64,000 nt of DNA from TPA_inf: Saccharomyces. Its lineage: Eukaryota. Below, in pieces: positions 1 to 64,000 of this stretch. Both the position numbers and the translations under genes were made by a program. The first letter of the stretch is position 1. The number at the start of each line of letters is the position of its first letter. Below the pieces are notes generated by a model that was given only the letters and a program-made list of their open reading frames with translations, was not told the origin of the DNA and ran no database searches. Location of the stretch: positions 1,467,934 to 1,531,933 of the forward strand of contig BK006938.2 of NCBI GenBank assembly GCA_000146045.2. Reading direction: 5' to 3'.

Positions 1-511
1 TACCGACCAGCAAACCAGTACCAATACCAGTCCCTAGGGACATCATCACCGTATGACGGGGCTTTATACTCTTTTTCAAATTTTCTTGTTTCTGTTCTTG
101 TTCTTGTGGTGACTGTTTAATACCATCAACAGTGATGTATGAGCTCTTCCGATTCAACTCATTGTCCAATTGAGAGCTGGAATCTTTTGTGGATATAGGA
201 GTAGTCCCATTAGAGTTGCTCGAGTCTGGGGAATTTGCATGCGAGCCTTCCGCTCTTCTAAACGAGTCAATGAACCTCCGTAAGTAAGATGCATGATGTT
301 CACCTTCATATTCCATATTTTCAATGGTTTTTTCCACTGTTTTTTCAAAATATTCTACTTCATTTTCCGGTTCTATAGAGCCAATTTGTTTTTCCTTTGG
401 TTGTATTTCCTTCATCTCGTAATGGGAAACATCGTCAAGGTCGTTACGATTCATATTCATATTAGAGCTTCCCTCATTATTCCGCCCATGGCGTCTATTA
501 CCAAGCGTCAT
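1..511 (-). CDS. GNP1: Amino-acid permease, N-terminal part only (runs off the window start). Hand translation of the minus strand gives [27 protein letters not shown]...[21 protein letters not shown].
   Basis: Reverse-complement translation from the ATG (complement of 509-511); the AAP-family motif [10 protein letters not shown] is present. Not in the ORF track because the window edge truncates it. Confidence 0.8.
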
Positions 512-1364
512 AATGTGCAATATTTGATATTATATAAGCTACTTGAGAAAGCGATAGTTTTTTTTTCTTACACAAAAAAAAAAAAACATAAAGCACCTAT
601 AACTCTCAACTTTGAAGAAGCACGAAAGGAATATGTTTAAATCAACAGAAATGTGAAAAAAATCGGTTATATATACAGAATCCGATTCTTTCTAACATCA
701 AAGAGGTGGGGGAAGAAGGGACTCAAAAAAGAAACGACACTGCACAACCCGAGCCAAACTGACATACGAACACTAAAACCGATTTCCGAAAAAAACTTCA
801 AATTTACATTTCATTGTCCGTCTGCCATCGCATCATCGCCTTCATCTCTAAGAGTTGCCGTGCCTTTCCATCCGCTTTCTTTTCATGCGGCGTTATTCTT
901 TTTTCCTATTTTTGATGGTCCCTGTGCCGTTTCTTTTTCATGTTCACCGGTTTTTGGCGCCGCATACCGTACGGCGGGGCACTTTTGAAACGTTTTTGTG
1001 CATCCTGATGCCGTTTTCAAGGATCGCAAGCACGTCGCATAATACGGTAATGCCGAATTAAGGCTACGTCGTCATAGTAGGTTAGTCATGCGCGTTGGAA
1101 AAAGAAATGACCAACGCGTTGATTACGTAGTCCCCAAGGAATAATGCTTTTGAAAGTGAAAAAAAAAAATAAAACTGAAAAAAGCCATGCTGTTTCCATC
1201 ACGTGCATGTCACGTTTTTGCCGCCGAACTCTTTGATCATGTGATATGAATATGTTGGGTTACCCAGCTTTGCCAACACGCGCCGTCGGAAGGTGTTCAG
1301 GAAGCAGGAAAAGAGCAAAACACCAACAATCAAACAAACGAACACATTCTACTCTTTTAGTTGA

Positions 1365-1772
<408 letters not shown>

Positions 1773-2083
1773 GACTCTTAACAATGCCTAAAAAACGCCA
1801 ACAAACCTCTCCCTTCCCCCCACCCACCAAAAAATACCATAGTAATGAAAAAACTAAATAATTCATATTATATAACATAGTATTAATATATGTTCGACAA
1901 GAATAGTTTTGTCCACGCCTCTTTCCCAGCTGATGCGGAGGAAGTGCTTTTCGCCATGTTATTAACCAGTACGCTAGCTTTTGTTCTTAATTAAAGAAAA
2001 AAAACTATCTCCGTTAAATGAGCAAGTATTAAAGAAGCATTCTTTCACGACGTGCCACAGAGAACTTCCCGTCTTCATTCACC

Positions 2084-2485
2084 ATGAACAACAAGCTCAT
2101 ATATCGTTCGGTTAGATTTGCAACCCATAACAGCCAGCTTTTACTTCCACCTTTGGTTCTCTACAGAAGGATACTAAGGCAGCATAAGCTGCTACCTGGT
2201 CCCCAAAGGGAGATGGGTGACCAATACGTGCGAAACGAGTTCAAGTTGCACAAAGATATCGATAACCCGTTGCATATAGTCGGCTTTTTAGCTTCCTGGC
2301 AAGATTATCTCCACATGATTTCCAACGGTAAATGGAAAGATGCCACTTTATCTTCGGAAACCCTGGAGAAACTATCCCCTGAGCAAACAGTTCAACTGTA
2401 TGAATTGATGAAGGAAACACAGAAACTTCACCAAGACAATGAAATAGAATCAAGTAAGGACGTGAAGCGGAACAACAAGGATTAG
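2084..2485 (+). CDS. SDH6: LYR-family mitochondrial succinate dehydrogenase assembly factor, 133 aa
   Basis: 133-aa [21 protein letters not shown]...; length and sequence match ACN9/SDH6. Confidence 0.85.
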
Positions 2486-2566
2486 TGTTCGTCTTTTTAT
2501 TGCGCTTGTAAATAAGAAATCCATATACTATATAGTACACATGCTAAAAAAAAAAAGCTAAAAATC

Positions 2567-3515
<949 letters not shown>

Positions 3516-3614
3516 TTTAAATTACGCTAATATCCCCTTCATAATATTTACATATATATATCTTTTATTATCTATATCTTAAATCACATATACCTACAAA
3601 ACTTCTAGCTAGAT

Positions 3615-5066
3615 TCACACAAGAGTACTTTTGAAGGCTGCGCGTGCATTTTGAAACCAATGAGACCCGCTAAATTCCGTCTGAGGTACAAGATCCCTCG
3701 GCTTCTTTCTTCCCTTATCATCAACTTTCGGTTTGCTATTATTGGCATTCATCACACTTAGCACGTACGACATTGGCAAAATTTTGGGTTCGTCCGCCTC
3801 ACGCTTAAACCATTCTCTTATCCTATATCCCATTGTTTCTAAATCATCTGCCCCAATTTGCTTTCTAAAGTTATAATCTCCTAACTTCAGCATCAGGAGC
3901 AACGTGTAATATGCATCATTGCCTGCGTTATGTAAGAAGGCATGTGGCAAGTGAAAAAGCCTTAGTAGTTTACCTAAACTGCTACCCTTCTTGCCATAAC
4001 ACATGCTATAAATTTTCTCTGTGTCAAGCATCTTAACATGTTTTCTAACACCTTTGCTCTCCGTTGAGTCCTCCGGTTTGGTAAGTTCATTATCCAATTC
4101 AGGTACATGGACCCCAATTTTCTTCAGCCACTTAATATCCCCCGCTATAGCATGACCCACAAACGCTCTTTCCCAGGTTGTATCTTGGTCCGTCTCACAT
4201 TTCATATAGAAATTAATCAACGACTGAATGAACTCTACACATTGTTCCAATGGTAATACAAGACTTTCTCCAAGTAAAAAGCAGTCTTTAAAGTCGCATA
4301 CGAATTTCTTGTTTCTTAACGGTAACGCTTCAGCAACAATTAAATGATAACTTCTTATAATCGGCATCAAGGAATAAATGTTTTCTCTTGGATCATATAT
4401 GGCGATGCCAATCTCTGTAACAATGTCTGTATCAAATTCAAATGCCTCTACATCGATGGCAAAACAAATTGTCTTGTTGGATGATAATAACTCAATAGTT
4501 TTACAGAGATACTTGAACTGAGACCCACCAGGTTCACAATTCATCACAGGTATATGTTCGTTTTTTACGTCCTGTACATCTGCTAAATATTGCTTTCTTA
4601 GATTTTTCTCCACATCGTCTTTAGATGCATCAGGTATACACCCGTTTTTCTCTATCCATTTCTTGTCAATTTCTTCCAGCTTCTTATCCAGTAATTCTGA
4701 ACTTTTCTCATAGATGGACCGATAGTTTGTTTCCAATGCCTTTAAATATTTTTGGATTTCACTACTTAACGCAATGTTAGGGGTATATGCAATTTCGTGC
4801 AGAGAATTAAAATGTTCAAACTCATTTATCCATGTCTTTTGTCTTCCTAGTTTATTCATCAACTTGCTACTTGAACTCTTATACAGTCCCACGCCCCCTC
4901 TTCTTGAAGGGACCATACCCCTAACTCTAGCTGCATTGCGGGTTGCCAGACTCCTGTTTAAACCTTGTGGTTGATGGTAATTGCGGACTGCTTTGGAGTT
5001 GAATCTATGCGTAACCATTTTGACTACCGCTTCGTATGCTTTCTTGCACTTTGTGGAGCTACTCAT
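3615..5066 (-). CDS. YDR514C: Protein of unknown function, GFD2 paralog, 483 aa from the ATG at 5066. An upstream in-frame ATG at 5093 would give 492 aa.
   Basis: 492-aa ORF on the minus strand; position and length match YDR514C. Confidence 0.75.
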   Translation of the reverse strand: MSSSTKCKKAYEAVVKMVTHRFNSKAVRNYHQPQGLNRSLATRNAARVRGMVPSRRGGVGLYKSSSSKLMNKLGRQKTWINEFEHFNSLHEIAYTPNIALSSEIQKYLKALETNYRSIYEKSSELLDKKLEEIDKKWIEKNGCIPDASKDDVEKNLRKQYLADVQDVKNEHIPVMNCEPGGSQFKYLCKTIELLSSNKTICFAIDVEAFEFDTDIVTEIGIAIYDPRENIYSLMPIIRSYHLIVAEALPLRNKKFVCDFKDCFLLGESLVLPLEQCVEFIQSLINFYMKCETDQDTTWERAFVGHAIAGDIKWLKKIGVHVPELDNELTKPEDSTESKGVRKHVKMLDTEKIYSMCYGKKGSSLGKLLRLFHLPHAFLHNAGNDAYYTLLLMLKLGDYNFRKQIGADDLETMGYRIREWFKREADEPKILPMSYVLSVMNANNSKPKVDDKGRKKPRDLVPQTEFSGSHWFQNARAAFKSTLV

Positions 5067-5495
5067 ACAATAGCTTATAATCTGTGTAGTCAAACTATAT
5101 ACTAGGCAAATTACTAGTAAATGCAGTATTCATATGTCCTCAAACCGTTTTTTGCAGTATGTTATTGATCCATCGAATCAAAATTTTTCACCGCCAAGAG
5201 AAAAAAGATCTTACTATTTTGTGCTTATGAAAAAATTAGTAAAAGTAAAGCTGGAAGCACATACAAGCGCAGCTGAATCACAAAGGAAAATTGGCACATC
5301 CTTGGTTGACACTTGTCTATTTATTAAAAGGTTTTAAAAAGTAGTGTTCAGCAGTTCTATCATATTTTTTTATTTAAAAAAAAATACTGAGAGGAAGCGT
5401 ATTGTTAAGACACAATTTAGGGTGGCGTTAAATAAACGAGAGAGCCCAAAAATATAACCAAGATAAAGAAAATCAATCATAAAGTGAATTCAAAA

Positions 5496-6839
5496 ATGTC
5501 ATCGCAAAACCTCAATGATAATCCAAAAAATACATCCTCAGCAGCTGAAGATAAGAAGAAACAAACTTCATCCTTAAAGTTGGCACCAATACCAACCACA
5601 TCGCCATGGAAATCATCTTCGCCAGATAGCAATACAGTAATTCCTGTAGAGGAACTAAGAGATATATCAAAGACTGCAAAGCCAAGTAAAAATGGTTCGG
5701 GGTCAATTAAATTAACAAGCAATACCAAATGGACTCCAATTACGCCGTCTGTTATAATCTCAGGTTCCAAGGACACAAATTCAAAGTCAGGAAAGAACTC
5801 TAAAAATTCTAAGACTAATAAAAAAATGAAAAAGCGTGGCAAATATAATAACGATATCAATAAAAAGGACTTTAACGGTCAAACCAACAGTACATCGGAA
5901 ATAAGTAACGTTTCCAATCTTGAATCCAAACCTTTAGATGCTAACGCTAAAGTAAACATACATTCAAGCTCAGGAGCAACTGCCAATGGGAATATAAAGA
6001 GGATAACAAACAACAACAATTCAACCAACGGTAGACAATCAAGAAATTATCAAAACAGGAATGGCAAAACAAGATACAACAACAATAGTAGACACAGTCA
6101 GGCGGCTAATAATGCCATCTCCTTCCCAAATAATTATCAGGCTAGACCTGAATATATTCCCAATGCCAGCCACTGGTTGAACAACAATTCAAGAAATAGC
6201 TATAAACAACTGTCATACTTCCGTCAACAGCAGTATTATAATAACATCAACTATCAACAACAATTGCAAACACCATATTATTACTCAATGGAACCTATTT
6301 TTAAATCTATCGAAAGTATCAAAAACCAAATTGAATTCTATTTTAGTGAAGAGAACTTGAAAACAGATGAATTTTTAAGATCTAAATTCAAAAAAGCCAA
6401 TGACGGATTTATCCCCATGAGTTTGATAGGGAAATTTTACCGTATGGTTAATTTATCTCTTGGTGGAGACCCAAATTTAATTTTGGCATCTATGAGAGAA
6501 GTTTTACAACATAAAGAAACAAACCATTTGGAAATTGCCCTTGGAAGCATAGAAGGTGCTCAGAAGAACATGGCAGATGATTTCAATCCATTGGAAAACT
6601 ATTTTATTAGGCGCGAAAATTGGGCTGAATACGCTATGGAAAGTAATTTTGATGAAAATGATGACGAAACTGAAAAATACAACATTGAGAAACTATTGGG
6701 ACCGAACGATTTAGACAATTATTCTTATATGGGCTATCCAAACTTCTTTCCCAGTAATGAAAATGGGAAAAAGAGTCAGAGCTATGACCAAGGTGAAATT
6801 AGCAGGCAGTTTGAACAAAACTTACAAATAAATGATTAA
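5496..6839 (+). CDS. SLF1: La-motif RNA-binding protein, 447 aa
   Basis: The ORF contains [15 protein letters not shown]... and the La-motif region [25 protein letters not shown]. Asn/Ser-rich low-complexity N-terminal half. Confidence 0.88.
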
Positions 6840-7040
6840 TTTTAGACAATATTTTTTTTTTTTTTTTTATTATGTATATAGTTAACATGTATAAAGTAAT
6901 AGCAGATTCTCTCTAAAAATATAACATAACATTTCATTTCAATTCGTACTAAATAATTTTTTATATAACAGATACATAAGATATTTATATAGAGGAAAAC
7001 GAAAACAAACTAAAAATAAGCTGTTAAGAACAGATATGTT

Positions 7041-8543
7041 TTATGCCACCAGAGCACACAAAGCTGCGCCAACACCGGACCCATCTTTGGCTAGACGCAA
7101 ATGTATCTTACGTTCACCCTCAGTGCCAATTGGACTTAATGCCAAAGCATGTCTCAGCATGGATCTGAATCCAGGATAGTATTCGATGACATAACCGTCA
7201 AAACCAATTTCTACCTCACCGTGATATCTTTTGTTCAAAGCGTTTGTCTTGATTAGGATGGCGGCAATCGGAACGGCTGCTAGATATGCAGACCTTCTCG
7301 TAATGGAACGGACCAGATTTTGAATTGCTTTACGTTCTTCAAAAGTGGTCGGTAGCCTCAAACTCTGCAAAAACGACAATTCAGTTTCACGCAAGTTTGT
7401 CGAATCATCGATTTCAATCCTGGAAAGAACTTCACTGCACAATTGGAAAGGAGTCTTTAAACGGTGAGGTAATTGATCGTAATTACGATACTGTCCCAAG
7501 ATTAAGCCCCTTGCATGCAAGTCCACCAGGATGTTCCTTAACAGCTCACCCAAGTACATGCCGGAAATTCTTTTTTCAAATAGATGGTAACCTGGATTTG
7601 GAGAAAATTTTTGGTCAATATCGATGTCATACTTTGTAGCAGACAAATGTTTCAATTCATTGTCGAAAGAACCCCATTCGATGTTGATGCACATTTGGGT
7701 TTTTCCTTCATGCAGCAGTCTTGTTCTGAGCTCATCTGGTAGCTTCTTGATGTTTTCAATATCCTCCATATAGCAACCGTTAGTACCAGTACCAAAGATA
7801 CAACCAATGACAGGCTCGCTAATCTCACCAGCACTCGATGGACGAGAGCCTGAAGTGTAGCAGTGGGATAGGAAAGTGCCAACCGTGTCGTTGGTCAAAG
7901 CTACCACATTAATCATAGAGAGCCCCTGAATGTCTAATTGCTCCTGGTATAACCTCACGACATCCTTGCCGACCGTGTCTTCAATCTTGAAGCTTTTGGT
8001 CCATCTGATTAAAGTACCGGAACTCAAAGAGGTTTGGTCAACGGGATATGAGAAGGTAAATCCCATTTTCAAAGGTTTTATGTTCTCCCCCGTGGACTTC
8101 AACAACTCAGGATGATGCTTCCTAACGAAGGCCCTTGTACGGCGACCCAGGTAGCTAAACAGCTCCTCGCTGGTGACATCCTTGTCATTTAGATATTCTT
8201 CCGGAATCTTAGACTTCAATTGCTGCATATCAAAGGTTCCGTCACCATTCAAAGTCACAGAACACACTCTGAAGTGAGTCCCACCTAAATCTGCAGCCAG
8301 CAAAACACCACGTTCCGTCCCATTGGGCAAACTGGTTACATATGTAGGGATCATGGGTAGACCCTTGTCCACCGTCTTTTCTTCGCCTACAGAGGTGTTA
8401 TTCAACCCCTTTTCCATACATTCAATGAAGTACGCTGTTAGTTCGTCCAACTTTGCTGCATCAACCTGCAATGAGGAGCAGATCTCAACCACTGCATCTT
8501 CCAATGCCTCAGCATTGACTTTATGTAAATTTTCAAATGACAT
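7041..8543 (-). CDS. EMI2: Hexokinase-family glucokinase paralog, 500 aa from the MSFENLHKV start
   Basis: 516-aa ORF; the internal ATG (complement of 8541-8543) gives 500 aa. Hexokinase motifs are present (LAADLGGTHFRV, GTGTNGCYME). Confidence 0.88.
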   Translation of the reverse strand: MSFENLHKVNAEALEDAVVEICSSLQVDAAKLDELTAYFIECMEKGLNNTSVGEEKTVDKGLPMIPTYVTSLPNGTERGVLLAADLGGTHFRVCSVTLNGDGTFDMQQLKSKIPEEYLNDKDVTSEELFSYLGRRTRAFVRKHHPELLKSTGENIKPLKMGFTFSYPVDQTSLSSGTLIRWTKSFKIEDTVGKDVVRLYQEQLDIQGLSMINVVALTNDTVGTFLSHCYTSGSRPSSAGEISEPVIGCIFGTGTNGCYMEDIENIKKLPDELRTRLLHEGKTQMCINIEWGSFDNELKHLSATKYDIDIDQKFSPNPGYHLFEKRISGMYLGELLRNILVDLHARGLILGQYRNYDQLPHRLKTPFQLCSEVLSRIEIDDSTNLRETELSFLQSLRLPTTFEERKAIQNLVRSITRRSAYLAAVPIAAILIKTNALNKRYHGEVEIGFDGYVIEYYPGFRSMLRHALALSPIGTEGERKIHLRLAKDGSGVGAALCALVA

Positions 8544-9305
8544 TACTGTGTATCTATGATTCGATTCTTGTACAATTCTTCCTTGATACACTGATATCTG
8601 TTTCTATTTAAACTTCCTATAAGTATGAGACGTACAAAAGAACACGAGACAAGATGAGATTTTACACTTACACAGAATCGACTTTATATAATCCCGAATA
8701 CATGTTTCCCCCCCCTGCATCGCAAGCATAATAGAATTCGACGACCCGATCTTCTTCCTCTGTCTTCCACACACACAAACACTAATTCACTCTCACTCTC
8801 TCACTTTCCCTTTCGACGACACACACAAAAAGACTTTCTGGATGCCCCGCGTTTTTTGTCACTTGATTCTTCGAACAAAGACGCAGGCAACTACCCCTGA
8901 AGGGCCCACCCGAAAGTAGTTGCTACTGCTCGTTGCGGTGGCTGCCAGAGTGGCGACGTAGCGTTGCGTTGTGGCTAACATTGGTGAGACAACCCGATTA
9001 AATTACTTAATGGGCTCTCCCACCGCCTTTGCACCCAGTGACAGCCATTTTGAAGATAGCATCGGGCTGGCTTCCAAATAAAATCTAGGTCGTTTCTATT
9101 AAGTTCGTTTCGTTATTTTTCTGTCTTCGCGGCGGACACGCAAGCCGACGACGACGAGGTTTAGTTGCATTTTGGCTATCATAAAAGAAATGGGCTTGTC
9201 GCAACGGGATCAGGACCAAGAACAGGGGTGCTGAGACTACTACTGTAACTGCGACCGACACAGCGTGCGAAACTAGGGAAGTAAAAAGGTATAGGAAGAA
9301 GAACT

Positions 9306-10424
9306 ATGTTTAGAATAGCTAAAAACCTCGTACGGACTTTTGAGCAGAGCGTGCAAGATACCCTGGCACTCTCGCAGGACTCGAGCAATCTGGACGCTTT
9401 CTTTCAGTCTATACCACCAAATTTGTTGTCTGCTCAGTTGGAATCACCCGTAGATGCGGTTTCTGAAGGTGTTAAGCACACCAACGTCAATGAAACGCTT
9501 TCCGGTCTCCGCATTGTTTGGGTGGACGAGATGCAGTTCCAACTGCAGTCCTTTTTCGACTATATAGTAGGTTTCAATGATGATCCGGTGCCGGTGGTCA
9601 GTAATCAACACGGATTTTCGTACCCAGATTACCGTCGTATCACATCCATCTTCAATGAACACTGTGGCCGAACTTTGAAGGTCAACATATGGTCAGCTAA
9701 AGGAGGCACGTTCAGAGACGAGTATATCAGCATTATATCGAAGGAGAGCGACGATTTGGACGATGTTTCTCTAAACCATGACGAGAGGAGGCCATCTAGT
9801 GGGGAAGCGCACCAGTTCCAAGCACTCGGGTTCAAAGTCCAATGGACGCCTTTGATAGCTTCCACTTTCACATACCATATCCTGAACGTGAACATCCCAG
9901 ATGGACCCGCCCAATCGGCAGGGCTCATCCCAGATGAAGACTACATTATCGGCTGCCAAGATGGCCTGTTGGCCACGGGAGGGGAGACGCTTTTACAAGA
10001 TATTGTTAGATCAAGAGCAAACTACGATCTGGTCCTTTATGTCTACAACAAAGTTTCTGACTGTGTGAGACCAATCACAGTTCATATAGGTCCCGACGGC
10101 AGGTTGGGTTGCAACGTTGGATACGGGTTTCTTCACAGGATTCCAACAGTAAAGCACTGTCCACAACAAGCACAGCAGCAGGGGCAAGATGACAACCCTG
10201 TTCCTGTTCCTGTTCCAGTAGAATCTGAGACGGCTTTTGTGCCATCAGCATTCACAGCACCACCGGTGCCAACAAAGAAGAAATCAAAAAATAAAAAGGG
10301 TACCCAGCCATTGGCAATGGATGACTATTTTAATGAAGGCAGAGATAAGTCATCTACCGCTGCGAAGTCAGCAGAATCTGACATCCTCGCCCCACCACCA
10401 CAAAAACAGTCATCCTCTGATTAA
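9306..10424 (+). CDS. GRH1: Golgi reassembly stacking protein (GRASP65) homolog, 372 aa
   Basis: 372-aa ORF with an N-terminal GRASP/PDZ-like region and a Pro/Ser-rich C-terminal tail. Confidence 0.85.
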   Translation: MFRIAKNLVRTFEQSVQDTLALSQDSSNLDAFFQSIPPNLLSAQLESPVDAVSEGVKHTNVNETLSGLRIVWVDEMQFQLQSFFDYIVGFNDDPVPVVSNQHGFSYPDYRRITSIFNEHCGRTLKVNIWSAKGGTFRDEYISIISKESDDLDDVSLNHDERRPSSGEAHQFQALGFKVQWTPLIASTFTYHILNVNIPDGPAQSAGLIPDEDYIIGCQDGLLATGGETLLQDIVRSRANYDLVLYVYNKVSDCVRPITVHIGPDGRLGCNVGYGFLHRIPTVKHCPQQAQQQGQDDNPVPVPVPVESETAFVPSAFTAPPVPTKKKSKNKKGTQPLAMDDYFNEGRDKSSTAAKSAESDILAPPPQKQSSSD

Positions 10425-10674
10425 CTTTCCTGGTTAGTCTTTTGGTTTTGTTTCATAGCAAAATTAAATATATATATATAAGCTTGCTTTCCCTTCAAAA
10501 CACGTAAACGATAGTTGGCAATGTACGAAAAGTACCGAGACTTTTTTTCAAAGGCACGCGTGTCCTTTTTTGTTAAGACAATAGATATTTTAGCATTCAG
10601 AAAGTTTCAATTTCCAAGACTTGACGTTTCAATTATATGGCAATCTCCCAACAAGCACCCGCTCATATAATACC

Positions 10675-12228
10675 ATGCAAGTGACCACAAGATTTATATC
10701 TGCGATAGTCTCGTTTTGCCTGTTTGCTTCTTTCACGTTGGCTGAAAACAGCGCAAGAGCTACGCCGGGATCAGATTTACTCGTTCTAACAGAGAAGAAA
10801 TTTAAATCATTCATCGAATCTCATCCGTTAGTCCTCGTCGAGTTTTTTGCTCCATGGTGTTTGCATTCTCAGATCTTACGCCCTCACTTAGAAGAGGCCG
10901 CCTCTATTTTAAAGGAGCATAACGTCCCAGTTGTTCAAATTGATTGTGAGGCTAACAGTATGGTTTGCCTGCAACAAACTATAAATACCTACCCAACCTT
11001 GAAAATCTTTAAAAATGGTCGTATTTTTGATGGTCAAGTCTATCGCGGTGTCAAGATCACCGATGAAATCACTCAGTACATGATTCAGCTATACGAGGCT
11101 TCTGTCATTTATTTAAATTCCGAAGATGAAATCCAACCATACTTGGAAAATGCAACTTTACCAGTAGTAATAAACAGAGGCTTGACAGGCTTGAATGAAA
11201 CGTATCAAGAAGTCGCACTGGACCTTGCTGAGGATTACGTCTTTTTATCCCTTCTAGATTCAGAAGATAAGTCATTATCAATCCACTTGCCAAACACTAC
11301 AGAACCAATTCTGTTTGATGGAAATGTAGACTCTTTGGTCGGAAATTCCGTTGCTCTAACTCAGTGGTTAAAAGTGGTAATTTTACCTTACTTTACCGAC
11401 ATCGAACCTGATCTCTTCCCCAAGTACATTTCTAGCAATTTGCCGTTGGCTTACTTCTTTTATACTTCTGAGGAAGAATTGGAAGATTACACTGATCTTT
11501 TCACGCAGTTAGGTAAGGAAAATCGTGGCCAAATAAATTTCATTGCATTAAACTCTACAATGTTCCCACACCACGTTAGATTCCTAAATATGAGAGAACA
11601 GTTCCCATTATTTGCTATCCATAATATGATCAATAATCTGAAATATGGTTTACCACAACTACCAGAAGAAGAGTACGCGAAATTAGAAAAACCACAACCA
11701 CTAGACAGAGATATGATCGTTCAGTTGGTAAAAGATTACCGTGAAGGTACTGCCAAGCCAATTGTTAAGTCAGAAGAGATTCCAAAAGAACAAAAGTCCA
11801 ATGTTTATAAAATAGTTGGGAAGACACATGACGACATTGTTCATGATGATGACAAGGATGTCCTTGTCAAATATTACGCGACATGGTGTATTCATAGTAA
11901 AAGGTTTGCGCCTATTTACGAAGAAATTGCAAATGTCTTAGCATCTGATGAATCTGTTCGCGATAAAATCTTGATCGCCGAAGTAGATTCAGGGGCAAAT
12001 GATATCTTAAGTTTTCCTGTGACAGGATATCCAACCATTGCTTTGTATCCTGCCGGAAATAACTCTAAGCCTATTATCTTCAATAAAATTAGAAATTTGG
12101 AAGATGTTTTCGAATTTATCAAGGAATCAGGTACACATCACATTGACGGCCAGGCAATTTATGATAAATTGCACCAGGCCAAGGATTCTGAAGTGTCTAC
12201 TGAAGATACCGTACATGATGAATTATAA
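10675..12228 (+). CDS. EUG1: ER protein disulfide isomerase homolog, 517 aa. Both thioredoxin motifs are CXXS (WCLHS and WCIHS) rather than CGHC.
   Basis: Signal peptide MQVTTRFISAIVSFCLFASFTLA, two thioredoxin domains (FAPWCLHSQ, YATWCIHSK) and a C-terminal HDEL ER-retention signal. Confidence 0.93.
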   Translation: MQVTTRFISAIVSFCLFASFTLAENSARATPGSDLLVLTEKKFKSFIESHPLVLVEFFAPWCLHSQILRPHLEEAASILKEHNVPVVQIDCEANSMVCLQQTINTYPTLKIFKNGRIFDGQVYRGVKITDEITQYMIQLYEASVIYLNSEDEIQPYLENATLPVVINRGLTGLNETYQEVALDLAEDYVFLSLLDSEDKSLSIHLPNTTEPILFDGNVDSLVGNSVALTQWLKVVILPYFTDIEPDLFPKYISSNLPLAYFFYTSEEELEDYTDLFTQLGKENRGQINFIALNSTMFPHHVRFLNMREQFPLFAIHNMINNLKYGLPQLPEEEYAKLEKPQPLDRDMIVQLVKDYREGTAKPIVKSEEIPKEQKSNVYKIVGKTHDDIVHDDDKDVLVKYYATWCIHSKRFAPIYEEIANVLASDESVRDKILIAEVDSGANDILSFPVTGYPTIALYPAGNNSKPIIFNKIRNLEDVFEFIKESGTHHIDGQAIYDKLHQAKDSEVSTEDTVHDEL

Positions 12229-12491
12229 TCAATAAATAAAGCATATATAATGCACATTTTTAACATCTGATTACTCGCATCGTTTCTGGAAGAAAATAGC
12301 TAATATTCGTTATTTATGGCATCACGATTATTCTCACCAGTTACCCGTTTATGCTCTTGAAGAGATTTAGCATTACTGCCAGCGCATCTTCAAATACAGG
12401 TTTATATGAGACCCATTACTATAACCCTAAGAAGAGAAAAAGGAGTGCTTTCGTTTTCAATCACATTCTAGTTTACAGTAATTGAGTCTCG

Positions 12492-12899
12492 ATGATGTTT
12501 AATATTTACCTTTTCGTCACTTTTTTTTCCACCATTCTTGCAGGTTCCCTGTCAGATTTGGAAATCGGTATTATCAAGAGAATACCGGTAGAAGATTGCT
12601 TAATTAAGGCAATGCCAGGTGATAAAGTTAAGGTTCATTATACAGGATCTTTATTAGAATCGGGAACTGTATTTGACTCAAGTTATTCAAGAGGCTCTCC
12701 TATCGCTTTTGAACTTGGCGTTGGCAGAGTAATTAAAGGTTGGGATCAAGGTGTTGCCGGCATGTGCGTTGGCGAAAAAAGAAAGCTGCAAATTCCAAGT
12801 TCTTTGGCCTACGGAGAAAGAGGTGTCCCAGGCGTCATTCCTCCAAGTGCTGATTTGGTGTTTGATGTCGAATTGGTAGACGTGAAATCAGCCGCCTAG
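12492..12899 (+). CDS. FPR2: FKBP-type peptidyl-prolyl isomerase of the secretory pathway, 135 aa
   Basis: Signal peptide plus the FKBP domain (VHYTGSLLESGTVFDSS...GWDQGVAGMCVGEKRKLQIPSSLAYGERG). Confidence 0.92.
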   Translation: MMFNIYLFVTFFSTILAGSLSDLEIGIIKRIPVEDCLIKAMPGDKVKVHYTGSLLESGTVFDSSYSRGSPIAFELGVGRVIKGWDQGVAGMCVGEKRKLQIPSSLAYGERGVPGVIPPSADLVFDVELVDVKSAA

Positions 12900-13151
12900 G
12901 TAAATTGGCACTCAGGCACATATCTGCAACAAGATGCATGGAGTACGTATGTGGCAAACTTTTTTTTATAGTTGAAAATATATCCATATGAGGATGCCAG
13001 CCATCATGTCAAGTTTCAATGTAATTATGGTTGTGTATATTATGTTTGCAGCAAAATAAAATAAAAGGGCTCTAACTACAATATATTAATATAAAGAAAT
13101 GTTATTCAATCTAGTTTGGGTATGAATTTTTTCCCTCTTAATAAAAATAGT

Positions 13152-15470
13152 TTAAGTAGTTTGTTCAGTCTTCTTATCGCTGGTAAACATTTTTTGGGAA
13201 TTTGGTTTTAAACTATCAAAAAAATCCTGAAAAAAGTCTTCAAAGGAATTGAATTGGTCGACGTCAGGAATCATGAAGTGACTACTGGACAAGTTCTCGT
13301 GCAAAGTACCAACATTAGTAGGCGAAGTAGCGGGTTTCGCGGCGTGCAGATTTCCTGCTCCTGTGTAGTTATTAGCATTAGTCGACATTTTATCATTATC
13401 ACTATTCTCTTTTGACAAACTGCCAAAATTAATACGAGTCTTACTAGTATCAATTATAGATTTTATGATTTTTCCAACGTTATCAGTAGCCTCATTCATT
13501 TTTTCCCCTATAGTGCTCAAATGCCAGTACACTTTTGTACAAAGACTCAAAACGCGTTGACGTTCAGAAGAATCGAACCAATAAAGATAGTCACAAAGAG
13601 TTAAACAGGCGTAGACTAGTTGATGACAAGTAAAAATCGGAGCACCCCTTATTAACGTTGGCGGTAGTCTCAAAAACCCATTCAACAGCGAAAATGAATG
13701 TTCTTTCATCGTATTAAGAATTAGTTTCAAAAACCTTTGGTTGCTTTTTAGCGTGGAAGAAAATTCTGTGATAAAAGTGCGACATATCATGATATGATAA
13801 AAATCAAATGTGAACAATAGCACGCCCGCGCCATCCTTTGCTAAAAGCTCTTCCCAATTTTTCAGCCAATAATTTAGCTCTGGAAAAACAAAGATAAAAG
13901 TATCTGCGTTACCTCCATATCTGTCATTGTTAAAGTCATCCAAACACTGCGCAAAATAATTTTTAAGGTTTATAAAGATGCCATTTACGATGTCACCTAA
14001 ATTTATCTCACTGATTTTAATGTCATCACCAAAATTCGCCTGAGGAAATTTCGCCACAAGTTTATTAAACTCTTTAAGCATATCATCCTGTTCCCTAATA
14101 TCGCCGTAACTAATGGAATATTCTAAATAGCAGGCAGTTAGTGAATTTAGTATTCTTAGATGATAAAGATCTTCGGGATTATACACTTCTTTTACCAAAA
14201 CCCTATCCTTTATCTGATAAAAATCTATTACATGTAACAAGCTATTGAGCGCAAAATTGCTTAGTACCAGAGAATTAAACTTCAGTTGCCTATATCTCTT
14301 TGCCTTTCGCGAAATATGGAACATACAGCAATATAAAATAGCCTCAATATCAAACGCTGTTAACTTTTCAAACATGGTTAACGTATTAGTGAGTAATCTC
14401 TCCACTAAAGGATACAATATTTCTTGTTCTGCAGCGTATTTATCGTTGTCAGCAAAACTCATAGCGATAATAGTAAAAACACTTGTAATAAATAGGTGTG
14501 AGTGGGCATATTCCACGTCTATCTCTTTTCTCCCACCTGGAATTATCCAGAAATGGGATCTCACCAGAAATTCTTTTGCAAGCTTATGGCATAATTCCTG
14601 ATTATTCTCATAAAAATGGAGAAAGTTCACTCTTGCAACAGCATATGGCCTTTGCTGTCCAGCTAGCTTCGCAGCTTTAGATGTAGCCTTCGATGGAAAT
14701 AGCCTCTCATCAATATCATGTAGCAATTTTAAAGGAGATTCCTTCAACTTAAATCCATTTAAGAAAAGATTTTCTTTTCTATATTCCCCTGTTTTCCTTA
14801 TCGTCTCTGAGCCCGAAGTTAGACGACTATCGTACGTCTTATTTGAGCTGAAATCCACGTTCTGAATATCATCTCCAGGGCCTTTGATATCGCTGTTATA
14901 AGACATCTTTGCTGTGGTGATTATCAAGTCCATTTTCTGGTGTAAAGATTTTATGTGCTCTTCTAAAGATGAAAGCCTTTTATCGATCATGTAATTATCA
15001 AAATTGACCGTTCCATTCTTTTCAAAACTACTTTGGCTTTCGTTGGGAGAGTCCGCATTCAAATGAGAGAAAGAACCAAGGTTGTGATTAATTGAGTTGA
15101 TCTTCTTTAGTAGACCATCCTCACGTAAAGTATTCAAAATTTCATTGTCTTTATTCCTGGCTAAGGAGCAATCAAGCTGCAGAACGTTACATCTGTAACA
15201 TTTTCCAATGAAAGGTTCAAAATCGCACCTTGTCTTCACTCTCCTGCAAGTATCACAACTAAATGTTTTTCTTTTCTTTCTAGGTTTTTTGTTGCCATTA
15301 TTCTTAGGACTGTTCGTTTCACTGCGCTCTTTGGCTCTTGCACTATCCTCTGGGTGGTTTATTATGGATCTGATACTATTTCGCACCTTTCCAGAAGCAG
15401 AATTATATCCAGCAGTCATCGGTAAACCATCTGGTCTGGGGCTTACTGAGGCATTTGAGTTTATATCCAT
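13152..15470 (-). CDS. URC2: Zn2Cys6 binuclear-cluster transcription factor, 772 aa
   Basis: Zn cluster CDTCRRVKTRCDFEPFIGKCYRCNVLQLDC near the N-terminus, with a fungal transcription-factor middle domain. Confidence 0.88.
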   Translation of the reverse strand: MDINSNASVSPRPDGLPMTAGYNSASGKVRNSIRSIINHPEDSARAKERSETNSPKNNGNKKPRKKRKTFSCDTCRRVKTRCDFEPFIGKCYRCNVLQLDCSLARNKDNEILNTLREDGLLKKINSINHNLGSFSHLNADSPNESQSSFEKNGTVNFDNYMIDKRLSSLEEHIKSLHQKMDLIITTAKMSYNSDIKGPGDDIQNVDFSSNKTYDSRLTSGSETIRKTGEYRKENLFLNGFKLKESPLKLLHDIDERLFPSKATSKAAKLAGQQRPYAVARVNFLHFYENNQELCHKLAKEFLVRSHFWIIPGGRKEIDVEYAHSHLFITSVFTIIAMSFADNDKYAAEQEILYPLVERLLTNTLTMFEKLTAFDIEAILYCCMFHISRKAKRYRQLKFNSLVLSNFALNSLLHVIDFYQIKDRVLVKEVYNPEDLYHLRILNSLTACYLEYSISYGDIREQDDMLKEFNKLVAKFPQANFGDDIKISEINLGDIVNGIFINLKNYFAQCLDDFNNDRYGGNADTFIFVFPELNYWLKNWEELLAKDGAGVLLFTFDFYHIMICRTFITEFSSTLKSNQRFLKLILNTMKEHSFSLLNGFLRLPPTLIRGAPIFTCHQLVYACLTLCDYLYWFDSSERQRVLSLCTKVYWHLSTIGEKMNEATDNVGKIIKSIIDTSKTRINFGSLSKENSDNDKMSTNANNYTGAGNLHAAKPATSPTNVGTLHENLSSSHFMIPDVDQFNSFEDFFQDFFDSLKPNSQKMFTSDKKTEQTT

Positions 15471-15861
15471 TTTTTTCCCTGATGTTCAGCAAACCGAAAG
15501 AAATATAAAATACAACTGGGAAAGATGTTTTAATGGTGAGTAAGCAAAATGTGAGTGGTTTTAACCCTAAGGAAGAACCGTATCAAAACACTATTTTTCA
15601 ATTAAATCATCTACCTAATGAGCTCATTTTGTTAAGATGATCTACCATAATAATTATTCAAAAACTGTCAAAATTAAAAGGAGGGTAACAGTTTCAATAG
15701 TTTAACCAGTTTTGGTAATGCCTGAAATAACATAAAAAGCTGATGCTAAGTGGGCTACGCTATGCTCCAGGTGAAGATAATCAGAACACTACATCTCTAC
15801 TGCAAATTTATATCTCATAAGAACTAAATAAAATGGCTAGTATTTAAGTTAATCTTCTAAC

Positions 15862-17370
15862 CTAAAAAATTATCGAGAACAATACCGTGAAAACTGCATA
15901 AACTGACATTTTGAAAGCATCAATAAAAATGTTCTTCGGAGCACTGTTTTCCATCTTCTTTGAACTTCCTTGACTTTTTGCACCATTTTTTCCTTTTTCT
16001 TTCTTTCCATTATCATTGTCAGTTTCCTGCTTTCCTAGTACATTCCCCTCTTCATCAACATTCAGCATTTTACTTTTCATACCAGATGTGCATTCGATTT
16101 TACCGCCTCTTATGATCGAACGACCGGCTTTTGGTGATGTAAATTCTTCACAGTTTAATTCCTCAGATGAACTTTTGATATAAGCGCTACCTTTTACTAA
16201 CTTTAGCTCTGGGAGGTCAATTTTATCAAAGCTACCTTCAAAATATATTGCACCGCCAATTTGCCTCAACTTGGGGAAGAAATCAATTTTGGCAAGCTCT
16301 GTATTGTTAGCAATCATTAGACCCCCTTGAATATCGGTGGCATTCGAAAAGTTTAGCTTTTTCAGATTTTTATTATCTATTAACCCCAACGTTCCTTGAA
16401 CTTTTGCCAAAAGTGGTAGTTCCAAGCTTGAAAATTGATTCTCGATGAACTCTAGAGAACTGTTCACAGAGGAAAGTTTAGCTAGTTTAATTTCTGAAAC
16501 GTCCTTAATGGTCATATTTTCAACCGTGTGTAAGTTGCTCAAATCAAGTTCCAGCTCTTTGGCATTAGAGTGGACGGTTAGTTGTTTAGTAACACTTTCT
16601 AAACTTGCGAATAAATTTTCTAAAAACCTGTTATTGTTGATATTGAAAATATCCACTTTCTTGACGTTATTGAAGTAATCGATGGAGGTTAATGCAGTAT
16701 CAGATATGATAATATTTTTGATCTTTTTAATATTTCCGTTAATGACAACACTACTTAGAATAGGCAAAACTCTCCAATCAACGGTTTCAACTTCTTTTAA
16801 AGCGGGAAAGTCTAATGATACAAAGGAAGTTAGGCTATCCAATTCCAACTTTCCCAAAGACTCTAAATTATAACCCTGGATTCTAAAAATGTGTTTGTTA
16901 TTCTTGATAATAAGATCTCCCTCTATCTCTCTTATTAACCCTAGATCAATAAGAGATCCGCTGTAGTTACTTGATATTTCAATGTTTCCTACCACTTTCC
17001 AACATTTAGCTTGCAGTTCAATCAAATTTCCAGCATTCTCAATATGATACAAGCCTTTTTTACAGTCTTCATCTACTTGTGTTTGTTTTGTTGGAGAAAT
17101 CACCTCAAAATCAGTTTGTTCCTTTTTAGGGATCGTTGCATTAGTGTTAACCAACATAATGTTGTGATCTAGAATATTCGGTCCACCATTAGGTTCAACT
17201 GCAGCGGATGATTTAATTAACTGCAGAAACAAGAATAAAAATCTTAAGATTGTGTTCAACTGGTTCAACATGCTATCCTTTTCTTTTTTTGTAGAAACTT
17301 TGGTTTCTTTATTGACTATTTGAATAACAGAAATACTAGTGAAGAATGTTTGTGTTTTCCAAATTGGCAT
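15862..17370 (-). CDS. SPS2: Sporulation-specific secreted/GPI-anchored leucine-rich-repeat wall protein, 502 aa
   Basis: N-terminal signal peptide, leucine-rich repeats and a hydrophobic C-terminus (GPI signal). Length and position match. Confidence 0.88.
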   Translation of the reverse strand: MPIWKTQTFFTSISVIQIVNKETKVSTKKEKDSMLNQLNTILRFLFLFLQLIKSSAAVEPNGGPNILDHNIMLVNTNATIPKKEQTDFEVISPTKQTQVDEDCKKGLYHIENAGNLIELQAKCWKVVGNIEISSNYSGSLIDLGLIREIEGDLIIKNNKHIFRIQGYNLESLGKLELDSLTSFVSLDFPALKEVETVDWRVLPILSSVVINGNIKKIKNIIISDTALTSIDYFNNVKKVDIFNINNNRFLENLFASLESVTKQLTVHSNAKELELDLSNLHTVENMTIKDVSEIKLAKLSSVNSSLEFIENQFSSLELPLLAKVQGTLGLIDNKNLKKLNFSNATDIQGGLMIANNTELAKIDFFPKLRQIGGAIYFEGSFDKIDLPELKLVKGSAYIKSSSEELNCEEFTSPKAGRSIIRGGKIECTSGMKSKMLNVDEEGNVLGKQETDNDNGKKEKGKNGAKSQGSSKKMENSAPKNIFIDAFKMSVYAVFTVLFSIIF

Positions 17371-17632
17371 TTTCTTTTATAGTCTAAGTAATGCCACAAA
17401 ATATTTTTTTTGAGACGCATCAATGACGGGACAGTAAAGACATAAACGCTCGATCAGAAAAAAAGAATCGAAAAAAAAAGGGAGAAATAAGCAGGTAAAT
17501 AATCAAAAACACATGACTTTTTACTGTTTGTTATATAATTCAATATATCCATCCTTCATTTATTGAAGATGAAAGAGAATGGAAAACAAAAACTCATGCA
17601 TATACACACATTATATATATATATCTATTTTT

Positions 17633-19105
17633 TTAAACGAATCCTTTCTTTATTGCTTCAATTCTTAGTGAGATCTCTTCTATAAAAACCTCATTAAATC
17701 CAGGAACGTTTGCCTCAGTTTTAATGAATTGCTTTAACATTTCATTTACGTATTTTCTTGTTTCATCGTCGCGCGCACGATCATACATTCTGTTGAGAAT
17801 ATGAGATACAATGTTTTTCAAGTAGTCAAACTTTTCTATCTTCAACGCCTGAATATCGTTCTTTTTATGCTTCTTATTATGATTAGAGAGAGGAACTATT
17901 TCGGTCTCTGCTTGAGCATTTGGGCAGCCTGAATCTATATCCATTCCTGAATCAAGCTCGAAAACTGGTTGCGTACATTTTCTAAATGATGAAGAACTTG
18001 GGTTGGTTATCGGCGTTACAGTTTGCCCATGAAGTAAATAAGGACTTTCCATATTTAAAGATGATGTTGGAGAGTCTTGTGTAATGGGAGATAATTCCTC
18101 TTTGGAAATTTGTGTTGTGCTTAGTCTTGTCGATTCAAAATTCCAAAATTCCTTTCCCCTCACTGTGTTGCTGTTTTTATACAAGCGATTTTGAAGAGGG
18201 TATTTGGGAACTTTTGTATATCTCTCCTGAACCTTTTTCTGTTTAATTAGATCAACATCACTTTTCAAGTTCGTTATGGTGATATTCTTAACAAATTCAA
18301 ATGATAACAAGTTATATGCCGATGGCCGATCAGCAGGTGTTTTAACAAGACAACCAGCTACGAAATCCTTTGCTGCATCCGAAAAGGGACCTTGTAATTT
18401 TGGAGGCTTCCTTTTTGGTAAGTTAGTCATAACTTTCATAGGATCATATTTAGATAATGGGGGTAAGCCCTTGAGTAACTCATAGGTGGTGATACCCAAG
18501 GACCATATATCTGCTTTCTCATTATACCCATCAACTTCGCAGCAAACAACTTCCGGAGCCATCCAATACGGCGTTCCTACAAAAGTGTCCCTTTTCAAAG
18601 TGGAACGAATGTGGCCACTTACTCCGAAATCACCCAACTTAACCATACCTTCTTCATTTAGTAAAATATTAGCTGCTTTGATATCACGATGAATTTTCCT
18701 TTGCTCATGCAGGTATTTCAAACCCAAGGTGACTTCATGAATAATGAAGGAAACTTTTTCTTCAGGCAAACCGTTGACGTAACTTCGCTTCAGTAAATCT
18801 GAACATGATCCACCGCCGCAATATTCCATGACAATCCACATAGAGACATCTTCTAACATTGTTGCAATATAGTTTGTAATAAGAGGAGATTTCAATTCCG
18901 CCAGAAAAAAAATTTCCTGTGCTAACAGTTCAATGTCTTCGTCGGAATGCTCCAGGTTGACCACCTTAATTGCCACAATTTCTTGCGTAACTCTATCCAC
19001 TGCTTTATACACATCACCAAAGTTACCTCTGCCAATACATGATTGGATGGAATATAGCTTCGATGGAGGGGTTCTTGACCTAATTGATATTTCTTTGCTT
19101 TCCAT
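17633..19105 (-). CDS. SPS1: STE20/GCK-family Ser/Thr protein kinase of mid-sporulation, 490 aa
   Basis: Kinase motifs GRGNFGDVYKA, HRDIKAANILL, DFGVSG and GTPYWMAPEV. Confidence 0.93.
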   Translation of the reverse strand: MESKEISIRSRTPPSKLYSIQSCIGRGNFGDVYKAVDRVTQEIVAIKVVNLEHSDEDIELLAQEIFFLAELKSPLITNYIATMLEDVSMWIVMEYCGGGSCSDLLKRSYVNGLPEEKVSFIIHEVTLGLKYLHEQRKIHRDIKAANILLNEEGMVKLGDFGVSGHIRSTLKRDTFVGTPYWMAPEVVCCEVDGYNEKADIWSLGITTYELLKGLPPLSKYDPMKVMTNLPKRKPPKLQGPFSDAAKDFVAGCLVKTPADRPSAYNLLSFEFVKNITITNLKSDVDLIKQKKVQERYTKVPKYPLQNRLYKNSNTVRGKEFWNFESTRLSTTQISKEELSPITQDSPTSSLNMESPYLLHGQTVTPITNPSSSSFRKCTQPVFELDSGMDIDSGCPNAQAETEIVPLSNHNKKHKKNDIQALKIEKFDYLKNIVSHILNRMYDRARDDETRKYVNEMLKQFIKTEANVPGFNEVFIEEISLRIEAIKKGFV

Positions 19106-19608
19106 TTTGTGCTATTTTCTTTTGTTGTTTAGTAAATGAATTAGCTAGTAAAAAAACTAAATTTAAAAAGCAAATGCTGGTTTGCTTTCTTTTGAGAAAT
19201 GTTTGCTAAGACAACTGACTAGCCAGGTGTTCACTAAATCGATAATATTGAAAATGGCAAAATAAGAAAAAAAAAGAAGAGAATTAGCTGGCTTTTTTTG
19301 GATAGGAAATATTAAATGAAGCAGTTGGAACCAAGATAATAAACAAAAACAGTATATTAAGTGACTCTTTAGTATATATCTGAACTAACAAGTAAAATAT
19401 CGATGTTAGAAATGGTTACAATAGAAGAAAGTAGTGTCATTCTTTCGCGTCAAAAAAAAAAAATGGAATTTGTGTCTTTTTCGTTTTTATGTGTCATTTT
19501 TTTTTATCCCTGATGCCGCATTGTTCCGAACCTGGGACAGCTCCGAAATATAACTTGAGGAAAAAGTATTAGAAAAGGGAAAAAAATACAGTTAAATTAT
19601 CATATATG

Positions 19609-21057
19609 TTATTTTTTGTCCTTTTTGGCCAATTTTAAAGACTTATGCATTGTTAATAAGTTTGTTGGGGACATCAAATTTTGAGAAGACTTAGGAATGG
19701 AGCTCAAACTCCACCTTTTACTTGCTGAGGCACTTCTTTCAGGTATGTTAACTCTCAAATCGTGTTTCTTATTGTAGGACGAAGCTGAATCTACATTTGA
19801 ATGCATATTTAAATGCGGCCCTGATCTTGGACGAGAAGTATTTACAGCTTGGAATGTTCCGTACATCTCCAACTTAGTTTCCCAATATTCTAAAACCTTT
19901 GGAGACCAATTCGTAGTAATCTTCGGTAAATTATCTATATGAATACCATTGCACAATAAAAATTCTGTAATAAAAAAAATGGGCGTTCCATCAACAATTT
20001 CATAGTGCTTTAGGGAATATTGAAAAATGGAAGAATGGTTTAGATCATTCTGCTCTTTTTCGCTTGCCGTCAATTCTCTTAGGGAATATTTACTTTGGGC
20101 GATGGCTCTTTGCATCATGAAAACACTATCTAAATGGATAGCTTTAATTAAAGACTTCAAAGAAGCCTCTCTGCCTTGGTTGCTGTCGATAACAAACTTT
20201 TTAAATTGATACTTATCAATAATGAATTTGGATCTTTCCGAGTCATCAGAATTTGCAGTTATTTTTTTAACTGGAAAGTTCCTGAGATTGCTTTCATAAA
20301 TGGCATTAACATTACTATTGGAAACATTATTTTGTAAAAGATGCATCAACTCTAACGAGGTGAAATTATCCAGCGTTAAAGATCTAATTTTGGAGATATG
20401 TGAACCCAGAGATCGATGAACGCCCGAACATTTGATACACAATATACACAATAAATTGATTGACACCCATTCTACTGTTGCGGTGCTACCGCAGTCACAA
20501 CACTTCAAATTAGATTTATCAATTTTGCGCACGATTGATAGCAGTTCGTCTCTATTGGAGGCTCCCGCATTAGCAAAAGAGAAATGCTGTGTATGCTGTT
20601 TGGAGGAATCTGTTTTTGTAGGAATACGGTTATTACTATTACTGTTGCTACTGCTACTATGAATGGGATGAGTTTGATGATTGATGTGATGAGAATGCGT
20701 AGATTTGTGTTGGCTCCCACTAAGACGGGTTGATAAATATGTAAATGACAGTTGGGGTGAACGAAATGGAAATCCTGATGGTAAAGAAGGAGGTATTTGT
20801 AGTAATATCAATGATTCTTTCGCGGCCATTAATAAAGCGATGCTTTTTAAAATAACACAATATACCTCAAAACCTCGATCATCCTCGCAGCGGTTCGTTT
20901 GAAATTTACATCGAAGAGATTTAAGAAGAATATTAGTTAACTTTAACGCGTTGTTGCACCATGATGGATACTGTGCTTTTGATGCTGTTCTTGCTACTGT
21001 TCCTTTACTGAACAAAGGCACAACATTTTTGTTGATATCAGTAGTATAAAAATCCAT
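19609..21057 (-). CDS. AGE1: ArfGAP-domain protein, 482 aa
   Basis: C4 zinc-finger ArfGAP motif CCDCGSTATVEWVSINLLCILCIKCSGVHRSLG, plus a Ser/Asn/His-rich low-complexity region. Confidence 0.88.
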   Translation of the reverse strand: MDFYTTDINKNVVPLFSKGTVARTASKAQYPSWCNNALKLTNILLKSLRCKFQTNRCEDDRGFEVYCVILKSIALLMAAKESLILLQIPPSLPSGFPFRSPQLSFTYLSTRLSGSQHKSTHSHHINHQTHPIHSSSSNSNSNNRIPTKTDSSKQHTQHFSFANAGASNRDELLSIVRKIDKSNLKCCDCGSTATVEWVSINLLCILCIKCSGVHRSLGSHISKIRSLTLDNFTSLELMHLLQNNVSNSNVNAIYESNLRNFPVKKITANSDDSERSKFIIDKYQFKKFVIDSNQGREASLKSLIKAIHLDSVFMMQRAIAQSKYSLRELTASEKEQNDLNHSSIFQYSLKHYEIVDGTPIFFITEFLLCNGIHIDNLPKITTNWSPKVLEYWETKLEMYGTFQAVNTSRPRSGPHLNMHSNVDSASSYNKKHDLRVNIPERSASASKRWSLSSIPKSSQNLMSPTNLLTMHKSLKLAKKDKK

Positions 21058-21664
21058 TATTGATGGAACATCCAGAAAAATGTATTCAAAATGACTGGTA
21101 CAGCTACCTTAACCACTCTGCCTCAATGTGATTTTTATCCTCTTTTTCGCTCAAATTTTTACTTTTCTTCTCTCTTCGTCAAGTACTATTATAACGACAG
21201 CGATAGGAAAAAAAACCAACATCGGACGAGAATAAATAATACTTTAGCGTTCAAAATGACATTCCTTTAAAATTCGATATGAAATTTTCCGCGATTAATT
21301 CGCCGAGAATACGACAAAAAAAAAGATAAACATCAGAAAATTCTATTATTAGATTAGATTTTATATTAGATAATGAATTAATACAGGTAATAATTATAGA
21401 GAGGAAATAAAAATAAACAGATAAGTTATTTACATCTTCTAACTAATATTCCATTACAAGTGAACGAACATGAAAAGATCATATAAAACCCTTCCAACAT
21501 ATTTTTTTTCCTTCTTTGGTCCCTTCAAGGAAAGAGCGGTCTTTCTTCTTGTTCTATAATAATATTATTAAAAAAGCACATAAAAACTTGATTGTGTAGC
21601 GATAATAAAAAAATTTTTTCGATATTATAGGAGTATAATGTCTCTAAACTCAAAATTAAAGAAC

Positions 21665-21865
21665 TTAGAATAAGAAAGCGACACCGGCAGCGACGGCAGC
21701 ACCGAAGACACCAGCACCCAAAGCGTTGGAAGCAGCAGCACCAGTGGAGATCTTGGTGCTGGTGGTGTTGGAACCGTTGGTACGGTTGGAACCATTGGTA
21801 GAAACGTTAGCAGCTTGGACAGCGGCAACAGTAGCGAAGGCAGCGACGATGGTCTTGAATTGCAT
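21665..21865 (-). CDS. YDR524C-B: Small Ala/Gly-rich membrane protein, 66 aa (YCL048W-A paralog)
   Basis: The 66-aa [30 protein letters not shown]...GVAFLF has a signal-peptide-like N-terminus and a hydrophobic C-terminus. Confidence 0.65.
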
Positions 21866-22662
21866 TGTTTTGTTGATGATTAGTGTTGATTGAAACTTAT
21901 GTTTAATGATGATTTTCCTCTAAAATCAAAAACAATATTAACTAATAAAGTAAATAATACAGTAGGAGAAGATGGAAAAGAAAATCAAGAATTTCTCGAG
22001 TTCCTTATATATGAGGAGAAAAGCCAGGAAAACCACCGCGATGACACACAGCACCATATCTCATGTAACAAACGTGAAAAAAGCGATGATTTTTTTTCTG
22101 CTTTCTTTTTCTCATTTCTCAAGCGGATATTCCGCTTGCAAAAAGAAAAGGCGTGGCTCTGGTCTTCGCTATTTTGGAAATAAACTTTGGCGTCCTACGC
22201 CCAGAAGCGGCCAAAGCGGCCAATCACGCCCGAAGACGGGACCGCACGGCTCCCAACGAGTCGTTTTTTTGGAACTGAAAAAGGCCCAACGTTGGGCCTA
22301 GGCCCTTACCGCGCCCATTTCGGAAACTGCATTACTTTTTCGGGACGTATTCTCGGGAAATAAGCAGGTCCAGATCCGCGTAGCATGAATGGGGCGCCAA
22401 AACAGTCGCGGGTAACGAAAGAGCGCAACCACGCGTATATTCCGGGCCGGTGAGGGGCAACGCGCATTGTCCCGGGGCGATATAATCCATGTACCGGAAC
22501 CCGCACTTTTTCGACTTTCTTTCCCCTTTTCCTGTCTCCTATTGTGCGAGAAAGGTTTGATTGACAAGAGATCTTTACTGATCGATCTTAGTTAGTCCTC
22601 GAATAAGCATTTTGCAAGTACCAGTCATCGTATTAGAGAACATACAACTTTAGAATTACACT

Positions 22663-22902
22663 ATGCACGCCCGCGACTGGTTTTTAGTTTTTATTGCAAT
22701 TTTCATTCCTCCCTTAGCAGTCTGGCTAAAAAGAGGTTTTTTTACCAAGGATCTGCTCATTAACTTTCTGTTATTTTTACTAGGGTTTTTCCCTGGTCTG
22801 ATCCATGCTTTGTACGTGATCAGCTGTCATCCATATGAGGAGAACGAGGCCCGGTACTCACACCTCTCCTCCTCGGATGATAACTATGGTAGTTTAGCAT
22901 GA
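22663..22902 (+). CDS. SNA2: PMP3/UPF0057-family small membrane proteolipid, 79 aa
   Basis: MHARDWFLVFIAIFIPPLAVWLKRGFFTKDLLINFLLFLLGFFPGLIHALYVISCHPYEENEARYSHLSSSDDNYGSLA, with two transmembrane helices. Confidence 0.9.
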   Translation: MHARDWFLVFIAIFIPPLAVWLKRGFFTKDLLINFLLFLLGFFPGLIHALYVISCHPYEENEARYSHLSSSDDNYGSLA

Positions 22903-23160
22903 GTGACTCTTTCTACGTTATCCTCCTCCGCAGAATTTCGTAATAAGTGATGTGTGGCTCTTTTGCTACCCTTTTTTTTTCATTTCTTTCTTTTTTTTCT
23001 ATTTTATTTTTTCTTTTTCATTTTTCGGTACTTCTATGTACCTGAAATGAATAATAATGTAATGGCAAGCCATCTCATCGCTGTCGGCTAAGTAAATCTA
23101 TAGTTTAATATATTCATTTTCCCTCATTCAAAGAAGATAAATCACTCTGCCACCATCGTA

Positions 23161-24480
23161 ATGGACTTACTGGGCGATATAGTGGAGAAAGATACATCTG
23201 ACTCTGTTGAAAGTAATGACAATGGCACTCTTAGTACCAACAACTGTGGAACGGGATTTCCCGAGTTGTACAAACCCAAGAAAATATCATCTTGGAAGGA
23301 AAGACTAAGAGAAAAAAGAGCCCAAAAGAAAAAAACTAGTGGCAAGGATGCTGAAAAGCAACAAACGAGTACAGACGCCCCACTATCCGAGGCAAAATCT
23401 ATCCATAATGAAAATATTAAAGTTCTGCAGGGAATGAGTGATGAACAAATCGTGCAAGAACGTGAGGATCTGTATAACTCTTTAGATCCCAAACTGATTG
23501 CCAAGCTATTGAAAAACATAAATAAAAGAGCGAAGGACGAAAACAACACTCCATTATTTGCAGAAATAGAAGGCGCTTCTGGTACCTGGGTAGGTGGCAA
23601 CAAGCAAGGCATATACGATCTACCACCGTTAGACGATGAAGATGTAGACGTTGCCTTAGAAATTAGGCCTATGTTAGGCAAAGATGCAAAACATGTTCAA
23701 TTTGAAGAAGCAGGAAAAGAAAAAGACGTGGAAGAAGAAGCAAAAACTAATGATGACGTCGATGATATCGCACCCTTAGATTTCCAGATGGCACAATGCA
23801 TTGATCATATGAAAAATGAAGAGCTATTCAAAGACGTTCATTTTATCAAAGAGGAGAGCCAAAATGAAATCAATTTAGAGAAACTTGATATAAATGATCC
23901 TAATTTCAACGATAAATTACACGAAAAATACTTCCCTGATTTGCCCAAAGAGGTCGACAAATTAAAATGGATGCAACCGGTTCAGCAAAAAACAGACAAG
24001 AATTACATCATTGAAGACGTATCTGAATGTAGGTTTGACTTTAATGGCGACCTTGTTCCACCCACAAGACAAATAGACTCTACCATTCACTCAGGGTTGC
24101 ACCATCACAGCGACTCGCCTGAACTCGCCGGTTACACCATAGTGGAGTTAGAACATTTAGCAAGATCCACTTTTCCTTCTCAAAGGTGCATTGCTATACA
24201 AACTTTGGGGAGAATACTTTATAAGCTAGGCCAAAAAAGCTACTACCAGCTAGTGCCAGAAATAGATGCAGACACATACAAGGAAGACGGAAGCATATCG
24301 AACGTTATGGATAAGATCTATTCCATGTTTTGGGACTTGATTAAAGACGGAAAAGTCATCGAATCCTTAGAAATCTCCTCTGATGAGAAATTCACTAGAA
24401 ATTTGTCAGTCAGAAATTATGCTATTGATGCACTTTGGTTATGGAAACAAGGCGGTGGGGACTTCCGAACCAAGAAATAG
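23161..24480 (+). CDS. RBA50: RNA polymerase II-associated protein (RPAP1 homolog), 439 aa
   Basis: 439-aa acidic/charged ORF; position and length match RBA50. Confidence 0.85.
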   Translation: MDLLGDIVEKDTSDSVESNDNGTLSTNNCGTGFPELYKPKKISSWKERLREKRAQKKKTSGKDAEKQQTSTDAPLSEAKSIHNENIKVLQGMSDEQIVQEREDLYNSLDPKLIAKLLKNINKRAKDENNTPLFAEIEGASGTWVGGNKQGIYDLPPLDDEDVDVALEIRPMLGKDAKHVQFEEAGKEKDVEEEAKTNDDVDDIAPLDFQMAQCIDHMKNEELFKDVHFIKEESQNEINLEKLDINDPNFNDKLHEKYFPDLPKEVDKLKWMQPVQQKTDKNYIIEDVSECRFDFNGDLVPPTRQIDSTIHSGLHHHSDSPELAGYTIVELEHLARSTFPSQRCIAIQTLGRILYKLGQKSYYQLVPEIDADTYKEDGSISNVMDKIYSMFWDLIKDGKVIESLEISSDEKFTRNLSVRNYAIDALWLWKQGGGDFRTKK

Positions 24481-24542
24481 ATAGAGAAAAAAATAATAGT
24501 ACATACAGGTGCGCCGACCAGCGCCTATTCATAAAAACAAGA

Positions 24543-25092
24543 ATAATGTGTCTCTTTGAGTCATGTTCCTTAGCTTCTTTTTTAAAAAAACTGTCTCAGG
24601 TATTTTCGCTTCTTTGATCTCCCAATCTCCATATCCCAACCACGTTCATATACCTCAAGCCGATTTCAACCAAACTTGAACGAAAAACTCAGACAGGTCT
24701 GGTAAAATATCTGCAATGAAGTACGCACAACTCAATTGGTATTAATTAATATAGAACATATTAAATGTAGAGGAGAGAAAATTAAATTACATGGGAAACC
24801 AATCTTGAAGGTCCAATAAAGTGAGATGTGCATGGATGAATTATCCATGCAAAAGCAAAAACGAAAAAGTCGCAACCTCAATCATGCCTTTTCTCTCCAA
24901 ATAACTTTTAGAACAAAAGTCAAATATAGGAAAGGGAAAATATCATTCTCCAAAGCAAACATTAAGTCACTGATCAACAGAGAACAATGGTTTATCTTTG
25001 CACATTGACACATTCATCGAGGGTTTCAAAGCACTTAAAAAGAGCATGATTCAGTTCAAAAAAATGATCCTCGACAAACTTAAGTTGTGCAA
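24543..25092 (-). ncRNA. SNR84: Candidate long box H/ACA snoRNA, ~550 nt, most likely snR84
   Basis: It sits in a 2.1-kb ORF-free gap directly after the RBA50 stop. The minus-strand transcript would end ...GAGACACAUUA, with ACA three nt from the 3' end. A perfect 8-bp stem GCATGGAT-gaatt-ATCCATGC lies at 24830-24850. From memory, snR84 (~550 nt) maps between RBA50 and HLR1; I could not verify the boundaries. Confidence 0.4.
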
Positions 25093-26652
25093 TTCACATC
25101 AGCATATCCATATAAAGCTTATAGTGTGATGATGAGTACTCTCATTAACTAGCTCTGTTATTCAAACTTTAAACTTCGGATACTTGACTGCTCTCTTCGT
25201 TTGTAAGTAGCTTGATTGTAGTTACATCGTCGTTCTCATCGCATCTTTTTTTATTAGTTATGAAAAATTTTTCACTTTTCACCTAGTTAGGATACCCGGC
25301 TGGATTCTTTTGTACTAACCTCTATGGATTTCGTGGTCCTCTCATGTCACGTCAAAATTTCAGATCATATGTCAGGGTAACATTTATGCACTCGGAGATT
25401 GTCAAACTTATTGACGCAAGCATTTACTATTTTTCCGCACAAGCACCATGTGTGATAACATGCAGATCGCCCATCTGAGCAGTAATATCTAGTCATTATA
25501 TAGTCTATCAAATGTTATACTTCCAGAATTTTTCGCCTCGGCCCAAACATGTACATTTTCTTGGTGGCTTTTTTATTCTGGCTTTCTTTTCCTCTAACGT
25601 TCAACATGGTTGAAAATGCTCTCAAGTCAAATAATAAAACACAATCATAAGAATTCAAAGATGTGCATGAGAACTCTTAACAATACATATTTTTACTGAA
25701 ACACTTTGGTTAGCATCTTGTGATTACTTTATTTATATAACCTAGTCGCCCCTCCCCTGTCTGTACTGTTCTTGCAGGTAAATTCAGGAAATAATACATC
25801 CTCCACGACTACAACATGTGCAAGTACTATCCATAATAGGTGTAATCATAGAGAAGCAGTCCTAAGGAAATAAAATCAAAGAAATTAGGTAAAGGTTGGG
25901 TATTGATAGATGAAAATGTTTTTGCAAGTTAAAAAGGAAAATATGCACATTCTCTTATAACCAAATTCGTCTGACATCGATATATCTTTTCATATAAAGT
26001 TCTTCCCCTTTACCATTCACTCCATGATGTCGTACCTGTTACACTACAGTGCCTGCTTGATTGCGCATTCATAATGGCTGTACACCGTTTACCCAATGCA
26101 TTCTCGTCTGCAAAGAGAAGGATATACATCTTTTTCTGGTAATAACATGTACCGATTAGGAAATTAAGACCCTGCTTTCACGCGTGCTCCTACCATTTCC
26201 GGTAATAAAAGTTCGGGTAAGATTTCTTTTCCAAACGAGCTTACGTGTCGCATCGACAAATATGGCGAGTGCTCTTATATAAGTAGGCAACATCTAAAAA
26301 GAATGGACATCTTTTTTTTCAGTGTGAAGACGTTATCGTGTGAGTATTAATAAAGAGTTGTAATTTGATAATAAGATAACCAAGGAGTAAATATATAAAG
26401 TTCACCACTGCTCTGTTATCTCTTTTTTATAGAGTTCGGAAATCCTCACAGATTATAACCAACTAATCGTCATTCATTTCAAAAAAAAAAAAAAAGGAAG
26501 AATTAGAGCTCTTCCACAATAGTGGCTATTCCAGGCATAATTTCAAATCAAGTGGCAATTTTACGCTCCTCATTCATTTTCCTGTATTATACTTTAATTA
26601 TTCTTATTTCGCTTTTTTTCTCAAGGTGACCTGTTGTATCACGTTAGCTGAA

Positions 26653-27924
26653 ATGGAAAACTTATGCCCTCCACCTCCTTCCCAAATGAAGGATTTTTCC
26701 ACTCCTCCAAGAAACAGGCATCGTCACAAAAGATCCTTTGCTATATCTGGAGATTTTGAATTCTTAAAACAACCTGCCTCTGCGCCTGTTTTGCCTTCTG
26801 CGTACGACTCACCTACCTTCGAAAATACACCAAGAAGAGTAAGCGGTATGAGCGTAACAATGCCTGATGAATCTCAAAATGAATCAGCATTACTAAACTC
26901 ACCAAGCCCAAGGTTTTTTATTAGCGAAGCATCCACATATTCATCACCAATTAAAGGAGTGCCGGACGCTATCATTAATTTGGATGATGTGCTCATTAAT
27001 AAACCAAAAATGTGTAGATCACATCGCAAAACCAAATCAGTACCAGTAAAATTGGACGAATTTTATTCCTCCCATAAATGTAGCTCAGTACCAGAATTAA
27101 CTATAAATGAAGAAATAGATGAAGATGACACCAACCCTCAGTTGCTGGAGCCCGTAAAACCATTATCATCAACTTCTCTATCTACTGATATGAATGAAGA
27201 TAAAAAAATGACACTAAAAAATGCCAGGAGCCATAACTCGTTAAAAATTCAGGCACAAAAGCAAAGGTACTACAACTCAGCAAGGTATCTGCCTTTGAAT
27301 AGTGAGGACCGAGCAACAGATCCACAAATTTTAACGAAGCAAAGCTCTGTTACGTCTTTATTTTCTTCTAGGTCAATTACACCTGTATCTTGTAACATTA
27401 ACAATGCGGGTAGAATCAATGCAATCAGTGGTAATTATCTAGATGACGTCCTTTATGACCTTGACACCCCTGCCACAACTCTAATTCAGGATATTGATAA
27501 CCTTCAAACTAGTATCAACGAAAGGGTTAGGTTGTCACCACAATCCTCGTCGATAAAAAAGTATTTTTCCAAAGATGGAAAATCTGTTAGCAGCTTCAAT
27601 TTCCAGTCTCAGGAGTGCGATATGGTATCTTTTACTGAGGATTTTGCCCATGTAACATCATTGTCTTCTTCTATTCTTGACTCTGAGAAACAAACAGACG
27701 ACGAAGAAGAAGAGAGTATTCCGGAAGAAATACTACGAGGAGAACCCCTCCACGTATACAACGAAACTAGTGGATCTGATAAAAGTGTCATTTTGCCGAC
27801 GAAACAAAAATCTGCTCCCATTAACAAGGATAGTAAGCACAGTTCAACTCAGTATGAAGAAAAATCTTTTAAGAAGAATAGAAAGTTCAAAATTTTCGCC
27901 AAGTTATTCTGCACTAGGAAATAG
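26653..27924 (+). CDS. HLR1: Ser/Thr-rich protein involved in cell-wall/osmotic regulation (LRE1 paralog), 423 aa from MENLCPPPP
   Basis: The 432-aa ORF contains an internal ATG that gives 423 aa. Ser-rich low-complexity sequence. Confidence 0.8.
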
Positions 27925-28231
27925 TAGAATAAATTTAAGATATATAGACCACTCGATACCCCATCACCTGCATAATTATAGAAAAAATAAATACTAATAG
28001 ATACCCGATTTATAACACTAGACATTACAATATACGAATTTCATAATAAAATTTTAAGTTCAGACTATAGATAAATAAATAATATGAAGTAAACGTTTCA
28101 AGCAAACGCTTATATATATATAGAGAGATAATAAAGGATATGATTTAGTCTCTGTCCCTTCTTTCAAATGAATATTTAATGCCTTTTTTTTTTCGGGTTG
28201 TGTGTTCGTGGTGATTTTTTTATTCTTCTTT

Positions 28232-28615
28232 TCATTTGGAGACCTCTATGTTGTCTAACTCGTCCTTCTCCTTAGCTGCAGCTTCAGCTTCTAATATGTA
28301 TGGCAACAGGTAAGGAACATCCTCTTGGGCTTTGATCCATTCGTTTCTTGGCAGTAAATGATGAGTCAACTCGGTTTGATGAGCCCTGATTATTCTATAT
28401 GCTCTGGCATAAGATTCATCTTCAGGGAGTCTTCTTAAAGCGGTCTGCATGATGGGATTTTCCTCTGCAATTAAGTCGTCAAATTTGAGCCCTAACTTCT
28501 TGTAACCTGCGAGGTTAATGAACTGATTGGCAACTGGAACACATAACTTGGAGAGGACGGGTGACTTCAAAATATAGTCACCAATTCTCGCAATAGACGT
28601 AAAAGACTGTGGCAT
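28232..28615 (-). CDS. QCR7: Ubiquinol-cytochrome c reductase subunit 7, 127 aa
   Basis: [80 protein letters not shown]... Confidence 0.93.
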
Positions 28616-28789
28616 TTTGTTCTTTCTGGAACGTTTAATTACAGTTACTAATATTCTGATAAATTGTCCAACAACAACCTTTACTGCTATTTTTCCAAGC
28701 TTTTACATCTCTTCCCTTTTATTACTGCTCTATGAAAGTAAATTGTCAGGCCCCCCGCCGGGGTGACCCGATAAAAAGCGCGTCGCTCC

Positions 28790-28799
28790 TGATTGGTCA
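28790..28799 (-). promoter_or_regulatory. CCAAT box (TGACCAATCA on the gene strand) upstream of QCR7; candidate Hap2/3/4/5 site
   Basis: The + strand reads TGATTGGTCA about 180 bp upstream of the QCR7 ATG. QCR7 is a respiratory gene under HAP control. Confidence 0.5.
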
Positions 28800-28857
28800 A
28801 AACAAGATCACAGCGCAGTTACACATCTATAGACAATGTACATATGGCTAATAGACC

Positions 28858-29835
28858 TTAATAGTGATACTCTGTTGGTTTTTGGCCTGCTGTGTTGGGG
28901 AAACCGCATTGCAGTAACGACTTGTCCACAAGATGAGGATCTTCAGTGAGGTTCTCTAGTTTTTCTCTGTCTTTAACGAGGATCATACCACAGTACCCCG
29001 TGGAGTTAATGTTTAACATCAATGGCGGTCCACTCTTGGCATGCGATCTTGGAACTACACAGATCCATTTCTTGGTCAGTAGCACATTGTATGACTTGGT
29101 CAACTCCGGAGACTCATTGGTCCAATCTTGGAAAAATGTAAGTGCTCTCTGCATCAAAGATACGTAACACATAGCAAGAAGATCTTCGTCCACTTGATCA
29201 GACGATTCCGGCAGCGGCAAGACGAAATGAGCAAAGGAAACCTTATCATCTTGTAATGGCTCTGCGTTGAAGGTGGGCAAGAAATGATCCTTTCCGTTGC
29301 ACAATACGTCCTGAAAAGGTATAAATTTTTCAGGCATTTGCATGATCTGCAAGTGTTTGTGATCTTGTGAGGAACCGCTATGAGGTCCACAATTATAAAA
29401 GACCAGATACCTTTCACAAGTGACATCATCGTCCTTGTCTCCTTGGAGAGAACAGAGCACATTATAAGCAGTCATCAAGTCACTTGGCGTCAAAGCAGAT
29501 CTCTGGTCTTTAAACTCGCTTGTCACTAGGAGACTATGTTCAGGGACCACAGGAAATTTGTTGAGTAGCAGCTTATATTCTCCGTCACCATTTAGATCTT
29601 CAGTCACCACTAGTTCTTCGTCGGGATTGGCGAACGGGTCCTCCGCCTTTGAATCGCTATTCTTGTTAGCGTCTGGCTTAAGTGCCAAAGATGGAGCAAA
29701 TGTCACCCAATATTGTGTCGTCGTTTGAGGATCTTTCAACTTCTTGGATTCTGCATGCGTTACTTTCAGATGCCCATTCTTTTTGGCTGCAACGAACTTA
29801 TCGTGGATTTTCTGTTTCAAATTCTCTTCAATCAT
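28858..29835 (-). CDS. APA2: Diadenosine tetraphosphate (Ap4A) phosphorylase II, 325 aa from MIEENLKQ
   Basis: 346-aa ORF; the internal ATG at 29835 gives 325 aa. Confidence 0.85.
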   Translation of the reverse strand: MIEENLKQKIHDKFVAAKKNGHLKVTHAESKKLKDPQTTTQYWVTFAPSLALKPDANKNSDSKAEDPFANPDEELVVTEDLNGDGEYKLLLNKFPVVPEHSLLVTSEFKDQRSALTPSDLMTAYNVLCSLQGDKDDDVTCERYLVFYNCGPHSGSSQDHKHLQIMQMPEKFIPFQDVLCNGKDHFLPTFNAEPLQDDKVSFAHFVLPLPESSDQVDEDLLAMCYVSLMQRALTFFQDWTNESPELTKSYNVLLTKKWICVVPRSHAKSGPPLMLNINSTGYCGMILVKDREKLENLTEDPHLVDKSLLQCGFPNTAGQKPTEYHY

Positions 29836-30298
29836 CTTTGTCTTCCTATTTTCTCTGACCCAGGGGCTCGGTTGCCTTTTAATTTTATTATATTTCAATA
29901 GTTCAACACATTTTCGAAACAGGCAAAAGCTTTACACGTGACGTTGGTATGATCGAGTATTATTCATATGGTCGTTCATGATTGCGTATTTACGACAGTA
30001 TCTCAAAAAGTTTCACTCAAATGCGGAGAACTATCCGCGATCTACGCATTGAGCTCCTTTAGTTTGTAATTGCCGGGACCGATTTTTTTTTTTTTACTTC
30101 TGACTGTTCCACTTAGGAATCTTACATGACGTTAAACGACTAGCGCAGTTCCCCCAATATCGGCCGAAATTTTATTTCACCAACATAACGATGAGTAAAA
30201 AGAACTTATGTTTCTGAACAGATTGATCATTAAAACTAAAAAACTACCAGAATAAAGAAATTTATAGTTCCAATTGAGTGCATGCGAAAAGAATCGCA

Positions 30299-31402
30299 AT
30301 GCCGCGAATTACTCAAGAGATATCTTACAATTGCGATTATGGCGACAATACTTTCAACCTTGCTATTGATATAGGAGGCACTCTGGCTAAAGTAGTCTTC
30401 TCGCCTATACACAGTAACAGGCTGATGTTCTACACCATTGAAACAGAGAAAATTGACAAGTTCATGGAACTTCTGCATTCTATTATCAAAGAACATAACA
30501 ATGGATGCTATAGAATGACTCATATAATTGCCACTGGTGGTGGCGCCTTCAAGTTTTATGATTTGTTGTATGAAAATTTTCCTCAAATAAAAGGTATATC
30601 GAGGTTCGAAGAAATGGAAGGCTTAATTCACGGTTTAGACTTTTTCATTCATGAGATTCCCGATGAAGTTTTCACTTACAACGATCAAGATGGCGAAAGG
30701 ATAATACCCACCAGTTCCGGCACCATGGACTCAAAGGCTATCTACCCATACCTTCTAGTCAATATAGGGTCGGGTGTCTCAATATTAAAAGTCACCGAAC
30801 CAAACAATTTTAGTAGAGTAGGCGGTTCTTCACTGGGAGGAGGAACTCTTTGGGGCCTATTATCACTAATTACTGGCGCTCAAACTTATGATCAGATGCT
30901 CGATTGGGCACAAGAGGGTGACAATTCTAGCGTTGATATGCTAGTTGGAGATATTTATGGAACAGACTATAATAAAATTGGTCTAAAGTCGTCAGCTATT
31001 GCAAGTTCATTTGGTAAAGTTTTCCAAAATAGAATGACATCTAACAAATCTTTGGAAAACAACGAAAATAAATTATATTCCTCACATGAGTCTATTGAGA
31101 AAAACAATGGACAAATGTTTAAGAATCCTGATATTTGTAAAAGTCTTCTATTCGCCATCTCCAACAATATTGGGCAAATAGCTTATTTGCAAGCTAAAAT
31201 CAATAATATACAGAATATATACTTTGGCGGATCTTATACCAGAGGACATTTGACTACCATGAACACTTTGAGCTACGCTATTAATTTTTGGTCACAAGGA
31301 TCAAAGCAAGCGTTTTTTCTCAAACATGAAGGCTATTTGGGTGCAATGGGTGCTTTCCTAAGCGCGTCTCGTCATTCATCTACTAAGAAAACAAGTACGT
31401 AG
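30299..31402 (+). CDS. CAB1: Pantothenate kinase, 367 aa from MPRITQEIS
   Basis: Fumble/type II PanK motifs (LAIDIGGTLAKVVF, NIGSGVSILKV, GGSSLGGGTLWGL, YFGGSYTRGH). Confidence 0.9.
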   Translation: MPRITQEISYNCDYGDNTFNLAIDIGGTLAKVVFSPIHSNRLMFYTIETEKIDKFMELLHSIIKEHNNGCYRMTHIIATGGGAFKFYDLLYENFPQIKGISRFEEMEGLIHGLDFFIHEIPDEVFTYNDQDGERIIPTSSGTMDSKAIYPYLLVNIGSGVSILKVTEPNNFSRVGGSSLGGGTLWGLLSLITGAQTYDQMLDWAQEGDNSSVDMLVGDIYGTDYNKIGLKSSAIASSFGKVFQNRMTSNKSLENNENKLYSSHESIEKNNGQMFKNPDICKSLLFAISNNIGQIAYLQAKINNIQNIYFGGSYTRGHLTTMNTLSYAINFWSQGSKQAFFLKHEGYLGAMGAFLSASRHSSTKKTST

Positions 31403-31462
31403 ATAGATTTCACTTTTTTTTTGGCTAGTAATATTACATACATCTTTATCTAGATAATTAAT

Positions 31463-32620
31463 TTATTCGTTTGTTAGCTCGCTTATAATGTCATCCATTA
31501 CCTCAAAGATTTGCACCTTAGTATTATTTCTGTACTTATTGTTAAATTTACTGCTCGCTTCAATGTCTGTGACTATATTGCCACCCGCTTTTTGTAAAAT
31601 AGTAATGTCTTTTATCATTGGCCTTTTTAAATCGCTTAAAGATATGGCAATTATATATTGCATATCCTTTATTTCAAATTGTACTTTTCCAAGCTGGGTA
31701 AAGATTTCAAAATTTAATATAGTCGTCTTTGACCCTTTGAGTAAAAAGTGCTTTTCCCAAAATTTTGTTAGCAAATTAATTGACTGACATAATTCTGATT
31801 CATTGGCCATTAAATGTCCAGAATCCTCTTTTTTTGATTGCTCTCCTTTTCGTATTATTTGATTTTTAACTTCATGCATTTCCTTGAGCTCTTTCGTTAA
31901 CCTTTGATTTTGCTTCTGCAAAAATAGTAGTTTTTGCCAATTCGTGTATGTCTCTTCCACAAAATCATCTGAATCACTTGAATTTAATATCGTATCTTTT
32001 TCTCCCATCATATTCTTATCTTCTTTGTTTGTTAAATTTTTTAGTTCATTGAGCGAATCCCAACAATTTTCAATATCACCAGTGGCTTCCAGATACAACT
32101 CATTTATTAAATCTTGCCTTTCTGCAAAGTTGTGACCGGTCTCTTGGATTTCAGCTTTGATTTGTTCTATTTTGCTTTCTTGAACATTCGAAATTTCTTC
32201 CTTTAAATCATTAACTCTTTCATTAAGTTTTACAAATTGGGGGTCTTTTTCGGAATCTAACTGCAAAGGTTTCGTCGAGGACAAAGTAAACCTGAAGAAA
32301 TAGTCCAATGTCTCCTGTTCCAAGTAAGTCAACTTAAGTAACTCCATTAGTTTATTGAACTCCTTGATTTTTGCACTCAGAATTTTTGGATTTACAAAGA
32401 CCTCCTTTCCCTCTACGTCTAAGCTCTCATCGTTCCTAAGAGGATTCACAAACTTGTTCTCTTCATTTATTGCCAGAATGCTGGAAGTAATTTCGTGCAA
32501 TGTATTTTTGAGCCTTAGTTCTTGGTTATTTAGCACTTCTTCGCTGCTCACAGCAATAGAATCCTCAATATCCGTTAACACGGTCTCATAGTCCTTTATG
32601 CTCGCACTCCCTGTATCCAT
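31463..32620 (-). CDS. KRE28: Coiled-coil kinetochore protein (Spc105 partner), 385 aa
   Basis: 385-aa Glu/Lys/Leu-rich coiled-coil ORF. Its stop is only 60 bp from the CAB1 stop (convergent). Confidence 0.82.
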
Positions 32621-33513
32621 TTCTTCACTAATTTTGTTTTAAAGCTAGTCTATATGTTTTTTTCTATTGGTTGAAGTTTTTTTGATGCTGCTCATTCTCC
32701 TTGTGTTTATAAATAATGAGTTACGCGATCTTCACTTTTTTTACATGTGCTTATATTTAACTGCCTAGTTCCCAAGCGATGGCATTAAAGACAGCCAAAT
32801 GCTAATTTCTGGTTGAATAACCTAATACGTATGCCCTAAATTATTTTTCCTTTTTAATCTGGAAGATATTGTTTATCCGGATGATATAACGTTCAATTTA
32901 ATTGATGGGCATTACTAAATATTTTCAATATGACCAATTCGTGTCGACATTCTGCCATAATTAACCTGAGAAAAAAACATTTTTCGTGATCATTTAGCAA
33001 GAAACCGCAAGGAACAGCTCACTAAGATGCAAATAACCATTAGATAACTGAAACACACCTACAATGTCCCACATGAATAAACCCTTTAGGAAGCATCGGC
33101 AGCTGACAGAAATACCAAAATGAAAAAAAAAAAATTTAGAAAGTTTTATGTATAGTTTTACATATTGCATAGATGATTTGCAGCGTAACGACGCTAATGC
33201 TTTCTTCTCCATTCTCATTGATATTAACGTTGGCTAGATAAATGCTGTGCAACGGAGTGGCTGAAAAATAAATTGTAGCACCTTGTTGGAGACCAAATGT
33301 AGTCTTCACTATTAACCTCTAGCTAAAGCAGATAAAAGATAAAGATTATAAACTTTGGTTATTGGAAGACCCATCTCAGACATGTGTTTCCCCAATATCC
33401 AAATATTTCAACGTATTAACAATGAGGTACATCCCTCGTACTCAATAACGCCTCCTAAAGTTCCTTACATCTATATAGTAGTACAAAGGAAATTCTAATT
33501 ATCAACCTTTGGC

Positions 33514-34227
33514 TCAGTTTTTTAAAGCGTCGATGGATCTTACGGCAGTGGAGTGCGCAGAAGCAGGATTCACACCTGTTACCAGTCTTCCGTCAGTAAT
33601 AGAGTAATCATCCCAGGGCCCAACCGGAGCTAAATACTTAGCGCCATATTTTTTAGCAACATCTTCAACGGTTGCCAAATTCTTGGCTTTCAAAATACTA
33701 TCAACACCCAAAATGGTTTCACCAACATCAGTAAAACCGGTGATAGATTTACCTTCGATCAATGGTCTTCCTGTTTTTTTGTCTGTTAACCCATCAAAAA
33801 TAGCAGGACCGTGACAAACAGCTGCGACAACACCACCGTTAGCATAAATTTCGGAAGCAATGTCCTGCAAGTCTTTAGCCTTAGGATAGTCAAATAAGGT
33901 ACCGTGGCCTGCAGATGCAAAAAAAATTTGGTAATCATCGGCATTCACCTCTTTTGGTGTCTTAATTTTAGCCAATGTCTTGTTGAAATCTGAGTCTTTA
34001 TTTTTAAAATCCGTTTCGTCTTGACCATTTAGAAAATCTTTGGCTAAGGAATGCTCATCCCAACCAAATTTTCCGGTTTCAGATACAAAATCGACTTCAA
34101 AACCTTCTTTTCGGAATGTGTTGAAGGGATGTAAGGCTTCTACAACAAAAACACCGGTCTTGGCGCCGTCACTGTAGAATACATCGTTATATGAGGTAAG
34201 AGCGAGTAAAACTTTTTTTGGGGCCAT
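33514..34227 (-). CDS. HSP31: DJ-1/PfpI-family glyoxalase III / stress chaperone, 237 aa
   Basis: [35 protein letters not shown]...AAVCHGP with the catalytic Cys. Confidence 0.93.
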
Positions 34228-34444
34228 TATAAATTTGTTTGAGTTTTATCTGTGTAATTAGCCAGTGGGAAGTACTTAAAAATGCCGTTAATAAAATTTA
34301 GCGGATGATAAAGAAATGAATGGTTCTCCTTATGGCTGTTTATATATCTGATTTAAAGGGTAACGGAAACCGGAAGCAATAATGGAACCGTGAAGCCATC
34401 CCTTGAAAAAATTTTCCATTTCTTTCATGAAGACTATGTACATG

Positions 34445-34587
34445 CCCCTTATGCCAAGCTTTTTGATTTTCAGGCTAGGAATGAGTAACGTTAATTCTCT
34501 GTATACATTCGCCCAGATTTCTTTACGGGATTTATGGATCCGTCAGAACAAAAAGCCGCCTCCCATGGATATCCTGCGTATTAGTCA
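34445..34587. promoter_or_regulatory. HSP31 promoter stress elements: STRE (CCCCT, 34445-34449) and an AP-1/Yap1-type TTAGTCA element (34581-34587)
   Basis: Motifs lie 220-360 bp upstream of the HSP31 ATG. HSP31 is known to be stress/Yap1-induced. Confidence 0.4.
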
Positions 34588-35380
34588 GCATTATTTCTTT
34601 TATTCCGTAGCAGCTAAAAAATCTCCTAGAAAGAACGATCCTATCTGTCGCAACGGTACGTCGTGATTTTTTTATGGGCTTATTCTTCCGAAAGTGTTCA
34701 TTAAAGCATTTGGTGCATGTTTAATGTTCTATTTTTAATACACGTAGTAAACTTCGTGTTTTCTTCTCTCTGACCTAAATTATTACAGCCATATATAACT
34801 TTTTTTTTTAAATTCGGATAACTGGCACAGTACCAAAAGCTAAAATTTCTCACAAAAACATAATTATATGACAAACTGAACTACTCATTGCTACAGGTAA
34901 TTTCAATAAAATGCGCTCAATGAAGTTGTGAATTTGCTTGCTTGTCTTTCTCGACCTTCTTTCAGTATTATACTCCATTTGAATCTGATCACAAACACGA
35001 AAGTTCATTTCTTGTTTTGAACTATAAAATCATCATGTCATTTTTTAACTTTTATTTTCCTTGGCGTCAGATAAAACAAATACCCACTCTCACCTTTTAA
35101 AAAGCAAGAAATAAATAAAATGGTTATTTTTGAAAAGTCATATTTAACAAGTGAAATAGACATTGTTTTTAGATTATTTTAATCAACACCTGATATTTTC
35201 TTGATATAATATTACATACTGGTACATTCTTATAGACAGCCAGTGTCACGCAGACAAATAACATTGCGGACATAAGCTTTATCAACTATGATGAAATACT
35301 TAATTCACAATGCCATTTTGAAAAGTAAGACCACGGAGAGATCAGAAAGGTTGATTCTGCGCATCTGTCGTTAGCAGAAA

Positions 35381-36967
35381 TTACAAAAAGATAACGGCAG
35401 CGAGCGCAGCGCCCATCAGACCCGTACCAGCGGCGATAGAATCAGCCGCACCCGTGTAATTCACGATTTGAGGAGTTGTGGACGACTTACCGTTAGTGAA
35501 AATACCAGCGGTAGTGGTTTGAACTCTTGTAATAGAGGATACCATTTTTGTGCTTGCAGAAGAACTTGATGACCAATTGTTACTTTCATGGGTACGAACA
35601 GATTGGGCATCCCTAGAAGAACTCTCTGTGTAAGCTTGCCCAATTCTAGTAGGAGTAACAATAGTAGCGCTTGACTCAGAGGAGGTGGTAGTAGATGCTA
35701 CAACTGCAGACGTGGATTTAGAATTAGAGGAATTTTCAGTAGTAGTAGAAGAAAAAGTTGGCACAACAGAAGAGGTTTTTGCAGCAGAAGAAGTCTCAAT
35801 AGGAGAAGAAGCCTGGACAGAAGATGAAAGAGAAGTCTGAGTAGGAGATAAGCTTTTAACAGAAGTGGTCTCGATAGTAGAGGAAGAAGAAGAAGTCTCA
35901 ACAGCAGAAGTCTCAACAGCAGAAGAAATCTCAACAGCAGAGGAAGTCTCAACGGCAGAGGAAGTCTCAGCAGCAGAGGAAGTCTCAGCAGCAGAAGAAG
36001 TCTCAACAGCAGAGGAAGTCTCAACAGCAGAGGAAGTCTCAACAGCAGAGGAAGTCTCAGCAGCAGAGGAAGTCTCAACAGCAGAAGAAGCCTCCACAAT
36101 AGAGGCCTCAGTAGTGGAGGGAATTTCAATAGCAGAAATACTAGAAGTTGCAACGGTGGAGGCAGGAGCGCGTTCACCCTCACCAGTCCATACGAAAGTA
36201 GCGTCCTGGGTGACGGTCTTTGTGTAGACATGTCCATTTTTGGTGGCTGTAATAGTGGTAGTTATACTCGAACCAGATCCTTCATCAGTAGAGGCAGAAG
36301 GTTCAGCAACAGATGTTACTGGAGAAGCAGCTGTTTCGACAGTAGCAACGGTTGAGACAGGAGCACGTTCACCCTCACCAGTCCATACGAAAGTAGCGTC
36401 CTGGGTGACGGTCTTTGTGTAGACATGTCCATTTTTGGTGGCTGTAATAGTGGTGGTTATACTCGAACCAGACCCTTCATCAGCAGAGGTGCCCTGAGCA
36501 GAGGTAGAAGGTTCAGCAACAGATGTTTCAGCGGCAACAGATGTTTCGACAGTAGCAACAGTTGAGGCAGGAGCACGTTCACCCTCTCCAGTCCATACGA
36601 AAGTAGCATCCTGGGTGACGGTCTTTGTGTAGACATGTCCATTTTTGGTGGCTGTAATAGTGGTGGTTATACTCGAACCAGACCCTTCATCAGCAGAGGT
36701 GCCCTGAGCAGAAGTGGAAGGCTCAACAATAGATGTTTCAGCGGCAACAGATGTTTCAGCGGCAGCAGACGTTGCAGCGACAGTAGACGCTTCAGTTACT
36801 GCGGAGGTTACCGCAGCGCCTTCTCCTGCCCAGACAAAAGTAGCATCTTGAGTGACAGTCTTGGTGTAAACATGCCCATTTTTGGTAGCAGTTATCGTAG
36901 TAGTAATACTTTCGCCTAAAGCGGCAACGGTGATAGCAGATAATACAAAAGCGGAAGACAATTTCAT
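35381..36967 (-). CDS. FIT1: GPI-anchored cell-wall mannoprotein, facilitator of iron (siderophore) transport, 528 aa, with internal tandem repeats
   Basis: Signal peptide MKLSSAFVLSAITVAALG, four copies of the ~65-70-aa repeat SITTTITATKNGHVYTKTVTQDATFVWTGEGERAP, and a Ser/Ala/Thr-rich C-terminal half with a GPI-like tail. Confidence 0.93.
   Translation of the reverse strand: MKLSSAFVLSAITVAALGESITTTITATKNGHVYTKTVTQDATFVWAGEGAAVTSAVTEASTVAATSAAAETSVAAETSIVEPSTSAQGTSADEGSGSSITTTITATKNGHVYTKTVTQDATFVWTGEGERAPASTVATVETSVAAETSVAEPSTSAQGTSADEGSGSSITTTITATKNGHVYTKTVTQDATFVWTGEGERAPVSTVATVETAASPVTSVAEPSASTDEGSGSSITTTITATKNGHVYTKTVTQDATFVWTGEGERAPASTVATSSISAIEIPSTTEASIVEASSAVETSSAAETSSAVETSSAVETSSAVETSSAAETSSAAETSSAVETSSAVEISSAVETSAVETSSSSSTIETTSVKSLSPTQTSLSSSVQASSPIETSSAAKTSSVVPTFSSTTTENSSNSKSTSAVVASTTTSSESSATIVTPTRIGQAYTESSSRDAQSVRTHESNNWSSSSSASTKMVSSITRVQTTTAGIFTNGKSSTTPQIVNYTGAADSIAAGTGLMGAALAAVIFL
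35889..36108 (-). repeat. 18-nt (hexapeptide ETSSAV/ETSSAA) coding minisatellite in FIT1, ~12 copies
   Basis: Tandem gaagtctcaacagcagag units. The antisense frames create spurious poly-Leu/Arg ORFs. Confidence 0.85.
36165..36915 (-). repeat. Four tandem ~195-210-nt coding repeats in FIT1 (fourth copy divergent)
   Basis: Near-identical blocks starting cgttcaccctcaccagtccatacgaaagtagcgtcctgggtgacggtctttgtgtagacatgtccatttttggtggctgtaatagtggt at 36171, 36366 and 36576, with a degenerate copy at ~36820. Confidence 0.85.
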
Positions 36968-37142
36968 TTTCGGGTATTGTATTGTTATTACTATTATTAT
37001 TCAGGCGAACAAAAGGACTTTCTGAAAATAAACACGGCATTAGGAATATAGAAAAGTTAGATAATCATTAGTTTAAATAGTGCAAAAACTTCACTTCAAA
37101 AATGGTATACGAGTGTCATATTATATTAGATATTCATTTTTT

Positions 37143-37251
37143 TGCACCCTTTCCTAGAACTCGCGTATTGAGCCCTGAGGTGTCTGTCATTACATTATGC
37201 CAAATGTGCGACAGCGCGGTTTGGAACAAACAGGGTGCGGAACAGGGTGCA
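37143..37251. promoter_or_regulatory. Aft1/Aft2 iron-responsive elements in the FIT1 promoter (TGCACCC 37143-37149; GGGTGCG 37233-37239; GGGTGCA 37245-37251)
   Basis: Core GGGTGCA/TGCACCC motifs lie 175-285 bp upstream of the FIT1 ATG. FIT1 is a known Aft1 target. Confidence 0.6.
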
Positions 37252-37758
37252 CGGCATAGTTAAAAATGGAAGTTTTGGTGGGTTGTTTAAACTCTGATTG
37301 TAATTGGCGACCATTCACTGCTTATTTCGTTTATCTGGTAATTGTCAACATGGTAATGACCATCAAAACAGTAAACCCGATACTCGAAAAAGTGCTCAGC
37401 GCGATCACTGTCGTCTGGCCAATAACATTTTATAATAAAATACGTTTTTCCTGAAAGTATCAATTAGAAATAGCGATGCATAAACCGATTAATGTGAGAT
37501 CCTAATACTGTTCCATTTGTTAGTCTTTTTTCCACAATTGCTCCTCTTTTTTTCCTTTCAAAACTTATAGAAAAGTTCTTGATGATTAAATAATCAGTAA
37601 AAAAATACTGCCCAATAAGTTCAAAGCGATCACGAATATTTTAAGAACATATGGGAAGAAGATGGCACAGATTAACGATCGTTAACAAATTATGTACCAT
37701 AGAAGTATCAATTCTTCCAGTGTTGCACTTTAATGGAAATATAAGGATTAAAATAATG

Positions 37759-37858
37759 TTTCTCCATTGACTACCAAATAATTTTTCTCCATTGGCTACC
37801 AAATAATCTTTCTCCATTGGCTACCAAATAATCTTTCTTCATTGACTACCAAATAATC
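37759..37858. repeat. Perfect-phase 4 x 25-bp tandem repeat (tttctccattgGctaccaaataatc) in the FIT1-STL1 divergent spacer
   Basis: Units at 37759-37783, 37784-37808, 37809-37833 and 37834-37858. Units 2 and 3 are identical; units 1 and 4 differ at 2 positions each. Confidence 0.9.
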
Positions 37859-39417
37859 GATAAGATAAAATAGCACGAAGCGATATGAAAATACACAGTC
37901 GGCTAAAAATTTGTGGGTAATTTACCTTCTTGATGCATCAAAAATCGACTTTTTAAGAGTTAATAATCATTAACCTTATTCTGACGAAAATAGCAGCGTA
38001 TTTAACTCTATTGTACAAACATAATTTTCTTCTTATTGCGTTAGAGTTTCCTTTGCTATGGATCAATGAAATTGCAGATTACGAAAGAATCAAAAGAAAT
38101 AAAATCGGAAATCATGACATGTGCTATGGCCTGTGTTTCCAGGTGTAAAAGATAAAGCAGAACTAACCAAGTTCATTAGAAAAGTACAATACCAAATGGA
38201 AAGAAAAAGGAATTGTTCTTCTAAGCTAATCGGCAACCGCTTATAAAGTCTACCCCATTCAGTAAGATCGAATATCTTGGAGGTCATATATGTTCATTCA
38301 TCGGTGAGTGAGGATAATAGTGGCTTTTGTAAAAATTTTTATTATGGTGCTAATACACCATACTATTTCTGAGGCAACACCAAAGAAGGGTCCGAGAGTT
38401 CTTAGGCAGTAAAAAAGTTACACAGCCTCAGAAGACAGGGATCATGCAGTAAAAAAAAAAGCTCGATAATTTCATCGATCAATTGACCAGCCAATTTATT
38501 CTTATACCCTTATTTCTACCGATATAAACAGTTGGATAAACGGACAGGTTGAAGTGCAACGTTATTCAATGGTGACAGTTGCTTCTGGACTAAGAAAGGC
38601 TAGACCATGTGCCAGAAGTGCAGAAAAATGAAAGCAGAGAGCAAATAAAAAAACTCGACAAACATCGGAATATCAACCAGACAATAGCAAGTGGACACAA
38701 TGAAATAAAAATCTCACAGGCAAAAACGCACTTAAGGTGACGTAGATGCGTCCATCATTTAAACACGATACCAACATTATCTGATGTTTCAATGTTGAAA
38801 ACTGACATTCAAATATTCCGCAACCAGCGGACGAACTGAAGGAGCAGGCGACTACAATGCGCAGGGCGATTGGCGCGGTAACTTTGCCATGATCAAATAT
38901 TTGTGTAGCGCTTTGTTCACTATCGAACTTTCTAAATGAGTTAAGGAAGAGAAGAAAAACAATATGATACCGCAAATACGTATTCTCACCTAAAATGGCA
39001 AGGCAAAGCTTCGCCGAGGAATTCAGCCCGAGAGTAGAAAATTTACTAATGTGGTCTCGCGTGTGAATCAGCAATGATTCTGAAATACTCCTTTTACAAC
39101 CTTTGCAAAGATAATGTCTTTCAGTCTGATATTACGAGCGACCTAGAACCACTAATCCATATTCTTCATTCAACTTACTCCATTTTCCTTGGCAAACAAT
39201 GCCCCACAATCATATACGTCATAACTATAAGGGATATGTCTGGAATGCGGCCAAGATAGAATTAAAGGGCTGCAGAACACCACTACTGATACTCATTGCC
39301 AAGGCTAGGAGGCACCATCCGTTTCATTTTCTTTGAGGTAAGCCAATCATGAAATAGTATACACATCCATAACGGACGTACGGACGAAATAAGTGCCGTT
39401 GTCCCACTATTCCACCG

Positions 39418-39434
39418 CATTTGGCCCATTTGGC
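39418..39434. promoter_or_regulatory. Two adjacent CATTTGGC motifs (candidate Hot1-responsive elements) ~640 bp upstream of STL1
   Basis: gCATTTGGCcCATTTGGCt. As I recall it, Hot1 drives STL1 through a CATTTGGC-type element. TTGTCCC/TTTGTCC (reverse complement ~GGGACAA) also occur nearby at ~39399 and ~39484. Confidence 0.45.
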
Positions 39435-40071
39435 TCACTTTGACTCAACTTGCGTCATTTTAACTGATATGAAGGGTCCGACTTTGTCCTTTTTCGGCCA
39501 CCGCATACCCCACGGCGATGCCTCCGCTACCTGCATTTGAGTAGCATCTCCGTTTCGCGGGGTATTCGGCGCTACGTCGCCTGTTCGAGCGGCTCTGTTC
39601 GTTGCATGAAACTAAAATAAGCGGAAAGTGTCCAGCCATCCACTACGTCAGAAAGAAATAATGGTTGTACACTGTTTCTCGGCTATATACCGTTTTTGGT
39701 TGGTTAATCCTCGCCAGGTGCAGCTATTGCGCTTGGCTGCTTCGCGATAGTAGTAATCTGAGAAAGTGCAGATCCCGGTAAGGGAAACACTTTTGGTTCA
39801 CCTTTGATAGGGCTTTCATTGGGGCATTCGTAACAAAAAGGAAGTAGATAGAGAAATTGAGAAAGCTTAAGTGAGATGTTTTAGCTTCAATTTTGTCCCC
39901 TTCAACGCTGCTTGGCCTTAGAGGGTCAGAATTGCAGTTCAGGAGTAGTCACACTCATAGTATATAAACAAGCCCTTTATTGATTTTGAATAATTATTTT
40001 GTATACGTGTTCTAGCATACAAGTTAGAATAAATAAAAAATAGAAAAATAGAACATAGAAAGTTTTAGACC

Positions 40072-41781
40072 ATGAAGGATTTAAAATTATCGAATTTCAA
40101 AGGCAAATTTATAAGCAGAACCAGTCACTGGGGACTTACGGGTAAGAAGTTGCGGTATTTCATCACTATCGCATCTATGACGGGCTTCTCCCTGTTTGGA
40201 TACGACCAAGGGTTGATGGCAAGTCTAATTACTGGTAAACAGTTCAACTATGAATTTCCAGCAACCAAAGAAAATGGCGATCATGACAGACACGCAACTG
40301 TAGTGCAGGGCGCTACAACCTCCTGTTATGAATTAGGTTGTTTCGCAGGTTCTCTATTCGTTATGTTCTGCGGTGAAAGAATTGGTAGAAAACCATTAAT
40401 CCTGATGGGTTCCGTAATAACCATCATTGGTGCCGTTATTTCTACATGCGCATTTCGTGGTTACTGGGCATTAGGCCAGTTTATCATCGGAAGAGTCGTC
40501 ACCGGTGTTGGAACAGGGTTGAATACATCTACTATTCCCGTTTGGCAATCAGAAATGTCAAAAGCTGAAAATAGAGGGTTGCTGGTCAATTTAGAAGGTT
40601 CCACAATTGCTTTTGGTACTATGATTGCTTATTGGATTGATTTTGGGTTGTCTTATACCAACAGTTCTGTTCAGTGGAGATTCCCCGTGTCAATGCAAAT
40701 CGTTTTTGCTCTCTTCCTGCTTGCTTTCATGATTAAACTACCTGAATCGCCACGTTGGCTGATTTCTCAAAGTCGAACAGAAGAAGCTCGCTACTTGGTA
40801 GGAACACTAGACGACGCGGATCCAAATGATGAGGAAGTTATAACAGAAGTTGCTATGCTTCACGATGCTGTTAACAGGACCAAACACGAGAAACATTCAC
40901 TGTCAAGTTTGTTCTCCAGAGGCAGGTCCCAAAATCTTCAGAGGGCTTTGATTGCAGCTTCAACGCAATTTTTCCAGCAATTTACTGGTTGTAACGCTGC
41001 CATATACTACTCTACTGTATTATTCAACAAAACAATTAAATTAGACTATAGATTATCAATGATCATAGGTGGGGTCTTCGCAACAATCTACGCCTTATCT
41101 ACTATTGGTTCATTTTTTCTAATTGAAAAGCTAGGTAGACGTAAGCTGTTTTTATTAGGTGCCACAGGTCAAGCAGTTTCATTCACAATTACATTTGCAT
41201 GCTTGGTCAAAGAAAATAAAGAAAACGCAAGAGGTGCTGCCGTCGGCTTATTTTTGTTCATTACATTCTTTGGTTTGTCTTTGCTATCATTACCATGGAT
41301 ATACCCACCAGAAATTGCATCAATGAAAGTTCGTGCATCAACAAACGCTTTCTCCACATGTACTAATTGGTTGTGTAACTTTGCGGTTGTCATGTTCACC
41401 CCAATATTTATTGGACAGTCCGGTTGGGGTTGCTACTTATTTTTTGCTGTTATGAATTATTTATACATTCCAGTTATCTTCTTTTTCTACCCTGAAACCG
41501 CCGGAAGAAGTTTGGAGGAAATCGACATCATCTTTGCTAAAGCATACGAGGATGGCACTCAACCATGGAGAGTTGCTAACCATTTGCCCAAGTTATCCCT
41601 ACAAGAAGTCGAAGATCATGCCAATGCATTGGGCTCTTATGACGACGAAATGGAAAAAGAGGACTTTGGTGAAGATAGAGTAGAAGACACCTATAACCAA
41701 ATTAACGGCGATAATTCGTCTAGTTCTTCAAACATCAAAAATGAAGATACAGTGAACGATAAAGCAAATTTTGAGGGTTGA
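40072..41781 (+). CDS. STL1: Glycerol/H+ symporter of the sugar-transporter (MFS) family, 569 aa
   Basis: 12 predicted transmembrane segments and sugar-transporter signatures (GRKPLILMGS, PESPRWL, PETAGRSLEEID). Confidence 0.93.
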   Translation: MKDLKLSNFKGKFISRTSHWGLTGKKLRYFITIASMTGFSLFGYDQGLMASLITGKQFNYEFPATKENGDHDRHATVVQGATTSCYELGCFAGSLFVMFCGERIGRKPLILMGSVITIIGAVISTCAFRGYWALGQFIIGRVVTGVGTGLNTSTIPVWQSEMSKAENRGLLVNLEGSTIAFGTMIAYWIDFGLSYTNSSVQWRFPVSMQIVFALFLLAFMIKLPESPRWLISQSRTEEARYLVGTLDDADPNDEEVITEVAMLHDAVNRTKHEKHSLSSLFSRGRSQNLQRALIAASTQFFQQFTGCNAAIYYSTVLFNKTIKLDYRLSMIIGGVFATIYALSTIGSFFLIEKLGRRKLFLLGATGQAVSFTITFACLVKENKENARGAAVGLFLFITFFGLSLLSLPWIYPPEIASMKVRASTNAFSTCTNWLCNFAVVMFTPIFIGQSGWGCYLFFAVMNYLYIPVIFFFYPETAGRSLEEIDIIFAKAYEDGTQPWRVANHLPKLSLQEVEDHANALGSYDDEMEKEDFGEDRVEDTYNQINGDNSSSSSNIKNEDTVNDKANFEG

Positions 41782-42968
41782 TTCACACACAACTCACAAA
41801 TCATATTTTGTAATTTACTTAAGAAAGCATTTTGCGGGGTTTATATTTGTTCCTTGCCGCACCAATAATATTCATATATTACTACATAACTTTAGTATTT
41901 TAACACCAGACGATCTGTCTTTTGAGGAAATATGTCCACTTTCATTTTCTTCCGCTTGCCGGCAATGCCTATAAAAAGCTTATAAAATAGCCCGACTCCG
42001 TAGTCTTAATATTTATTTAAGTACAATAATAGTCCCACAAAAATTTTTAAAACATCTTTATTGATAACGTGGACGTGTTATTACATTGGAGCGAATGATG
42101 ACGGAAGTAGGAAAATCTGAATACTAAGGTGAAGATATTTTAGCAGGGTGCCGCCATGGATGTTCTATGAATGTCTTCCTTCCTTTTCTCTCATGGGACA
42201 CCGCAAAAACCTGTTCTACCATCATTTAACTGCAACATACAAAAAGCCACCAACTTTCGAACACTGCAAATGGTGCTATTCTCTTTTTGCGGTCTTGCCA
42301 TGATATTCTTCTTGCAAAAAGGGTTTTAGAGCAAGATTTCAAATTAGCCATGAATATCATGCATCGCTTAGAGCAGTAAGATTTTACCAGAGCTTTACAG
42401 GACCTATTTTTCATACGTTATGCACTTCATTCTTCTTGTCGGTTTGATAACAGCAGAATCTAGTTCCTTTAATTTGAACGTTAGCCCGGCAGAAGCCATA
42501 CCTCGAAAACGCAGCAGCGCTTCATAGGCATATCAAAAACAGGGCAAGGGACACCATACATCACCTAGTGCTGTTACTTATAACCAACTTGACAACGATT
42601 GCACAAGAAAAGAGTATATCTGTGAAGACAGCCAAAACGCTTAACATGTTATGACATAAATTGCAGACAAGAAATTGGATGTATTTTACAGACTTTGCAT
42701 TCCTGTCTGAAAGCCTTTTTACATAAAAATGGTTTCATTAGTAGCACTTCGTATCGTTTTCAAATAATGATGAGATGCTCCAAAAGGAAAGTTGGCACAG
42801 AAAAAATGACGCGCCTTTCCTGTTTACCGTTAAACTTCTCAGAAAAAGTATACTCGACCCATTTTTAAGATTGGTGATGGATAGAATTTCATTTAACATA
42901 ATGCTGCAAATATAGATTGATTTCAATCTACGGAGTCCAACGCATTGAGCAGCTTCAATTGAGTAGAT

Positions 42969-43697
42969 ATGCTCCTATTTCCAAGAAGAACTAATATAGC
43001 CTTTTTCAAAACAACAGGCATTTTTGCTAATTTTCCTTTGCTAGGTAGAACCATTACAACTTCACCATCTTTCCTTACACATAAACTGTCAAAGGAAGTA
43101 ACCAGGGCATCAACTTCGCCTCCAAGACCAAAGAGAATTGTTGTCGCAATTACTGGTGCGACTGGTGTTGCACTGGGAATCAGACTTCTACAAGTGCTAA
43201 AAGAGTTGAGCGTAGAAACCCATTTGGTGATTTCAAAATGGGGTGCAGCAACAATGAAATATGAAACAGATTGGGAACCGCATGACGTGGCGGCCTTGGC
43301 AACCAAGACATACTCTGTTCGTGATGTTTCTGCATGCATTTCGTCCGGATCTTTCCAGCATGATGGTATGATTGTTGTGCCCTGTTCCATGAAATCACTA
43401 GCTGCTATTAGAATCGGTTTTACAGAGGATTTAATTACAAGAGCTGCCGATGTTTCGATTAAAGAGAATCGTAAGTTACTACTGGTTACTCGGGAAACCC
43501 CTTTATCTTCCATCCATCTTGAAAACATGTTGTCTTTATGCAGGGCAGGTGTTATAATTTTTCCTCCGGTACCTGCGTTTTATACAAGACCCAAGAGCCT
43601 TCATGACCTATTAGAACAAAGTGTTGGCAGGATCCTAGACTGCTTTGGCATCCACGCTGACACTTTTCCTCGTTGGGAAGGAATAAAAAGCAAGTAA
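42969..43697 (+). CDS. PAD1: Flavin prenyltransferase (UbiX family) making prenyl-FMN for Fdc1, 242 aa
   Basis: Mitochondrial presequence and the UbiX core RIVVAITGATGVALGIRLLQVLKE...SMKSLAAI. Confidence 0.93.
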   Translation: MLLFPRRTNIAFFKTTGIFANFPLLGRTITTSPSFLTHKLSKEVTRASTSPPRPKRIVVAITGATGVALGIRLLQVLKELSVETHLVISKWGAATMKYETDWEPHDVAALATKTYSVRDVSACISSGSFQHDGMIVVPCSMKSLAAIRIGFTEDLITRAADVSIKENRKLLLVTRETPLSSIHLENMLSLCRAGVIIFPPVPAFYTRPKSLHDLLEQSVGRILDCFGIHADTFPRWEGIKSK

Positions 43698-44160
43698 CAC
43701 TTTTTCTGAGCATTTTATTACGTTACTCAACTACTAATAGAGTTGATTTGTTACTTGCTAAAATCTTTTTATATTTCTTTTAGCCCCGACAGAACTTGTT
43801 GCAAATGAATACAAACCGTGAACTTCCCGATATCATTCTAATTGAACCCAGATATTTACACATGTACTTCTTACTCATTTTCAATGTCAGCTTAAATATC
43901 GTCTAAAACAATATTTTACTAGATACGCAGTTCAATCTTCGCGCATATTTTCACGAAAGTCCAAATTGCGTACGTAGTTTTATGTCAAAGTGACCGCCGT
44001 TGTAGCGTACTTTTTCCTATAAGACAAGCTCGTGATATCAGGAATATATCAGGAATGTAAACGAATACCGCATATCTTTTTGATTTTTTTCCTCTGAGTT
44101 ATTCTATTCTTGACATTATTACATCACCAATTCAAAAGAATTGTCAATTTATATATTTAA

Positions 44161-45672
44161 ATGAGGAAGCTAAATCCAGCTTTAGAATTTAGAGACTTTA
44201 TCCAGGTCTTAAAAGATGAAGATGACTTAATCGAAATTACCGAAGAGATTGATCCAAATCTCGAAGTAGGTGCAATTATGAGGAAGGCCTATGAATCCCA
44301 CTTACCAGCCCCGTTATTTAAAAATCTCAAAGGTGCTTCGAAGGATCTTTTCAGCATTTTAGGTTGCCCAGCCGGTTTGAGAAGTAAGGAGAAAGGAGAT
44401 CATGGTAGAATTGCCCATCATCTGGGGCTCGACCCAAAAACAACTATCAAGGAAATCATAGATTATTTGCTGGAGTGTAAGGAGAAGGAACCTCTCCCCC
44501 CAATCACTGTTCCTGTGTCATCTGCACCTTGTAAAACACATATACTTTCTGAAGAAAAAATACATCTACAAAGCCTGCCAACACCATATCTACATGTTTC
44601 AGACGGTGGCAAGTACTTACAAACGTACGGAATGTGGATTCTTCAAACTCCAGATAAAAAATGGACTAATTGGTCAATTGCTAGAGGTATGGTTGTAGAT
44701 GACAAGCATATCACTGGTCTGGTAATTAAACCACAACATATTAGACAAATTGCTGACTCTTGGGCAGCAATTGGAAAAGCAAATGAAATTCCTTTCGCGT
44801 TATGTTTTGGCGTTCCCCCAGCAGCTATTTTAGTTAGTTCCATGCCAATTCCTGAAGGTGTTTCTGAATCGGATTATGTTGGCGCAATCTTGGGTGAGTC
44901 GGTTCCAGTAGTAAAATGTGAGACCAACGATTTAATGGTTCCTGCAACGAGTGAGATGGTATTTGAGGGTACTTTGTCCTTAACAGATACACATCTGGAA
45001 GGCCCATTTGGTGAGATGCATGGATATGTTTTCAAAAGCCAAGGTCATCCTTGTCCATTGTACACTGTCAAGGCTATGAGTTACAGAGACAATGCTATTC
45101 TACCTGTTTCGAACCCCGGTCTTTGTACGGATGAGACACATACCTTGATTGGTTCACTAGTGGCTACTGAGGCCAAGGAGCTGGCTATTGAATCTGGCTT
45201 GCCAATTCTGGATGCCTTTATGCCTTATGAGGCTCAGGCTCTTTGGCTTATCTTAAAGGTGGATTTGAAAGGGCTGCAAGCATTGAAGACAACGCCTGAA
45301 GAATTTTGTAAGAAGGTAGGTGATATTTACTTTAGGACAAAAGTTGGTTTTATAGTCCATGAAATAATTTTGGTGGCAGATGATATCGACATATTTAACT
45401 TCAAAGAAGTCATCTGGGCCTACGTTACAAGACATACACCTGTTGCAGATCAGATGGCTTTTGATGATGTCACTTCTTTTCCTTTGGCTCCCTTTGTTTC
45501 GCAGTCATCCAGAAGTAAGACTATGAAAGGTGGAAAGTGCGTTACTAATTGCATATTTAGACAGCAATATGAGCGCAGTTTTGACTACATAACTTGTAAT
45601 TTTGAAAAGGGATATCCAAAAGGATTAGTTGACAAAGTAAATGAAAATTGGAAAAGGTACGGATATAAATAA
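44161..45672 (+). CDS. FDC1: Ferulic/phenylacrylic acid decarboxylase (UbiD family, prFMN-dependent), 503 aa
   Basis: 503-aa UbiD-like ORF immediately downstream of PAD1 on the same strand. Confidence 0.92.
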   Translation: MRKLNPALEFRDFIQVLKDEDDLIEITEEIDPNLEVGAIMRKAYESHLPAPLFKNLKGASKDLFSILGCPAGLRSKEKGDHGRIAHHLGLDPKTTIKEIIDYLLECKEKEPLPPITVPVSSAPCKTHILSEEKIHLQSLPTPYLHVSDGGKYLQTYGMWILQTPDKKWTNWSIARGMVVDDKHITGLVIKPQHIRQIADSWAAIGKANEIPFALCFGVPPAAILVSSMPIPEGVSESDYVGAILGESVPVVKCETNDLMVPATSEMVFEGTLSLTDTHLEGPFGEMHGYVFKSQGHPCPLYTVKAMSYRDNAILPVSNPGLCTDETHTLIGSLVATEAKELAIESGLPILDAFMPYEAQALWLILKVDLKGLQALKTTPEEFCKKVGDIYFRTKVGFIVHEIILVADDIDIFNFKEVIWAYVTRHTPVADQMAFDDVTSFPLAPFVSQSSRSKTMKGGKCVTNCIFRQQYERSFDYITCNFEKGYPKGLVDKVNENWKRYGYK

Positions 45673-48600
45673 TTGCCATAGACTTTCTACGGAAGAAAAA
45701 CCATATAATCAGATTTTAAATAAAATTTTCCGAACTTTTATACTCCACGGTTTTGGAGTTGTTTGATTGCAGTGACAAGCAGTGCGCCATTAACACTATC
45801 CATCTTTCGTACAAAGTAAAGATAAAGTTATTTTCCTGAGGTGAGAACCGTAAATCTTTATAGACAAGGAGTATTTATAACTAAACTATTACCTTGTTAC
45901 TTATGGAATTAATCTTGACTAATAGGCAGATGATCAACAGTTATTGATTTTGAGTGAAAGTCCATAAAGTTACAGTATGTAATTACAGTACGTAATTAAG
46001 GAATGTCTGTAAATATATGCTCCTTTTTTTTTTTCCACTTACTATGATTTTAGTAAAGCACCATGATGATGTAGATGCGTAATACTCTATAAATGTAACA
46101 TCGTTAAAGCATTGGTTATTTTAATTTCATTCTATAAACCAATATTTCTGACAGCACATAAAAAATAAATGGACTATATTAACAGCAAATATCGGTTAAT
46201 CTAGGGCATAATTATTTAACATCAAAAAGAAAGTTGCTAGTTGTTCTAGTATTGCTCGGAGTACCTCAAACGGTAAAAAGATAATATTTGTTTCCGCTTT
46301 TATCATTGAATAGCTTAGAAATTCTCTCCCTAGCGACCATTTAAGGAATGTAGCTAACAAAAATGATTCAAGTATGTTGCTCCTAAGCAGATATGTACTC
46401 TATAAGTTGAATCACTATATCATTGAAATATAGTGGCGAGGGCGTACATAAAATCAAAGGAACTATGCAATAGACTCAATTAAATGCCACATAGCTATTT
46501 AAGACTCCAAATCTCCAATACAATCATTCGTTAAAGATTTTTTGTATTCTGCTGATATCTTTTTCTACAGTTTCTTGAGTGTCTAGTGATTGCATAAAAT
46601 GACCACAGTATTTTTAGTACTCATGGCCTGTATGCAATTGCAAGGAACGGTATTACTTTTACAAAAACCCTGCTTTCCGGCAAGTTCAGCTGTCATTTGG
46701 TAAGATTTTGAAAATAGTGGAAACAATGGATTATCAACGAATAGTCTTTAAACATAAGTGCTAAAATTCAAAACATCATTTGATGCGTGCGGTGCATTTT
46801 TTCGTGCTGAATGAACTTTTGGAGATATCTGCCTTCGCCAATGAATATGCATTACCATTAATTGCATAGTAACCGTATACATGAAAATGGAAATAATGAA
46901 CTGATTATTAAAAATAGCTAATGCAGGTGGGATTTGAGACATTGTGGTTATCCTGTCAGCCTGTATTTTGCGCTTTAAGGTATTTCATAAAAGTTAGAAT
47001 AAAATTTAAAAGTTCCATTCTATGAAACTGTAATTATAGGTATATACTATCATCTACCAATCTTACCCATGTATAGTTCTAATATTAAAGACAGAGTAGG
47101 TAAAAAAAAAAATGGTAATCAAAACGTGATCGCTTATATTCGGTATGGACAAGCTTTGAATATTCCCTAGAAAATGCAATAGTATGTCATAATGAAAGAA
47201 GATTGTAATACAATGCTTGGAATGTCGACCGGCAGAAACCCGTGTCACATGGCCTTATTCAACGTGACGTTGTGATATATGTAGAACATGCTTTAGATGA
47301 GGCGGTATTTGACTGTAGCATCTTCTAAAATGTGCTGATATTGTTAAATCTCAATCAAACTGAGAGAGTATGAGAGACTGAAAAAGTGGGATTCTGCCTG
47401 TGGTGCTAATATCCTTAAAATGCTAAACTGAAAGAAGTAATATAATCATATATATTGATCATGTATCATACAAAAGATGCATGTATTTTAGTAATATTAA
47501 CTGCTACTATGATGTAGTAGACGATCGATAATCGAATCTTGCGGTATATTCTAGGATCCTTCATGTTGAGTTAATCGGTTATACTTCTGTCGCTGTGGCA
47601 AACTGATGTATGCGCCAACTTGAGACCATTGTCTCCACATTACAGAGGTGCTTCTAAGTCATCTGTTTCTAAACACTTTAGCTTTCTATAATATTCTCTT
47701 CTAGCGACTTTCCTTTATTGTCCTATTATATAAAGCAATCATACACGGAAATGTAAACCCAGGTCGCTAGAGTGTGTATAAAGGAAGATTATTTTGAAAA
47801 TTATGAAAGTTTTCTAGATGTCTGTTTTCTTTATGCAGGATATTAAATACAAGTTTGTGCTTAAGAAATTTCCATGAAGATATCAACATTTATTGTAGGA
47901 ATTGCATAAATAGATGAATTATGTGCCGCTGGACGTTTATAGATAGCATAAGCACAATGACTTAAAGGTTATAATACTCATTGATATCACTCTGATTATA
48001 AAATCGTAATATGCGAATAGGTGAACTAATCGGAATAACCCATACGACACTTCAAGCTTCAATTCTATTTCAACTGTAGTGCCTGCTAGTGAAGAATACA
48101 AAAGTAGCATACGTGATGTGCAAAAAATGCGCTACTTATCACACAAGTACCTTGCGCAAGAAGGGTACTCTAAACCGGGGCCATCGCATTACCAGACGGA
48201 GATGTATTCTTTATGAAGCAATAATTGGAGGTGTATCAAGTTCGAAACTGCTGATGCTATGGATTTACATCTTTCTTATGCACAAGGCTTGCTTGTGTTT
48301 CTGAGTAGTTAGTTTTTAGATTTTTGTCAAGTCTGGGGTAAGTTAATTCGAGCAAAATTAACGGCACGTTATTCTAATGCATATGTTGTTCATATATTCT
48401 TTTACAAAGAGGTTTGGAATGATGTCACCGATGTTAGAATGTTAGGAGAATTTCATGTGAATTTTAGTCCAAGTGTTGAAGTTCTCTTCTGCAGTTAGGG
48501 CACGTACATGGCAACGATATCGTTTTTGATGTATTAATCTTAGTAGGCGTTGAGTTTGTATGTTACTTTTCTCAGGTGATGAAGCGTGATGACGATGACA

Positions 48601-49202
48601 AAAATGGGTTATAATAGGGCGCACTATCATCATGCGTGATTGATATTTAACCAATGTCTTGAGTACATCAACTCCAGAAAATGGGTCATTATATGCCTAG
48701 CATGTATTATTTGAGACATAAAGTTTTATCTCGAGACCTTGACGTATAGGAAAGATCTTAATCAAGTGACATTACTTTAAAATTTAAAGTATGTGCCATG
48801 TATACCATATACGATAGCAGAATGTGACACAAGCTATACCATACGTCTCTGATCGACATTCATGTATGGTATCGTCTATATCTTTGTTGCTTTAAAGGTT
48901 AGCGTATAGTAAGGTAAATTAACTATATGATCAATACTGTGTGTGTAGAGTACAATAAAATATATGGGAAGAACATAAAAAGTTCGTATTGTGACATGTT
49001 ATTGAGGCTATGGTAAGCGTAAGAGAGTTTTGTCTTTATACTGCTGTACATTATATGAGGTTTTGTTAAATTGACTCATAATAATCGAGATTCATTTCTC
49101 AAATATAATAATATCAAAAAATATGATATTAAAAAAGGTTTTCCTGTGGTAGTTTCTAAATCCTGCAAGAAAAAAAATAGACGGCCATATACAACTTTCT
49201 CA

Positions 49203-49742
49203 TTATATCTTCCTCCTTTTTATGCGTTGTTCTTCAGGCACTAGTCTCTTCCATTTTCTAATTTTTCCTCTAAAGTTTGTGAAAGGAGCAACCGTGTTGA
49301 TATGGATCCATTTATACACAGGCCACATAGCTTTAGTTGTAGCCCATTTTCTATTTCCCGCTTGAAAGAGCTCATCATCAGATAAAGTAGATATCCATTT
49401 ATAGACCTCGTTTACGGCCTCTCTCAGCTTGGCTCTTTGCTCCTTAATGGAGTAGATTCCGTATTTTTTATAAAATGACTGGTATAATCCTCCTAAATTG
49501 TTCCATTTATAACCAGGCGCAGGAGTTTCCACATTATACCCAGCAATTTCCTTTGCTTCCCACTCTAATAATAAATTAACCCAGCCCAATTGATAAGAGA
49601 GGTTTTCAGAGGGTGTTCTATCCACTGTTTCAACTTTTTCGTCTTTTTGAGATTCAGAGATTGTTTCAAATTCTGCATCATATTTTTCATATTTTTTTTC
49701 AATCTCTTCCTTTAGTTCTTTTTTACTGGTATATTCTCTCAT
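49203..49742 (-). CDS. IRC4: Protein of unknown function (increased recombination centers), 179 aa
   Basis: 179-aa [30 protein letters not shown]...; length and position match IRC4. Confidence 0.8.
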
Positions 49743-50526
49743 GATAGTTTTTTTTTTTTCAATTGTTATTATTTAATTCGTTTAATTACCAATCTATAGC
49801 GATGTAAGTCTCACTATTAGCCGCTATTAGATTTTTTTCCATTTGCCAATATTGATTTTTAATCGCATTCATTATTTGATCAAATTTATATTAGTATGTA
49901 CACACTCAAATAAAAGAAAATAGGGAAAAAAAATTTGCCTGCTTCAATTAGGCTTTTGGTACCTGATATCCGCTCGAGATTAAGTGCGGCCCTCTCCACC
50001 CGATAAGGAACAAAGGGCATGCTTCCTTTTTTAGCTTTACGCACTATTGTCAAATTGTTTATATAAACAGGCTGATATAGAATTCATCCTGAAAACAATG
50101 GTAAAGTTTTTCTTATTGCACTTCGCTATCCTAAATTCAGGGTTGAGATTTCTTTCTCTTTATGAATTAATGTACGATACGCTTCAGCCTTTCGGCAGTG
50201 CATACATATCCTAGCGCGCTGATAGTTGGCCACGTCACTTTCTTGCGCTCCGTAGCATCATTGTTCTTTGACGTAAGAACGCAAACTCTGGCATTATGGA
50301 ATGCATACCGGTATCTGATAATAAAAATCTTGGATACTTTCCTACAGGCCATCCGGAATCATGTCAGCACAAGAAACAACCATATTCCACTACTGAGGTT
50401 CTTATGATAGTACCATATACTTACAGCGTTAGACGATAACAACAAATATAATATTAATTGAGCAAAGTTCTTTACTGTCATTCAAATCGGTGAGTAAGAG
50501 TAAAAATTGACAATGAAATAACATCT

Positions 50527-50876
50527 ATGAATGAAATCAAGGGAAGTTTCTGAAGTAAAAATTGACCATTATTCACTACTAGTAGTCGCGTTATTAAGAT
50601 AATATACTGAATGGAGTTAAAGATGAGATAAATGATGAGAAACAGTCTGCGAGTATAATGGAACATGAAGCGCAAGGGCTGATTTTGTAATAAGATAATG
50701 AATGAAAACGTGTAAAACAGATAAAGAAATAAAACAGATTAATGTGTAGAATTATCGATTCCCTTTTATGGATCTCTATGTCCCCGAGGAGCACTTCTAG
50801 TGTATTCTGTATAAGTAATAATATTATCTCAAGCAATAATGAATTCCCAATAATTATCTCAAAATCCACTCACTCA
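50527..50876 (+). mobile_element. Degenerate solo Ty1/Ty2 delta LTR
   Basis: Runs collinear with the delta consensus: ...gaagcgcaagggctgattttgtaataagataatgaatg...gtgtagaattatcgattcccttttatggatctctatgtccccgaggagcacttctagtgtattctgtataagtaataatattatctcaagcaataatgaattcccaataattatctcaaaatccactcactca. Many substitutions indicate an old insertion. Confidence 0.8.
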
Positions 50877-51730
50877 TAATAATTATATATGACGCATTTA
50901 ATTTCAGCTCTATGTGCATAACATTAAAATGGAAGATCAAAAATTACACTCTTCACACATAAGTGCAAAATATAGAATCATTTAAGCAATATTGCATCCT
51001 GCATATGATTCTGCGTTTTTTTTTTTTTCATTTTGAGCAGAGGAGATTGAGCAAGGATTTACGCTTGCACAAAGTATCCTTGACTTGAAAAGGAAGTTAA
51101 AATCGCATGAGAAATGCAATAACTTTATCGGTACGCCATATAACATATGAACATTTTTTAGTAATATTATAGAAGAGGTGATTGAAACGAGATAGTACGC
51201 GTAGCAAAACAATGGTAACTAGTGAGATACATTACCAAATTATCCCTGTACTCTTGTGATTTCGCATCAATTTTTCCATATGTTGAATTACAGAATTCCA
51301 AAGGCAGGATCTCTGATCTACTGTTTTCTATAATTTCTTTGATTCCATCTGATATTACGCCTAAAAAGTATAAGTCTTTCAACGACTTATACTTCATAAT
51401 TACATAATACGGTTACACATATAGGTATCTTAAATTGATCACAAGAGTGATCCAAGTAAGTGTGGAGTACCTTTATCACCATTCACTGAATATTAGTATA
51501 TTTAGATGCACGAAATGGGTACTTTTTAAATACCAAGCATTTACGATTTCCATTTTTTTTATTTTCTATAAAAAGATTTTATCATGGTTAGTCTGAAGAG
51601 TCAATGGTACTACAAAAATTTATAAAGAGGTTCGAAAAGGCTTGATATGCCAGCATACACTAAATATGACTTATGGTTTCGCTTGATTATTTTGGCTTCA
51701 CATAATTGCGAGATTATGTGTGGTATGGCG

Positions 51731-52765
51731 TCATAATCTGTTCTGCTTCTTCAAAATTTGGGCAGCAGTATCATGGACACTTTCGTGTAAACTTCTGAAC
51801 TCAAAGCCAAGTATTTTCCTCGTTGCACTATTATCTGTAGTTGAACCGCGGTCAATGACTTGATCACCTGTGCCAGGCTTACCCAAAGGAATGAGACCTC
51901 TTAATTGTGGAAAATCTTCGTTCAAAATATCCAGGATATCTTGGTTTCCAAATTTACCGTTAGTTACCACTAATCTTTTACCCGCGGTATTTTCCTTCTG
52001 GAAAGCATACAGATGAGCTAGGGCCACATCCCTTACATCAATAAAAATGGAATGAAAATCAGGAACACTGGCATTTACTGGGGTATGAATTAGGCCATTG
52101 ATCATTTCGCAAGAAGTATTCAAATGGCCATGCACATCTTCATCGAAAAGTTGAGGACCAAAAAGAAGAGAAGGGTTGACTGTTGTTAGTTTGAATTTGA
52201 TGTGATCTTCATTCTCTTTTGTGAACTCCCAGGCAGCCTTTTCAGCAAACTTCTTGGATGCAAAGTAAGCATTTATCCCATCAATTTGACAGCTTTCCCA
52301 GGTTGCTTCGTTCCAACTCTCTTCTGTAAAAACCACACTGGGATCGTCCATCTTTGCAAGGGTTATAATAGCAGTACAAGAAGAAGTCACAACAACACGC
52401 TCTACAGTGTCTGCTGCATATTTCTTGATAGAATTTAGGATGTTTTTTGTACCTTCTAACGCGGGAATCAATAAGTCTTTTTCATATTCGGTAGTATCAT
52501 AATGAAAAGGAGAGGCCGTGTGTAGAACATACCTAATCTCACGTCCACGTTTCTGCAGAACCTTATCGAAAGCATTTGGATGAGAAATGTCCGGAACAAT
52601 TTCTAAAGTTAAATTAGGGTTATGTTGAAATTGTCTTAGCAATTTTGCTTCTTTTTCATGGGATCTCACAGTTCCAATAACCTTATAATCTTGTTTTAAC
52701 AATTGTGACAGGATATGCAAGGCAATAAAACCTGAAGCGCCAGAAACTAGAACTGTATTAGACAT
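51731..52765 (-). CDS. YDR541C: NADPH-dependent aldehyde/carbonyl reductase of the short-chain dehydrogenase family (GRE2/ARI1 paralog), 344 aa from MSNTVLVSGASGFIA
   Basis: Rossmann motif VLVSGASGFIALH. The 396-aa track ORF carries an N-terminal extension; the ATG at the complement of 52763-52765 gives 344 aa. Confidence 0.85.
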   Translation of the reverse strand: MSNTVLVSGASGFIALHILSQLLKQDYKVIGTVRSHEKEAKLLRQFQHNPNLTLEIVPDISHPNAFDKVLQKRGREIRYVLHTASPFHYDTTEYEKDLLIPALEGTKNILNSIKKYAADTVERVVVTSSCTAIITLAKMDDPSVVFTEESWNEATWESCQIDGINAYFASKKFAEKAAWEFTKENEDHIKFKLTTVNPSLLFGPQLFDEDVHGHLNTSCEMINGLIHTPVNASVPDFHSIFIDVRDVALAHLYAFQKENTAGKRLVVTNGKFGNQDILDILNEDFPQLRGLIPLGKPGTGDQVIDRGSTTDNSATRKILGFEFRSLHESVHDTAAQILKKQNRL

Positions 52766-55315
52766 GGTGTGAAACGAACGAAAGCTTTCAATTAATCTAG
52801 AAGGAGGAACCAAAGTTGTTGAACGGATTAAATAAGGGAGTACAGGTATGCTTATATAGTGGAAAAGTGTTCTTCGAACCTTTCGATGAAATAAAAAGAA
52901 TGGAAACGGGCCTTGTGACAAAGCTCGCAGGGGCCTGTATTATATCATATCCCTTTACAAACAAATTTTCCGAAAAGAAAAGAAACAATTTCTTCTCTCT
53001 CAGAAAATTAACGTATTATCGATTCTGTCGTTTTACACACTTTACTGTTAATTTTCTTTTCTGCATCGCGTTACCTACTCTTTACCATAATAGTCAAAAT
53101 GTACGATCGCATGCATGTTCGCTGCGGCACCCAAAATAGATAGAGTGGATTACAATTTAGGCTATAGAACATAAACAAAAAGTATATGCAAATAAAAGAG
53201 GCTTGAACAAATCAAGAAAGAAGGAGGGCAAGAAAGTCTTTTGTGTGAATTTTTACAGTCCATTTATTGTAACTTAGAAATCAAATTGTGCGACTGGCCA
53301 TTGTTGCTGTATTTAATAATGTCGTATAACACTCTAAGATTCCGTAATGATTCAAAAGCAGAAATTCGTTGGCTCTAGAGTCTTAAACAACTTACGCAAC
53401 TACATATATTCATGATTCAAACAGAATGTACCTTTAAAGGTTAGAAATACGACCTCTAATCTGCTTTAAGCAGATGATGCAAGTGCCTTCATGTGGTTAA
53501 TATATGTGCTATCGTATTAAAAAAAGTTTCCCTTCTCACGTGTCAATAAAGCATCACGAAAACATTCAATACTAGTGTTTTTCGCACAGAAACTTGCCAA
53601 ATAGGCACCTTTATGCAGCACAATAATTAAAAATGCCCAACGTGACACATTCCAAGGTAATTTTGAAAAATCGTAAGCGCCATTCGTGAAACAGAATAGT
53701 GTTACACCCGTGAGAGTAATAGCGAAGTCAACTTAAGCAGATATTGCTACTTTAATCCGCTTATGCTGAATCCATATTCATCTTTTATCAGCTTTGGACG
53801 AGAAATTAGTTGTCTTTTAGGCAATGTTCGTGAGTAAGTTGGAGAAAAGATCTGTTTCAAAAGAGTCAACTTGAAGTAATGTCTCAAAAAAAAAAATGAT
53901 AGTATTGCTTGCTCAAGTGCTAATTATATCTTTTCCTTGACAAAAGTACAAGTTATGCGTCTCCATCGGAAGTATTTTAAGTAGAAATATTAGGTACCAA
54001 AAGAAGTAAAAAATTAAAGCTATTCTTATTGGGTCACACTGACTTAAAAATTAAAGGAAAATATTTAATTGCATGTTATTTTGTTTAACTACTATCTTAC
54101 TTCCACTGGTCCACCGGACCCTCAGGCTTCCTTGCCTTGTGGAACCAGTTTTTTTCTATCGAGAGGAAATTCTCCAGTCTAGTGATATTCCATATGAGAA
54201 TGGAACACAGGTAAGCAAGGCAGTGGTGCTGATTAATGCGTTGAGAGTGCCAACAGAAAGAACAGAAGCTTGTTTGGGCAGGATATGTACAAGAATGAGG
54301 AATTTTTCTTTAACAGGGCTAATTTTGTAGTTTTCTTTTGAGCGATACTTAAATAGCATTTTAGATTCAGAAAAAATGCGTTGCCTAGTTATTGAGCATT
54401 AAACTGCGCCCATAAATTCAGGAGGCACTACCAACCCCTGCCACAGAATATTTACTAGGTATAAGTGTTTAACAGTTGCAAGAACCAAGCACATAGATGA
54501 AATTATTCAACAGAAGATTCAAAACGTAAAATAAAAAATATTAGCGCCATCCACTGGCCTCTGTACTCTTTTCTTTTCTTTCTTTTTTTTTTTTAACAAG
54601 AAAAATGGTACCCGGGTATCGAAGATGTTTCATTACACAAAACCTTGGCACATGATTCAATTCACCCTAACATCAATTAACTCTATTCGAGAAACATGTG
54701 CAGCTAACTGTAGCTACCTCGTTTATATATCGCATTCATTCTTGATTGTGGTATCTAATTTCGAATGCCTTAGTGATAGTGAACGGCATCGTAAGCTTCC
54801 ACGGGTAGGTACGACTCTCAGTACATCATTGCTATTTCACTTCAGCTTGGGAAAAGAAACTGTAACATTATCCCGCGGCAATCGTTTAGAGCATACTAAT
54901 ATAGGCTAAGACAATAGCTTCCGAACGAGGGTCCTTGAAAAAGAAATATGACAGGCACGTAAAAGGGTTCTTCGAAGGCACATGGCGCCCCTATAACGTC
55001 GATCTTACATTGCACGCATACGAATACACATTGGCGCCGCAAAACATATCTTCATATACGAAGTTTGTGACGAATTCACGAATCGTTCAAGGACAGGTGC
55101 ATTTCTATAGTTACGGTGGATAAGGTGTGTTAGATGAAATATGTAGGATCTTGAGGTGAGAAAAGAGTGTCAGTCAGTGGCTCGTTTGGGCAGCACCAGC
55201 TGGTGAAGGAATTTGTATAAATAGAGCAGACTTGACCGCCTGTCTTTGTGAATATGCAGTCATTTTTTTCTTCCTAGTAGGGCTTATATCAGCACTAAAA
55301 AACAAAACAAATACA

Positions 55316-55678
55316 ATGGTCAAATTAACTTCAATCGCCGCTGGTGTCGCTGCCATCGCTGCTACTGCTTCCGCAACCACCACTCTAGCTCAATCTGACG
55401 AAAGAGTCAACTTGGTTGAATTGGGTGTCTACGTCTCTGATATCAGAGCTCACTTGGCCCAATACTACATGTTCCAAGCCGCCCACCCAACGGAAACCTA
55501 CCCAGTTGAAGTTGCTGAAGCCGTTTTCAACTACGGTGACTTCACCACCATGTTGACTGGTATTGCCCCAGACCAAGTGACCAGAATGATCACCGGTGTT
55601 CCATGGTACTCCAGCAGATTAAAGCCAGCCATCTCCAGTGCTCTATCCAAGGTCGGTATCTACACTATCGCAAACTAG
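55316..55678 (+). CDS. PAU10: Seripauperin, 120 aa
   Basis: [51 protein letters not shown]... with the conserved PAU core. The flanking DNA is homologous to other PAU subtelomeric blocks. Confidence 0.9.
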
Positions 55679-56699
55679 AGACAAACGCCAATTTTACGAA
55701 CGGGTTTCCATAGACATTGAAAATGAACGAACAAAATAAAATAAATAAAAAACTACTTTTTTTTGATGATATAAATACCGTAGATTATATAAATGTATAT
55801 TAATATTATAAACCTATTTGATCAATGACAGTGTTCGTGAAGCATTTTATGAATACGATGAACATAAGAAAGAAACTTTTACACTATTGTAGAAAAAGCG
55901 TGGACGGTAATAAAGCTAACAGAGTATTTCCAATAAACAATAATGAAATTGGAAACGTATGACTTCGCAGCACTTTGTCTTTCCATAAAAATGTGTCGCT
56001 GCTTCTTTTTTCATTTTTTGGCGCGTCGCGTCGGGCCGTATAGAATATGCGTCACTTCTAAGAACAAGACTGCAGATCAGGGCAGTGCGAGTTACAAGTC
56101 ATGGTACCAAACTCTCATTTGGAGATCCTCATTTTTTGACACCTAAAATATTAAGATTTATGGTTTGGGATAGTTTTTTGTAACTGTAACTAGAAATAAA
56201 GCTGAGGGGTTAGTGTTCTACCAAAACTAAGATAGAGGGTGGTAAGATGAAGTGAGATGAGACAATATCGTAATATCCGTTTAAGTATACGCCGCTGATA
56301 AGTTATAATATAGTAGGGTTATTTGAAGTTTCGTTATAACTCTACAAAAACAACGTACCTATCACCGTATCGTCTTGTTCAGATATAGTCTCTTCGTATG
56401 AGTAGTGTCACATACAAGATTAAAGATGCATCAGTTATCCTTTTAGGATATTGCGGTTAGCATATGGGAATGGAAATAGGATGCCATTGTATCATAGCAC
56501 CCGCATGAGTGTGAACACACTACCGTATTATAGCTCAGTGAATAGAGAGTGTTACGACAGTGAGGTGGCATAGTATTCTAATGTAAGGTCTGTGTAAGTA
56601 AGAAATATCCTGAAATGGCATCCGTTCAAGCAAATTGCAATATTAAGGAACTTTTACGTTAGTGATACCATGATAGTGTTGCTACCACAAGTCAATATG

Positions 56700-57165
56700 T
56701 TTATGTATTATTGTTGAAGGATAGAATATTTTTATGTTTAGGTGATTTTGGTGGTGATTTTTCTGTAATATTGGCATAAGTGTATATAAATTGAGTGGTT
56801 AGTATACGGTGTAAAAGCGGTATAACGTATGTATTAAGAGCAGTTTTACAATATTTGGGGCCGCCGAATGAGATATAGATATTAAAATGTGGATAATCAT
56901 GGGCGTTATGGGTAAATGGCACAGGGTATAGACCGCTGAGGCAAGTGCCGTGTATAATGATGTGAGTGCATTTGTACTGATTTAGTGAGAGATGGGCCAT
57001 GGAGTGGAGTGGAATGTGAGAGTAGGGTAAGTTTGAGATGATATATACTGTAGCATCCGTGTGCGTATGGCATATCAGTATACAAGTGAAGGTGAGTATG
57101 GCATGTGGTGGTGGGATTAGAGTGGTAGAGTAAGTATGTGTGTATTATTTACGATCATTTGTTAG
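56700..57165 (+). repeat. Subtelomeric X element core
   Basis: Collinear with the X core as I remember it from other chromosome ends (...ggaacttttacgttagtgataccatgatagtgttgctaccacaag...tatttttatgtttaggtgat...ttacgatcatttgttagcgtttcaatag). Confidence 0.75.
56730..56740 (+). promoter_or_regulatory. ARS consensus sequence (11/11 match, TTTTATGTTTA) of the X-core ARS
   Basis: Exact WTTTAYRTTTW match at the centromere-proximal end of the X core. Confidence 0.75.
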
Positions 57166-57428
57166 CGTTTCAATAGTGGTGGGTAGAACAATAGTATGGT
57201 GAGTAGTAGATGGGAGATGGTAGGGTAAGTGGTAGTGGAGTTGGATATGGGTAATTGGAGGGTAACGGTTATGGTGGACGGTCGGTTGGTGGTAGTACAC
57301 AGGGAGATGGATGGTGGTTGGGGTGGTATAGTTGAATGAGTCAGGGTAACGAGTGGGGAGGTAGGGTAATGGAGGGTAATTTGAGAGACAGGTTGGTCAG
57401 GCTTGGCTTGTCTTAGTCTTAGGCTTAG
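57166..57428 (+). repeat. X element combinatorial repeats (STR-D/C/B/A)
   Basis: The GT-rich degenerate repeats ggtgggtag...ggtagggtaa...ggagggtaa...cttaggcttaggc between the X core and the TG tract. Confidence 0.7.
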
Positions 57429-57535
57429 GCTTCTCTCTGGTGTGGGTGTGTGGGTGTGTGGGTGTGGTGTGGGTGTGGGTGTGGTGTGGGTGTGGTGGGT
57501 GTGGTGTGGTGTGTGTGGGTGTGGTGTGGTGTGTA
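57429..57535 (+). repeat. Internal TG(1-3) telomeric repeat tract between X and Y'
   Basis: ~107 bp of irregular (TG)1-3 repeats (tggtgtgggtgtgtgggtgtg...). The G-rich strand runs 5'->3' towards the window end, as expected for a right telomere. Confidence 0.92.
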
Positions 57536-58387
57536 TATATATGTCACTGTATTGCATGCTGGATGGTGTTAGACAAGGCCGTAGGGACATATAGCATCTA
57601 GGAAGTAACCTTGTACGAAAATAGGCAATATTTCCTGTTTAGGCGATTGTGACGCAGATTTTAGTCCAACGATCTAGCGTCAAGGAATTTTTTTATAGTG
57701 GGACATTGCACCAAGGAAGTAACTTGATACGTCGTGGGTGAATGGGTCTGTTTTCTTATTCGGCGGGGTAATACATTTTTGGGGGAAGTTTGTCTGTCTG
57801 ACGCGCCATATGTAGGTACGCCAAAAAGGGCTCCTCTACTTCGAAGCGCGAGGTCGTATACCTAATAAGGAAATGTAATTTATAACTTTCTATTATATTG
57901 GTCTTTTCGAGAGCGGAAGAAGTTGTAGGCTAAGCGCAGGCTAAGCGTAGGTCCATATTTAAAGTATCCAAGAGAATATCCACGAAGCGGCTGAGCAACG
58001 AACAGAATCCTGGTTCTCCTCGACTAAGCAGATAGTTAAGATACTGTGCACCATGGAAATTGAAAACGAAAGTACGTACCGACTACTTTATTTTTGCAGG
58101 CCGGAAATCAAGCGATGAATGAGACATCCTTCTGTTTTCTATGTTGGGACAGACAGTCGCTTATCTTAGTGAGATTTCTTATTAACTGAATTTTCTTTGC
58201 TGCTGCTGGAGATTTGCACCTGCATAGCGCAGATTCTGCTTCTTCTCAATAGAGTAGCTTAATTATTACATTCTTAGATGATGATAAGACGGAAACTGGA
58301 CAATCTTTTGTTTATATTGATGGATTTCTTGTCAAAAAGCATAACAATCAACATACTATTGTTAATTTCGAAACTTACAAAAATAAA

Positions 58388-61300
58388 ATGAAAGTTTCCG
58401 ATAGGCGTAAGTTTGAAAAAGCAAACTTTGACGAGTTTGAGTCGGCTCTAAATAACAAAAACGACTTGGTACATTGTCCCTCAATAACTTTATTTGAATC
58501 GATCCCCACGGAAGTGCGGTCATTCTACGAAGACGAAAAGTCTGGCCTAATCAAAGTGGTAAAATTCAGAACTGGTGCAATGGATAGGAAAAGGTCTTTT
58601 GAAAAAATTGTCATTTCCGTCATGGTCGGGAAAAATGTACAAAAGTTCCTGACATTTGTTGAAGACGAACCAGATTTCCAGGGCGGACCAATCCCTTCAA
58701 AGTATCTTATTCCCAAGAAAATCAACTTGATGGTCTACACGTTGTTTCAAGTGCATACTTTGAAATTCAATAGAAAGGATTACGATACCCTTTCTCTTTT
58801 TTACCTCAACAGAGGATACTATAATGAGTTGAGTTTCCGTGTCCTGGAACGTTGTCACGAAATAGCGAGTGCCAGGCCGAACGACAGCTCTACGATGCGT
58901 ACTTTCACTGACTTTGTTTCTGGCGCACCTATTGTAAGGAGTCTTCAGAAAAGCACCATAAGGAAATATGGGTACAATTTGGCACCCTACATGTTCTTGT
59001 TACTACACGTAGATGAGCTATCGATTTTTTCTGCATACCAAGCAAGTTTACCTGGCGAAAAGAAAGTCGACACAGAGCGGCTGAAGCGTGATCTATGCCC
59101 ACGTAAACCCATTGAGATAAAGTACTTTTCACAGATATGTAACGATATGATGAACAAAAAAGACCGATTGGGTGATATTTTGCATATTATCTTGCGAGCA
59201 TGTGCGCTCAATTTCGGGGCGGGTCCCCGTGGTGGCGCTGGTGACGAAGAGGATCGATCTATTACGAATGAAGAACCCATTATTCCCTCTGTGGACGAGC
59301 ATGGCTTGAAAGTATGTAAGTTGCGTAGTCCTAACACTCCACGAAGACTCAGAAAAACACTAGATGCCGTGAAAGCTTTATTGGTGTCGTCTTGTGCTTG
59401 TACTGCAAGGGATTTAGATATATTTGATGACACCAACGGCGTTGCAATGTGGAAATGGATCAAAATTCTGTACCACGAAGTAGCGCAGGAAACCACGCTG
59501 AAGGACTCTTATAGAATAACTTTGGTACCTTCTTCTGATGGTATATCAGTATGTGGAAAACTTTTTAATCGCGAGTATGTCCGCGGCTTTTACTTTGCAT
59601 GCAAGGCTCAGTTCGATAACCTTTGGGGAGAGTTGAACAACTGCTTTTATATGCCTACAGTGGTTGATATTGCCAGCCTCATTTTGCGTAATCGAGAAGT
59701 TTTGTTCAGAGAGCCAAAGCGAGGAATTGACGAGTATCTGGAAAACGATTCTTTTCTTCAAATGATACCTGTTAAATATCGTGAAATTGTGCTGCCCAAG
59801 TTGAGAAGAGATACTAACAAAATGACCGCGGCTCTTAAAAATAAAGTCACTGTTGCAATTGACGAGCTTACGGTGCCACTTATGTGGATGGTCCATTTTG
59901 CCGTAGGATACCCTTACCGTTATCCAGAGCTTCAGCTACTCGCTTTTGCCGGTCCTCAGCGCAACGTATACGTCGATGATACAACAAGACGCATCCAACT
60001 GTACACTGATTACAACAAGAACGGTTCATCGGAGCCTCGACTTAAGACGCTTGACGGACTCACTTCAGATTACGTGTTTTATTTTGTCACTGTGCTAAGG
60101 CAAATGCAAATATGTGCGCTTGGTAACAGTTATGACGCTTTTAATCATGATCCTTGGATGGATGTGGTGGGATTTGAGGATCCAGATCAAGTAACAAATC
60201 GAGACATTTCGAGGATAGTTTTGTATTCCTACATGTTTCTGAATACCGCGAAGGGCTGTCTGGTTGAATACGCAACTTTTCGGCAGTACATGAGGGAACT
60301 TCCGAAGAATGCACCTCAGAAGCTGAATTTTCGGGAGATGCGTCAGGGGTTGATTGCCCTAGGACGGCACTGCGTAGGTAGCAGATTTGAAACAGATTTG
60401 TACGAGTCGGCGACGAGTGAACTCATGGCCAATCATTCCGTTCAAACAGGGCGAAATATTTACGGTGTGGATTCCTTTTCGTTAACTAGTGTCAGTGGGA
60501 CGACCGCCACTTTATTGCAGGAACGAGCTTCCGAGCGCTGGATTCAATGGTTAGGCCTTGAAAGCGACTACCATTGTTCATTCTCTAGTACTCGGAATGC
60601 GGAAGACGTAGTGGCAGGTGAGGCGGCGAGTTCAGATCATGATCAAAAAATTTCAAGAGTAACGCGAAAAAGGCCCCGAGAGCCCAAGAGTACAAACGAT
60701 ATCCTCGTCGCAGGCCAGAAACTCTTTGGCAGCTCCTTTGAATTCAGGGACTTGCATCAGTTGCGCTTATGTCATGAAATATACATGGCAGACACACCCT
60801 CTGTGGCAGTACAGGCCCCACCGGGCTATGGTAAGACGGAGTTATTTCATCTCCCCTTGATAGCACTGGCGTCTAAGGGCGACGTGAAATATGTGTCGTT
60901 TCTGTTTGTACCGTACACAGTGTTGCTTGCTAATTGCATGATCAGGTTGAGCCGATGCGGTTGCTTGAATGTGGCCCCTGTAAGAAACTTTATTGAAGAA
61001 GGTTGCGATGGCGTTACTGATTTATACGTGGGGATCTACGATGATCTTGCTAGCACTAATTTCACAGACAGGATAGCTGCGTGGGAGAATATTGTTGAGT
61101 GCACCTTTAGGACCAACAACGTAAAATTGGGTTACCTCATTGTAGATGAGTTTCACAACTTTGAAACGGAGGTCTACCGGCAGTCGCAATTTGGGGGCAT
61201 AACTAACCTTGATTTTGACGCTTTTGAGAAAGCAATCTTTTTGAGCGGCACAGCACCTGAGGCTGTAGCTGATGCTGCGTTGCAGCGTATTGGGCTTACG

Positions 61301-63778
61301 GGACTGGCCAAGAAGTCGATGGACATCAACGAGCTCAAACGGTCGGAAGATCTCAGCAGAGGTCTATCCAGCTATCCAACACGGATGTTTAATCTAATCA
61401 AGGAGAAATCCGAGGTGCCTTTAGGGCATGTTCATAAAATTTGGAAGAAAGTGGAATCACAGCCCGAAGAAGCACTGAAGCTTCTTTTAGCCCTCTTTGA
61501 AATTGAACCAGAGTCGAAGGCCATTGTAGTTGCAAGCACAACCAACGAAGTGGAAGAATTGGCCTGCTCTTGGAGAAAGTATTTTAGGGTGGTATGGATA
61601 CACGGGAAGCTGGGTGCTGCAGAAAAGGTGTCTCGCACAAAGGAGTTTGTCACTGACGGTAGCATGCGAGTTCTCATCGGAACGAAATTAGTGACTGAAG
61701 GAATTGACATTAAGCAATTGATGATGGTGATCATGCTTGATAATAGACTTAATATTATTGAGCTCATTCAAGGCGTAGGGAGACTAAGAGATGGGGGCCT
61801 CTGTTATCTATTATCTAGAAAAAACAGTTGGGCGGCAAGGAATCGTAAGGGTGAATTACCACCGATTAAGGAAGGCTGTATAACCGAACAGGTACGCGAG
61901 TTCTATGGACTTGAATCAAAGAAAGGAAAAAAGGGCCAGCATGTTGGATGCTGTGGCTCCAGGACAGACCTGTCTGCTGACACAGTGGAACTGATAGAAA
62001 GAATGGACAGATTGGCTGAAAAACAGGCGACAGCTTCCATGTCGATCATTGCGTTACCGTCTAGCTTCCAGGAGAGCAATAGCAGTGACAGGTGCAGAAA
62101 GTATTGCAGCAGTGATGAGGACAGCGACACGTGCATTCATGGTAGTGCTAATGCCAGTACCAATGCGACTACCAACTCCAGCACTAATGCTACTACCACT
62201 GCCAGCACCAACGTCAGGACTAGTGCTACTACCACTGCCAGCATCAACGTCAGGACTAGTGCGATTACCACTGAAAGTACCAACTCCAGCACTAATGCTA
62301 CTACCACTGCCAGCACCAACGTCAGGACTAGTGCTACTACCACTGCCAGCATCAACGTCAGGACTAGTGCGACTACCACTGAAAGTACCAACTCCAACAC
62401 TAGTGCTACTACCACCGAAAGTACCGACTCCAACACTAGTGCTACTACCACCGAAAGTACCGACTCCAACACTAGTGCTACTACCACTGCTAGCACCAAC
62501 TCCAGCACTAATGCCACTACCACTGCTAGCACCAACTCCAGCACTAATGCCACTACCACTGAAAGTACCAACGCTAGTGCCAAGGAGGACGCCAATAAAG
62601 ATGGCAATGCTGAGGATAATAGATTCCATCCAGTCACCGACATTAACAAAGAGTCGTATAAGCGGAAAGGGAGTCAAATGGTTTTGCTAGAGAGAAAGAA
62701 ACTGAAAGCACAATTTCCCAATACTTCCGAGAATATGAATGTCTTACAGTTTCTTGGATTTCGGTCTGACGAAATTAAACATCTTTTCCTCTATGGTATT
62801 GACGTATACTTCTGCCCAGAGGGAGTATTCACACAATACGGATTATGCAAGGGCTGTCAAAAGATGTTCGAGCTCTGTGTCTGTTGGGCTGGCCAGAAAG
62901 TATCGTATCGGAGGATGGCTTGGGAAGCACTAGCTGTGGAGAGAATGCTGCGAAATGACGAGGAATACAAAGAATACTTGGAAGACATCGAGCCATATCA
63001 TGGGGACCCTGTAGGATATTTGAAATATTTTAGCGTAAAAAGGGGAGAGATCTACTCTCAGATACAGAGAAATTATGCTTGGTACCTGGCCATTACTAGA
63101 AGAAGAGAAACAATTAGTGTATTGGATTCGACAAGAGGCAAGCAAGGGAGCCAAGTTTTCCGCATGTCTGGAAGGCAGATCAAAGAGTTGTATTATAAAG
63201 TATGGAGCAACTTGCGTGAATCGAAGACAGAGGTGCTGCAGTACTTTTTGAACTGGGACGAGAAAAAGTGCCGGGAAGAATGGGAGGCAAAAGACGATAC
63301 GGTCTTTGTGGAAGCGCTCGAGAAAGTTGGAGTTTTTCAGCGTTTGCGTTCCATGACGAGCGCTGGACTGCAGGGTCCGCAGTACGTCAAGCTGCAGTTT
63401 AGCAGGCATCATCGACAGTTGAGGAGCAGATATGAATTAAGTCTAGGAATGCACTTGCGAGATCAGCTTGCGCTGGGAGTTACCCCATCTAAAGTGCCGC
63501 ATTGGACGGCATTCCTGTCGATGCTGATAGGGCTGTTCTACAATAAAACATTTCGGCAGAAACTGGAATATCTTTTGGAGCAGATTTCGGAGGTGTGGTT
63601 GTTACCACATTGGCTTGATTTGGCAAACGTTGAAGTTCTCGCTGCAGATAACACGAGGGTACCGCTGTACATGCTGATGGTAGCGGTTCACAAAGAGCTG
63701 GATAGCGATGATGTTCCAGACGGTAGATTTGATATAATATTACTATGTAGAGATTCGAGCAGAGAAGTTGGAGAGTGA
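58388..63778 (+). CDS. YRF1-1: Y'-encoded DEAD/DExH-type helicase, 1796 aa
   Basis: A single 1796-aa ORF with Walker A-like [10 protein letters not shown], the DEFH box [10 protein letters not shown] and helicase C-terminal motifs ([12 protein letters not shown]), plus an internal Ser/Thr/Asn/Ala-rich 12-aa tandem repeat. Confidence 0.92.
62150..62590 (+). repeat. 36-nt (12-aa) coding tandem repeat, ~12 copies, inside YRF1
   Basis: Repeating accaactccagcactaatgctactaccactgccagc / accaacgtcaggactagtgctactaccactgccagc variants encoding [26 protein letters not shown]... Confidence 0.9.
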
Positions 63779-63966
63779 AGGAAATTGTTGTTACGAAAGT
63801 CAGTGATTATGTATTGTGTAGTATAGTATATTGTAAGAAATTTTTTTTTCTAGGGAATATGCGTTTTGATGTAGTAGTATTTCACTGTTTTGATTTAGTG
63901 TTTGTTGCACGGCAGTAGCGAGAGACAAGTGGGAAAGAGTAGGATAAAAAGACAATCTATAAAAAG

Positions 63967-63977
63967 TAAACATAAAA
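63967..63977 (-). promoter_or_regulatory. ARS consensus (TTTTATGTTTA on the minus strand) near the distal end of Y'
   Basis: The + strand reads taaacataaaa; its reverse complement is an 11/11 ACS match. Y' elements are known to carry an ARS. Confidence 0.5.
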
Positions 63978-64000
63978 TAAAGGTAGTAAGTAGCTTTTGG

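Follow-up and report, generated by a model that had tools for sequence, protein, structure and literature searches.

A GC-rich island between YDR524C-B and SNA2 in Saccharomyces is very probably the core of a conserved, shared divergent promoter region

The GC-rich island between YDR524C-B and SNA2 is very probably the core of a non-transcribed control region of about 510 bp that is common to the divergent promoters of these two genes (21991–22500; all positions refer to the window, i.e., the whole 64-kb stretch of Saccharomyces DNA that was analyzed). It is an ordinary kind of element, a shared divergent promoter, that is unusually long and GC-rich, and the GC block most likely represents neither a structured RNA, nor a gene, nor a recognizable gene relic. 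The block is non-coding and evidence of RNA structure is absent; conservation, footprints, synteny history, and motif sharing were all measured. With respect to position, it lies upstream of both core promoters and has conserved TATA-type elements at its two edges. It evolves more slowly than neutral sites, in the form of discrete footprints, its invariance is comparable to that of coding sequence, and its motifs recur across genera in orthologous promoters that cannot be aligned. This is the direction in which the earlier note on this DNA had pointed when it named a strong regulatory platform as one possibility. Among the literature searched by gene and intergenic names, no published description of the interval was found.

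The island (22160–22520) has YDR524C-B (21665–21865, minus strand) as its left neighbor and SNA2 (22663–22902, plus strand) as its right neighbor; these gene coordinates bear out the placement given in the earlier note, and the strings and the palindrome quoted there were found at the coordinates given. Its GC content is 55.1%, with a peak of 58.7% in the subrange 22200–22480, i.e., the GC-rich island is real but does not reach the ~60% previously reported. It is the GC-richest 361-bp window in the entire 64 kb (99.9th percentile), and its CpG observed/expected ratio is 1.35, compared to 0.81 for the whole window. The island had been described as full of CGG/CCG triplets, a description that does not hold: 21 triplets were observed, whereas 23.7 ± 4.9 are expected from dinucleotide content (P = 0.74), and their abundance is therefore a composition effect. 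A bacterial origin of the island was rejected, given that a blastn search of plasmid sequences with the block returned zero matches.

Within Saccharomyces, the block is strongly conserved. Using an alignment of five species (S. uvarum and S. eubayanus were left out), we found that 60% of its columns are invariant (RBA50 CDS: 63%; snR84: 60%), whereas the proportion is 32–35% in the adjoining flanks and 32–40% when flanks and other intergenic DNA are considered together. Pairwise identity to S. cerevisiae is 90/81/76/78% in the block versus 75/62/50/51% at four-fold sites of RBA50. The right two-thirds of the block correspond to the GC-rich island. There are sixteen invariant runs of 6–19 bp with variable positions between them, which, as far as the alignment can tell, is the classic phylogenetic-footprint pattern, and at least 12 invariant footprints lie inside the block. 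On the same evidence, the block is under purifying selection. Comparisons with K. africana, N. dairenensis, C. glabrata, Z. mrakii, and L. fantastica (nhmmer, short-word blastn) returned nothing that could be aligned with the block. The GC island is absent from the orthologous place in K. lactis and N. dairenensis, showing that the promoter function does not need GC-richness.

Conservation at the level of coding sequence could in principle reflect a protein, and two dubious ORFs had been assigned to the island. API2/YDR525W (21972–22301, plus strand) overlaps only the left part of the island, whereas YDR524W-C (21470–21559) lies outside it and falls in the 3′ UTR of YDR524C-B. The API2 ORF encodes 109 aa in S. 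cerevisiae, and in S. mikatae and S. kudriavzevii gene callers also annotated ORFs at this location (100 and 115 aa). It is not conserved as a gene, however: the other four species all carry frameshifts and stop codons, in each of them the frame departs from that of S. cerevisiae at several points, and indels of 1–2 nt occur throughout. Substitutions are spread evenly over codon positions without bias (e.g., 14/12/11 and 24/23/20), and a Pfam scan of all six frames of the region found no domain match. We therefore give almost no credence to the idea that the conservation is explained by coding constraint on API2, or on some other genuine protein-coding ORF in the island. Because API2 overlaps a heavily constrained control region, there is a concrete reason for the phenotype of this dubious ORF.

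The earlier note had also suggested a structured RNA, in which case the island would be or contain a non-coding RNA gene with the palindrome as a hairpin of its transcript. Several observations fit this idea: the region has a high GC content and many inverted repeats, it is about as conserved as snR84, the folded plus strand is slightly more stable than shuffled sequences (z = −1.78; 5 of 100 shuffles were as stable), and the S. cerevisiae palindrome corresponds to a 7-bp DNA hairpin (−7.6 kcal/mol, z = −2.2). On the other side, the folding z-score of the minus strand is −0.09, and RNAalifold gave a covariation penalty of +4.75, with many pairs broken and double changes in only 6 of 144, a test that has limited power with six closely related sequences. 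The stem pairs of the palindrome show only breaks or wobbles and no compensatory change, S. arboricola breaks the stem, and the supposed loop is its fastest-evolving part. Rfam searches covered the whole window at the gathering score and the region itself at a permissive E-value, and nothing in 21850–22700 came near the gathering score (best E-value 0.15, less than half the gathering score); the only match in the window was snR84 itself (24557–25093). In addition, the block lies upstream of both TATA elements and contains no tRNA and no A or B box. The RNA suggestion is thus highly improbable. A tRNA gene or relic and a Pol III (TFIIIC) site were rejected as separate candidates (ARAGORN was empty, and there is no A/B box within 2 mismatches).

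The palindrome is part of what we describe as a triple AGGCCC element (22282–22305). The perfect 16-bp palindrome reported earlier is real, but its true length is 18 bp (AGGCCCAACGTTGGGCCT, 22282–22299), and it overlaps a second perfect palindrome of 12 bp (GGGCCTAGGCCC, 22294–22305), which together create three AGGCCC hexamers of alternating orientation within 24 bp. The arms GGCCC/GGGCC are retained in all lineages except S. arboricola, where both are lost; this means that the palindrome element is dispensable in at least one species. The 6-bp center varies by lineage (AACGTT, AACGTC, AACTTC, AACATT, AGAGCC), and the third hexamer (22300–22305) is invariant. Only the 5-bp arms and the adjoining AGGCCC are kept, and perfect two-fold symmetry, found in S. 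cerevisiae alone, shows no sign of being maintained by selection. A cruciform or functional perfect palindrome was rejected because the center differs in every lineage and S. arboricola lacks the arms. Most likely, a conserved inverted repeat, GGCCC-N6-GGGCC-N-AGGCCC, became a perfect palindrome only recently and only in S. cerevisiae, and it probably serves to bind a factor dimer or multimer rather than to form a hairpin.

With respect to chance, 30% of Markov shuffles of the window hold a perfect palindrome of at least 18 bp somewhere, and such a palindrome appears in 0.3% of shuffles of the 361-bp island alone, although the latter comparison is post hoc. The first of these figures, together with CGG/CCG counts that fit composition and the restriction of the perfect palindrome to S. 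cerevisiae, would suit an explanation in which the promoter is ordinary, the palindrome arose by chance, and GC-biased gene conversion, acting at a recombination hotspot in the promoter, raised the GC content as a side effect. We consider this explanation unlikely. Terminal-branch substitutions in the island favor S>W (0.27 per site) over W>S (0.21 per site), and its equilibrium GC (0.44) is below the present value (0.59), demonstrating that there is no current upward push on GC. GC-biased gene conversion was rejected on these grounds, given that the substitution spectrum points the opposite way. Moreover, G/C positions are retained with a CDS-like invariant fraction, conservation extends to the palindrome arms and the third AGGCCC, and Lachancea has tandem copies of a related motif.

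The footprints can be followed from one edge of the block to the other; the factor-type labels used here rest on short consensus matches. At the left edge, a conserved CTCGAG (21995–22000) adjoins the putative TATA box of YDR524C-B (TATATAAG, 22004–22011, minus strand), a TATAWAWR match kept in five of five species that includes the invariant TTATATA (22005–22011) and is found some 140 bp upstream of the start codon (21865). The footprint ATGACACACAGCAC (22041–22054), with ATGACACACA as its invariant part, is followed by an inverted CGG-N5-CCG pair (CGGATATTCCG, 22124–22134) that is kept in all five species, with invariant triplets and a variable spacer (GTATT, AATAT). The longest invariant run, AAAAGAAAAGGCGTGGCTC (22141–22159), spans 19 columns and includes GTGGCTC, which resembles the Crz1-type core, GNGGCKC. 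A TTTGGCG motif is present in two copies: the first, ACTTTGGCGTCC (22184–22195, plus strand), is invariant over 22184–22193, and the second, GGGCGCCAAAAC (22392–22403, minus strand, CCAAAAC invariant), pairs as an inverted repeat with 22186–22195. Between these copies lie CCAATCA (22220–22226, plus strand), a CCAAT-box-type match, which is kept in four of five species (CCGATCA in S. kudriavzevii), and an everted CCG-N4-CGG pair (22230–22239) that is also kept in four of five. The footprint GGAACTGAAAA (22271–22281, GGAACTG invariant) is located directly left of the palindrome, and AAGCAGGTCCAGATCCG (22362–22378) comprises two invariant runs separated by one variable base.

Toward SNA2, the invariant GCGGGTAA (22408–22415), which reads TTACCCGC on the minus strand, is kept in five of five species and is a putative Reb1-type site (consensus TTACCCG). 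An Abf1-type match at 22405 that overlaps this site was rejected, being present in one of five species (S. cerevisiae). An MCB-type match, ACGCGT (22431–22436, four of five species), and an invariant STRE-type match, AGGGGCA (22453–22459, plus strand, AGGGG consensus, five of five species), precede the GC box and TATA-like element assigned to SNA2 (GGGCGATATAAT, 22475–22486, plus strand), in which GGGCGATATAA is invariant. GGGCGATATAAT is located about 180 bp upstream of the SNA2 ATG (22663), and its TATA-like element lies at about 22480–22486.

The CGG and CCG spacings of the island had been read as a signature of Zn2Cys6 factors, which is a weak argument. What stands of this is the single conserved CGG-N5-CCG at 22124–22134, which lies outside the range initially described, and the triplets themselves are not enriched. 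A scan of CGG-Nx-CCG spacings recovered the conserved N5 and everted N4 pairs, but no conserved classical site except the bare CCG-N4-CGG. The block thereby resembles Zn2Cys6 (Gal4-family) site clusters in its conserved CGG-N5-CCG and its everted CCG-N4-CGG (22230–22239), and differs from them in that its triplets are no more frequent than composition predicts and its palindrome contains no CGG triplet. Judged from its sequence, CGGATATTCCG is the sole good candidate for a zinc-cluster-type dimer site, and we know of no factor with this N5 spacing. HSE, Gal4, Put3, Ppr1, Hap1, PDRE, and CSRE patterns, when scanned in the block, were absent or unconserved, and Rsc3-type CGCGC is not enriched in the S. 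cerevisiae block. The proximity of URC2, which had been offered in support of such factors, carries no weight because a neighboring gene has no bearing on factor binding here.

In Lachancea and Zygotorulaspora, several block motifs are found again upstream of the YDR524C-B orthologue, partly as tandem arrays. Invariant Saccharomyces 7-mers have 25 matches in the L. fantastica upstream region versus 7.7 ± 3.2 expected, a count in which 7 of the 25 derive from an AC microsatellite, tandem repeats inflate the numbers, and part of the motif vocabulary was picked after viewing the Lachancea sequence. The tandem arrays of L. fantastica comprise TAGGTGGGCCG (×3.9), which resembles TGGGCCTAGG of the triple AGGCCC element, GTTTGGC (×3.6), TTTGGACGT (×4.4), and TTACGCG (×2.3); Z. 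mrakii has TGGCGTC (×4.3). Three of these arrays (GTTTGGC and TTTGGACGT in L. fantastica, TGGCGTC in Z. mrakii) are related to the TTTGGCG motif. The 11-mer ACACACAGCAC from the footprint at 22041–22054 is also found upstream of the L. fantastica orthologue (L009, 872–882), as is a counterpart of the CGG-N5-CCG pair, CGGAATTTTCCG (L009, 884–895). GGCGTGG has 2 copies in L. fantastica IG1 versus 0.2 expected, ACGCGT is enriched in IG1 of both L. fantastica (4 versus 0.4 expected) and Z. mrakii (2 versus 0.3), and AACTGAAAA from the footprint at 22271–22281 is present in the upstream regions of L. fantastica and N. dairenensis. On the SNA2 side, K. africana carries the Reb1-type CGGGTAACGA upstream of SNA2 as well as TCCGGGGCCCTATAAAT at a position equivalent to the GC-box/TATA pair, and the K. 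lactis intergenic region contains three TTACCCG versus 0.1 expected, all within 400 bp upstream of SNA2.

Synteny comparisons revealed that the same interval holds DCG1 in non-WGD yeasts. In both L. fantastica and Z. mrakii, the YDR524C-B orthologue and SNA2 have a DCG1 orthologue (PF01177) exactly between them. The gene numbering of T. globosa, E. cymbalariae, and other Lachancea species is consistent with DCG1 at this locus, and for L. thermotolerans, L. lanzarotensis, and E. cymbalariae other sources give the corresponding gene the name Dcg1p. A tRNA-Ala also sits in the L. fantastica interval, and the Saccharomyces block has no similarity to it. In Saccharomyces, DCG1 is part of the chromosome IX cluster, and gene relocation following the whole-genome duplication gave rise to the DAL cluster (Wong & Wolfe 2005, as summarized in PMC4629796). 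The syntenic position, the Dcg1p names, and the relocation history all speak for the view that the island is a decaying remnant of DCG1 (or of its coding GC content) that was left after the move to the DAL cluster and has no present function, as does the Z. mrakii interval including DCG1, which is a GC-rich patch (54–57% versus 41.5% for the locus).

We nevertheless regard a DCG1 remnant as very unlikely. A DCG1-family HMM run against all six intergenic frames in six Saccharomyces genomes gave scores below zero despite a working control (Z. mrakii, E = 8e-98), a tblastn search for a DCG1 relic in the interval gave E > 1, and the Pfam scan was likewise empty. A neutral relic of about 100 million years would not show CDS-like invariance together with discrete footprints, and N. 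dairenensis and C. glabrata, which are post-WGD and also without DCG1 here, have no island. The conservation seen in the alignment largely refutes a neutral DCG1 relic. The earlier note had kept an eroded gene relic as its fallback; this was right about the history of the locus because DCG1 once lay here, but no relic is detectable and the block is under purifying selection. Compared to the pre-relocation locus of the DAL-cluster gene (Wong & Wolfe 2005, via PMC4629796), the interval is the DCG1 site of non-WGD yeasts, whereas DCG1 itself is unrecognizable and what is left would be constrained regulatory DNA of its two neighbor genes.

If the block is a shared divergent promoter, YDR524C-B would be transcribed leftwards from the TATA box at 22004–22011 and SNA2 rightwards from its TATA-like element, and the region would most likely be a dense array of binding sites for sequence-specific factors. 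The SNA2-proximal third (~22400–22490) would comprise the Reb1-type, MCB-type, and STRE-type motifs, the GC box, and the TATA-like element. The remaining motifs, i.e., ATGACACACAGCAC, CGG-N5-CCG, AAAAGGCGTGGCTC, the two inverted TTTGGCG copies, and the triple AGGCCC element including the palindrome, most likely drive the very strongly expressed YDR524C-B. We infer factor binding, the gene served by each part, and the identity of every factor. The high GC content would result from many G+C-rich binding motifs that are packed together and held by purifying selection, in an interval that would also be the place left empty when DCG1 moved to the DAL cluster.

This arrangement resembles divergent yeast promoters that share an upstream activating region, such as GAL1–GAL10, where two outward genes are likewise transcribed from one intergenic region of ~0.7–0.8 kb, each with its own TATA, and a central G+C-rich block of factor sites includes at least one CGG/CCG-type site. 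Unlike GAL1–GAL10, the block described here has no Gal4-type CGG-N11-CCG, and its conserved portion is much longer (~510 bp). Another known system for comparison is PKmIMTCP1, the promoter of the extremely highly expressed YDR524C-B orthologue of K. marxianus, which has been reported as the most abundant transcript (PMC7808952). About 612 bp are needed for full activity of this promoter, with progressive loss at 400 and 194 bp (PMC7808952), and this long upstream requirement matches the extent of the conserved Saccharomyces block: counted from the YDR524C-B ATG of S. cerevisiae, 612 bp of upstream sequence ends at 22477, at the block edge. The related K. lactis intergenic region differs, being 2.3 kb long, unalignable, and without a GC island. 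For the opposite gene, SNA2 is among the repeatedly validated ChIP targets of Fkh1/Fkh2 (PMC9024378).

A compound, enhancer-like reading of the block is possible as well, although we hold it only tentatively and consider it rather doubtful. Under this proposal, the motifs GGGCC-N-AGGCCC, TTTGGCGY, ATGACACACAGCAC, and CGGA-W3-4-TCCG, which have no known assigned yeast factor, would have been retained for more than 100 million years, singly in Saccharomyces and in tandem arrays in Lachancea/Zygotorulaspora. They would drive a gene that ranks among the most strongly expressed in these yeasts, and the block would be derived from the old YDR524C-B/DCG1 divergent promoter, which would have outlived the departure of DCG1 and become fused to the SNA2 promoter.

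The island opens no new class of element. The analysis provides a footprint map of the YDR524C-B promoter, whose K. marxianus orthologue already serves biotechnology as a very strong promoter, and it identifies three or four conserved motifs without an assigned factor. It also places the ancestral site of DCG1, which belongs to the textbook case of a relocated gene cluster (DAL), in this intergenic region, and indicates that the relocation left constrained regulatory DNA rather than a pseudogene.

On the right arm of S. cerevisiae chromosome IV, where the window is placed, a 797-bp intergenic region separates the divergently transcribed genes YDR524C-B (21665–21865, minus strand) and SNA2 (22663–22902, plus strand), both assigned by ORF identification, as was RBA50 (23161–24480, plus strand); snR84 (24557–25093, minus strand) was assigned using Rfam. 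This region contains the GC-rich island (22160–22520), which is very likely the core of a long upstream region common to the two divergent promoters. The strings quoted for the island in the earlier note were all found in the sequence. Its GC content falls short of the ~60% given there (55.1% in 22160–22520; 58.7% in 22200–22480), although no other 361-bp stretch of the 64 kb is richer in GC. The CpG observed/expected ratio is 1.35 in the island versus 0.81 in the window, and the description of the island as full of CGG/CCG triplets did not survive comparison with dinucleotide composition (21 observed versus 23.7 ± 4.9 predicted).

Orthologous loci of S. paradoxus, S. mikatae, S. arboricola, and S. 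kudriavzevii were retrieved via RBA50 proteins, and two extra S. paradoxus-like contigs were added. Gene order and intergenic length are maintained across these loci, and the alignment delimits a conserved unit (21991–22500; hereafter, the block) that exceeds the island as first flagged. Conservation across Saccharomyces species, which had been proposed as a check, is evident: invariant columns among five species make up 60% of the block, compared to 63% of the RBA50 CDS, 65% of AGE1, and 60% of snR84, whereas they make up 32–35% of the intergenic sequence on either side of the block and 33–40% of other intergenic DNA of the locus. Pairwise identity of the block to S. cerevisiae (90/81/76/78%) is also higher than at RBA50 four-fold degenerate sites (75/62/50/51%). 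Together, these values indicate that purifying selection on the block is about as strong as on the adjacent coding sequences. Within Saccharomyces, block substitutions on terminal branches are slightly A/T-ward, and because the equilibrium GC (0.44) is below the present value (0.59), GC content has been retained, not driven upward. The high GC would be the sum of many G+C-rich putative sites kept by selection.

Sixteen runs of invariant columns (6–19 each) lie in the block. At its edges are a candidate TATA box for YDR524C-B (TATATAAG, 22004–22011, minus strand) and a candidate GC box plus TATA-like element for SNA2 (GGGCGATATAAT, 22475–22486), with the AGGCCC element (22282–22305) between them. 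Also between them are ATGACACACA (22041–22050), AAAAGAAAAGGCGTGGCTC (22141–22159), ACTTTGGCGT (22184–22193; inverted partner GGGCGCCAAAAC at 22392–22403), AGACGGG (22234–22240), GGAACTG (22271–22277), AAGCAGGTC and AGATCCG (22362–22378), GCGGGTAA (22408–22415), and AGGGGCA (22453–22459). A CGG-N5-CCG pair (CGGATATTCCG, 22124–22134) is kept in all five species, its triplets conserved and its spacer variable. In a scan with factor consensus strings, whose matches are leads and not tests, all five species keep what we take to be a Reb1-type site (TTACCCG), a STRE (AGGGG), a Crz1-like core (GTGGCTC), and an Azf1-type A-tract, as well as a presumed Skn7-type pattern (GNCNNGSCS) in GCCTAGGCC inside the AGGCCC element; a presumed MCB (ACGCGT) and a presumed CCAAT box each persist in four species. 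An Abf1-type match at 22405 was discarded, as it was found in S. cerevisiae alone among the five species scanned. Conserved T-rich tracts (22088–22112, 22263–22269, and 22503–22530; spacings ~150 and ~235 bp) lie on both sides of the GC-rich block and divide it; together with the GC-rich DNA in between, they could set the position of one or two nucleosomes in the upstream region.

The palindrome reported as 16 bp is indeed perfect, but its length is really 18 bp (AGGCCCAACGTTGGGCCT, 22282–22299), and it overlaps a second perfect palindrome of 12 bp (GGGCCTAGGCCC, 22294–22305), resulting in three AGGCCC hexamers of alternating orientation within 24 bp. By itself, the 18-bp palindrome is unremarkable because 30% of Markov-shuffled versions of the whole window contain a perfect palindrome of at least 18 bp. 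The 6-bp centre varies by lineage (AACGTT in S. cerevisiae, AACATT in S. mikatae, AGAGCC in S. kudriavzevii, AACGTC and AACTTC in two S. paradoxus lineages), the arms GGCCC and GGGCC are retained in all of these, and the third hexamer (22300–22305) is invariant in the Saccharomyces alignment; in S. arboricola, both arms are altered without compensation. This combination of a variable centre, kept arms, and an invariant third hexamer means that the perfect symmetry is a recent accident in S. cerevisiae and that the object under constraint is GGCCC-N6-GGGCC-N-AGGCCC. A putative protein-binding site fits the element better than a hairpin does, because the half-sites are conserved and the spacer is free. 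As single-stranded DNA, the S. cerevisiae palindrome forms a stem of only 7 bp (−7.6 kcal/mol). A Logan contig from an S. paradoxus-like strain (L011; positions 1–30, reverse complement of approximately 22285–22312) stops ~20 bp beyond the palindrome and has GGCTCGATTCGTCGGGCC where GGCCCAACGTCGGGCC is expected, which may reflect an assembly break or error due to the inverted repeat; as a possible artefact, it was left out of the evidence.

The structured RNA that the earlier note had entertained found no support: Rfam gave no match in the island region, folding-energy z-scores were −1.78 (plus strand) and −0.09 (minus strand), and the RNAalifold covariation term was a penalty (+4.75), with only breaks or wobbles in the palindrome stem. 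There is thus no sign of such an RNA, although six closely related sequences have limited power and this is not a disproof. Tests for a tRNA or Pol III element in the block were negative, and a large bacterial plasmid collection contained no match to it. The dubious ORF API2 was rejected as a coding gene, given that its frame is repeatedly shifted and stop-interrupted in every other species; its substitutions are evenly spread over the three codon positions, 1–2 nt indels are scattered across the block, and no Pfam domains were found in any frame of the region.

The most conserved 300 bp of the 11-kb aligned locus, above every CDS in it, is 21342–21641 in the YDR524C-B 3′ UTR (minus strand; 87% of columns invariant among five species), which has one >110-nt stretch almost identical in all five and includes the dubious ORF YDR524W-C (21470–21559). 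The covariation test there gave 0 compensatory pairs (term +0.76), the sequence being too invariant for such a test. Among the targets of the RNA-binding protein Nab6, which has 3′ UTR targets as does Mrn1, YDR524C-B is reportedly the most enriched (bioRxiv 10.1101/2022.09.30.510326). Four-fold sites of the YDR524C-B CDS are 84–91% identical between S. cerevisiae and the four other species (RBA50: 50–75%); they are therefore strongly constrained, which would fit either extreme expression with codon bias or extra constraint at the RNA level. Two RBA50 proteins labelled S. cerevisiae (P0006 and P0007; YJM248, YJM1078, and others) are just 85% identical to the reference and as near to S. paradoxus RBA50 as that species' own protein, which suggests S. 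paradoxus introgression over the locus in some strains.

Two non-WGD yeasts, L. fantastica and Z. mrakii, have a 245–272-aa gene of the Asp/Glu-racemase family between the YDR524C-B orthologue and SNA2. This gene is the DCG1 orthologue. In Saccharomyces, it is related to the DCG1 genes on chromosome IX, and counterparts in L. thermotolerans, L. lanzarotensis, and E. cymbalariae carry the name Dcg1p in source records. According to Wong & Wolfe (2005; cited in PMC4629796), the DAL cluster, to which DCG1 belongs, came together through the relocation of genes once the whole genome had been duplicated. Given these same neighbours and this relocation, the YDR524C-B/SNA2 intergenic region is the site left by DCG1. 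The alternative of an eroded gene relic thereby gains a concrete candidate, but a DCG1-family HMM run over all six frames of this intergenic region in six Saccharomyces genomes scored below zero throughout (positive control: Z. mrakii gene, E = 8e-98), leaving no detectable relic, and CDS-like conservation is unlike that of a neutral relic. A local GC-rich patch spans the equivalent interval in Z. mrakii (54–57% versus 41.5% for the locus); none was found in the orthologous intervals of K. lactis, N. dairenensis, and C. glabrata. DCG1 of Z. mrakii is intact in a single frame (L008, 2662–3402), but the gene calls on the Logan contig split it in two and placed a spurious 82-aa ORF in the GC-rich stretch upstream. 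L. fantastica has a tRNA-Ala(AGC) gene (L009, 1866–1940) between its YDR524C-B orthologue and its DCG1; the loci examined in the other species yielded no tRNA. In the C. glabrata assembly used, the locus is without a YDR524C-B orthologue (the upstream neighbour is AGE1), and its intact SNA2 (MHARDWFLVF...; L007, 5570–5785) is uncalled, an opposite-strand 56-aa ORF being annotated instead.

Outside the genus, the block has no alignable match. Upstream of the L. fantastica YDR524C-B orthologue, an unbiased set of invariant Saccharomyces 7-mers gave 25 matches (7.7 ± 3.2 expected), seven of which are AC microsatellite. This region also holds tandem arrays of TAGGTGGGCCG (x3.9; compare TGGGCCTAGG at 22292–22301), GTTTGGC (x3.6) and TTTGGACGT (x4.4; compare TTTGGCGT in the block), and TTACGCG (x2.3), together with CGGAATTTTCCG, ACACACAGCAC, and AACTGAAAAA; Z. 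mrakii has a TGGCGTC array (x4.3). The arrays, all of short G+C-rich units (L009, 796–838, 1208–1262, and 1326–1341; L008, 2459–2488), sit in long regions upstream of the orthologue (1.8 kb in L. fantastica, 1.0 kb in Z. mrakii) and look like homotypic clusters of putative binding sites. Upstream of SNA2, K. africana retains CGGGTAACGA and TCCGGGGCC-CTATAAAT, and K. lactis has three TTACCCG sites. Because the motif vocabulary was partly chosen after viewing the Lachancea sequence and tandem repeats inflate counts, motif sharing is supportive, not decisive.

The regulatory platform proposed in the earlier note is thus favoured by non-coding status, CDS-like constraint, sixteen invariant runs, and motif recurrence, from which we infer factor binding. 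The SNA2-proximal third would be the old SNA2 promoter, with a putative Reb1-type site, STRE, GC box, and TATA-like element, and the rest of the block, through its other motifs, most probably acts on YDR524C-B, a gene with very high expression. A literature search on the interval and its gene names found no paper describing the interval. The product of YDR524C-B is one of the small proteins of the HOR7/DDR2 family, and the gene is expressed across conditions (PMC3161974). In K. marxianus, the orthologue gives the most abundant transcript reported, and its promoter needs ~612 bp for full activity and shows graded loss at 400 and 194 bp (PMC7808952); the same distance upstream of the S. cerevisiae YDR524C-B ATG ends at 22477, the block edge. 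SNA2 is among the repeatedly validated targets in Fkh1/Fkh2 ChIP (PMC9024378). The island would be an unusually long, GC-rich case of an ordinary kind of element, mildly interesting for its conserved motifs without an assigned factor and for its position at the vacated DCG1 site.

Follow-up and report, generated by a model that had tools for sequence, protein, structure and literature searches.

As a class, H/ACA snoRNAs assemble with Cbf5, Nop10, Nhp2 and Gar1, and the uridine to be modified canonically lies 14-16 nt from the H or ACA box. The snR84 RNA of Saccharomyces cerevisiae has been annotated since 2003-2004, with published deletion phenotypes, and Schattner et al. 2004 is reportedly the original paper on its target. 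Helix 69 of the 25S rRNA is a contact for the P-site tRNA. In the literature, snR84 is assigned to Psi2266 in this helix and has a 5' pocket only. Two other atypical yeast H/ACA snoRNAs are snR85 (5' pocket only) and snR86 (~1000 nt), which, like snR84, are oversized or single-pocket RNAs that are transcribed independently. They differ from snR84 in targets and sequences.

A hairpin capped by an AGNN tetraloop is the substrate signature of Rnt1, which cleaves ~14-16 bp away from the loop. The precursors of snR83, snR85, snR87 and snR81 share with that of snR84 an AGNN-capped leader hairpin, a cut by Rnt1 and subsequent trimming to the mature end (PMC13183374). Unlike these Rnt1 precursors, snR84 was formerly believed to be capped, and a capped population may co-exist. 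A 2026 report describes Rnt1 cuts in pre-snR84 at -26 and -74, Rnt1-dependent 5' ends of SNR84/YNCD0032C at chrIV 1493026, 1493052/3 and 1493100 on the minus strand (PARE), and a 5' monophosphate on the mature RNA (PMC13183374). The RNA has also been detected by northern blot in snoRNA immunoprecipitation panels that include Gar1-TAP (PMC3239182).

The gap between RBA50 and HLR1

The locus described here lies in a stretch of 64 kb of DNA, which we call the window. We take the window to be the final 64 kb (right end) of S. cerevisiae chromosome IV, by the same offset of 1467933 that converts window positions to chrIV coordinates. Two plus-strand genes frame the locus: RBA50 (23161-24480), which encodes RPAP1_N and RPAP1_C domains, and HLR1 (26653-27924), and their products match S288C Rba50p and Hlr1p exactly. 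From the RBA50 stop at 24480 to the HLR1 ATG at 26653, the intervening gap (24481-26652) measures 2172 bp. The first-pass annotation had drawn attention to 2.1 kb without an ORF of more than 60 aa, and the mechanical ORF list agrees: the longest ORFs are two of 60 aa, at 24435-24617 (which begins within RBA50) and 24826-25008. Its range of 60-700 bp for neighbouring spacers was roughly right, the ORF list giving 242-797 bp. In all four of the other Saccharomyces species compared (S. paradoxus, S. mikatae, S. arboricola and S. kudriavzevii), the gap after RBA50 spans 2215-2481 bp.

An Rfam scan matched the snR84 family (RF01270, H/ACA) to the minus strand at 25093..24557 with 534.7 bits (E 1.7e-162), against a gathering score of 109 bits, and the match spans positions 1-569 of the 569 in the model. 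This is the sole gathering-level Rfam match in the whole 64-kb window. The same family is matched at the equivalent place and on the same strand in the four other Saccharomyces species, with 445-548 bits. Besides snR84, a permissive Rfam scan of 24300-26800 returned only chance-level matches to CRISPR-DR41, RybB and ES003 (E 0.6-7.5), and there is no tRNA in 22000-29000.

The first-pass annotation had suggested that a ~550-nt snR84 maps between RBA50 and HLR1, to be checked by alignment to snR84 or an Rfam search; the full-length match and the exact flanks bear this out, and the span proposed at the time (24543-25092) was off by 1 nt from the 24544-25093 derived here. The gene is the annotated snR84 of S. 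cerevisiae (SGD SNR84/YNCD0032C; RF01270), with which it agrees in its locus between RBA50 and HLR1, its strand, its match to the full model and its PARE 5' end. We regard it as nearly certain that the gap houses SNR84, an independently transcribed minus-strand box H/ACA snoRNA, with the processing, anatomy and guiding of Psi2266 proposed below. Direct support in this analysis covers identity, architecture, conservation, covariation, complementarity and synteny. The caveats on the identification are limits only, and no contradicting evidence was found in the analysis. The gene is already known and long annotated and holds no novelty in kind; with its target known as well, it has little weight as a discovery. 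What the first reading did achieve was to recognise a non-coding gene from raw sequence, and the base-level anatomy of the 2.17-kb gap can now be given.

Anatomy, guide pairing and processing of the RNA

Counted from the PARE-mapped 5' end, the position three nucleotides past the ACA box yields a mature RNA of 550 nt on the minus strand (24544..25093, with nt 1 at 25093 and nt 550 at 24544), which we take to be its annotated length. RF01270 stops 13 nt short of this ACA-defined end, so the 3' end is placed by ACA+3, by the basal stem and by conservation, not by mapped ends. The presumed minus-strand terminus reads GAGACACAUUA, in which the ACA occupies 24549-24547 and the third base after it is 24544; it has the ACA-NNN-3' form noticed early on near 24544, with UUA as its last three bases.

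The MFE fold of 25093..24544 is more stable than those of shuffled sequences (z = -3.2) and has an H/ACA layout; the order of hairpin, hinge (ANANNA), hairpin and ACA anticipated for this strand is present and conserved. In its 5' hairpin (nt 2-96; 24998..25092, minus strand), UUGCACA (nt 2-8) and UGUGCAA (nt 90-96) form the lower stem, and the upper stem has 11 bp (nt 15-25 with 72-82). The two strands of the pocket are ACUUAA on the 5' side (nt 9-14; 25080..25085) and GUGUCAA on the 3' side (nt 83-89; 25005..25011). Immediately after the lower stem stands the H box, AGAUAA (nt 97-102; 24992..24997), which is invariant in the five Saccharomyces species.

The 3' "hairpin" is a multibranched domain of 433 nt (nt 111-543; 24551..24983, minus strand; helices 11-27 of the alignment), an atypical size for the hairpin-hinge-hairpin-tail layout of box H/ACA RNAs. 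A long basal stem (nt 111-125 with 528-543) closes it, and a single unpaired C separates this stem from the ACA box (nt 545-547; 24547..24549), which is followed by UUA. In the MFE fold, the domain lacks an internal loop at the canonical distance from the ACA (14-16 nt). A stem of the form GCATGGAT-gaatt-ATCCATGC, picked out in the first-pass annotation, is exact at 24830-24850. Read on the minus strand, it is an 8-bp stem-loop (GCAUGGAU AAUUC AUCCAUGC) within the 3' domain, helix 18 of the alignment, which is a modelled hairpin in the Rfam snR84 consensus and is 97% paired in five species.

The pocket was derived from the fold and then checked against an rRNA sequence. We take helix 69 to read GAGUAACUAUGACUC-U2266-CUUAAGGUAGCC, and the 25S numbering near U2266 is based on this assumption together with the published Psi spacing; that spacing (2258/2260/2264/2266) fits the U positions in the assumed sequence. 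C10-A14 of snR84 pairs with 25S 2272-2268 (UUAAG), G83 with 2265 and G85-A88 with 2263-2260, and U84 stands opposite U2264 (U.U). The pocket strands flank U2266-C2267 of helix 69, and the distance from G83 to the H box that follows is the canonical 14 nt. The helix-69 33-mer GTAACTATGACTCTCTTAAGGTAGCCAAATGCC occurs in >120 metagenome contigs, and a scan of the viral_contigs set found it absent there. One of the metagenome contigs carries a full-length eukaryotic LSU rRNA (RF02543) with the 33-mer at position 2224, and this rRNA was used for scoring. When each U of this eukaryotic, non-yeast LSU rRNA is set against the pocket strands, the equivalent of U2266 ranks first of 637 with a score of 18 (mean -7.3, sd 6.7), against 17 for the next-best U. 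The pairing is short (5 + 5 bp, with one U.U) and would be weak alone; it convinces when taken with the invariance over 11 species and the assignment in the literature.

Two other segments were considered as guides and rejected. The 3' domain contains GAGUUGUG and ACCUU segments that could be read as a guide, but no H/ACA box stands at the proper distance from them, and the literature gives a 5' pocket only. A 7-nt identity with helix 69 at nt 529-536 of snR84 (AUGACUCA) belongs to the basal stem.

The 87 nt that precede nt 1 (25094..25180, minus strand) have a conservation of 0.82-0.86 in the five species and form the 5' leader of pre-snR84, which contains an Rnt1-type hairpin. They fold as a branched stem in which an AGUA tetraloop (25140-25137) caps the stem AUGAG/CUCAU. 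Across the five species the loop reads AGUA, AGUA, AGAA, AGUU and AGUG, with AG invariant and NN variable. The stability of the hairpin does not exceed that of shuffles (z = 0.12). Converted to window positions, the PARE ends fall at 25093, 25119/20 and 25167, and the cleavages at -26 and -74 correspond to ~25119 and ~25167.

At the other end, RBA50 and snR84 are convergent, with 63 bp (24481-24543) from the stop codon to the snoRNA 3' end, a distance kept at 60-67 bp in the five Saccharomyces species. It is probable that the 3' UTR of RBA50 extends into snR84 in antisense and that the terminator of snR84 extends into RBA50. A Nab3-type motif, UCUUG (24538..24542, minus strand), begins 2 nt past the snR84 3' end and is partly conserved; judging by its letters and place, it is a possible candidate for an NNS terminator element.

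In the account that we favour, SNR84 is transcribed independently from the minus strand, and its leader forms the AGNN-capped hairpin that is cut by RNase III (Rnt1). Trimming after this cut yields the 550-nt RNA (25093..24544), whose parts, the 5' hairpin, the AGAUAA H box, the very large 3' domain and the ACA-UUA end, are those by which an H/ACA snoRNA is defined. The ACUUAA/GUGUCAA internal loop pairs with helix 69 on either side of U2266-C2267 and presents U2266 to Cbf5 for conversion to pseudouridine, and the 3' domain, without a guide pocket, presumably has a scaffold or stability role. Expression, Rnt1 cleavage and the assignment to Psi2266 are taken from the literature.

Covariation and synteny among yeasts

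In an alignment of five species, S. cerevisiae and S. paradoxus, S. mikatae, S. arboricola and S. kudriavzevii, the proportion of paired cells is 92.8%, against 40-52% in controls slid by 1-3 columns. Compensatory change on both sides is seen in 22 pairs, against 2-6 in the slid controls. Within the 3' domain these changes lie mainly in helices 15, 22 and 26, which together account for 13 pairs. The ACA box is invariant across the five species, and conservation in Saccharomyces is 0.93 for the 5' hairpin against 0.71-0.88 for the 3' domain. The 5' hairpin, the pocket and the H box are near-invariant within the genus and so offer little covariation there, and more distant yeasts were therefore examined.

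The outgroups were K. africana, N. glabratus, N. dairenensis, Z. mrakii, L. thermotolerans and K. lactis (six genera). RF01270 has no match at gathering level in the six outgroup loci. In a pattern search, the exact 13-mer TGCACAACTTAAG together with the GTGTC pocket strand and the H box has a single occurrence in each of the 11 species, past RBA50 and on the minus strand. In the outgroups, TGCACAACTTAAG is followed 40-90 nt on by GTGTC, the lower-stem strand and an ANANNA-like box. The pocket pattern and a covarying upper stem place the snR84 5' hairpins, all on the minus strand, at 7776-7857 in K. africana (locus L005), 7825-7912 in N. glabratus (L006), 8022-8135 in N. dairenensis (L007), 7845-7923 in Z. 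mrakii (L008), 7741-7832 in L. thermotolerans (L009) and 7730-7833 in K. lactis (L010). An H box that is ANANNA-like is present in all 11 species; in K. africana and N. glabratus it reads AGAUUG, which deviates at position 6.

Over the 11 species, the two stems of the 5' hairpin are 96.5% paired, against 30-52% in slid controls, and compensatory change is seen at 6 of the 11 pairs in the upper stem. The pocket segments ACUUAA and GUGUC show zero variation. Searches for the basal stem and the ACA give predicted total lengths of 550-596 nt in Saccharomyces and ~426-601 nt outside it, all of them predictions only.

The surroundings of the gene differ between Saccharomyces and the other genera. 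In the six loci outside Saccharomyces, RBA50 (with snR84) is followed by KRE28, 0.8-1.2 kb after RBA50 in all six, and then by Fumble-domain (PF03630), Ap4A-phosphorylase and UCR_14kD-domain (PF02271) genes. In Saccharomyces, the gap is followed by HLR1, and the subsequent genes stand in inverted order relative to the six other genera. From this difference in gene order it follows that the extra ~1.3 kb of the gap accompanies the rearrangement.

Is the 3' domain a passive scaffold? A function of its own, as an undetected guide, a chaperone of rRNA folding or a protein platform, seems to us unlikely, although the 433 nt have many helices kept by compensatory change, with 13 such pairs in helices 15, 22 and 26, and the 426-601 nt predicted in other genera suggest an ancestral long form. 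The lack of an internal loop 14-16 nt from the ACA argues the other way, as do a literature that reports the 5' pocket only and a conservation (0.71-0.88) below that of the 5' hairpin (0.93). With the same reserve, the compensatory upkeep of the domain and the apparent length of the RNA across Saccharomycetaceae (~430-600 nt in total) may hint at a second role beyond Psi2266, for example as a chaperone for the helix 69 region or as a docking site for a specific protein, which we would consider doubtful at present. A scaffold or stability role is the reading that we prefer.

The remainder of the gap and the place of snR84 among known snoRNAs

The snR84 RNA takes up ~0.55 kb of the 2.17 kb, or ~0.8 kb with its leader and promoter. 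The gap beyond snR84 is composed of the snR84 leader and promoter, a spacer and the HLR1 promoter. Base composition is unremarkable, and there is no tandem repeat in the gap apart from an A15 tract (26481-26495, plus strand).

Upstream of the leader, a motif search found a PAC site, GCGATGAG (25235-25242), a palindromic RRPE, GAAAAATTTT (25262-25273), and a Reb1-like site, CCGGGTAT (25292-25299), all on the minus strand. The first two are partly conserved, and CCGGGTATC within the third is invariant in five species. These sites (25235..25299) are putative promoter elements of snR84, at which the corresponding factors may bind. PAC, RRPE and ACGCGT are not individually enriched in the window, and their meaning comes from position and conservation only. 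The snR84 promoter has its PAC ~20 bp from its RRPE. The exact PAC GCGATGAG occurs twice in the 64 kb, once in this promoter and once at 23074-23081, ~80 bp upstream of the RBA50 ATG. This arrangement suggests that RBA50 and snR84 may both belong to the ribosome-biogenesis regulon; the PAC counts are not significant alone.

A spacer (25306..26005) with a conservation of 0.56-0.70 and no recognisable feature separates the snR84 promoter from the region before HLR1, which we read as the HLR1 promoter and probable 5' UTR (26006..26652, plus strand). Conservation over 26006-26480, which lies 170-650 bp ahead of the HLR1 ATG, is 0.77-0.96 in the five species, with a peak of 0.94-0.96 at 26206-26280 that is as high as in snR84. 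Three plus-strand motifs are invariant in five species: ACGCGT (26180-26185), CGGGTAA (26214-26220) and TATATAAG (26276-26283). A TATA at 26276, ~375 bp from the HLR1 ATG, implies a long 5' UTR, and the literature names HLR1 among candidate SBF/MBF targets.

That 26006-26480 holds a second unannotated gene, for a structured RNA or a small protein, is very improbable. The idea draws on a conservation equal to that of snR84 over 26206-26280, and on a location 370-650 bp ahead of the HLR1 ATG, a long way off for a core promoter in yeast. A structured RNA was rejected, however, because covariation is absent from the RNAalifold results on both strands (covariation terms +0.4 and -0.2 kcal/mol; of 54-56 pairs, 1-2 are compensatory), and there is no Rfam match. 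A coding reading was rejected too, since no reading frame survives the 4-nt indel of S. paradoxus and the other indels. ACGCGT, CGGGTAA and TATATAAG can moreover be read as promoter elements, in keeping with the proposal of HLR1 as an SBF/MBF target. Given no RNA covariation on either strand, the block is read as the HLR1 promoter and 5' UTR.

That the gap is merely a long regulatory region shared by RBA50 and HLR1, with stem-loops that are chance structure, has practically no probability left: ~1.35 kb (25306-26652) truly is spacer and HLR1 promoter, and AT-rich yeast intergenic DNA folds readily, but the full-length covariance-model match (E 1.7e-162), compensatory changes far above those in slid controls, synteny in 11 species and published RNA ends refute it.

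With snR84 as the occupant of the gap, what the locus adds to known systems is small: an ACA tail and a basal stem that the Rfam model lacks, and orthologues at the syntenic position in six additional genera. Compared with the snR84 described here, the RF01270 model is narrow, in that it ends 13 nt before the ACA-defined 3' end, is without the basal stem that closes the 3' domain and misses the syntenic orthologues outside Saccharomyces. A more distant counterpart is Nc ACA20 of Neurospora crassa, which is listed as the functional equivalent of snR84 and guides the corresponding helix-69 position, 26S Psi2228 (PMC2780460). The two RNAs differ in build: Nc ACA20 is 160 nt long and uses an ACA-proximal (3') pocket (PMC2780460), whereas snR84 is 550 nt long and uses an H-proximal (5') pocket.

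Follow-up and report, generated by a model that had tools for sequence, protein, structure and literature searches.

A 25-bp tandem repeat of variable copy number in the FIT1-STL1 intergenic spacer of Saccharomyces cerevisiae, probably a young and largely unconstrained minisatellite

Introduction

Most minisatellites of Saccharomyces cerevisiae lie in coding sequences. In the summary that PMC2566889 gives of the Richard and Dujon catalogue, 11 of the 66 are intergenic, and these are short, low in GC (~29%), polymorphic, and not conserved. The same summary describes a replication-slippage model of minisatellite birth that fits almost all of the S. cerevisiae examples, with flanking repeats of ~5 nt on average. 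Short tandem repeats of all kinds are present in ~25% of yeast promoters (PMC3899988), and in the account given there of the work of Vinces et al. (2009) changes in the copy number of promoter repeats change expression. Short units in tandem also make up the Hog1-responsive element (HoRE), which experiments have defined as the Hot1 site of the STL1 promoter (PMC4462951); it consists of two copies of CATTTGGC and one of CACTTTGAC between -654 and -626.

Here we describe a 25-bp tandem array in the spacer between the divergent genes FIT1 and STL1, and compare it with these systems. The window analysed is a 64,000-nucleotide stretch of S. cerevisiae DNA (GCA_000146045.2, contig BK006938.2, positions 1,467,934 to 1,531,933, forward strand), and all positions are those of this window unless otherwise stated. 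The original prediction, made from the letters alone, remarked that non-coding minisatellites are uncommon in yeast, which agrees with the published proportion as summarised above, and proposed that the array may act as a multimer of factor-binding sites or serve to position nucleosomes. We conclude instead, with a probability of about 0.7, that it is a young, largely unconstrained intergenic variable number tandem repeat (VNTR) which, of the species sampled, only S. cerevisiae possesses.

Organization of the FIT1-STL1 spacer

FIT1, the gene nearest to the array, is an open reading frame (ORF) of 528 codons on the reverse strand (35381-36967) with a weak match to the Pfam family FIT1_2, and HSP31 (DJ-1/PfpI family) lies beyond it. 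On the other side STL1 (40072-41781, forward strand) encodes a 569-residue sugar transporter identical to S. cerevisiae proteins named Stl1p. The divergent spacer between them is 3104 bp long, and the array is located 784-891 bp upstream of the FIT1 ATG and 2214-2321 bp upstream of the STL1 ATG, so that the ORFs, Pfam match and protein identity show the gene context and distances to have been correctly described.

Two regulatory regions share the spacer with the array. The first is a conserved proximal FIT1 control region (37143-37251), in contrast to the unconserved array, with Aft1-type sites at its ends (TGCACCC at 37143-37149 on the forward strand and GGGTGCA at 37245-37251). The second is the STL1 HoRE at 39418-39444 on the forward strand (PMC4462951), 1.56 kb from the array. 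The HoRE is in effect a miniature tandem array of CATTTGGC-type units with a 9-10-bp period; its position is conserved among Saccharomyces species and its unit count differs between them (7343-7370 in locus L015; 7320-7354 in locus L011), with extra units in S. arboricola.

Tandem repeats are also present elsewhere in the window. Within FIT1 itself (35888-36795, reverse strand) there are coding minisatellites of 18 bp (11.9 copies) and 210 bp (2.8 copies) together with further 18-bp arrays, and these are far more variable than the upstream 25-bp array; the FIT1 products of other strains range from 205 to 658 residues, although gene calling may be at fault for some of the short ones. Further to the right an interstitial TG1-3 telomere-like tract (57438-57534) is followed by 12-, 36- and 108-bp arrays (62150-62572), a sequence arrangement consistent with passage of the window across an X/Y' subtelomeric junction into a Y' element and the minisatellite known from such elements.

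Structure of the 25-bp array

Tandem Repeats Finder reports the array at 37751-37858 with a period of 25, 4.3 copies, 93% matches, no indels, and a score of 181, and find_repeats also picks it out (family D1). By estimate this interval corresponds to chrIV 1,505,684-1,505,791 of the S288C reference. It begins with an 8-nt partial copy, AAATAATG (37751-37758), followed by four 25-bp units, and the consensus TTTCTCCATTGGCTACCAAATAATC is matched at 37759, 37784, 37809, and 37834 with 2, 0, 0, and 2 mismatches, respectively. No consensus match was seen in any of 100 dinucleotide-preserving shuffles of the window, and the array therefore has what is expected of a VNTR in this respect, i.e. head-to-tail units of ~10-100 bp occurring far above chance. 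The predicted four-unit repeat, with an identical inner pair and two changes in each outer unit, is thus borne out.

Unit 1 (37759-37783, forward strand as for all four) is TTTCTCCATTGACTACCAAATAATT, an A variant without CCAAT, whose terminal T is found only on the S288C-like haplotype. Unit 2 (37784-37808) has the consensus sequence, a G variant with CCAAT on the reverse strand at 37791-37795, and unit 3 (37809-37833) repeats it letter for letter, with CCAAT on the reverse strand at 37816-37820; it is this interior G-type unit that is gained or lost in the three- and five-unit alleles. Unit 4 (37834-37858) is TTTCTTCATTGACTACCAAATAATC, again an A variant, and is retained in every allele and is the nearest match to the lone unit of S. 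paradoxus. Every unit shares the invariant CATTG...CTACCAAATAAT, whereas the ATTGG (CCAAT) motif originally attributed to each of them is present in units 2 and 3 only, units 1 and 4 reading ATTGAC. The 7-nt sequence AAATAAT ends every unit and is also found directly before unit 1, so that the founding unit is bracketed by short direct repeats as in a slippage birth.

The unit does not occur elsewhere in the 64-kb window, and all matches in metagenomes (three contigs) are from the FIT1/STL1 locus. The idea of a dispersed repeat was dropped on these grounds. Two of these contigs carry a two-unit allele and the third breaks off inside the array.

Copy number variation in S. cerevisiae

The locus was recovered from other strains via contigs encoding different STL1 protein alleles, and the sequence between conserved flanks was excised. 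Among 47 assemblies so obtained, a non-random sample drawn through a few STL1 protein alleles that may not include deep wild lineages of S. cerevisiae, one assembly has three full units, three have five, 15 have four (as does the window), 23 have two, and five have a single unit on a spacer of S. paradoxus type. The suggestion that copy number could vary between strains is therefore confirmed, with a range of one to five units, and the array is a VNTR in the strict sense of being polymorphic within the species. Eight distinct array sequences are present in the first 40 assemblies. The same alleles recur across assemblies of different projects, and they are therefore unlikely to be assembly artefacts.

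The flanking sequences fall into two haplotype groups that differ by ~25-30 SNPs per 2.95 kb, one carrying two units and the other three to five. Within the latter, interior units have been gained or lost independently three times or more, as represented by locus L022 (three units), the allele shared by L023 and L055 (five units), and separately L020 (five units), so that changes have recurred on one haplotype group. Variants inside units (G at unit position 25 and TTG at the unit start) are common to neighbouring units in L018 and L020, indicating turnover of units within the array. The two-unit array, on the other hand, is invariant in sequence in all 23 assemblies that carry it, as would be explained if a short array of non-identical units is more stable.

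The five single-unit assemblies (L050-L054) are labelled as S. cerevisiae, and their FIT1-STL1 spacers are 99.8% identical to that of S. paradoxus. They have STL1 allele P0124 (e.g. strain YJM248), and their downstream genes are spaced as in S. paradoxus (locus L015). This indicates an introgressed subtelomeric segment, and strains without the array therefore exist in nature.

Comparison with other Saccharomyces species

The gene order HSP31-FIT1-STL1 is maintained in S. paradoxus and S. kudriavzevii, and in S. arboricola tblastn also places FIT1 upstream of STL1. In S. uvarum (locus L012, 4130-8000) an NMT1/THI5-like gene with SNZ/SNO neighbours is located upstream of STL1 instead of FIT1, and the FIT1-STL1 divergent arrangement is therefore not common to all Saccharomyces species.

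The spacers of S. paradoxus and S. kudriavzevii contain no comparable tandem repeat. A search for the unit with up to seven mismatches allowed gave a single match in S. kudriavzevii, with six mismatches, and none in S. paradoxus, S. arboricola, or S. uvarum. In a four-species alignment, the orthologous site of S. paradoxus corresponds to exactly one unit, TTTCTCTGTTGACTACAAGTAATC, with flanks that can be aligned on both sides. This unit is not flanked by the 7-nt repeat, and it carries A where the units of S. cerevisiae have G or A, and contains no CCAAT. The G that forms CCAAT in S. cerevisiae is thus derived.

The array is located in the part of the spacer that is least conserved, a region of ~500 bp. 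Identity between S. cerevisiae and S. paradoxus in the four-species alignment is 4-57% over 37540-38100, compared to 94% in the region of the Aft1-type sites and 86-89% in the STL1 promoter. Variation within S. cerevisiae follows a similar pattern: pi is 7-13 per kb beside the array, no lower than the average for the spacer (6.3), and falls to 3.0 per kb in the Aft1 region and 0.7-1.6 per kb in the Hot1 element. Nothing in S. paradoxus aligns with the ~130 bp just upstream of the array (37600-37733), and in S. kudriavzevii and S. arboricola only fragments do; the array thus adjoins an indel-rich stretch.

Search for coding, structural and binding-site signals

Several other explanations of the array were considered and rejected. 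It is not coding, as no ORF of 60 residues or more crosses it and the period of 25 is not a multiple of three. A structured or known non-coding RNA was rejected because Rfam searches across the whole spacer gave no match at E ≤ 1, and because neither strand of the array has a folding signal by DNA or RNA folding (z = 0.11 and 0.14), i.e. the folds are no more stable than those of shuffled sequences. A replication origin was rejected because the spacer contains no exact match to the ARS consensus WTTTAYRTTTW; the window has four matches, all of them elsewhere. A tRNA scan of the window, for a neighbouring gene that could hint at a Ty or LTR remnant, found no tRNA gene.

No convincing transcription factor match was found in the array. 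The Hap2/3/4/5 (HAP) consensus is CCAATNA, and a HAP module was rejected because CCAAT is in units 2 and 3 only, and there as CCAATGG, with GTCAATGG in units 1 and 4; the two-unit allele has a single CCAAT. The consensus sequences for the Mcm1 CArG half-site, the alpha1 Q-box, Rox1, Tec1, and the Yap/Gcn4 half-site, and those for Rim101, Rfx1, Smp1/Rlm1, Vhr1, and GATA factors, give only partial matches to the unit, and these were discounted because they are no better than expected after many motifs have been tried. We found no literature linking FIT1 or YDR534C to a tandem repeat or minisatellite, or the array to FIT1 regulation; in PMC6548505 the YDR535C locus serves only as an ectopic integration site.

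Relationship of the array to FIT1 and STL1 regulation

The array could act as a distal element of the FIT1 promoter that is tunable by copy number, through factor binding or local chromatin, such that alleles with two, four, and five units differ in expression. Like the repeats of Vinces et al. it is polymorphic and less than 1 kb upstream of a gene, variable repeats in yeast promoters are reported to alter expression in the account of PMC3899988, each G-type unit contains a CCAAT core, and the invariant core noted above is shared by all units. However, the repeats reported to exclude nucleosomes are AT-rich or poly(dA:dT)-like, whereas the array resembles neither poly(dA:dT) nor AT dinucleotides and lacks the composition that disfavours nucleosomes: its GC content of 31% is the same as in its flanks (26-36%), with no compositional anomaly and no AT excess, and its longest run of A or T is 5, compared to up to 10 elsewhere in the spacer. 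The 25-bp period corresponds to 2.4 helical turns, which would give the units no shared rotational setting. Half of the units lack CCAAT, and the form that is present misfits the HAP consensus. Furthermore, the array is distal to the conserved upstream activating sequence (UAS), beyond the FIT1 control region, it is missing in other species, and five strains do without it. Non-conservation is not decisive by itself, as a gain of regulation in one lineage is compatible with it, but overall we regard a tunable FIT1 element as unlikely.

A more specific form of regulation is suggested by similarity to the HoRE (Bai et al. 2015), as both are composed of short related units in tandem with a CATT(T)GG-type core and both lie in the same spacer. 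The top-strand CATTGGC is the HoRE unit CATTTGGC less one T, the bottom-strand TATTTGGT has the same ATTTGG core, and together these form an imperfect palindrome in each unit. The units could thus be multimerised Hot1-type sites in degenerate form, through which FIT1 would respond to osmostress by way of Hog1. Active Hog1 induces FIT1 5.2-fold, although a search of the FIT1 promoter revealed no HoRE (PMC4462951). On addition of KCl the occupancy of FIT1 by Pol II rises ~5-fold in the wild type (5310 to 26800), but shows no such rise in hog1-delta (4350 to 3980) or sko1-delta hot1-delta (5060 to 5270) cells (PMC3429927, File S3). Osmostress induction of FIT1 accordingly needs Hog1 and Sko1/Hot1 (PMC4462951; PMC3429927), and each G-type unit has two matches to CATTTGGC at up to two mismatches, compared to about one per 103 bp in the rest of the spacer.

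The correspondence is nevertheless poor in several respects. The period of the HoRE is 9-10 bp, the element is shared by the Saccharomyces species, and experiments show that STL1 induction requires it, whereas the array has a 25-bp period, is species-specific, and differs from the HoRE unit by at least two mismatches, there being no array match to CATTTGGC at one mismatch or fewer. Neither the Hot1 and Sko1 matrices (PMC3429927) nor the HoRE consensus (PMC4462951) finds a convincing match in the array, the best score with the Hot1 ChIP-seq matrix being 544 of 1566, below the 99.9th percentile of the spacer (836). Point mutations in the HoRE repeats lower activity, and one of the two changes in RM9 that abolish binding (C8 to T) is already T in TATTTGGT (PMC4462951). 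Moreover, since the units are all copies of one original, the similarity amounts to a single post hoc observation.

Simpler candidates for this regulation are also available. One is bidirectional action of, or divergent transcription from, the STL1 HoRE. Another is an exact HoRE unit, CATTTGGC, on the reverse strand at 37199-37206, 232 bp upstream of FIT1 and between the conserved Aft1-type sites; among the four aligned species the exact form is found in S. cerevisiae only, S. paradoxus having GCCAAAATG, and this copy may underlie the dependence of FIT1 on Hot1 that has been reported. We therefore consider it very improbable that the array couples FIT1 to Hog1 through Hot1-type sites. A recently born, S. 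cerevisiae-specific UAS of adjustable copy number, in which degenerate CATT(T)GG sites would recruit Hot1 (with Hog1 and Sko1), is judged to be equally improbable; if it were true, it would account for the Hot1/Hog1 dependence of FIT1 and would be an instance of minisatellite birth creating a new regulatory link, beside the canonical Hot1 target STL1.

The array also lies within the divergent spacer that STL1 shares, and might be a distal upstream element of that gene. It is, however, 2.2 kb from the STL1 ATG, and a 704-bp STL1 promoter, which does not include it, gives full (~64-fold) induction by salt (PMC4462951); the array is thus not needed for salt induction of STL1. The HoRE is necessary for this induction and a short HoRE-bearing fragment renders a heterologous promoter osmo-inducible (PMC4462951), and STL1 has a different upstream neighbour in S. 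uvarum. A role in STL1 expression is scarcely credible.

The proposal that the array is a multimer of factor-binding sites or positions nucleosomes is thus unsupported: CCAAT is in half of the units and arises from a derived G, the array is missing from S. paradoxus, S. kudriavzevii, and S. arboricola and falls where the spacer is conserved least, its composition is that of its flanks, and STL1 is fully osmo-inducible without it. Absence or lack of constraint in related strains had been named at the outset as an outcome that would speak against function, and this is what we observe. Across the regulatory explanations as a whole, a modest lineage-specific effect of the array on FIT1 expression is a tentative possibility, and a doubtful one.

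Discussion

The preferred interpretation of the array is that of a young intergenic VNTR under little constraint, and its origin may be reconstructed as follows. A 25-bp stretch that is still single-copy in S. paradoxus would have become flanked by AAATAAT in the S. cerevisiae lineage. The first duplication most likely occurred by slippage or unequal sister-chromatid exchange between the AAATAAT repeats, as in the published model. Once two or more near-identical units were present, slippage or recombination would have added and removed interior units to generate alleles with two, three, four, and five units, and the variation among these alleles is directly observed. The array lies in the distal portion of a long subtelomeric spacer, where constraint is low, outside both the conserved Aft1 region of FIT1 and the functional STL1 promoter. 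Given this position, it has presumably persisted because selection on it is weak or absent, and not because it has a regulatory role.

The array is non-coding, unlike most minisatellites of yeast, including those inside FIT1, and resembles the rare intergenic class of S. cerevisiae. It has a unit longer than 10 bp, few copies, and a GC content of ~30%, and it shares with that class, as far as the summary cited in the Introduction characterises it, flanking short direct repeats, variation in size between strains, and lack of conservation in related yeasts. The VNTRs of human promoters (e.g. the 30-bp repeat upstream of MAOA, and that of INS) similarly consist of few units of 14-30 bp located ~0.4-1.2 kb upstream and polymorphic in copy number, with allele-dependent effects on expression reported. 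The array is like these in being composed of few short units upstream of a gene and in its polymorphic copy number.

As it stands the array itself matters little. It is a well-behaved example of minisatellite birth, in which one unit in the sister species has become two to five in S. cerevisiae with the flanking repeats still visible, and it is a possible marker for strain typing. If copy number affected FIT1, the natural alleles with one, two, three, four, and five units would be well suited to the idea that promoter VNTRs tune gene expression.
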